DNA of 31,938 nucleotides, taken from positions 1-31,938 of IMG/VR virus record IMGVR_UViG_3300040985_002016; one strand, 5' to 3'. The stretch is from a virus. Taxonomy: Duplodnaviria; Caudoviricetes. Under the pieces are notes generated by a model. The model saw only the letters and a program-made list of their open reading frames with translations, did not search any database and was not told where the DNA came from. The position numbers were made by a program, and so were the translations under genes. Of the stretch, positions 1 through 31,938 are shown piece after piece (position 1 is the stretch's first letter; each line of letters begins with the position of its first letter).

Positions 1-18
1 GATGTGTATAAGAGACAG
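1..18 (+). other. Nextera/Tn5 mosaic-end adapter remnant (library artefact)
   Basis: GATGTGTATAAGAGACAG matches the Tn5 mosaic end minus its first A. Confidence 0.97.
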
Positions 19-95
19 CACCATCTAAAAAACGTGAGCACTGCTCACTCGCGCTGTGGAGCCGTACAAGGCCCAACCCTAGAGAGGAAACGCAC

Positions 96-392
96 ATGAG
101 CAAAGCAAAGGACCGCCTGTCGTGGATGAGCAAGTCTCAGCTCAAAGCAGAGTTACGGATCGCAGAGCGGGCCCTCCTGCTTGCGTTCGCGCGGGCCTAC
201 CCTCCAGGCACCATAGTGGCCCGGAGGTTGCAGGGAAAGGGCCCGCGGGTTGTCGTAGCCCCTCCTCGGGAGAGTCACGACCTCGGGCCCGTCGTGACTC
301 TTGTAGGCCTCCATGACCCGGGCCTGAACTGCTCTGCTGTACAGCTGACCGACATCGAGCCATGGGACGGCACGCCAGGGGCGCCCACATGA
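96..392 (+). CDS. hypothetical protein
   Basis: 98-aa ORF with AGAGGA upstream; its stop overlaps the next ATG (ATGA 389-392). Confidence 0.6.
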   Translation: MSKAKDRLSWMSKSQLKAELRIAERALLLAFARAYPPGTIVARRLQGKGPRVVVAPPRESHDLGPVVTLVGLHDPGLNCSAVQLTDIEPWDGTPGAPT

Positions 393-589
393 GCAGCGAC
401 CTTTCCGCGTGCTGTACCCGCCCGAACGCGCATCTCGTCGCAGAGACCATGTGCAACGGCATCCGGCGCCCGATGTTCCAGTGCCAGACCTGCGGAGCAG
501 GAGGTCGGTACGTGCGGAGGGACCAGGCCCCTCACGTCGATGACCTGCCCCCGAAGATTGAGCCAGTATGGCCCGTGCCGCTACACTGA
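389..589 (+). CDS. small Cys-rich (zinc-ribbon-like) protein
   Basis: ATGA-coupled start; CC and CQTC motifs. Confidence 0.5.
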   Translation: MSSDLSACCTRPNAHLVAETMCNGIRRPMFQCQTCGAGGRYVRRDQAPHVDDLPPKIEPVWPVPLH

Positions 590-593
590 GCCC

Positions 594-908
594 ATGAAAC
601 GCATCGCACTCCTACGTAAGCAGCTCGCTGGCGCCCTCGAGGACGTGGACGAAAGCAGCGGGATCGCCCGGGTTCAGACGCGCAAGCTCGTCCTATCCAT
701 CTCCGCAGAGCTCGAGGACCTGCTACAGGAGCAGCGCCAGAAGCGCGAGGCCAAGAAGGCCCAGGCCCTAGCCTCCTCGGATGTTGTGGAGGCCCTCTGC
801 GCCGAGATAGCCCGCATGCCCCACGCCCACCTGGAGGCCATCTACGATACCGCCTCTAGGGCCCTGGGCCTCTCTACAGCAGCCCCCGCACTCAAGGTGG
901 TCGGATGA
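594..908 (+). CDS. putative terminase small subunit
   Basis: Helical 104-aa protein upstream of TerL. The call is positional only; the duplication scar shows its 3' end was linked to terL through a single intervening gene. Confidence 0.45.
   Translation: MKRIALLRKQLAGALEDVDESSGIARVQTRKLVLSISAELEDLLQEQRQKREAKKAQALASSDVVEALCAEIARMPHAHLEAIYDTASRALGLSTAAPALKVVG
833..908 (+). repeat. 76-bp direct repeat, copy 1 (copy 2 at 1464-1539)
   Basis: 73/76 identical by manual comparison. Confidence 0.95.
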
Positions 909-1438
909 GCATTCAGCCTTCTTTGGGCTTCGCCGGTGTCTGGAGAGCAACCTCGGGGCACGACGCCCAGGCGCTGGCCCTGGTTGACGGCTCTGCTGTG
1001 GGGGCTCCTCCGCACTACTCCCGGAGGAGCCCGGGGAGCCGGTCCTTTACAGGGATCGGGCGAGAGATCGTCCTGGTGCATAAGACGGGGCGCGCCGTGT
1101 GGTCTGTGGTGCTGCAAAGAACCCCCGCCCCAAAAGGCACCGGAAAGAGCAGAGGGAGAGAGGGCCCCACGCCTCAGGGTCGATGGCTGTGGCGCAACAA
1201 CGTGTTCCGGAACGAAGGTGCCGGCCTTTCTTCCACACTCATTGCAGAAGCGACAGAAGCGACCCACGTCTTGTGGGCGAGAAAGTATGGCACCGTGCCA
1301 GAGGCAAGAATGCGCACGGAGGTGCGCATCTCGGCGGTGAAGTCGACGAACCCGGGGTTCTGCTACCTGGCCGCTGGATGGGTCCGGGCCCCGTGTCAGA
1401 GAAAAGGATACCGGTATTTCTGGGAGCCCGAGCGGTGA
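905..1438 (+). CDS. Mom-like GNAT-fold protein (putative DNA modification)
   Basis: HYSRR, FRNE..LSSxLIxEA and C-terminal NPGFCYLAAGW resemble the Mom-type GxxYxAxGW ending. Confidence 0.5.
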   Translation: MSIQPSLGFAGVWRATSGHDAQALALVDGSAVGAPPHYSRRSPGSRSFTGIGREIVLVHKTGRAVWSVVLQRTPAPKGTGKSRGREGPTPQGRWLWRNNVFRNEGAGLSSTLIAEATEATHVLWARKYGTVPEARMRTEVRISAVKSTNPGFCYLAAGWVRAPCQRKGYRYFWEPER

Positions 1439-1539
1439 GCCTGCGCGCCCTGGAGCTGGCGCGGGAGGCCATCTACGATACCGCCTCTAGGGCCCTGGGC
1501 CTCTCCACAGCAACGCCCGCACTCAAGGTGGTCGGATGA
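1435..1539 (+). CDS. 34-aa chimeric mini-ORF (TerL N-terminus plus putative TerS C-terminus)
   Basis: 1435-1471 is identical to 1727-1763, and 1464-1539 matches 833-908; the fusion is in frame. Confidence 0.6.
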   Translation: MSLRALELAREAIYDTASRALGLSTATPALKVVG

Positions 1540-1730
1540 TTCAACCGATACGGAAGGTAGAGAGGCTGGTGGTTTCGTACCCCACACACCAAGATCCCTC
1601 TGCCCCAACATGCTGGGGCGCTCCCAGCGGGGAGCGCTGGGAGCCTGAAACTGTTGTCGCAACTCCGGGGGGGCTCTGCATAGTGTGGGTGCGGTTTGCG
1701 CCAGACCCTGATCCCTTTGAGAAGATGTGA
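1536..1730 (+). CDS. hypothetical protein
   Basis: 64 aa, ATGA/GTGA-coupled at both ends. Confidence 0.6.
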   Translation: MIQPIRKVERLVVSYPTHQDPSAPTCWGAPSGERWEPETVVATPGGLCIVWVRFAPDPDPFEKM

Positions 1731-3157
1731 GCCTGCGCGCCCTGGAGCTGGCGCGGGAGGCCAATGCGCGGACGGATATCGACCCGGTTCGCGCCGTTAG
1801 GTGGCTGCCCCTACAGGCCGAGTTCCTGGCGGACTGCAGCCGTAACCAGATCTTCCGCGCTGGGAACCAGACGATCGGCAAGACGTGGGCGGGCCTTGAG
1901 AAGGGCATCCGGCACGCCATCGGGGCCACGGACTACGACGCGCCTGCCCCTCCCGTGGAGGGTTGGCTCATCTGCGCCAGCTACTCCCAGAGCCTGGCCA
2001 TCCAGGAGAAGCTTTGGAAGCTCACACCTAAGCACCTGATTGACCCGGAGTGCACATGGGATCCCCGCAAGGGGATCCAGGGCCGACACCCTTGCCTTCT
2101 GTTCAAGAACGGCTCCCGCATCTGGGTCAAGACCACCCACCAGAAGGGCCTTGACCTCGCCGGCGCCACAATCGACTGGGCAATGTTCGACGAGCCGCCC
2201 ACGTCACAGCGCACCTATGCGGAGGTCTGCAAGCGCGTATCCCGCCGCAAGGGATGGGTCTGGCTCACCATGACCCCGATCAACGCCCGAGTGGACTGGA
2301 TCAAGCAGCTGGTGGAGGAGGGCAAGCTTGTTGAGCACTGGCGCAAGCTCACCCCGGCGGAGATGATCCCCGTCGGCTCCTCCCTGCCCCTCACCCTTCC
2401 CGACGGCACGCCCTGCGACCAGGAGTGGATAACAGGCCTGGAGGCGGACTCCTTCACTCATGAGGTCGACGTAGTGGTACACGGGGGGTGGGAGCTCCGC
2501 GCTTACGAGCAGCTGTTCTCCGCCTTCCGTCCACACATGATCGTCGACGACTTCCCGGCCGGGGACCTGGAGCTCCGCTTCGGGCGTGACCATGGCTCCG
2601 GCAAGACCTTCTCCTCAACCGCCAACGTGCTCGGCATCGGCGAGGACCGCGTGCATACCGTCCTCGCAGAGTCCGTCAGTGGAGGGGAGACAACCGACCT
2701 GCAGGACGCCCAGGCCGATCTGCGCATGCTCACCCGCCTGGGCATCGGATGGTCGCAGCTGCACCGGGCCTATGGAGACAGGGCTTGGCAGGCCAAGTCG
2801 TCGCGCCGCTGGGCGACCAAGAGCAACGCGCAGCACATGGCCGCTCTGGAGACCGCGCTCCAGATTCGAGCCATGGGAGACCGGGGGGGGCTGTCACCAC
2901 GCCTCCAGACCGTCAAGAGGGGCAAAGGGGGAGGGCCGGGCTCGGTCCACTTCGGCAACCTGTACCTGCATCAGCTCATGGTGCGCGACCGCTTCAGGGT
3001 GCACCGATCGTGCGAGCACACGGTGGAGGCCCTGCTCTCCTGGACAGGCAAGGACGACAAGCACAAGCATCACATAGACCGGATACGATATGCTCTGGAT
3101 GATCGTATCCAACGCTTCCGCGCGTCGCGCCCGGCTCCCGGGGTGCGGTTCAACTGA
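1727..3157 (+). CDS. terL: terminase large subunit
   Basis: Walker A AGNQTIGKT, Walker B WAMFDEP, motif III TMTP, nuclease FGRDHG and HHIDRIRYA. Confidence 0.92.
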   Translation: MSLRALELAREANARTDIDPVRAVRWLPLQAEFLADCSRNQIFRAGNQTIGKTWAGLEKGIRHAIGATDYDAPAPPVEGWLICASYSQSLAIQEKLWKLTPKHLIDPECTWDPRKGIQGRHPCLLFKNGSRIWVKTTHQKGLDLAGATIDWAMFDEPPTSQRTYAEVCKRVSRRKGWVWLTMTPINARVDWIKQLVEEGKLVEHWRKLTPAEMIPVGSSLPLTLPDGTPCDQEWITGLEADSFTHEVDVVVHGGWELRAYEQLFSAFRPHMIVDDFPAGDLELRFGRDHGSGKTFSSTANVLGIGEDRVHTVLAESVSGGETTDLQDAQADLRMLTRLGIGWSQLHRAYGDRAWQAKSSRRWATKSNAQHMAALETALQIRAMGDRGGLSPRLQTVKRGKGGGPGSVHFGNLYLHQLMVRDRFRVHRSCEHTVEALLSWTGKDDKHKHHIDRIRYALDDRIQRFRASRPAPGVRFN

Positions 3158-3172
3158 CCCGAGGCCCTCAAC

Positions 3173-4606
3173 ATGGTAGCACCAGCTGACGCGCAGAAGC
3201 CAGAGCCAGAAGCCCAGGAAGACAAGGACCGTTGGCGGCTGCTCGCCGGGTACAGGCGCATGGTAGAGGGCCGCTGGACGGGAGACCTCGGAGAGAGGTT
3301 GGCGGGGAAGCTCTCCCGGGTGCGCTACTCGGTCATGCCCGAGCCCGACACCAGCCGCAACACCTTCCGCGCCGTCTGGGATGCCTTGGCGGTGAGCTAC
3401 GTGCGTAAGCCAGTTGTGCGCCATGTGGCCGAGCAGGCGAACGCAGAGACGGGCCTCATCGCGGTGATGGTGAAGAGCGGATATTGGGCGCTCATGGCCG
3501 GCACCGGGGAGCGCGACCTCTACGCCTATCGGGACCTGCCTATCCGCGTGGACGTTACCCCGAGCGGGGAGCTCGTCCATCGCATCGCCTACCCTGACCA
3601 TGTCGTCACCCGTCCAGATCCGCGGGTGCCACATCGCGCCGTGAGGGTTGAGGAGCTCGTTCCACGCCTAGGGCCGACCGGCGAGGGCGTGTGGGTGTGG
3701 GAGATCCTGGACATCTCCGATCCTGCGGCGCCCCTCTACCAGCTGTTCGACGGAGAGCACAAGGAGGACCTCACCACGGAGCACCTGGGAGCGCCTCAGT
3801 CCGGCGACGCCTACCCCTACCGCCTTGCAGACGGTACGCCCATCCTGCCTTACGCCTTCGGCCATGCAGAGCGCCGCTCCTGCATGTGGGGAAGCTGGGC
3901 AAACAACGAACTGTACACTGGCACGCTGGAGATCGGCTGCAAGTGGACGTACATTAATCACGTCGAGTTCAACGCCGCGCACCCGCAGCGTTACGGCATC
4001 GGCGTGGCGCCGTCAGGTACCTCTCTCCTCGATGCGTCGGGCACCGGCACACAGCGCCGCGCTGTCGAGGCGGATCCCGCGGTCCTGCTCATGTTCGAGG
4101 CCGCGGAGGGATTCGAGGGCCAGCCGACGCTGAGTCAGTTCAACCCGGCCGCAGACCTCCCGGCCATGGTAGCTGCGGCCGGGGTATACGAGCGAGGCGT
4201 TGTCGCTATGGCTCCTGGAGTGGTAGCCACAGACTTCCAGCGGATGTCTGGGGACCCCCGCTCCGGTTATGCCCTTGCCCTCTCTCGCGAAGGCACCAGG
4301 GAGACCCAGCTCCACCAGGAACCTCAGCTGCGCCTGATGGACCTCGAGGTACTCCGCATCTCCGCCGCCCTGCTCAACCGTCACACGGGGTCGAGCCACC
4401 CCGAGGAGGGGTACACCATCGAGTATGTGTCCCTGCCCCTGTCGCCAAAGGAGCTCCAAGAGCAGGCGGATTACCTGTTGGGCCTCGTGGACCGCAACTT
4501 GCTGTCCATCACGCAGGCCTTTCAGATCATGCACCGGGGCGCGTCTGACGAAGATGCGGCTATGGCGCTGTCGAGGAACAGAGTTATCAACGACCGATTC
4601 AGGTAG
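3173..4606 (+). CDS. portal protein
   Basis: 477 aa directly after TerL; SGYAL motif followed by helices typical of portals. Confidence 0.8.
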   Translation: MVAPADAQKPEPEAQEDKDRWRLLAGYRRMVEGRWTGDLGERLAGKLSRVRYSVMPEPDTSRNTFRAVWDALAVSYVRKPVVRHVAEQANAETGLIAVMVKSGYWALMAGTGERDLYAYRDLPIRVDVTPSGELVHRIAYPDHVVTRPDPRVPHRAVRVEELVPRLGPTGEGVWVWEILDISDPAAPLYQLFDGEHKEDLTTEHLGAPQSGDAYPYRLADGTPILPYAFGHAERRSCMWGSWANNELYTGTLEIGCKWTYINHVEFNAAHPQRYGIGVAPSGTSLLDASGTGTQRRAVEADPAVLLMFEAAEGFEGQPTLSQFNPAADLPAMVAAAGVYERGVVAMAPGVVATDFQRMSGDPRSGYALALSREGTRETQLHQEPQLRLMDLEVLRISAALLNRHTGSSHPEEGYTIEYVSLPLSPKELQEQADYLLGLVDRNLLSITQAFQIMHRGASDEDAAMALSRNRVINDRFR

Positions 4607-4615
4607 GGAGACGCG

Positions 4616-5245
4616 ATGGCCGAGGAAGGGAACGAGGCAAGCAACCGGGCGCCGGAGGCCGAGGCGGAGAAGCGCGTGCCGCTCTCCCGGCTCCGCAAGG
4701 TGACCGAGCAGCGCAAGGCCGCAGAGGCCCGTCTGCAGGAGGCGGAGCGCCAGCTCGACGAGTGGCGTCCCCAGGTCGACGCAGCAAAGACCCTCCGTGG
4801 GCAGATCGAAGAGCTCCAGGGCAAGCTCTCCGCATCCGAGCGCGGCCGCGACACCGACCGCGCCCTTGCTTCCGCAGGCATCACGGACCCATGGGGGGCT
4901 AAGGTGGCCGATCTCTTCTACTCGGGCTTGCCTGAGGAGAACAAGCCCAGCCTCACGGACTGGCTCGCGGACCTGAAGGAGAAGCCTGACACGGCCCCTG
5001 CAGGGCTCAGGGTCTACCTGGCGGGGCCTGAAGCGCCCGCGGCCACAGAAGCCACAGAAAGCGCCCCGCGGCAGCCAGCAGCACAGCCAGCGCCCTCGCG
5101 CCTACCCGACACCGGGCGCACCCGCGCGGCGCCCGCTTCGCCAACGGCGAGACAGTTCAGGCCTGGCGACATCTCCAAGATGAGCAAGGAGGAGATCCTT
5201 GCGAACATGGACGCGATCCTTGCGCAGTCGCGCGGCAATCGCTAG
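4616..5245 (+). CDS. capsid scaffolding protein
   Basis: VPLSRL plus coiled coil and a Pro/Ala-rich tail; lies between portal and capsid. Confidence 0.8.
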   Translation: MAEEGNEASNRAPEAEAEKRVPLSRLRKVTEQRKAAEARLQEAERQLDEWRPQVDAAKTLRGQIEELQGKLSASERGRDTDRALASAGITDPWGAKVADLFYSGLPEENKPSLTDWLADLKEKPDTAPAGLRVYLAGPEAPAATEATESAPRQPAAQPAPSRLPDTGRTRAAPASPTARQFRPGDISKMSKEEILANMDAILAQSRGNR

Positions 5246-5327
5246 CATGTAGGCAAGAGCCCAGGGTCGCACCCGTTGTCAGCGTAGAGCTCACGAGCAC
5301 CTCTACGCACACAGGACGGCCCAGACC

Positions 5328-6278
5328 ATGGCAACCCAGCTCTACTCGGGCTCTGGAGACTTCACCGTCTCGGAGACCCTCAACCGCCTGATCATCCTCA
5401 GTCTGGCGGACCGCGCCTACGTGGGCAACCACGAGGCCCTGCTCTACGCGGGAGACGCGCAGGGCTCGGGCTCGACGGTCATGAAGATCCCCGAGCTCGG
5501 GCTCGACGGTTACGACTCCCTTGCCGCGCCTGGCGAGAACACCGCGGCCACTGAGACGGCGTTCACCGACACGTCCCACACCATCACGGTGGCACGGCAG
5601 GCTATCACGCGCAACGTTTCCGACCTGCTCCGCATCGTGGACCAGTACGGTGCTGTGAGCGACCCAGCGTCGCTCGTGCGCGATGCGATGTTCTGCGCCT
5701 CCGGCCGGCTCATGGACCTGATCGCAGGCCTGGCCGACAACTTCACGGCGACTGTCGGAACCACCGGCGTTGACCTGGACTTCGACGACCTCATTGAGGC
5801 CGCGATCCTGCTCGACATCGCGAACGCCAACACCGGCCGCAAGATGACCCTCCTGCACTCGCGCCAGTGGGGCGATGTGCAACAGGACGTTGTGGCCAAC
5901 GCGTCCGGCGCACTCGCCGAGAGGGCCGATACACAACAGCTCCTGGACATGAGCGGCGGATCGTTTCGCCAAACCGTCCTGGGCGATATCGACATCTTCG
6001 TCTCCAACCGAGTGGTCGACGCAGGCGCCGACTACAAGGGCGGGATGTGGACCCGGGGCGGGATCCTCTGGGCCGATTCCAGCATTCCGGTCGATCCTAC
6101 GGCTCCGCCCAACAGCTCGATCTATGCCGGGTTCGTCGGCTCCAGCGGCGGGGCCAAGCTCCTCGTCGAGTTCGATCGGGACATCGACAAGTGGATGCGC
6201 AAGACCGTGTACAACGTGGTTCTCGGCGCATCGCAAGGACAGGACTCGGCCGGAGTCACCATCATCTCCGAGGACTAG
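5328..6278 (+). CDS. major capsid protein
   Basis: 316 aa after the scaffold; HK97-fold-like pattern (GSTVMKIP, LLHSRQW, VEFDRD). Confidence 0.85.
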   Translation: MATQLYSGSGDFTVSETLNRLIILSLADRAYVGNHEALLYAGDAQGSGSTVMKIPELGLDGYDSLAAPGENTAATETAFTDTSHTITVARQAITRNVSDLLRIVDQYGAVSDPASLVRDAMFCASGRLMDLIAGLADNFTATVGTTGVDLDFDDLIEAAILLDIANANTGRKMTLLHSRQWGDVQQDVVANASGALAERADTQQLLDMSGGSFRQTVLGDIDIFVSNRVVDAGADYKGGMWTRGGILWADSSIPVDPTAPPNSSIYAGFVGSSGGAKLLVEFDRDIDKWMRKTVYNVVLGASQGQDSAGVTIISED

Positions 6279-6287
6279 GACTAGGCG

Positions 6288-6358
6288 CAGGCCGGGGTCG
6301 CGTAGGCTTTCCGCGTTTCCCCTGGCCGTTGGCCCTGGCCTGTCGTCTTTCGCCTTTC
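6288..6358 (+). terminator. GC-rich hairpin after the capsid gene (possible attenuating terminator)
   Basis: CAGGCCGGGGTC (6288) can pair with GGCCCTGGCCTG (6331-6342) using G-U pairs; the T-tract is weak. Confidence 0.35.
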
Positions 6359-6368
6359 AGGAGGAAAC

Positions 6369-7040
6369 GTGGCAAAAGCAAAGCTCAACGCGGTGCAGAC
6401 TTTCGAGGTCGAGGACGAGCGCAGGGACGGCCCGCCGCCGCCGCTCGTCCCCATCACGGGCAACTGGTGGTACAAGCACCATCCAAAATGTTGGTTCGTC
6501 GGGGACGACCGCGTCCTGCCGGACCTGCGCCGGCTCAAGCGCATCCGAGGCTCTGACAACGTGCTCCCTGATGGGACCATGGCCCTTGCCCGTGCCACGA
6601 GCGAGCAGAAGGGCTGGACCATTCTCGATCACGACTGCGACCCGGACGGCGGCAAGTACATCAAGCGCGCCCGTGTCCGTGGCGGACTGGCGCACATCGA
6701 CGCCTGGACCCAGCTCTTCGGTGGGTCGAAGCGCCGGCGCTTCGACCGAGAGGGCTACTACGCCTTTCTTGGGCGCCTCGTGGACGCGGAGGTGCTCGCG
6801 CCTCCGGCCGTATGGGTGCTCGAGGAGATGGCGGAGACCGCGCAGAGCCGCATTGACCGATGCGTCCGCAAGGGCATCACAGACCCTCGCATGGCGCGAA
6901 GGGCCGAGGTGCACCGCACCCAGCTGGCAGTCATCCAGCGCACCATCACAGAGCTCTACACGGCGCCAGAGCCAGAGCCCCCCAAGCCCAAGCCGACCAA
7001 GCCCAAGACTACGCGCCTCTCCCCCAAGAAGGCAGCATGA
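6369..7040 (+). CDS. hypothetical head-region protein
   Basis: Strong AGGAGG RBS before GTG; 223 aa. Confidence 0.7.
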   Translation: MAKAKLNAVQTFEVEDERRDGPPPPLVPITGNWWYKHHPKCWFVGDDRVLPDLRRLKRIRGSDNVLPDGTMALARATSEQKGWTILDHDCDPDGGKYIKRARVRGGLAHIDAWTQLFGGSKRRRFDREGYYAFLGRLVDAEVLAPPAVWVLEEMAETAQSRIDRCVRKGITDPRMARRAEVHRTQLAVIQRTITELYTAPEPEPPKPKPTKPKTTRLSPKKAA

Positions 7041-7213
7041 GCAAGATCGAGGCAGGTGAGAACAAGCGCGCACGCGCGGCCTACGAGAAGTACGCCGCAG
7101 AGCTCCGCAAGACCGGGGATCCGAACCCAGAGGCCCGAGCGCGCCAGGCCGTACGCCGAGCCATGGGACACGACGAGAAACGACGCAAACGCAACAAGCC
7201 CAAGGATCGATAG
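7037..7213 (+). CDS. small basic hypothetical protein
   Basis: ATGA-coupled; MSKIEAGENK... Confidence 0.55.
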   Translation: MSKIEAGENKRARAAYEKYAAELRKTGDPNPEARARQAVRRAMGHDEKRRKRNKPKDR

Positions 7214-7987
7214 GTGGCCCTGACTGACGGTCAGCACACGGTGAGGCTCCCTCTGCCTCACCTCTTCCAGATCGGCGTAGACACGACGATCAAGGCGCCG
7301 CTGTACGTTGACGGCTCGCTGGTTGCTCCGGACGCGGCCTCTACAGTCCAGATCATCTCCCCCGATGGCACGGACCTGGTAGCCGCAACCACGGTCACAG
7401 TCACCGGCAGCATTGCCGAATACACGCTCTCTGCGGCCTCCTCCGCCGCTCTCTCCCCGGAGGAGGGGTACCAGGTCGAGTGGGTCTTGCTCGTCTCTAC
7501 GGTCCAGGTAGCGAGGGCACGTACAGACGCGGCCACGGTGCGGCGACTGCTCCCTCCGGTCATCACGGACGTGGACATCATCCGCAGGGTCCGGGCGCTC
7601 GACACAAGCCTCGCGGGCACCATCACGACCATGGGCGACTTCCAGGACCCACTGGACGAGGGATGGACCCAGATCCAGGCCAGGCTCTACGCCCAGGGGA
7701 ACCGGCCCAACCTCATCATGAGCCCGAGCTCCCTCCGTGCGGTGCACCTTGCGCTCACCCTTGCGATCATCTTCGAGGACCTCGCGGCGCGGCTCAACGC
7801 GTACGAGGACCGCGCAGCCGCATTCCGTAGGGAGTTCCTGGACGAGTGGAACGCGCTCGTGTTCCTCTACGACGCAGGCGACGACGGCCAGCCCGACGAC
7901 AAGCACCGCCGGCGCGCGGCTGCCCCAAGCCTGTGGCTCGGTGTTGGCCCCTCCTCCGGCGGACGCTGGCGCGAGCCCAAGACGTGA
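7214..7987 (+). CDS. head-tail adaptor with N-terminal beta-sandwich domain
   Basis: Beta-rich N-terminal half and helical connector-like C-terminal half; position in the head-tail block. Confidence 0.6.
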   Translation: MALTDGQHTVRLPLPHLFQIGVDTTIKAPLYVDGSLVAPDAASTVQIISPDGTDLVAATTVTVTGSIAEYTLSAASSAALSPEEGYQVEWVLLVSTVQVARARTDAATVRRLLPPVITDVDIIRRVRALDTSLAGTITTMGDFQDPLDEGWTQIQARLYAQGNRPNLIMSPSSLRAVHLALTLAIIFEDLAARLNAYEDRAAAFRREFLDEWNALVFLYDAGDDGQPDDKHRRRAAAPSLWLGVGPSSGGRWREPKT

Positions 7988-8427
7988 GCGCCATCGAGCC
8001 GACCGCCATCCGCCAGCGCATCGCCACGGCGATCGGAGCTGCGGAGACCGCCTGGCGCGAGACCCGCTTCCCGCTCCCTATGGGGCGCCTGGACTCGAGG
8101 CAGGTAGGTCATGTGGCCTTTGCCGTTGGGTTGGGCGCGACGGCGCCAGGGACCAACGGGCGCAAGAAGACAAGCGCAGGCATTTGCTACGCCTCGACCG
8201 AGATCAACACCTCGATCACCTACACGCTCCAGGCCGGCGCCCTTGTGTCGACCCTCGATGCTGCCATCGACGCAGGCCACGATCTGGTGCGAGCCGTGCT
8301 CACCGCATCACAGTCGGACATCAACCTGGAGTGGCTCAGCACCTCCGCCCCAACCGTCGACGCTGACGGAACCCTTGCCATCATCTCGGCCCGCTTCCGG
8401 GCAACCCACAACTACTCGCTCGCCTAG
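7984..8427 (+). CDS. putative tail terminator/completion protein
   Basis: GTGA-coupled, 147 aa, immediately before the tail tube. Confidence 0.55.
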   Translation: MSAIEPTAIRQRIATAIGAAETAWRETRFPLPMGRLDSRQVGHVAFAVGLGATAPGTNGRKKTSAGICYASTEINTSITYTLQAGALVSTLDAAIDAGHDLVRAVLTASQSDINLEWLSTSAPTVDADGTLAIISARFRATHNYSLA

Positions 8428-8435
8428 GGGCCGAT

Positions 8436-8951
8436 ATGTCCGTCGAAACCCATGTATACAACTTCACCCATGGAACGATCACGTTGATCGATGGGACCTC
8501 GGGCACGCCCATCGAGCTTGTCGTCCCATGCGATGAGGGGACGCTCACGATCGGCCCGCTCATGAAGACCCTTCGTGAGGTCGCCACCTACGAATGCAGA
8601 GGGGCACACAAGAGCTCCGCCTACACCACCCGGATCTACCCAGAGGGGTCCTTCTCGGCCATGGTCGCCGAGTTCACGGACGCCTCCACTGGCGTTGTCG
8701 CAGACTTCGTGCTGCAGCGCGCGGGGTACTCCACGAACGTATCCACGCTCGGAAGCTCTTCGGGCCTGGTCTACATGCTCGATGTGAAATTCGACCTGGA
8801 GATGACCGACCATGGAGGAGACGCAGACGTGTCGTTCACCGCCACGGACTGCCGGATCTCGTTCAATTTCTCCGAGGGAGACCCGTCGACCTTCGCGTTT
8901 AGCTTCAAGGTCCACGGACCGATCACCGGCGATCTCGCCTGTAGCGAGTAG
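8436..8951 (+). CDS. tail tube protein
   Basis: 171-aa beta-rich protein upstream of the chaperone and tape measure genes. Confidence 0.7.
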   Translation: MSVETHVYNFTHGTITLIDGTSGTPIELVVPCDEGTLTIGPLMKTLREVATYECRGAHKSSAYTTRIYPEGSFSAMVAEFTDASTGVVADFVLQRAGYSTNVSTLGSSSGLVYMLDVKFDLEMTDHGGDADVSFTATDCRISFNFSEGDPSTFAFSFKVHGPITGDLACSE

Positions 8952-8959
8952 GAGTCAAG

Positions 8960-9340
8960 ATGAGCAGGGAAACGCAGGAAGTCAGTGCAACGATGGCAGG
9001 GGTTGAGGTGGTCTTCCGGGCCCCTCTCTCAGACTGCGTCGTGAACGATGTGCTCGAGGTGGCAGCCAAGTCGAAGCAGCGGGCCGCGGGCGCTGCGCTT
9101 GGTGTGTGCTGGCGGGGCAAGCGTCGACCGAAGGCGCGCCTGGAGCCTGACTACTCTATGGCCAGGTACGGCGGTGCTGTTTGGGACGAGCTCCGAGGGA
9201 GGGGCCTCTCGAGGGTCGAGGTCATGACCGCAGGCGCGGAGGTCTACGTGATGCTCTCCGAGCTGGATCGCGTGCCGTCTGAAAGCGAGGTCAAAGAGGC
9301 GGAGGGAAACTCCGAAGGAAAGGAGGGCCAGACTTCATGA
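8960..9340 (+). CDS. tail assembly chaperone (gpG-like)
   Basis: Position; ends near ...EGN with the slippery heptamer G GGA AAC. Confidence 0.75.
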   Translation: MSRETQEVSATMAGVEVVFRAPLSDCVVNDVLEVAAKSKQRAAGAALGVCWRGKRRPKARLEPDYSMARYGGAVWDELRGRGLSRVEVMTAGAEVYVMLSELDRVPSESEVKEAEGNSEGKEGQTS

Positions 9341-9444
9341 TCCTAGAGGTGGAGCGCCTGTGGGGGCAGACCCCGGGATGGTTTCACCAGCAGCCCCGCG
9401 AAACACAAGCGGTGCTCCTCGCATGGTACAGGGTGAGGCAGTGA
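9304..9444 (+). CDS. -1 frameshift extension of the tail chaperone (gpGT-like)
   Basis: GGGAAAC at 9304-9310; the -1 frame is open (KLRRKGGPDFMILEVERLWGQTPGWF...WYRVRQ) to TGA 9442-9444. Confidence 0.75.
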   Translation, partial: GKLRRKGGPDFMILEVERLWGQTPGWFHQQPRETQAVLLAWYRVRQ

Positions 9445-9812
9445 AAAAGCACACAGCCGGAGCGGTGAGCGTCCACGCCTCGGAAGGTGTGGAGGCCCTC
9501 GCAGACAGGGTCGCGGAGCGGTCAACCGCAGCGGTCAACGCCGTTGCCAACGCAGCCGCGGAGCGCGCCCTCGCCGCAATCAAGGCCCGGTGGCCTGTCG
9601 ACACAGGGAGGAGCCGAAAAGGGCTCACCCTCCGCGCCAGTTCGGACGGCCTCGTGATTGGAGGGAGGGCCGCATACACCGCGGATGTCAAGGCCCGCGG
9701 AGAGACGGAGTTTGCCTGGGATGCCATCGCGGTGCCGGTCGCGCTGGAACTCGCAGAAGACATCGCGGCCGCGGCCGCGGAAGCGCTCGCCGAGGTGATT
9801 CGTGGCTCTTAA
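9441..9812 (+). CDS. HK97 gp10-like tail completion protein
   Basis: WPVDTGRSRKG and AAYT motifs; GTGA-coupled start. Confidence 0.7.
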   Translation: MKKHTAGAVSVHASEGVEALADRVAERSTAAVNAVANAAAERALAAIKARWPVDTGRSRKGLTLRASSDGLVIGGRAAYTADVKARGETEFAWDAIAVPVALELAEDIAAAAAEALAEVIRGS

Positions 9813-11664
9813 CGAAGAAGTCAAGATCGAGCTTGCGTTTCAGGCGAACCTAGACGCCTACGAAAAGGAGATCCGCAAGCTCCCCGACATGTCGGAAAAG
9901 CAGGTCAAGGCCGCGGTTCGCGCCATGGGCAAGCAGTGGCGTACCGCAGAGCGCGACGCAAAGAAGACGGCGGATGGTGCCAAAGGCGCATGGACCCGGT
10001 CCCTCAAGAGCATCGGGGAGGCAGGAGACCGCATCTCCTCCGAGCTCGGGGGCACGTTCGGCGACATTGGCGGGGCCATGTCGTCGCTCATCGAGGCAGG
10101 ATCCGGCGTAGGGGCAACCCTCGGACCTGTCGGCGCCATCGCTGCGGTGAGCGCCGCGGCACTCGGGGGGCTCACCCTGGCCTCGGGCTTCGCTGCATCA
10201 GCCATGCTGGACTTCGGTAGGAGCGCTGTGGAGGCGTCCGAGCGCCTCGGCCCTGCCTCGGCCCTCTCTGGAGAGATGGCGGAGCGCATGGACCGTCTGG
10301 GGAGCTCTATGGCCTCGACTGATGAGGCCTTGAGCGGGGCATCGGCGACAATCGCCAGCGCGCTTGAGCCCGAGCTCTCTGCGTTGGCGGATACCGTCAC
10401 GGGCCTGGCTCTTGTGACGCGCCTTGCCGCGGAGGGGTTCGCGGCCTTCGAGGAGGCTACTGGCTTCAGCTTGGGAGGCGCGGCGTCAGACGTGCAGAAG
10501 CTCGGAGAACGCTACTCAGACGCGATGGAGGCCGTCCGCGAGATGGAGGCCGAGATCAAGCGCCAGGTTGCCGAAGTGGAAAAGCAGATCAAGGCGACCG
10601 AGGAAGCGGCCCGCGTCAACAAGAACTACACGAAGAGCATCCGCGATCAAGAGAAGGCCCTCGGGGATCAGTTCGTCGTCATGCAGCAAGCCGCAGCGGT
10701 GCAGGCCGCATACACAGAGGGGCAGTTCCTCGGGATGCAGGAGCAGAGCACGCTCCGCCAACAGGTAGAGCTCACTGACATTGCAATGTCGGACTACTCG
10801 GCGAGCATCGACGCTGCTAACTCGGTCGGCATCTCGTACACAGACGGCGTCCGCGCGGCCTCCGGCGCCCTCGATGAGCTGCAGGCCAAGCTGGACCTCG
10901 CGACTACGGTCGTCACATCCCTGGGCGGTTCCTTCGCGACCTTCGCGAGCCTGCGTTCCGACGCCCTTGCGGAGGAGGCCGATACCATCGCCGAGCAGTC
11001 TGCGCGGCGCATCCAGCTCATCCGGAGCGAGACGCGCACGCGACTAGACGGCCTCCTCGAGTCCGGTCAGATCACAGCAGAGCAACACGCCACCGAGATC
11101 AAGAACACGAACGCGGTGCTGCGGGCGAAAGAGAAGGCAGACGGCGCGCTTCTGAAGCAGAAGCGCCAGGCGGCCAAGAAGGCGCACTCCGCAACACAGG
11201 CGGCGCAGATCAGCCTGGCCACCATCGAGGCCGCACGCGCCACGTTGGCGCTGACTCCCTTCTTCTGGTTCTTGGGGCCTGGTGCCCCGGCCGCCGCGGC
11301 AGGAGTCACAGGAGTGGCCTTGACCGCTCAGATCGGCGTGATCAAGTCGCAGCCAGCACCCAGCTTTCCCGGCGGTGGGCTGGTCGGGTCGCGTATGGCC
11401 GAGTCGCCCGACCATGTATCCATCTCTGCCCGCCCTGACGAGGGGATCGTGTCGCCGCAAGGCATGGCGGCCATCGGGGGGGAGGCGGCCTTGTCCGCCA
11501 TCAACAGAGGCGCGCCAAGCGGAGGCGGAGCGCCCGTGCTCATGCTGAACGGGAGGATGGTGTCCGGGCTTCTCTCGCAGTCCGTGCGTGATCCGCGCTT
11601 GGCTGCTACCCTCGAAAGCATGGCGGGGCGTGTGCCTGGCCAGCTGCCCCTTGTTGGAGGATAG
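9802..11664 (+). CDS. tape measure protein
   Basis: 620-aa Ala-rich helical protein with hydrophobic stretches and a C-terminal FPGGGLV...EGIV motif. Confidence 0.85.
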   Translation: MALNEEVKIELAFQANLDAYEKEIRKLPDMSEKQVKAAVRAMGKQWRTAERDAKKTADGAKGAWTRSLKSIGEAGDRISSELGGTFGDIGGAMSSLIEAGSGVGATLGPVGAIAAVSAAALGGLTLASGFAASAMLDFGRSAVEASERLGPASALSGEMAERMDRLGSSMASTDEALSGASATIASALEPELSALADTVTGLALVTRLAAEGFAAFEEATGFSLGGAASDVQKLGERYSDAMEAVREMEAEIKRQVAEVEKQIKATEEAARVNKNYTKSIRDQEKALGDQFVVMQQAAAVQAAYTEGQFLGMQEQSTLRQQVELTDIAMSDYSASIDAANSVGISYTDGVRAASGALDELQAKLDLATTVVTSLGGSFATFASLRSDALAEEADTIAEQSARRIQLIRSETRTRLDGLLESGQITAEQHATEIKNTNAVLRAKEKADGALLKQKRQAAKKAHSATQAAQISLATIEAARATLALTPFFWFLGPGAPAAAAGVTGVALTAQIGVIKSQPAPSFPGGGLVGSRMAESPDHVSISARPDEGIVSPQGMAAIGGEAALSAINRGAPSGGGAPVLMLNGRMVSGLLSQSVRDPRLAATLESMAGRVPGQLPLVGG

Positions 11665-11669
11665 CCCAG

Positions 11670-14600
11670 ATGGGTACCCGTGTTGCTACGACCCTACAGG
11701 GCCTCCTCATCCCCGATGCGCGCATCCGCGACGGGTCCGCGGATCAGGCCGTTGGAGCAGGCGCCACAGACTCCTCTTACACCGAGTCGCAGCTACGGCC
11801 AGGCCTCGCCATCCCGGATGACGCCGAATCGCTCATGACGCCCTATGTGAGCGGAGGCCAGGACACGGCGATCACTGTGCAGGCGTCGCAGGCCGGGAGG
11901 GTGGGCCGCACCGCCGAACTCAAGTGGCGCCCCACATCGGATGTCAACGGGTTCCGGGGGTGGGACCCGCCCAATATGGTTTGGGGACATGACGCGGTGT
12001 ACTGGGACGACGAGGCCCCAAACTTTGCGGCCTGTGTGATCCCAAGCTCGCAGAAAGTGGTCTGCATCGTCTCCAGGACGACAGCGGCCGATACCCTCGC
12101 CTTCGTTTGGGACCCGGCCGCGTGGACGTGGGGCAACGCCATCACGGTGAGTTCCTCTGTCAATGATGTGCAGGCCAGCATCGTTTGCCTGCCCGAGTCG
12201 GAGCGCCTTGTGTGCTTCGTTGGCACCACGGCCTTTTTCAGCACGGATGAGGGGGCCACATGGGCCACTTGGGGGCTGCAGGTCCACGGGGCAGGAGGGT
12301 GGACTGGGCCGGTCCGCGTTGACGCCGTCATGCACGGCGGCTCGATCCTGATGTTCGGGACGACCACCAACGAGGTGTACCAGGCCGCGTCCGCCGACCT
12401 TGGCGCGACGTTCGATGAGGTCGCATCTGTGACGGGCGGCTCTCTCCTCACAGACGCGCGCTCTGCGCTGGCTGTGCATCCGAGCGGCGTGGCACTGTTC
12501 GCCTACATCCGAGGGGCCACCGTCTTCGTCAAGCGGCTTGGAGGGGCCTACGAGTCGATCGCAGACGCGACAGAGATCACCATCGTGTCGGCGTCATCCG
12601 ACCAGATCGCTCTCTGCGTTGACCCTTCTGGGGCAGTCTACGCGCTGATCCATCCAAGCAGCTCGAACGGTATGGGGGTGTTTCGGTCAGACGATGCAGG
12701 GCTCACATGGACCGCGGCCTACAACGACGAAGTGGAAATGCCGCCAGGAGGGGTCCAGCGCCCCGACGACACCAGGGCGGTCTCTGCGGCGGGAGGGGTG
12801 CTCTACCTGGTGGAGCCTGATTCCCAACTGTTCCCCTCGACGATCTATTCGCTCACCTCGATGGTAATGGGGGGGTGGTCGAACTGGGGGGCCTCCATTA
12901 CAGCCAACGACCGCCAGGCGGACCGGTCCGTCTGGGACCATGTCTGGTACCCCGCGGCGCTCCCGAGCTCCTACGGCTCCACGCCAGAGTGGGCCTCAAC
13001 GGGCACGGGCACCCCTTCGTTTGCTGCGGGATATCTGAACCTGTCCACAAGCTCTGACGCGCTCTACTACACCCGCGCGGACTCTGCGTCTTCAAGCATC
13101 TTCGCCCGGGAGGCGATGATTCAGGGGACCGTGCCAGCGAGCAACGGGTCGCTCACAGCTGACGAGATCGTGATCGAGACCGTGTGTTCTTCTGGCTCCG
13201 CGGAGAGAGGCCTGAAGGTGCGGTTCACTGACACGCAGTTCCGCGCCTTTGACACGGTGTCAGGGACTGCCTTCGCAGCGGCCACAGCGCTCGACATGAC
13301 CACCCCCCGCCAGTTCCGCCTACGCATCAATGGGACCACGGGAAGCGTCTTCTACCGAGCCCCTGGGGCAGACGAGTGGACCGCTGGCCCTACAGCCACG
13401 CTCACCGACGAGGTTGGCTCCCCCGCTGCGGAGGGTTCGACAACATTTGGCACGGTGTCGAGCTCTTCGAGCGAGAGCAATTGGGACCTTGTCTGCTGCA
13501 GCGACCCGGGCTCCCTCATCCCGGACGACGCGCAGGACGCGGATACGCCGGGCAAGCCAGTGACGGCGTGGGCCTCTCCGGTGCCGAACGTGGGGCCTGC
13601 GGATGCGTGGGGCTCGGTCGGAGCCGTCCGAGGGGTGTCAAGGTACGGGGAGACCTGGGACATTGACCCGATCGCGGACTACCCCATCGAGGCCGTGCAC
13701 CCGATGCACACCCCGAGCCCTCGGCAAGGGTTCCGGGCGCTGGACACCTCGGAGGTTGTGCTCGCGCTCGACCTGGCCAACGACACGTACGATTACGATG
13801 CGTACTTGGGCCGTGTGGTCGCGCTGTACATCGGGCGCGCCAACATGCGCCAGATCGTCCTAGAGTACTCGACGGACGCGGCCACCTGGTCGACCGCGGG
13901 CACGCTGGACCTTGGAGAGGCCTTCGGGTCCGTGGGGGGCGACCTCGACGGGGAGGCCCTGACCGTGCGCTCTACAGGCACGGACGGAGAGGACTACATC
14001 GAGCTTGGGTCCCTCGTGGATGGCTTCGTCGAGCTGGCGAACAGCAAGACGCGCCGCATCGCATGGAACAGCCAAGGGGCATGGAACACCAGTGCCACGA
14101 CGATCAAGCCCGTCCTGCGCCTCTCTGGCATCGATGAGACGGAGACCCAGGGAGGGCAGACGGTCACGATCGTGCGACACTCCGGGGTGCTTGTTGTCCA
14201 CGGACTCGAGGACACCAGGGCCCAACACTGGCGCGTACGGATCCCGGCCTCGCAACCGTGTCCTGATGCTGGGTACCGCGTCGGCACGATGGCGCTCGGG
14301 TGCGTCCGGGTCTTTGGCCAGCAAGACTCCTGGGGGTGGACCCGCTCCACGGTGGGCCGCTACGACCAGACCGAGGACTCACGGGGCAGCCTGTCACGGA
14401 GGGAGGCCGGACCCGCTCGTGACCAGTGGTCGCGCTCGTGGGACCCGACCAACCGGGCCAACGTGCTCAACGGCGACGATCCGGACTACGTGTCAGCCGC
14501 GGTCAACGAGGAGCCCCTTGCGGCCGATGGGGAAGTGTGGTCCATTCTCCGTGGGCTCGTGCGCGAGCATTCTGCGTCGATGGCGTCGCCGGTGGTAGCG

Positions 14601-14762
14601 CTGCGGGTTGTGCCGACGACCACAAGCAGCATCACGGACCCGGGCGCCTTCCTCTACGGCTACATCGACGGAACCATCCAGGTCGACCACATCACGGGAG
14701 ATGTGGATGGCGTGGATGAGATCGTGAGGCCAGGCCGACTCACCATCACGGAGATCGTGTAG
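11670..14762 (+). CDS. large tail protein with Asp-box (BNR) propeller; possible decorated distal-tail protein
   Basis: STDEGATW, SADLGATF, SDDAGLTW and STDAATW motifs; follows the tape measure gene. Confidence 0.7.
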   Translation: MGTRVATTLQGLLIPDARIRDGSADQAVGAGATDSSYTESQLRPGLAIPDDAESLMTPYVSGGQDTAITVQASQAGRVGRTAELKWRPTSDVNGFRGWDPPNMVWGHDAVYWDDEAPNFAACVIPSSQKVVCIVSRTTAADTLAFVWDPAAWTWGNAITVSSSVNDVQASIVCLPESERLVCFVGTTAFFSTDEGATWATWGLQVHGAGGWTGPVRVDAVMHGGSILMFGTTTNEVYQAASADLGATFDEVASVTGGSLLTDARSALAVHPSGVALFAYIRGATVFVKRLGGAYESIADATEITIVSASSDQIALCVDPSGAVYALIHPSSSNGMGVFRSDDAGLTWTAAYNDEVEMPPGGVQRPDDTRAVSAAGGVLYLVEPDSQLFPSTIYSLTSMVMGGWSNWGASITANDRQADRSVWDHVWYPAALPSSYGSTPEWASTGTGTPSFAAGYLNLSTSSDALYYTRADSASSSIFAREAMIQGTVPASNGSLTADEIVIETVCSSGSAERGLKVRFTDTQFRAFDTVSGTAFAAATALDMTTPRQFRLRINGTTGSVFYRAPGADEWTAGPTATLTDEVGSPAAEGSTTFGTVSSSSSESNWDLVCCSDPGSLIPDDAQDADTPGKPVTAWASPVPNVGPADAWGSVGAVRGVSRYGETWDIDPIADYPIEAVHPMHTPSPRQGFRALDTSEVVLALDLANDTYDYDAYLGRVVALYIGRANMRQIVLEYSTDAATWSTAGTLDLGEAFGSVGGDLDGEALTVRSTGTDGEDYIELGSLVDGFVELANSKTRRIAWNSQGAWNTSATTIKPVLRLSGIDETETQGGQTVTIVRHSGVLVVHGLEDTRAQHWRVRIPASQPCPDAGYRVGTMALGCVRVFGQQDSWGWTRSTVGRYDQTEDSRGSLSRREAGPARDQWSRSWDPTNRANVLNGDDPDYVSAAVNEEPLAADGEVWSILRGLVREHSASMASPVVALRVVPTTTSSITDPGAFLYGYIDGTIQVDHITGDVDGVDEIVRPGRLTITEIV

Positions 14763-16390
14763 TGGCCCACAGCTACCAGGCTCCGGAGGACCGGTGCTGG
14801 CTTCTGCACGTGCACATCAACGGGCAGATCTACCGGTTCTCGTCCATCCCGATCGAGCCAGTGACCACGCGCCTCGGCGCCGTACCCTACACGCCCACCC
14901 TGCAGGGGCTCGAGCTCGGAGCGGCGGACGCGGGAGAGGCCGCGGTCTCTGTGTCGTTCCAGGACGGGTCCGTGTTCGCTCAAGCGGTGAGGAGAGGGGC
15001 CACGGTCGAGGGCGCGCCTGCGGTGCTCTACAGGTACCGCATTGGGGACGAACTCGAGGAGTCCCGCGTCTGGACCCGGGGCTACCTCCGCAGCGTGGCC
15101 TATGGGGCCACGGGAGAAGCGGCCGCGGCCTCGCTCGACCCCTCCCCTCGGGAGTCGGATGTGATGATCCGGGCTCAGGCGGTCGTCACATCCAAGACAT
15201 GGCCAACGACAGGCAGCCTCCCTCCGGAGGGCATCGGCGCAGCCTATCCTCTGGTGTTTGGCTACCCGGGGCACTCGCCCCTGTCTGCGGTGCCGATCGG
15301 CACGGTGCCAGCGCCCTGCGTCGAGGACTACCCGACCAGCAACAGGACGCTCGTGGTGAGCGACGGGCGGATTGATGCGGGCACGGTCTCGATCACCAAC
15401 GAGACGACAGGAGCCACACAGACGGCATCCGTCGTGACCAGTGCCAAGGACGACCTGCTCAGCGCCAAGGTCTCCACGGCCGTTGTGTCGTCCGGCGGCG
15501 CCGCGCATGGTGCGACCGGGGACAAGTACCTGATCGGGTTCCAGGACGATGCGACCTACGGAGGGGGCATCGTCTCCGAGTACACCGGAGAGGTGCTCGC
15601 CGGTGCTGGGGACGTGTGCCTGTGGCTCCTGCGCCGCGCGAAGGGCCGTGTGGCCATCGACTTCGGCGCCTTCGAGGCGCACCGCCAGCAGCTCAACGCC
15701 TACCGGGTCGACACCTGGGTCAATGACCCGTCAGAGCGTGCGTGGGACTGGATTCTGAAGGCCCTGGTCCCCTGGATGTCCGTGCGGGTCGAGGTGGGTC
15801 CCAAGGGGCTGTTCCTCCGTCCCTGGCGATGGGATGCCGTCAGCACGGACGCCGTGGCGCATCTCTCCGTGGACCGAGGGGACGTGGCGAGGGAAACCCT
15901 CGTGCAGCTCGTCCACCCCGAACCCGCGAACGAGATCACCGTCCGCTTCAATCACCGCGGCGGCAAGTACAACGACCACAGGACCCTGAGCAGCGAATAC
16001 AGCCGCCTCGGCAAATACGCGGTCACGGCGCTGGACTCCCGGATCTACCCCCACCCGATGTGCGCCGCTTCACAGGCCGCGCTGAGTGTCAACGGAGACA
16101 GCGGGATCCGACCCCTGACCATCGAGCTCAAGCACTCGTTCCATGCGAGCACCGCGCTCAAGGTCGCAGAAGAGCACGTATGGGCCCGGGCGATGCCCCA
16201 CCAGATGGCGGAGTACACCGGGAGCCCTGGGCTTGAGCGTATAAGAGTGGGCGATGTCGTCGTGCTCGAGGACACCGAGGTAGGGCTACATGACCGGGTG
16301 GCTCTGATTGACCAGGTGACTGTGGGCGCTGCTCGCCCTCGCCTCCGCCTGGTGCTACCCTCTACACTGATCCGGACCGCTACCACATGA
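14762..16390 (+). CDS. tail tip/hub protein
   Basis: 542 aa; NEITVRF and C-terminal IRVGDVVVL typical of hub proteins. Confidence 0.65.
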   Translation: MAHSYQAPEDRCWLLHVHINGQIYRFSSIPIEPVTTRLGAVPYTPTLQGLELGAADAGEAAVSVSFQDGSVFAQAVRRGATVEGAPAVLYRYRIGDELEESRVWTRGYLRSVAYGATGEAAAASLDPSPRESDVMIRAQAVVTSKTWPTTGSLPPEGIGAAYPLVFGYPGHSPLSAVPIGTVPAPCVEDYPTSNRTLVVSDGRIDAGTVSITNETTGATQTASVVTSAKDDLLSAKVSTAVVSSGGAAHGATGDKYLIGFQDDATYGGGIVSEYTGEVLAGAGDVCLWLLRRAKGRVAIDFGAFEAHRQQLNAYRVDTWVNDPSERAWDWILKALVPWMSVRVEVGPKGLFLRPWRWDAVSTDAVAHLSVDRGDVARETLVQLVHPEPANEITVRFNHRGGKYNDHRTLSSEYSRLGKYAVTALDSRIYPHPMCAASQAALSVNGDSGIRPLTIELKHSFHASTALKVAEEHVWARAMPHQMAEYTGSPGLERIRVGDVVVLEDTEVGLHDRVALIDQVTVGAARPRLRLVLPSTLIRTATT

Positions 16391-16830
16391 GGCGCCACAT
16401 GCGAACCCTGCAGCTCCTTGGCGCCCTCTTGGCGCTCTCCTTCGCCGCTCCTGCTTTCGCGGGCGCTGGGTACATCACAGGCTCCGGCTCGACCACATCG
16501 AGCCCAAGCACAATCACCATCGAGGTCGGCGCCGACACTCGTGCGAAGGCCCTCCCTGATGAGGCAACGCTTGGAGATCTGCAGCTCAAGTTCAGCGGAG
16601 ACCCCGGCGCCATCTCGCTGGTTCTCTCCCGCGACGCGGCAGGGGCCGAGCAGATCACGCAGGTTGTTGCACCTACCGCTGACCTCTTCAACTCGCTCTA
16701 CGGCTACGTGTGCGGGATCCGGATGGCCCATGTGCTCACCGCGGCCAGCGACGCCAAGGGCGAGCTCTACCTCCAGATCACGACTGCCAATGCGGTCACA
16801 ACGACCGCCACGCTCACCTGGGAGCGATGA
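16387..16830 (+). CDS. exported beta-rich protein (signal peptide)
   Basis: MRTLQLLGALLALSFAAPAFA-G signal-like N-terminus; alternative start at 16399. Confidence 0.65.
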   Translation: MRRHMRTLQLLGALLALSFAAPAFAGAGYITGSGSTTSSPSTITIEVGADTRAKALPDEATLGDLQLKFSGDPGAISLVLSRDAAGAEQITQVVAPTADLFNSLYGYVCGIRMAHVLTAASDAKGELYLQITTANAVTTTATLTWER

Positions 16831-17621
16831 TGCGGTTACGACTGGTCCACGCTCTCCTGCTGCTCTCCGCCTGTCTGGCGCCCGCAACGGCGCAGGACGT
16901 GCTGGTCCCTGGAGACATGATCTATGGGGAGACAGCAGCAGGCATCGCCGACATCGAGGGCCTAGCGGTCACGGATGGCAACGTCATCGTGGGCGATGGG
17001 TCCAACTGGGTCGCTGAGTCCGGCGCCACGGCGCGCACGTCGCTCGGGGTAGCCATCGGGACCGATGTGCAGGCCTACGATGCGGTACTGACTACCCTGG
17101 CGGGCCTCACCCCGACGGACGGGAACGTCATCACCGGCGATGGCGCCGCCTGGACCTCCGAGGCCGCTGCTGCTGGGGGAGGCCCTACCCGGGTCTCTGT
17201 ATCGTCTCAGCAGACGACCACGAACAACAGCGGCGCAGGAGGGGCAGACTCGACCCTAAAGTTCACGCCGCCGGCGGCTGCGACATACTACAAGGTCCAG
17301 GTGTACATGGTGACGGACTCTGACTCGACGCTCATAGGCGTTCATTGGCGATGGGAGGGGTTCGGGGGTAGCGAGTTCATCACCGCCTATGAGCACTCCT
17401 ATTCGCATGCGTCCGAGCCGCGCCAGCGGGTAGACGAAGCGTGGAACACCTGGATCACCGAGTGGAACCACCTGGTTGGCCGGCAGGTAATCCGGATGGA
17501 CATCGTGATCAAGAGCCACGCAACCACGCCTACGGAGATGAACATCCAATTCGCCTCTGAAGACGGCTCGACGCAGGTCTCCGTCGAGCCAGGGTCCTAC
17601 CTCGAATACGAGGCGATCTGA
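16827..17621 (+). CDS. tail-fibre-like protein with signal-peptide-like N-terminus
   Basis: ATGA-coupled; two TDGNVIxGDG..W repeats and ARTSLGVAIGTDVQAYD fibre-shaft-like sequence. Confidence 0.65.
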   Translation: MMRLRLVHALLLLSACLAPATAQDVLVPGDMIYGETAAGIADIEGLAVTDGNVIVGDGSNWVAESGATARTSLGVAIGTDVQAYDAVLTTLAGLTPTDGNVITGDGAAWTSEAAAAGGGPTRVSVSSQQTTTNNSGAGGADSTLKFTPPAAATYYKVQVYMVTDSDSTLIGVHWRWEGFGGSEFITAYEHSYSHASEPRQRVDEAWNTWITEWNHLVGRQVIRMDIVIKSHATTPTEMNIQFASEDGSTQVSVEPGSYLEYEAI

Positions 17622-17623
17622 CG

Positions 17624-17839
17624 GTGAGCGGCCCCGCACGCATCGCCGCGGCCTATGTGGGCGCCCAGGTCCTGACAGGCGTGGAGGTAGGGCTTGGCGC
17701 CGCGTACCTCGTCCTGGCTTGCGGGATCCCTCTCCCAACGGCGTTGGCTGCTGTTGCTCCGATCGGGCTGCCCCTTGTGGCGGTACAGGTGGTTGCCATC
17801 GGCGCTCTGCTAGGAAGGGGGCCGGCGGCGGAGGACTGA
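17624..17839 (+). CDS. small membrane protein
   Basis: 71 aa, almost entirely hydrophobic. Confidence 0.5.
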   Translation: MSGPARIAAAYVGAQVLTGVEVGLGAAYLVLACGIPLPTALAAVAPIGLPLVAVQVVAIGALLGRGPAAED

Positions 17840-17852
17840 ACCAGGAGGCCCC

Positions 17853-19289
17853 ATGGCGAAACGAACCGCGCTGATCGCAGCAGAGTACAGAGAGCGGATC
17901 GAGTACGTGGCGTCGCGGGCGCCCATCGGGGCTCGCACCCTCGTGGACTTGCTCCTGGTCTGGGGGCATCCGAAGATAGCGAAAGGCACCGCAAGGGCGG
18001 TCCTCGAAGAGCTCGGCCTCTCCTGGGCTAGGTCTGCGCGCTACGCTGCAAGGGCCGAGGCCCTACCGTTGGCCAGAGAGGCCCAGGAGCTCCACGAGGG
18101 GCGGCCTGCCTCTCCTATGGTGAGCGCCTCTCCTGACGCCGATGGAGGGCTCACCTACGACTCTCACGGCACGGATGTACGGACCCTCGAGCAGCTGGTC
18201 GAGGTGTGTGAGATCGATCTCGATGCCTTCCTGATCACGAGCGTCGAGTACAACAAATGGGCCGTAGGGGCTACGGGCCCGGACGGGAGGCTTGTCACAA
18301 CGCCCCTGTTCCAGGTCAAGGCAAAGACCATGCCGAGGCCCATGGCGCGCCTGGAGCGCGCGCCTCCGCGCTTCCTGCCCCCTCCAGAGGCCTCGCCAGA
18401 GCCCGCGGCGGTGCCTTGCATGCTGCTCATCCCGGACACGCAGTGTGGGTATGTCTGGAACGACAACCACACTGTTCTGACCCCTCTGCATGACCGCAGG
18501 GCAATGGATGTGTACCTGCAGGTCGCGGACCTGCTCCAGCCGGAGCGCATCGTGCTCCTGGGCGACATGTTGGACCTCGCGGCCTGGAGCATGAGCTACA
18601 CCGCGGGCCCAGGAGCGCTGGAGACTACACAGCCAGCGATCAACGTCCTGCACTGGTTCCTTTCCGAGCTCCGCCGCCTGTGCCCTCATGCGCGCATCGA
18701 CATCATCCCGGGCAACCACGAGCACCGGATCGTGAGGAGGACGCGCAAGCACATGGCCGAGGCCTCCCGGCTCACGCAGGCGTGCGGAGGGAGGCCGGTC
18801 CTATCGTTCGAGCACCTGCTCCGCCTTGACGAGCTTGGCGTGACCTGCGCAGCCCCGTACGGGGAGCCTGGCGCGGACTTGTGGATATGGGGCGACCTCT
18901 ACAGCCACGGCTACAAGGTGAGGCCAGGAGGGGGAGCGACCGCAGCGGCCACGCTCAAGGCGTCCACCCGGTCGAGCGCCTACGGCCACGTGCACAAGGT
19001 AGAGGTCGCATGGCGCACCCTGCACGAAGAGGAGGGGACACGCTCCATCTGGGCAATGAGCCCCGGCATGGGATGCCTGCCCGACGGCACGGTGCCAGGA
19101 GTCACCCACAGGCCGGACTGGCTCCAGGGGTTCGCAACGGTCGAGCTCGATCCTACCTCGGGTAAGACGTACCCCACGCCCTACCCGATCCTTGACGGCG
19201 TGGCGGTCCTGCGCGGTCGCCGCATCGAGGGCAGGGACCGCGCAGAGGAGATCGCCGCAGCTATCGGCTACCCACAGGTCGCAGGGTAG
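17853..19289 (+). CDS. calcineurin-like metallophosphoesterase with N-terminal extension
   Basis: PDTQ, GDMLD, GNHE, SHG and GHVH motifs; AGGAGG RBS. Confidence 0.85.
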   Translation: MAKRTALIAAEYRERIEYVASRAPIGARTLVDLLLVWGHPKIAKGTARAVLEELGLSWARSARYAARAEALPLAREAQELHEGRPASPMVSASPDADGGLTYDSHGTDVRTLEQLVEVCEIDLDAFLITSVEYNKWAVGATGPDGRLVTTPLFQVKAKTMPRPMARLERAPPRFLPPPEASPEPAAVPCMLLIPDTQCGYVWNDNHTVLTPLHDRRAMDVYLQVADLLQPERIVLLGDMLDLAAWSMSYTAGPGALETTQPAINVLHWFLSELRRLCPHARIDIIPGNHEHRIVRRTRKHMAEASRLTQACGGRPVLSFEHLLRLDELGVTCAAPYGEPGADLWIWGDLYSHGYKVRPGGGATAAATLKASTRSSAYGHVHKVEVAWRTLHEEEGTRSIWAMSPGMGCLPDGTVPGVTHRPDWLQGFATVELDPTSGKTYPTPYPILDGVAVLRGRRIEGRDRAEEIAAAIGYPQVAG

Positions 19290-19292
19290 GAC

Positions 19293-19700
19293 TCATGGGC
19301 CCAGCCCTGCCCCTCGGCGGAGGAGACCGGAGAGAGTGATCCCCTCGTCCTCTGCACGCCGGTGCATCTCTGCGCGCTCCTCGGCGCTCACCCTCAGAGT
19401 GAGGGTGAGCGTGCGCGCGGTCCCCTCTGGGTACCTCGGGCGTCCTGGTGGCTTCTTGTCGCGTTTCCCTTCCATGTCAGGTCCCTGGGAATGAGAGGAG
19501 CCCGGCAAGCCAGGCCCAGGAGGAGGGCTCGGGGTCATACGATCCCCTTCGCGCTGGCGCTCCAGGCGGTGCGCAAGGGCCGCGTCCAGCGCGGTGGCCT
19601 CGGTGTCCATGGAGCGCCATGGGCGGGGGTTCGGGTTGGCTGCGGCCCATGCTTTGAGGATGGACGCGCGGAGGGCTGCGGGCTCTTGGGTGGTCGTCAT
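19293..19700 (-). CDS. ribbon-helix-helix regulator with AT-hook-like PGRPR motif
   Basis: LTLRVSAEERAEMHRRAEDEGITLSGLLRR; has its own promoter. Confidence 0.65.
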   Translation of the reverse strand: MTTTQEPAALRASILKAWAAANPNPRPWRSMDTEATALDAALAHRLERQREGDRMTPSPPPGPGLPGSSHSQGPDMEGKRDKKPPGRPRYPEGTARTLTLTLRVSAEERAEMHRRAEDEGITLSGLLRRGAGLGP

Positions 19701-19724
19701 GGTCGTTTCCCTTGGTGCCCCTCT

Positions 19725-19753
19725 ATTATAGGTGTTGCGCTATCGGGTGTCTA
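19725..19753 (-). promoter_or_regulatory. sigma70-type promoter
   Basis: TAGACA-17 nt-TATAAT on the minus strand in a locally AT-richer gap; GTGTTGC/GCAACAC inverted repeat at 19732-19769. Confidence 0.75.
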
Positions 19754-19777
19754 TACCTTTCTGCAACACGGATACCG

Positions 19778-20314
19778 CTAGGGGAGGCTCCCGCGGAGGC
19801 GGACCGCTCGGGACTCGTGGCCCGAGGGCTCCAGGACGCGCGCTGGGTGCTCGCGCCAGTCTCGCAGGCCTACGTGGCCTCCGGCGGCGTCTGTGGCCTC
19901 CAGGACCCTGCAGAGCTCTCCACGCACCTCGACCATGTAGCTGTGGCCCCTGTAGAAAGTGAAGGGGCTACGCCAGCGCTGCACGAGCCACCAACCATCC
20001 AGGTGCGGGCGGTAGTCCTCGTCCACGATGCCCAGGGCCCGAGCGACGGAAGGGCCTCCCCATGGGTCCACAGCGCGTCCGTCATCATGCTTTCCGATCA
20101 CGTGGGTGAGGTACTGCGCGGGCGACGGGTCGGCGCCTGGGTAGAGCAGCGCCAGGATGGGCCACGTGAGCGTGACGCAGTTGATCTGGCGCGTGCCTGT
20201 CGCGGTCCGCGATGGAGGCGTGTACCAAGGGACCTCCGGGATGTCCACCGAGTCACCGTAGGAGTAGCCCGCCCATATGGGGAGGGTTTGGAGCACGCGA
20301 TCGGTGAACGTCAT
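19778..20314 (-). CDS. putative NlpC/P60- or CHAP-like peptidase (candidate endolysin)
   Basis: YSYG...INC...GHSYMV...VLEA order of Cys/His/Glu; next to small membrane genes. Confidence 0.5.
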   Translation of the reverse strand: MTFTDRVLQTLPIWAGYSYGDSVDIPEVPWYTPPSRTATGTRQINCVTLTWPILALLYPGADPSPAQYLTHVIGKHDDGRAVDPWGGPSVARALGIVDEDYRPHLDGWWLVQRWRSPFTFYRGHSYMVEVRGELCRVLEATDAAGGHVGLRDWREHPARVLEPSGHESRAVRLRGSLP

Positions 20315-20508
20315 CGGTCCCTCCATCCGCTGGCGCGCCATCGGAGATGCCACGCGGCTACGGAGTCGCCCTCGCGCTCGGAGATGTCCGCTTGCGCCTC
20401 GAGCGCTCGAGCTCTGGCGAGGCGTTGCTCCTGGGTTTTGGGGCGTGCCCGGAGCGCTGCGCGGATGACCAGCTCGATCGCAAGCAGCGCCAGCGGGCGC
20501 CAGATCAT
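20311..20508 (-). CDS. small protein with hydrophobic N-terminus
   Basis: MIWRPLALLAIELVI...; ATGA-coupled at both ends. Confidence 0.5.
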   Translation of the reverse strand: MIWRPLALLAIELVIRAALRARPKTQEQRLARARALEAQADISEREGDSVAAWHLRWRASGWRDR

Positions 20509-20696
20509 GGTGCGGGCACGGTGGGCCGTACGGTCTTGGCGACGACGAAGGCGACGACCAGGCACCCGCCTACCACGAGGTGAGCGGTGGTCGTGCTGGC
20601 GTCGTGAGCGTCGTAGCCCACGAGCCCGAGCCCGAGCGCGGTCATGATCGCGCGCTCGCTGGTGAGCTTCTGGGCGAGTCCTGTCAGCCAGTCCAT
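20505..20696 (-). CDS. holin-like membrane protein
   Basis: GAGGAGG RBS; two hydrophobic segments in 63 aa. Confidence 0.5.
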   Translation of the reverse strand: MDWLTGLAQKLTSERAIMTALGLGLVGYDAHDASTTTAHLVVGGCLVVAFVVAKTVRPTVPAP

Positions 20697-20716
20697 GAGG
20701 CCTCCTCTGCTCCAGC

Positions 20717-20953
20717 CTACTCGGGCAGGGTGGGGTTGTCCTGGAGTGCTTCCGTGACTTCGGCTGCGATGTCCAAGCGGCCGCAGAGGTTCACCAACGA
20801 GTCCACCAAGAAGGGATGCCCGCAGACCATGGCGCGCCCCGGCTGGACGGTCAAGGCGCAGCCGTAAGCCTCGACGGCGGCGTACCACTTGGCCAGGTGG
20901 TCTGGCCGCGCGCAGGTCTGGTATGTGATGATCGCCAGCTTGGCGCGTATCAG
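20717..20953 (-). CDS. hypothetical protein with probable CTG start (absent from the ORF track)
   Basis: 78-codon open frame filling the gap; CTGA overlap; GGAG upstream; similar to the C-terminal domain of 30022-30378. Confidence 0.6.
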   Translation of the reverse strand: MIRAKLAIITYQTCARPDHLAKWYAAVEAYGCALTVQPGRAMVCGHPFLVDSLVNLCGRLDIAAEVTEALQDNPTLPE

Positions 20954-21213
20954 AAGAAACTCCGGAACAGGGCCACGAGGCCGGGGAGGGAGAGCGCGAC
21001 CGCGCCAGCCTTGCCTACGCCAAGCACCGCGCCCTTCTGGTGCTCCTGGGCAAGCCTGACCCTCTCGACTGTCTCCTGTACTGCCTTAAGGTCGCTGGCC
21101 TGCCCTTCGCTCCGGGCCATGCCGAGCCGCGCCTCAGTGACGAGCGCCGAGAGTTCCTTGAGCTCGGCCCGTAGGCCTCGGATGTCGTCACGCAGGGCCG
21201 CCAGCTCGCTCAT
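20950..21213 (-). CDS. coiled-coil protein with C-terminal membrane anchor
   Basis: Heptad helix followed by a hydrophobic tail; alternative GTG start at 21219. Confidence 0.6.
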   Translation of the reverse strand: MSELAALRDDIRGLRAELKELSALVTEARLGMARSEGQASDLKAVQETVERVRLAQEHQKGAVLGVGKAGAVALSLPGLVALFRSFF

Positions 21214-21215
21214 GC

Positions 21216-21431
21216 TCACCACCATAGCAGTGCGACCAGGATATCCCACGGGCTCGGCTTAGGCGCGCGCTCCCGCTTGCGGATGGCGCGCGAGCGGGCC
21301 TCGGTGAACTCCCTCGCGGTCATCACGAGCGGTACCCATTCGCCGTGGTACCTGACAAGTGTGGTGTAGTAGGTCGCGGGGCGGCCTAGCTGGATGTCCG
21401 TGCGTTGATCTCGGAGTAGCTCGCCCCACAT
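21216..21431 (-). CDS. hypothetical protein
   Basis: MWGELLRDQ...ILVALLWW; -10-like box just upstream. Confidence 0.45.
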   Translation of the reverse strand: MWGELLRDQRTDIQLGRPATYYTTLVRYHGEWVPLVMTAREFTEARSRAIRKRERAPKPSPWDILVALLWW

Positions 21432-21461
21432 GGTCACAGCGTAGCAGCCGGAGGCGTGCAG

Positions 21462-22253
21462 ATGGCAGGAATACCGAAAGGATGGCAGGTGCTCGAGGTG
21501 GGAAGGCGTCGCGCGCTGGCGTGGCTGCCGGATACGGCCACGCGGCTCATGGTCTCGTGCCACGGCGGCGGAGACGCTGGCGGATGGCGCTGCGCGCGAC
21601 AGGCCGCGCGCCTGTCAGCGCTCCAGGCGTCGGGAGAGTGGGCTCTGGTGTGTCCCGAGTCGAGACAGGTGAGCCTACTGGACGGGCGCAGGGTGAGCGT
21701 GTGGGCGGTGCCGCGGGAGGGATGGCGCGAGCTCTTCGCGCCAGATGGAGGGGTCGAAGAGGACCGCGTGCTGTGCAGGGTGATCCGGAGCCGCATCATC
21801 AGCCGATACAAGGGCAAGGCCACCAAGGCGGCCCTGACGGGCTTCTCCTCGGGCTCGGGGCTTGTTTGGGATGCAGCGGCCGCAGATGACGGATGGGACG
21901 CCTACGGGGCAGTGGGAGGAGGCCTCCCCTTGCTCCTGCAAGGGGCCCCTCCTCCAGAGCGCCCCGTATGGTTCTCCATGGGAACGGAGGACGAGGGATG
22001 GAGTGGGAAAGACGCGCGCCTCTCCCACGCAGCCACAGCAGAGTGGCTAACCCAGGGCGCCCCCCAGCTGTTGGCGGAGCATGCCATCCAGCCGCCGCCA
22101 GGAGGGGTCCTGGAGGCATACAGCAACGGGCAGGGACGCTCCTCCGTCATAGGGGCCTATGCGAGGGGGCACGAATGGCCGGATGACCATGGCTTTGACG
22201 CAGGCACAGCCATGGTGCGAGCGTTCGAGTGGCTGTGGGCGCATTCGGACTGA
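21462..22253 (+). CDS. alpha/beta hydrolase (LpqC/PHB-depolymerase-like esterase)
   Basis: HGGG oxyanion motif, GFSSG nucleophile, GTED acid and GHEWP histidine. Confidence 0.8.
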   Translation: MAGIPKGWQVLEVGRRRALAWLPDTATRLMVSCHGGGDAGGWRCARQAARLSALQASGEWALVCPESRQVSLLDGRRVSVWAVPREGWRELFAPDGGVEEDRVLCRVIRSRIISRYKGKATKAALTGFSSGSGLVWDAAAADDGWDAYGAVGGGLPLLLQGAPPPERPVWFSMGTEDEGWSGKDARLSHAATAEWLTQGAPQLLAEHAIQPPPGGVLEAYSNGQGRSSVIGAYARGHEWPDDHGFDAGTAMVRAFEWLWAHSD

Positions 22254-22266
22254 TCCGCTAAAGTGG

Positions 22267-22295
22267 TTGCACTAACAGCGACCCGTCGCTAGAGT
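22267..22295 (+). promoter_or_regulatory. putative early-operon promoter with palindromic operator
   Basis: TTGCAC-17 nt-TAGAGT; dyad TGCACT..AGCGAC-CC-GTCGCT..AGTGCA. Confidence 0.55.
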
Positions 22296-22346
22296 GCATG
22301 CACAATTCACCACAGCGGCCATGTGCCGCTTTCACCAGGAGGCAGG

Positions 22347-22856
22347 ATGCCTTTCGACCACTCGTGGGTCAATGAGGACTACGCGGACCCCGCACCAAGT
22401 GCGGCGGGTCAGTTCTTGAAACTCAAGGACGGCGACTCCGTCGATCTGATCATCGTGGGGGCGCCTTACCACTTCTGGAAGGCATGGGACGAGACCTCGA
22501 AGCCCAAGCAGCGCTTCGTGGTCGAGGTGTTCCGGACCGACACGGAGGAGCCCGGCCCCACCCAGTGGATGGAGGTCAGCGGCCCCACCTGGGGGGACAT
22601 CCTCTCTGCCCTGCGGACCGTCATGAAGAAGAAGAAGTCGAGGGGCCGGACCGCAGAGCTCACGCTCAGCCGGACGGGCTCCGGAGCGACAGACACCCGA
22701 TACAAAGCCAACGCAATGTTCGCAGACCCTGAGGATGTGGTGGCGGCGGAGGAGGCGGAGGAGGCGTCCACCCTGGAGCCGAAGGAAGAGTGGATCCCGT
22801 GCTCGAGCAACGCCAGCGGCAAGCCCCCGTCCGCCTCCGAAGACATCCCTTTCTAG
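22347..22856 (+). CDS. single-stranded DNA-binding protein (gp32-like)
   Basis: FLKLKDGDS, RTGSGATDTRY and an acidic tail ending EDIPF. Confidence 0.7.
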   Translation: MPFDHSWVNEDYADPAPSAAGQFLKLKDGDSVDLIIVGAPYHFWKAWDETSKPKQRFVVEVFRTDTEEPGPTQWMEVSGPTWGDILSALRTVMKKKKSRGRTAELTLSRTGSGATDTRYKANAMFADPEDVVAAEEAEEASTLEPKEEWIPCSSNASGKPPSASEDIPF

Positions 22857-22880
22857 CCCCGTACAGCAAAGGAAACGCCC

Positions 22881-23984
22881 ATGTATGTGATGACTGACGA
22901 GCACCGGAAGCGCCTCCCCGAGTATCGGGACATGGCGATCGCCAACGCATTCAGCGTCGAGCCCATGACGGCGCTCGACCGGGAGATCTGCACCGCAGCG
23001 GCCAAGGCCTCGTACGCCCTTGCCAAGCTCGAAGAACCGCGCGTTGTCTTTGCCTCCTCGCCCATCGCGGGACAGGGCGCCGCGGGCATCGGGGTGGCTC
23101 TGGAGGAGGCCCCTCCCGAGCGCTTGGACGAGCTACTTGCCGCGGTAGATAAGCTCAGCCCGCACCTGCGTCAGGTGGCTATGGTGGCCCTTGCCGCCGC
23201 CGGACACATCGAGCAGAGCCCTGGAGACACCGAGCTCCGGGAGGAGGGCCAGACTCAGGACCGTTGGGTGTCCTTCGCGAGCCCAGACCCGCTTTTTGCG
23301 GTGCTGGGCCGCAACGCGGCCCGACGCCATGCCCGGGCCGCTGCGGATGCGTGCCAGGGTGGCAACCAGTGGTCAGGCCCCTTGGGCATGTATGAGTTCT
23401 TCCGCGAGGTCGCGCAGCTGGACATGGACTGGGCCCCATGGCTCCCATGGCGCGACCTGTGCAAGCACAGCGGGCCACGCTTCGAGACCGAGCACTTCGT
23501 GGTGGTCTGCGACCGGCCCGAGTTGCTGTGCCTGGACGAGGACAACCGGCCTCACTCCTTGGAGGGGCCTGCGTGCCGATGGCGTGATGGCGCGGCCTAC
23601 TACGCAGTGCACGGGGTCTATGTCCCTGGCTGGGTGGTCGAGCTTCCCGAGGCCATCACGCTCGCCCACATCGACGACGAGGAGAATGCGGAGGTGCGCA
23701 GGGTCATGATCGACCAGTTCGGCGTGGGCAAGTACGCCGACGCTGGCGAGACCGTCGACAAGTGGCATGACGAGAAGGGCGGGCCCATGCGTCTGCTCCG
23801 GCGCATTGTGCCAGGCCAAGAGGAGCCCGTTCAGTTCCTGCAGATGACCAACAGCACGCCCAACCCGGATGGGACGGTCAAGCAGTACTGGGTTCGCGTG
23901 GACCCTGAGATCGTGAGCTGCATGGACGCCCGGAACAGCATCTGCCAACTGTGGGATGGCGCAACCATCGACACGCAGACGTGA
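22881..23984 (+). CDS. DUF6745-like protein
   Basis: DRP..LDEDNRPHSLEGPA..WRDG..Y.VHGV.VP, EENAEVRRVMI, NSTP.PDG..K.YW.RVDP. Confidence 0.8.
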   Translation: MYVMTDEHRKRLPEYRDMAIANAFSVEPMTALDREICTAAAKASYALAKLEEPRVVFASSPIAGQGAAGIGVALEEAPPERLDELLAAVDKLSPHLRQVAMVALAAAGHIEQSPGDTELREEGQTQDRWVSFASPDPLFAVLGRNAARRHARAAADACQGGNQWSGPLGMYEFFREVAQLDMDWAPWLPWRDLCKHSGPRFETEHFVVVCDRPELLCLDEDNRPHSLEGPACRWRDGAAYYAVHGVYVPGWVVELPEAITLAHIDDEENAEVRRVMIDQFGVGKYADAGETVDKWHDEKGGPMRLLRRIVPGQEEPVQFLQMTNSTPNPDGTVKQYWVRVDPEIVSCMDARNSICQLWDGATIDTQT

Positions 23985-24184
23985 CACCGCGCCGTCGCGT
24001 AGAAGAGGCGACCAAGAGGGCCACATCGCAGCGCACTGCGTGCGTGACCGACCGGAAGACGTACCAGGCGATCTACATGTGCCTGAGGGGTCACGGTTCG
24101 GTGGACTACCAGGCTTGGCACGCAGTGGCGCGTGCCAACGCCTGGGTATGGACGAACAACCAACAAACGAGGAACGACCGATGA
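23981..24184 (+). CDS. xxAT-repeat family mini-protein (diverged)
   Basis: GTGA/ATGA-coupled; EEATKRAT...AWHAV..AWVW. Confidence 0.5.
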   Translation: MTPRRRVEEATKRATSQRTACVTDRKTYQAIYMCLRGHGSVDYQAWHAVARANAWVWTNNQQTRNDR

Positions 24185-24528
24185 AGAAAACGATCAATGT
24201 TGCGCGGCAAGGGGATGTGACCATGGTGCGTTGTGACGCGCATCCGACAGGATGGGCCCGGGCGCCCCGTTGGCCTACGCCGCTGCCCCCGATCAAGGAT
24301 CACCTGCTTGCAGAGGGCGACTCCTCAGGGCACAGCCATCACATCCGAGGGCGCATGCTCGAGCAGGGTGGAGAGATCTACATCCGCCTCGAGGAGGCGA
24401 CCCCGTTGCGCATCGAGCCAGCGCCGGAGGAGATCCGCCACGGACGGATCACGCTCGACGCAGGAGACCACGTGGTGCGCACCCAGGTCGAGTACACGCC
24501 CGAGGGCGAGCGCGACGTTGCGGACTGA
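24181..24528 (+). CDS. RQGDV / GHSH His-rich protein (usual DUF6745 neighbour)
   Basis: RQGDV, LAEGDSSGHSH, H..I.L..G...V..Q.EY motifs. Confidence 0.8.
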   Translation: MKKTINVARQGDVTMVRCDAHPTGWARAPRWPTPLPPIKDHLLAEGDSSGHSHHIRGRMLEQGGEIYIRLEEATPLRIEPAPEEIRHGRITLDAGDHVVRTQVEYTPEGERDVAD

Positions 24529-24689
24529 GCACGCATCGTTTGTCAGGCAGGCCACAAGCCGGGCGACCAGAGGGAGGACCGTAGCCTCCTCGCCAGAGGA
24601 GACATGTGGGAGGCGGCTATAGCCGTGCGCCCGGCTACGACAGGGCCTGTGTGGCCTGGAGCGAGACTCGCAGGAAGAGAGGTGTGGAA

Positions 24690-24866
24690 GTGAAGAACGT
24701 ACGGTACGGCACACAACACGCCACATGGGACGCGACACGTTACGCCGCGCGGCTAGCGGTGGTGACGCATCCCGCCTGGGATGCTGCGTGGCGGCCCACG
24801 TGGGCCGCGCCGCAGACCGCCGTGCGGATAGCCGCAAGGGGCGCCACCTACGAGGTGTGGAAGTGA
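24690..24866 (+). CDS. xxAT-repeat mini-protein
   Basis: VKNVRYGTQHATWDATRYAA...GATYEVWK. Confidence 0.6.
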   Translation: MKNVRYGTQHATWDATRYAARLAVVTHPAWDAAWRPTWAAPQTAVRIAARGATYEVWK

Positions 24867-27490
24867 CGCAGCCGGATCCTGCTCCTGCCGAGGTATGGCC
24901 GCGGAAGGTCGACTATCAGACGACCGTGTACCCCCATGAGAGGGCGCTGGAGATCGCTGCTGCGATCTCGGACCGCTACGAGGGCCAGCTCTACCGTGTT
25001 GGGGGCCGCCTGGTGCGGATCCAGGGCCAGGACGCGGCGCCGCTGGCCAAGGTTGAGTTCCAGGCCTTGGCAAGCGCAGCGGTGTACATCCGCGACCGAG
25101 GAGGGAACTACCACCCGGCGCCAGAGAGGACCCTGCGCGAGGTCTACTACTTCGAAGCGCTCGCGGCCTCGAAAGAGGGGATCGTGCGAGCGCCGTGGAT
25201 GGCCTCAGACGGCACCCTATACGGTAGGCGCCGAGAGGACCACGGGGAGATCCTGTCCCTGTATGACAGCGGGCCCATTCCCACGGGGATGACGCGAGAG
25301 GAGGCTGAGCCGGTGCTTGAGCGCCTCCTGGACTACCGTTGGGACTCGGACGAGGACCGGGCCGGGTACCTGGCCGCGCTGGTGCAGTGCGTACGCCAGC
25401 CGTGCTTGTGGGGCGAGGGCGCGCCGCTCTACCTCATCCAGGCCACGGACAAGGATAGCGGCAAGACCTACGCCGCCTCGGTCCTCTCCCTGCTCCTGAC
25501 GGGCAAGATCACCAACACCCTGCACCTGCCTACGAGCCAGCGCGAGCGCGAGTACTCCCTCTCCTCGTTCCTTCAGAGCGGCCCCTCGCTCGTCTGGCTG
25601 GACAACCTGGCCACAGGGTCGACCGCGGGAGGGAGCGACCTACACGCCCTCCTGACGGCCCGTGGAGGCCTCGCCTCGCGGGTCATCGGGTCCAACGCGA
25701 TGGCACTGGTGGACCCGACCCGTCCGTTGTGGGTGGCGACTGGCAACCAAATCGACGTGGACGACGAGTTGGGACGCCGCATCGTATCGATCAAGATGAG
25801 CCCGCGCGCCGCAGGCAGCGCCTACAAGACCCGAGACCTACTGGGTTGGGTGCGCGACAACCGCGCGCTTGCGTTGGGGGCGCTCTTTACGGTCGCACGC
25901 ACCCAACCCAGTGCGGTGCGTGAGCTGCGCTTGAGCAGCTACCCGACCTGGGGAGAGCTCGTGGCCGCGCCCGTCGAGGCGTGGACCGGAGCGGGCCGCA
26001 TTGGCTCCGAGGTCGCGAGCGGCATTGAGCTCGAACTGGTCCGCCTGTGTGAGGAGTGGCCCAGGAGCAAGGGCGAGCCTGCGCCCCTCACCATGGCGGC
26101 GCTGCTCGCCACGGTGAAGGCCCGCGGCATGTATCGCATCATGGAGCTGACAGCGGGCCGGAGCTCCAAGGACGCGGTGTTGGGGCGATGGGTCGCCAGC
26201 ATTGCCGCTCGGAGCAGGCCTATCAAGGGCTGGCGATTAATTCGAAGAAGAGGCGCGAAAGGGGTGCGGGTCGTGTTACCCTCACGAGACCCCGCCTACA
26301 TCGCCAACGATGAGCGACAAGGGGGGTCGGTTGTGACAGTAGCCCCCTCGAACCGTCACCCGCAAAGTGACGGTTCGACTACGGGGTCTGATGGATGTGT
26401 CGGATGTGACGGACAGTCACCCCCCTCTCATGTTCAGTTTCAACAAGAACCTCCCCCAACTACTGTCACAACCGCAACAACCATCATAGGGGATAGTAGT
26501 AACTGCAATATGCAGGTGACGGATGGGGTGCACTTGGAGGAGCAACCGTCACCCAGGGACCTGTGGGGGCCATGGGTCCTCCAGATGGCCACTCGGGGCA
26601 TCTACGTCGACGCAGAGCTCTGGGATGCCCGGTGCACCGCTGCTCGAGTCGAGCTAGCCAAGCGCGCCGCTGACTCGGAAGCGGACGCCTCACGCCTCCG
26701 TGCCTTCGAGGCCTACGCGCAGCCCGTACTTGACCAAGCCACAGCGGGAGACGGTCGCGTGCGCGCCGAGTGGGTCGAGCAGGGCCCTGGACGCTGGGGC
26801 GCCACAAACCCGCCCATCCAGACGGTCACGCGCTCCTACGGGCTGCGTGATGCGTTCCAGGCCCCCACGGGCCGCACGCTCATCGTGTCGGACTGGAGCG
26901 CCGCACACATGTGGATAGCCGCAGGCCTCTCCGGAGACCCCGAGCTCACCAGGGAGCTCCAGGACCCGGACGCCTCCCCCTACCGCCGCCTCGCGGTCGA
27001 GTCAGGGGCCACCCTCGTCCAGGCCAAGCGCGGCGCCCTGGCCATCCTGAACGGGGCCGGCGTCCGCAAGGTCGCGTCCATCCTGGGGGTCAAGCCCCGC
27101 ACCGCAGCAGCAGCGCGGACGGCATGGCTCCGCCCCTACAAGACCCTGCGCCATCGGATAGGCCTCTGGCGTGAGGAGAGGTCCTGGCTCTCCCCGGAGG
27201 GGCGTACGATCAAGCTCCCAGCGGGCGCACCGCGCCACGTGGCGCTGGCGTGGCGCTGGCAAGCAGCGGAGGCGGACGCCCTTGGCATCGCGCTGCAGCT
27301 GCTCGAGGCCCAGGACATCGACGTGGTGCTCACAGTCCACGACGAGCTGATCTGTGAGGTCGACGAAGGCGCAGCGCCTATGGCGCTCCCTCTCGTCCAA
27401 GCAGCCATGGCCCAGGCCCTTGGACAGGTCTGCGGCCTCCAGGGCGAAACGAAAGCAAGAGCCACCAACACATGGGGAACCGAATGCTGA
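24863..27490 (+). CDS. helicase (AAA+/SF3-like) fused to a divergent family A DNA polymerase domain
   Basis: DSGKT, WLDN, ATGN and LGRR in the helicase; GRWGATNPPIQ, SDWS, AK...NG and TVHDEL in the polymerase; GTGA-coupled start. Confidence 0.85.
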   Translation: MTQPDPAPAEVWPRKVDYQTTVYPHERALEIAAAISDRYEGQLYRVGGRLVRIQGQDAAPLAKVEFQALASAAVYIRDRGGNYHPAPERTLREVYYFEALAASKEGIVRAPWMASDGTLYGRRREDHGEILSLYDSGPIPTGMTREEAEPVLERLLDYRWDSDEDRAGYLAALVQCVRQPCLWGEGAPLYLIQATDKDSGKTYAASVLSLLLTGKITNTLHLPTSQREREYSLSSFLQSGPSLVWLDNLATGSTAGGSDLHALLTARGGLASRVIGSNAMALVDPTRPLWVATGNQIDVDDELGRRIVSIKMSPRAAGSAYKTRDLLGWVRDNRALALGALFTVARTQPSAVRELRLSSYPTWGELVAAPVEAWTGAGRIGSEVASGIELELVRLCEEWPRSKGEPAPLTMAALLATVKARGMYRIMELTAGRSSKDAVLGRWVASIAARSRPIKGWRLIRRRGAKGVRVVLPSRDPAYIANDERQGGSVVTVAPSNRHPQSDGSTTGSDGCVGCDGQSPPSHVQFQQEPPPTTVTTATTIIGDSSNCNMQVTDGVHLEEQPSPRDLWGPWVLQMATRGIYVDAELWDARCTAARVELAKRAADSEADASRLRAFEAYAQPVLDQATAGDGRVRAEWVEQGPGRWGATNPPIQTVTRSYGLRDAFQAPTGRTLIVSDWSAAHMWIAAGLSGDPELTRELQDPDASPYRRLAVESGATLVQAKRGALAILNGAGVRKVASILGVKPRTAAAARTAWLRPYKTLRHRIGLWREERSWLSPEGRTIKLPAGAPRHVALAWRWQAAEADALGIALQLLEAQDIDVVLTVHDELICEVDEGAAPMALPLVQAAMAQALGQVCGLQGETKARATNTWGTEC
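26333..26552. repeat. GTGAC/GTCAC array with a 12-bp perfect inverted repeat (candidate replication origin)
   Basis: 8 copies in 220 bp; TCGAACCGTCAC-7 nt-GTGACGGTTCGA at 26348-26378. Confidence 0.6.
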
Positions 27491-27681
27491 GGAACACACG
27501 GCGCGCCACACAGGGCGCCAAGGCGCACTCCGCCACATGGCACGCCACAAAGGCCGCTACAACGGGAGCCCTGGCCAAAGCCACAGGGCGGCATGGGTGG
27601 ACTCTTGTAGATCATCGCGCGAACCGGTTCGAAGCACGGGATGTCGCCGAGGTGTGGCGACAAGGGGAGGTGTGGAAGTGA
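27484..27681 (+). CDS. xxAT-repeat mini-protein
   Basis: RRATQ..SATWHATKAAT...EVWRQGEVWK. Confidence 0.6.
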   Translation: MLRNTRRATQGAKAHSATWHATKAATTGALAKATGRHGWTLVDHRANRFEARDVAEVWRQGEVWK

Positions 27682-27917
27682 GAGCAGAACGGAAACGCAC
27701 GATCATGGCGAAACGGTCCGAGCTGATGCAGGCGCGCGCTGAGCGGGTCCTGGAGAAGCTCAAGGACGGGAAGTGGGCGCGGACAGTGGACGTAGCCCAG
27801 GGCCTCCCCTGGGCGACCCTCACTGTCCGCCAGGCCCTGCACCTGCTCAAGGACGAGGGCAGGGTAGAGGTCTACCAACCCATCGGGTGCCGCGCGATGT
27901 TCTGGAGGACCACGTGA
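27678..27917 (+). CDS. winged helix-turn-helix protein
   Basis: TVDVAQGL...TVRQALHLLKDEGRV plus a wing ending FW. Confidence 0.75.
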   Translation: MRAERKRTIMAKRSELMQARAERVLEKLKDGKWARTVDVAQGLPWATLTVRQALHLLKDEGRVEVYQPIGCRAMFWRTT

Positions 27918-28012
27918 ACGCGCGCCACGCCACAGAGGACGCTACAGGGGACGCCACATGGACCGCCACACATGGCGCCACCCGCAACGCCAGAAGCGAG
28001 GTGTGGCGATGA
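27914..28012 (+). CDS. xxAT-repeat mini-protein
   Basis: VNARHATEDATGDATWTATHGATRNARSEVWR. Confidence 0.6.
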   Translation: MNARHATEDATGDATWTATHGATRNARSEVWR

Positions 28013-28173
28013 GGGACGCCACGCTGGACGCCACACGGCGCGCCACACGGGCCGCCACGCCGGACGCCACATGGGACGCCACACGGGCCGCCACATGGCG
28101 CGCCACATGGCGCGCCACACGGACCGCCACACAGACCGCCACACGGCACGCCCGAAGCGAGGTGTGGCGATGA
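28009..28173 (+). CDS. xxAT-repeat mini-protein (12-bp tandem repeats)
   Basis: MRDATLDATRRAT...RHARSEVWR. Confidence 0.6.
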   Translation: MRDATLDATRRATRAATPDATWDATRAATWRATWRATRTATQTATRHARSEVWR

Positions 28174-28355
28174 ACCACGATCGAACGCCAGACAAGGCCC
28201 CTCCGCCCATCGCAGAAGAGCCAAGAGAGGAGTGGAGGAGAGGGGCCACGTGGACCACGTGGACCAAAGGAGAGTGGAGGGCCAGAGACGCGACCGAGGC
28301 TGCAGGGTGGCTTGTGTGGGGAACCGTGGCTTGGCTGGTAGAGGTGTGGCGATGA
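28170..28355 (+). CDS. Trp-rich mini-protein of the EVWR family
   Basis: GATWTTW..RDATEAA..VEVWR; coupled at both ends. Confidence 0.55.
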   Translation: MNHDRTPDKAPPPIAEEPREEWRRGATWTTWTKGEWRARDATEAAGWLVWGTVAWLVEVWR

Positions 28356-28960
28356 GCGGATCTCTTGGCATCGATCCCGGCCTGACCAGCGGCGCAGCGG
28401 TGCTCCTGGGAGAGGACGGGCTGCTCGACTGGACGGATCCCTGTTGGTACACCTGGCAACAGCTCCACCGGAAAAAGGGCACCGTGTGGCGCGTCCGCAA
28501 CGCCAAAGGAGAGTGGACGGCCAACTCACCCTTCACAGCGCTCCGCATCGGACGAAACCGCACCCACATGACCATGGCCATACCGGACGTGCTCGCCGTG
28601 GAGCTCATCTTCGCGCAGTCAAGGCCGCAGATGGGTCTGGTGGCGCTGGCCGAGGCCGCTGGCGCAGCGGTGCAGCTCTACTGGGGCGCTCCCAAGGTCA
28701 TCCGCCCGAGCGCGGCGAGCTGGCGCAAGCATGTCCTGTGCATTCCCGGCAACACAAAGGCCAAAGAGGCGGACAGGGCAGCAAGGGCGCACATCATCCG
28801 AACATGCGGAGGCCTCCCGCGCAAGAGGTACGGGGAGCGCGAGGAGCGCCTCACGAGCGTCGAGGTGGGCGCCTTGGTTGACGCGACATGTATCGCGATG
28901 TATGCACTTGACGGCCTGCACAGCGATAGTGCATGCTCCACAGAGAGGGGCGCTCGATGA
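28352..28960 (+). CDS. RuvC-like Holliday junction resolvase
   Basis: LGIDPG, AVE, P....WRK and DA..IA motifs. Confidence 0.85.
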   Translation: MSGSLGIDPGLTSGAAVLLGEDGLLDWTDPCWYTWQQLHRKKGTVWRVRNAKGEWTANSPFTALRIGRNRTHMTMAIPDVLAVELIFAQSRPQMGLVALAEAAGAAVQLYWGAPKVIRPSAASWRKHVLCIPGNTKAKEADRAARAHIIRTCGGLPRKRYGEREERLTSVEVGALVDATCIAMYALDGLHSDSACSTERGAR

Positions 28961-29202
28961 TAGCGACGGACACACGGCACGCCACATGGGACGCCACACA
29001 GACCGCCACACGGGACGCCACATGGGACGCCACACAGACCGCCACACGGGACGCCACATGGGACGCCACACAGACCGCCACACGGGACGCCACATGGGAC
29101 GCCACACAGACCGCCACACGGCACGCCACATGGGCCTCCACCCGGACCGCCACATGGGACGCCAGAAGCGAGGTGTGGAGCGCCCCTTGGGGTACGCAAT
29201 GA
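28957..29202 (+). CDS. xxAT-repeat mini-protein
   Basis: (WDATQTATRDAT)n...WDARSEVW. Confidence 0.6.
   Translation: MIATDTRHATWDATQTATRDATWDATQTATRDATWDATQTATRDATWDATQTATRHATWASTRTATWDARSEVWSAPWGTQ
28981..29124 (+). repeat. 4 x 36-bp tandem repeat built from 12-bp GCCACA units
   Basis: GCCACATGGGACGCCACACAGACCGCCACACGGGAC x4, with one mismatch in the last copy. Confidence 0.95.
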
Positions 29203-29399
29203 AGCGCAAAATCTGGTGGTACAACCCTGGGTGGTGCGTGGCTTCAGCCACGCACGTTGCTACAGGAAGGGCCGCGATGGGCCTTGCGCCTGGATGGGAC
29301 TACTGGCGCGCAGAGCGGAAATTCGTTCAAGGGCCGGCAGCACAGGCGGCGGAGAGGGTCTGGCGTGATGACACGCCCTCAAGGGAGTGGCTGGAATGA
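29199..29399 (+). CDS. Trp-rich mini-protein (diverged family member)
   Basis: ASATHVAT...ERVWR; ATGA-coupled at both ends. Confidence 0.5.
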   Translation: MKRKIWWYNPGWCVASATHVATGRAAMGLAPGWDYWRAERKFVQGPAAQAAERVWRDDTPSREWLE

Positions 29400-30025
29400 T
29401 CTTCACTGACTCTGAGACCGTGCCTCTGTTCCAGGGCAAGGCGAGCGACCTGGACCCGGAGCGGGTGGACGAGCTGGGCAAGAGCGCGAGCCTTGATCCG
29501 CATCGGTCGCGGTTGCTCTGCCTGGGCCTGGCTTGGGAGGAGGAGGAGCCCGAGGTGCACTACGCGCTGCACCCAGAGGACGAGCTTGCGGTCCTGGGCG
29601 TGCTTTGGCGCGTGTTGAAGGAGCACGGTTATCCCATCGTAGGGCATCATGCGCAGGGCTTCGATGGTCCCTATGCGGCTACGCGTGCGCTCTGGTGGTA
29701 CTACCAGACAGGGCGCCCGCTCCTGGCCGAGCTTGTGAAGATGCTGGACCCGAAAGGGCGGTACAGCGATCGGTACTACGACACCACGATCAAGTACCCA
29801 AGCGCATGGGGCCATTTCAAGAGGACCCACAAGCGCAGCGCCAGTGCCATCGCGGGCTTCCTGGGGCAGCCCTACGACGACGCGATCGACGGGTCCATGG
29901 TGTGGAGGGCCTACATCGCGGGGCGCCATACTGACATCCAGGACCATTGCAGGGCAGATGTGGCCAGGAACAGGGACTTGTGGAAGGCCCTGGAAGGAAA
30001 GCTTGAGCGGAGGGGGCGCCTGTGA
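29396..30025 (+). CDS. stand-alone DEDD 3'-5' exonuclease (PolB-exonuclease-like)
   Basis: ExoI TDSET, ExoII GHH..GFD, ExoIII HC.ADV. Confidence 0.8.
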   Translation: MIFTDSETVPLFQGKASDLDPERVDELGKSASLDPHRSRLLCLGLAWEEEEPEVHYALHPEDELAVLGVLWRVLKEHGYPIVGHHAQGFDGPYAATRALWWYYQTGRPLLAELVKMLDPKGRYSDRYYDTTIKYPSAWGHFKRTHKRSASAIAGFLGQPYDDAIDGSMVWRAYIAGRHTDIQDHCRADVARNRDLWKALEGKLERRGRL

Positions 30026-30378
30026 AGCAGCTACGCATAGCGCCAGAGCAGTGGAAGGAGGCAGAAGGGCTCCGAGACCAGAGCACGCCCGAGGGCTCGT
30101 ATCGCTCGGTGAGTTCCGTGTGCCGTGAGGCCCTCGAGGAGGGCTTAGCCGTGTTGCAGCGGTCTGTGCCGGTCACGGTCGTGATCGAGGCCCACACGGA
30201 CTCCACGCTCAAGCAGTGGACCCTGCTCCAGGGCAAGGCGGAAGCGATGGAGCTGGAGCACGACGTGTGGAAGGGGCAGTGCGTGGTGAGAGGGCCCCTC
30301 GAACACGTGACGGAGCTGATCGACTACGCCAGAGGGCTAGACATCGTGGCGCGCGTATGGCGCCAAGGGGAGCTGTGA
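30022..30378 (+). CDS. RHH-like regulator with a small C-terminal alpha/beta domain
   Basis: KQLRI...SVSSVCREALEEGL N-terminus. Confidence 0.55.
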   Translation: MKQLRIAPEQWKEAEGLRDQSTPEGSYRSVSSVCREALEEGLAVLQRSVPVTVVIEAHTDSTLKQWTLLQGKAEAMELEHDVWKGQCVVRGPLEHVTELIDYARGLDIVARVWRQGEL

Positions 30379-30487
30379 TGGACCGGAGCGCGATGAACTG
30401 GGCGGCGGTGCTGTCCGTGTGGGCCTTCTGCTTGGCCGCATGGGCGTGGTTGTGAGTGGCCCAAACCGAGACCAACAGGAGGATGAG

Positions 30488-30922
30488 ATGCAGATAGGGG
30501 AGCTGGTGGGCGCTGTGGCGGACTTGGCTGAGGCCATCCTGCCCGATGAGGACGCCAGAGCGGAGATCGCAGACCGTGAGGGCAAGCTTGGTGAGCTCGT
30601 CCAGAAGGAGCGCGAGCTCTTGGGACAGTTGGCTAAGGTGCGCGGCCTGATCATGGTGCACCGCACCGTGGCAGAGGCCCTGGGTGCGCTGCTCGACAAG
30701 GTGGCCGCGCCCAAGAAAGGGGAGCGTACGCGCGCATCCAAGAGGGAGATCGAGGAGAGGGACGAGAAGGTCAAGGCCATGCTTTCCACCTTCTCCGAAG
30801 GCGTGACCACGAAGGAGGTGGCAACGGCCCAGGACCTCACCCAGGGGCAGGCGAGGGCCTCGCTCAAGCGCATCGGTGCGGACATCGATGGTGAGTACTG
30901 GTACGCAGAGGGGAGCCGATGA
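30488..30922 (+). CDS. coiled-coil plus C-terminal HTH protein
   Basis: AGGAGG upstream; VTTKEVATAQDLTQGQARASLKR. Confidence 0.6.
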   Translation: MQIGELVGAVADLAEAILPDEDARAEIADREGKLGELVQKERELLGQLAKVRGLIMVHRTVAEALGALLDKVAAPKKGERTRASKREIEERDEKVKAMLSTFSEGVTTKEVATAQDLTQGQARASLKRIGADIDGEYWYAEGSR

Positions 30923-31272
30923 GCGTCTATACATCGGTGTCAGTGACGACGAGCGCGCGCGACGCGTTCAAGGCCCAGATCAGAGCAGAGGATGCAATCC
31001 GGGGTAAGGGACGGCGCGCGTTGCACGACGTGCTCACGGAGCTCCTGGAGGAGTACGTCCGACAGTCGCAGGAGGAGGGGCGCAGAGAGGATCTCCGTGA
31101 GCAGAGAGCTCTTGGTCGACCTGCGCGATGGGTGAACGTGACGATCGCTGCGAAAGCTGTGGGGGTACATGCCTCGACGCTGTACGGCCTGAAGGGCATC
31201 GAGAAGGACCGCACACAGACGCCGATGCTTGTAGAGCTAGGCTCCGTCAGGCGTGCTCTGGCGGAGCAATGA
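30919..31272 (+). CDS. DNA-binding protein (RHH-like N-terminus, HTH C-terminus)
   Basis: WVNVTIAAKAVGVHASTLY helix-turn-helix. Confidence 0.6.
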   Translation: MSVYTSVSVTTSARDAFKAQIRAEDAIRGKGRRALHDVLTELLEEYVRQSQEEGRREDLREQRALGRPARWVNVTIAAKAVGVHASTLYGLKGIEKDRTQTPMLVELGSVRRALAEQ

Positions 31273-31463
31273 GGCCGATTGACAGGACGATTGAGGCGCT
31301 GACTGCGCTGAAGGAGTCGGCGGACGGAAGGGCGGACAGGGCGCGTGTCTCGATGGAGAGGCAGGGCTCTGGGCGTGTGAGGGCAATGGAGGCAGCAGCA
31401 AGGGCGGACACGCTGGCGCTGGCCTTGAAGGTGGCCCGTACAGCGGCCAAGGAGGCGGAGTGA
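31269..31463 (+). CDS. small helical hypothetical protein
   Basis: ATGA/GTGA-coupled; MRPIDRTIEAL... Confidence 0.5.
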   Translation: MRPIDRTIEALTALKESADGRADRARVSMERQGSGRVRAMEAAARADTLALALKVARTAAKEAE

Positions 31464-31660
31464 CAGAAGCACGGATGGCACGGATCAGGCTTAGCAATCA
31501 GCTGTACCGCGTAGAGGGAGCAGTGGTACACCGGGCCCATCCACGTACGGTCAACCGCGCAGACGAGGAGGTGTGGAGAGAGGTACACGGGATGGAGTGG
31601 CTGAGCTTCGCTGGCGCCATGATGGCGAGGGAGGAGGTGTGGAGAGCACGGGCATGGTGA
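31460..31660 (+). CDS. EVWR-family mini-protein
   Basis: Two EEVWR motifs (GAGGTGTGGAG at 31568 and 31634). Confidence 0.5.
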   Translation: MTEARMARIRLSNQLYRVEGAVVHRAHPRTVNRADEEVWREVHGMEWLSFAGAMMAREEVWRARAW

Positions 31661-31848
31661 GCAGGACCAGGGAGCTGCAGGCCGCGACCCTGTATGTGAT
31701 CACGCGCACGTTGCGCGCAATGGCGGACGCCGGCGCCACGGTCAATGCCGCCTGGATGACCATGGACCCGACCGAGGACGCCTCGTGGGACTGCATGGAG
31801 CACGTATGGGATGCCAGATGGGGCGTTGAGGAGAGCGGAAAGAACTAA
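31654..31848 (+). CDS. mini-protein, possible diverged family member
   Basis: QAAT..GAT.NAAW..DASWD..HVWDARW. Confidence 0.45.
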   Translation: MVSRTRELQAATLYVITRTLRAMADAGATVNAAWMTMDPTEDASWDCMEHVWDARWGVEESGKN

Positions 31849-31878
31849 CGGAGTGTGATCTGGTCCGTTGATCCCGGG

Positions 31879-31938
31879 CTGTCTCTTATACACATCTCCG
31901 AGCCCACGAGACGGACTCCTATCTCGTATGCCGTCTTC
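31879..31938 (+). other. Nextera adapter read-through with i7 index (library artefact)
   Basis: CTGTCTCTTATACACATCT-CCGAGCCCACGAGAC-GGACTCCT-ATCTCGTATGCCGTCTTC. Confidence 0.98.

Follow-up and report, generated by a model that had tools for sequence, protein, structure and literature searches.

Related phage systems

Diversity-generating retroelements (DGRs) employ a reverse transcriptase and produce adenine-specific variation. The T-even internal protein (IPI-type) cassettes encode a polymorphic group of small proteins that share a motif at one terminus, and the known member counters a host defence. By description only, the mini-genes considered here resemble these cassettes as a polymorphic set of small proteins with a terminal motif in common, but the IPI-type proteins are neither tetrad repeats nor known to come from a fused scaffold.

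Tweety gp54 (also Che8 gp57 and PMC gp51) is a tetrapeptide-repeat mycobacteriophage protein which has a 12-nt unit that varies at codon positions 1 and 2 (PMC2884959) and acts as a mutationally tunable counter-defence with a variable repeat copy number (PMC2884959, PMC9262239). A further phage repeat is VR2 of Bordetella phage BMP-1 bbp36 (as cited in PMC2884959).

DUF6745 (PF20530; phrog_31813) was named in no paper found by the literature search and is a family without a described function. Together with an adjacent His-rich partner (phrog_27831) it forms a core that is common to known loci, including Microcystis phage Ma-LMM01 gp174/gp175 and prophiGD102-1 gp38/gp37, and to the phage DNA described below. 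In the fused form of DUF6745 a tract of four-residue repeats lies inside the core, whereas the core described below has no such tract and separate genes encode the repeat. The cultured phage Ma-LMM01 also has a tract-less core, and its nearby small-gene array is not 4-periodic. In the part of the expression table covered, most Ma-LMM01 genes are assigned to co-expression class B5, so that this class is uninformative.

The phage locus and its mini-genes

The window analysed is the whole 31,938-nucleotide stretch of IMGVR_UViG_3300040985_002016, a linear contig, approximately 40% complete, from an uncultured phage of the Caudoviricetes (Duplodnaviria). From 22881 to 31848 it contains a DUF6745 gene, its His-rich partner and about ten separate small repeat genes. 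The mini-ORFs were assessed with two repeat tests, neither of which had any window sequence in its training: (a) a four-column matrix based on homologues (2,497 internal tetrads), and (b) an HMM based on other phages (27 free mini-genes) and run with 300 shuffles, with which three control ORFs were reached by 104–155 of the 300. The features are as follows.

22881..23984, + strand: DUF6745 protein, 367 aa, GGNQW subfamily, without internal tetrad tract (PF20530, E 8e-30)
23981..24184, + strand: 67-aa ORF between the core genes, diverged/borderline, no EVW (p=0.11; 2/300 shuffles)
24181..24528, + strand: RQGDV His-rich partner, 115 aa, predicted all-beta (phrog_27831)
24518..24622, + strand: 34-aa ORF, TTG start, short xxAT stretch (p=0.017; 0/300)
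24604..24693, + strand: 29-aa ORF, EVWK tail only, no repeat signal (p=0.44; 31/300; junction motif at 24679)
24690..24866, + strand: 58-aa diverged xxAT mini-gene, EVWK end (p=0.004; 0/300)
24863..27490, + strand: large gene with a family A DNA polymerase-like domain at its C-terminus (PF00476, E 2.6e-12; context)
27484..27681, + strand: 65-aa diverged xxAT mini-gene, two EVW copies (p=0.003; 0/300)
27914..28012, + strand: 32-aa xxAT mini-gene, 5 units, EVWR (p=0.0005; 0/300)
28009..28173, + strand: 54-aa xxAT mini-gene, 11 units, EVWR (p=0.0005; 0/300)
28170..28355, + strand: 61-aa Trp-rich diverged member, EVWR (p=0.005; 8/300)
28957..29202, + strand: 81-aa near-perfect xxAT mini-gene, 15 units, 36-nt higher-order repeat (p=0.0005; 0/300)
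29199..29399, + strand: 66-aa Trp-rich borderline member (p=0.026; 9/300)
29396..30025, + strand: 3'-5' exonuclease-like gene (PF10108, E 8.7e-9; context)
31460..31660, + strand: 66-aa ORF, two EVW copies, no detectable repeat (p=0.52; 131/300)
31654..31848, + strand: 64-aa diverged member, no EVW (p=0.052; 0/300)

All 12 listed starts (ATG, GTG or TTG) lead into open frames of 29–81 aa, and each of these overlaps its upstream neighbour. The overlap that the original prediction had pointed to is thus present throughout, but it is not particular to the mini-ORFs: start and stop codons overlap at 21 of the 23 junctions between 22347 and 31848, ordinary genes among them, which makes overlap a property of the whole operon. 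No sigma-70 promoter-like site was found in 22000–31938. On the two repeat tests, five mini-ORFs are clear xxAT-repeat genes, five are diverged or borderline and two, at 24604 and 31460, carry an EVW tail only and have no detectable repeat; the proposed repeat family of about 11 members is borne out in part. The 24518 ORF may be the 5' part, with 24604, of one frameshifted gene.

The copies grade from perfect down to unrecognisable. Ala-Thr repeat cores show a strong reading-frame bias, 44 of them lying in frame and a single one outside it, and in 31 repeat units of the window the entropy at positions 1 and 2 of the variable codons is 1.16–1.44 bits, as against 0.41 and 0 at position 3. Repeat units from three other loci (L001, L054 and L082) follow the same codon-position trend with other codons, and the signature is less clean in L086. 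Tweety gp54 and the window are alike in that a 12-nt unit encodes two fixed residues and two variable ones, that variation falls on codon positions 1 and 2 while third positions are fixed, and that the copy number varies; in Tweety gp54, however, the repeat is internal to a single protein and tuned by copy number, whereas in the window it is distributed over many genes. Homology between Tweety gp54 and DUF6745 was not detected, there being no PF20530 match and an E of 6 with the A1 alignment profile. Like DGRs and bbp36, the window concentrates amino-acid diversification in phage genes, but, unlike in DGRs, no reverse transcriptase is present on the contig (~40% complete), the variable positions are mostly C/T, G/A, G/A/C and A/C/G rather than adenine-specific, and the diversity is distributed among paralogues.

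A comparison of contigs from four DNA runs with 22300–31850 gave one letter change in a mini-gene (27572) and no variant in length; rare variants are lost from contigs, and the best of the runs could come from the source sample itself. No close relative of the phage was found, as searches with the partner and with 24690 gave self-clusters only, and the 28957 gene had no tblastn match in cultured phages with the low-complexity filter on. An hhalign comparison of 24690 with the A3 alignment was set aside as circular.

The EVW tail as a translation junction

EVW is present in eight of the 12 mini-ORFs. Its DNA, GAGGTGTGG, occurs 10 times, every time in frame, against an expectation of 0.41, and in six cases an overlapping RTGA start/stop follows it at a distance of exactly 2 nt. 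The tail is mostly the Shine-Dalgarno and start-stop junction (GAGGTG) of the next gene; the 24690 mini-gene, for example, supplies the ribosome-binding site of the polymerase-like gene at 24863. In 21 of 21 viral loci the same DNA junction stands at the end of unrelated frames that have no repeat, so an EVW end says little about membership of the family. As a protein family motif, EVW[RK] was consequently rejected as the main explanation in favour of the translation junction, and this part of the original prediction falls.

The DUF6745 protein and its partner

The product of the 22881 gene scores 104 bits against PF20530, for which the curated cut-off is 27, and its proposed DUF6745-like identity is secure. 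Its lack of the internal tetrad tract, which normally lies upstream of the GGNQW block, is borne out by alignment A1 and by a tract score of 9, compared with 87–512 among the tract-bearing homologues listed. In the structure model (pLDDT 88) the place of the tract is taken by a predicted non-repetitive helical/loop linker, which at 100 residues is longer than in other tract-less cores (67–98) and contains two modelled helices that could stand in for the tract. A single-sequence search of viral contigs returned no relatives of this protein.

The partner gene (24181–24528) is separated from the DUF6745 gene by one small ORF. Phrog_27831 matches 53 of 53 aligned partners, and in 59 of 67 loci the partner lies no more than 1.5 kb from DUF6745, in line with the predicted pairing of the two genes. 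The 24181 protein retains H51, H53 and H87 and has a Glu at the fourth conserved His column. In a quick tree the 22881 core sits on a long branch, and this, along with the lost His of the partner, also fits decay.

Neither the partner nor the mini-proteins matched anything in Pfam, NCBIfam or PADLOC; PADLOC defence families gave 0 matches for six proteins (core plus mini-proteins) and the partner profile gave 0 matches among PDB sequences. Fold searches with the DUF6745 and partner models found no clear match in the PDB (best Z 4.8 and 3.3), and Foldseek none at E<=0.001.

Distribution of the repeat tract

In most close DUF6745 homologues an xxAT tract lies between the same N-terminal and GGNQW blocks. 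Across 190 DUF6745 loci, 156 are tract-bearing and 16 tract-less, which agrees with the expectation that an internal tract is common, and the xxAT register is the same in the window mini-genes and in the tracts of the closest homologues. When the mini-gene profile was run against 1.84 billion proteins, DUF6745 accounted for 117 of the best 150 matches.

Free repeat genes go with tract-less cores in both search directions, as the predicted co-occurrence implied. Amongst GGNQW loci, free xxAT genes stand beside 6 of 11 tract-less but only 5 of 111 tract-bearing cores (p 4e-5); three of those five are unrelated low-complexity matches and two are real. After clustering at 70%, the counts are 3 of 4 tract-less against 4 of 70 tract-bearing loci. 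In scans that started from the repeat, clear free repeat genes turned up on five contigs. The partner gene is present on every one of these, a full-length tract-less DUF6745 on three and a DUF6745 fragment on one; the contigs were de-duplicated by eye, and one of them also belongs to the core-first set.

The association has exceptions. Five of the 11 tract-less loci have no free repeat gene: L002/L003, which lack one on whole fragments of 54 and 59 kb, L027, which is 92% complete and has a shortened, partner-less DUF6745 copy, and two short contigs. Two loci, L092 and L159, have a short tract plus free genes and possibly represent an intermediate state. Tracts of xxAT repeats occur in two other scaffolds (L235/L308 and L331) with DUF6745 not nearby, two 6-kb contigs have xxAT segments without either core gene, and in L082, L089 and L001 the free repeat genes are in tandem arrays or have other tails. 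In the DUF6745 phylogeny, built from quick trees, a single clade of tract-less cores was rejected (p-AU 0.001). Four split cores have branch lengths of 0.68–1.31 against a median of 0.32, and the conserved N-terminal and core blocks are retained in several independent split lineages.

Origin and role of the mini-genes

It is established how the locus is laid out, that the registers match, that free repeat genes co-occur with tract-less cores, that this state arose more than once and that the variation follows codon position. On balance, it is likely that the variable helix of DUF6745 has been split into a library of small repeat genes whose products dock on the core in trans. The xxAT tract would have been excised from the DUF6745 gene and multiplied through 12-nt slippage and unequal recombination, with the 3' end of each copy carrying the ribosome-binding and start junction of the next gene, such that copies could be inserted into the operon with translation unbroken. 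The mini-peptides, putatively helical, would complete the DUF6745/RQGDV core as interchangeable, diversified binding surfaces and would determine which variable host target it acts on. A defence protein, as for Tweety gp54, is the most plausible candidate for this target, with the anti-defence role itself less likely than not. More tentatively than the docking itself, the system may be seen as a conserved two-protein machine whose specificity comes from exchangeable helical mini-proteins, a library of which is encoded in the genome. Fission of the repeat within the machine would have produced this library on several occasions; it would spread as cassettes that each contain their own translation junction, and would provide combinatorial adaptors against host defences with no reverse transcriptase.

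It is also conceivable, if unlikely, that the mini-proteins, although derived from the DUF6745 tract, work on their own today and decoy or inhibit a host protein, in which case the co-occurrence would reflect origin and not continuing partnership. Many copies are kilobases away from the core and have diverged strongly, split cores tend to the long branches given above and xxAT tracts are also found in other scaffolds, all of which would suit such independence; the retention of the partner in 5/5 clear free-repeat contigs, and of DUF6745 in 4/5, argues against it, as do the conserved blocks kept in the independent split lineages. That the repeats are a tolerated 12-nt minisatellite, spreading with a built-in ribosome-binding junction and leaving peptides as by-products, many of them decaying, is quite improbable. 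The junction that also ends unrelated viral frames, the gradation of the copies and the possible frameshift at 24518/24604 are consistent with it, but a minisatellite would not be expected to vary at amino-acid-changing positions with third positions fixed, to use different codons in different phages, to show so strong a frame bias or to be tied to the tract-less state.

Two further readings are very unlikely. The Trp-rich mini-ORFs might be translational control elements that tune, via coupling, the replication genes right behind them, since members immediately precede the partner, polymerase-like, HTH-like and exonuclease-like genes, whose ribosome-binding sites they contain. Against this, the repeat is normally inside a protein, the tandem arrays and other tails of L082, L089 and L001 do not conform, and coupling control leaves amino-acid diversification unexplained. 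Alternatively, a tract-bearing gene in the unrecovered portion of the genome might be the acceptor in gene conversion, with the mini-genes as its DNA donor cassettes: with a linear contig approximately 40% complete, such a copy may lie elsewhere, and L092 and L159 do have a tract plus free copies. Yet free copies are rare beside tract-bearing genes (the two real cases in 111) and common beside tract-less ones, and the mini-genes retain starts, stops and coupling.

Implications

If the peptides do complete the core in trans, specificity would be diversified otherwise than by DGRs or by single tunable repeats, with a single operon expressing many variants together and a single scaffold combining with them. 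It would also offer a first handle on DUF6745 and its partner, a widespread family without a known fold or function, and would account for tiny Trp/Ala/Thr-rich ORFs that are dropped by annotation. The cultured phage Ma-LMM01, with its tract-less core and transcribed small-gene array, may serve as an in vivo model.

The DUF6745 core and its partner

The window is a linear record, about 40% complete, with a terminase-like gene at its left side and a plus-strand gene chain that begins at 22347, overlaps at 21 of 23 junctions and includes a polymerase A-like and an exonuclease-like gene. The sequencing run that best matches it comes from a seawater metagenome, possibly the sample of origin. The features referred to here are as follows.

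Features of the window and of the loci compared with it
Window 1-18 and 31876-31938: the two contig ends, made up of adapter from the sequencing library and not of phage DNA
Window 17853-19289: metallophosphoesterase gene (phrog_20266, E 9e-37)
Window 22881-23984: DUF6745 gene
Window 24181-24528: His-rich RQGDV partner gene
L001:9426-20398 (another phage locus): five dispersed xxAT mini-genes, ending EFIED/EFIAD
L216:36752-41397 and L211:4992-6523 (cyanophage Ma-LMM01): small-gene array (gp137-gp157) and core pair entry

Within the chain, 24863-27490 is an 875-aa gene in which a short family A polymerase-like domain is joined to an unnamed N-terminal region (phrog_10537, phrog_29234) with a P-loop-like stretch; the exonuclease-like gene at 29396 is separate from it.

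The identity proposed for the DUF6745-like gene holds: its product matches PF20530 at 104 bits, and PF20530 is present in all 108 of its other matches at E<=0.001. Homologues were also said often to carry an internal tetrad tract, and many of the 60 matches listed have xxAT tetrads, with a conserved N-terminal block on one side and the GGNQW block on the other. The tract spans 4 to 71 tetrads (49 measured), and in many contigs the break falls inside it. The window copy lacks it, as predicted; across 189 fetched loci and the window, 156 have a tract, 16 do not and 18 are truncated or unclear. The expected pairing with the RQGDV gene is likewise borne out, a partner homologue lying within 1.5 kb at 59 of the 67 loci whose flanks are long enough, upstream at 35 and downstream at 24, and phrog_27831 being matched by 53 of 53 aligned partners. 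Four His columns are kept across the partner family, one of which is Glu in the window. Predicted structures are confident for both proteins (pLDDT 88 for the core, 81 for the partner); comparison of the two models with solved folds gave no clear match, and the DUF6745 protein of Ma-LMM01 is the best match among predicted viral structures.

The wider family shows several other arrangements. A 72-protein cyanobacterial cluster, found from the window gene, has DUF6745 fused with leucine-rich repeats, which, as a lead only, hints at a pairing of the core with variable repeats for recognition. Chromosomal homologues in actinobacterial genomes (L181-L189) have tracts that are degenerate and QL-type or absent, several without an adjoining partner. 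In L027 and L063 the DUF6745 segments are almost identical, except that a tract in one is collapsed to about one unit in the other, reflecting either natural deletion or assembly collapse. At L045:4013-6162, dinucleotide-like repeat ORFs of a different family (RSLS/GHGQ/GNGY types) cluster near a tract-bearing DUF6745.

Mini-genes, repeat unit and translation junction

All 12 mini-ORFs of the original prediction exist, although two (24604, 31460) have the tail only. Five are clear members both by a matrix derived from internal tracts and by an HMM built on 27 free genes from other phages (24690, 27484, 27914, 28009, 28957), and five more are diverged or borderline (23981, 24518, 28170, 29199, 31654). 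The feature is real, if somewhat smaller than first stated. The top six of 673 six-frame window segments by repeat score are all listed ORFs, and of the Ala-Thr repeat cores 44 keep the reading frame and 1 does not, compared with a background frequency of 0.17 per 100 nt. Two overlapping ORFs at 24518-24693, where contig X1 matches the window, hold the repeat in one and the tail in the other, and may be a single frameshifted mini-gene.

Each repeat unit spans 12 nt. Over 31 units, taken from the three genes with the cleanest repeats, positions 1, 2, 4 and 5 are variable (1.16-1.44 bits) and positions 3 and 6 nearly fixed (0.41 and 0 bits). The same trend, with other codons, is found in L001, L054 and L082, and less cleanly in L086. 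This pattern would fit DNA homogenisation with amino-acid changes retained.

The coding DNA of the EVW[RK] ends, GAGGTGTGG, occurs in 10 copies against 0.41 expected, each of them in frame. At 21 of 21 viral loci this DNA junction also closes frames that are unrelated and carry no repeat. A Shine-Dalgarno sequence precedes the start of the next gene in bacterial translation. As an overlapping RTGA start/stop lies 2 nt after six of the 10 copies, GAGGTG is probably positioned as the Shine-Dalgarno site of the following gene. Free repeat genes elsewhere share a GAGG-plus-ATGA junction (L089), a GAGG with overlapping ATG (L086), or different tails (L001, L082); each set has its own, and the tail is therefore a phage-specific cassette end. 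Because four copies no longer at coupling distance are still in frame, duplication also contributes to the pattern, as perhaps does peptide constraint. In L001, the DNA at each mini-gene stop resembles a -35 promoter box.

Free repeat genes and tract-less cores

Co-occurrence had been suggested as a check. The 137 GGNQW-type loci, the subfamily of the window protein, comprised 111 with a tract, 11 without and 15 left out because they were truncated or unclear. Genes of the free xxAT type flanked 6 of the 11 loci without a tract and 5 of the 111 with one (Fisher p 4e-5), many of the 111 having only one flank visible; the gene counts were 23 over 139 kb and 6 over 983 kb, respectively. Of the five tract-bearing loci, three have unrelated low-complexity matches, and the others, L092 and L159, have real free genes with short tracts. 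With loci clustered at 70% identity, the figures were 3 of 4 and 4 of 70. Free genes were absent at five tract-less loci (L002/L003, L027 and two short contigs), as also in whole-record searches of L002, L003 and L027.

Searching from nothing but the repeat DNA gave 29 loci, 23 of them internal DUF6745 tracts and 6, on 5 contigs, elsewhere. Three pooled scans gave 221 loci, duplicates included: 126 internal to DUF6745, 36 outside, 53 without a qualifying tract, and 6 with an internal tract plus a second match that was off-frame, opposite-strand or unrelated. By inspection, free repeat genes are clear on five contigs among the 36, and each of the five has the partner; three (L239, L244 and L327, which is L054) have a full-length tract-less DUF6745, L219 a fragment only, and L221, a record 7% complete, none. 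Two other phage scaffolds (L235:799-1452 / L308 and L331:9614-10375) have internal xxAT tracts, with no DUF6745 found in the flanks and no Pfam match for L235. Two 6-kb contigs (L297, L310) have the repeat and neither core gene; three loci are left unclassified, and the remainder of the 36 are simple perfect repeats or weak low-complexity matches. In protein space, DUF6745 proteins are 117 of the best 150 matches to the mini-gene profile. L001 has no RQGDV partner within the locus, and its mini-genes lie near putative rIIA/rIIB-like genes.

Origin and possible function

Tract-less cores are scattered among tract-bearing ones in the tree, and a single clade of seven was rejected (p-AU 0.001, quick LG+G4 tree); tract state defined the group, although it was drawn up with the first tree already in view. 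The end branches of four split cores are long. The split layout recurs and has more than one origin, in a tree that cannot separate loss from regain and places the window unsurely. Within the literature covered, which takes in few subscription papers or bioRxiv supplements, no paper was found on DUF6745 or PF20530, nor a description of the split layout in the literature on tetrapeptide repeats, small ORFs and counter-defence.

In the cultured cyanophage Ma-LMM01 a tract-less DUF6745 (gp174) adjoins the partner (gp175), and 13 kb away lies a chain of 21 small paralogues (gp137-gp157), which have a common start/stop junction and no 4-residue period and are a possible second kind of library. Table S3 of PMC5780444 gives gp137-151, gp157, gp174 and gp175 as transcribed at 3 and 6 h.

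The simplest reading, putative and on balance slightly favoured, is that the variable tract would have departed from the core by gene fission, multiplied with a junction that keeps downstream translation intact, and diversified, its peptides going on to serve the core in trans. The window core has a linker, predicted as two helices, that might substitute for the tract. Tweety gene 54, described in PMC2884959, shares the codon-position signature of the mini-genes, but its product gp54 is non-homologous. Its escape mutants overcome Phrann gp29/gp30 through altered tetrapeptide number (PMC9262239). By analogy, the window repeat system may have a counter-defence role. The best-supported model is a putative library of repeat peptides acting in trans.
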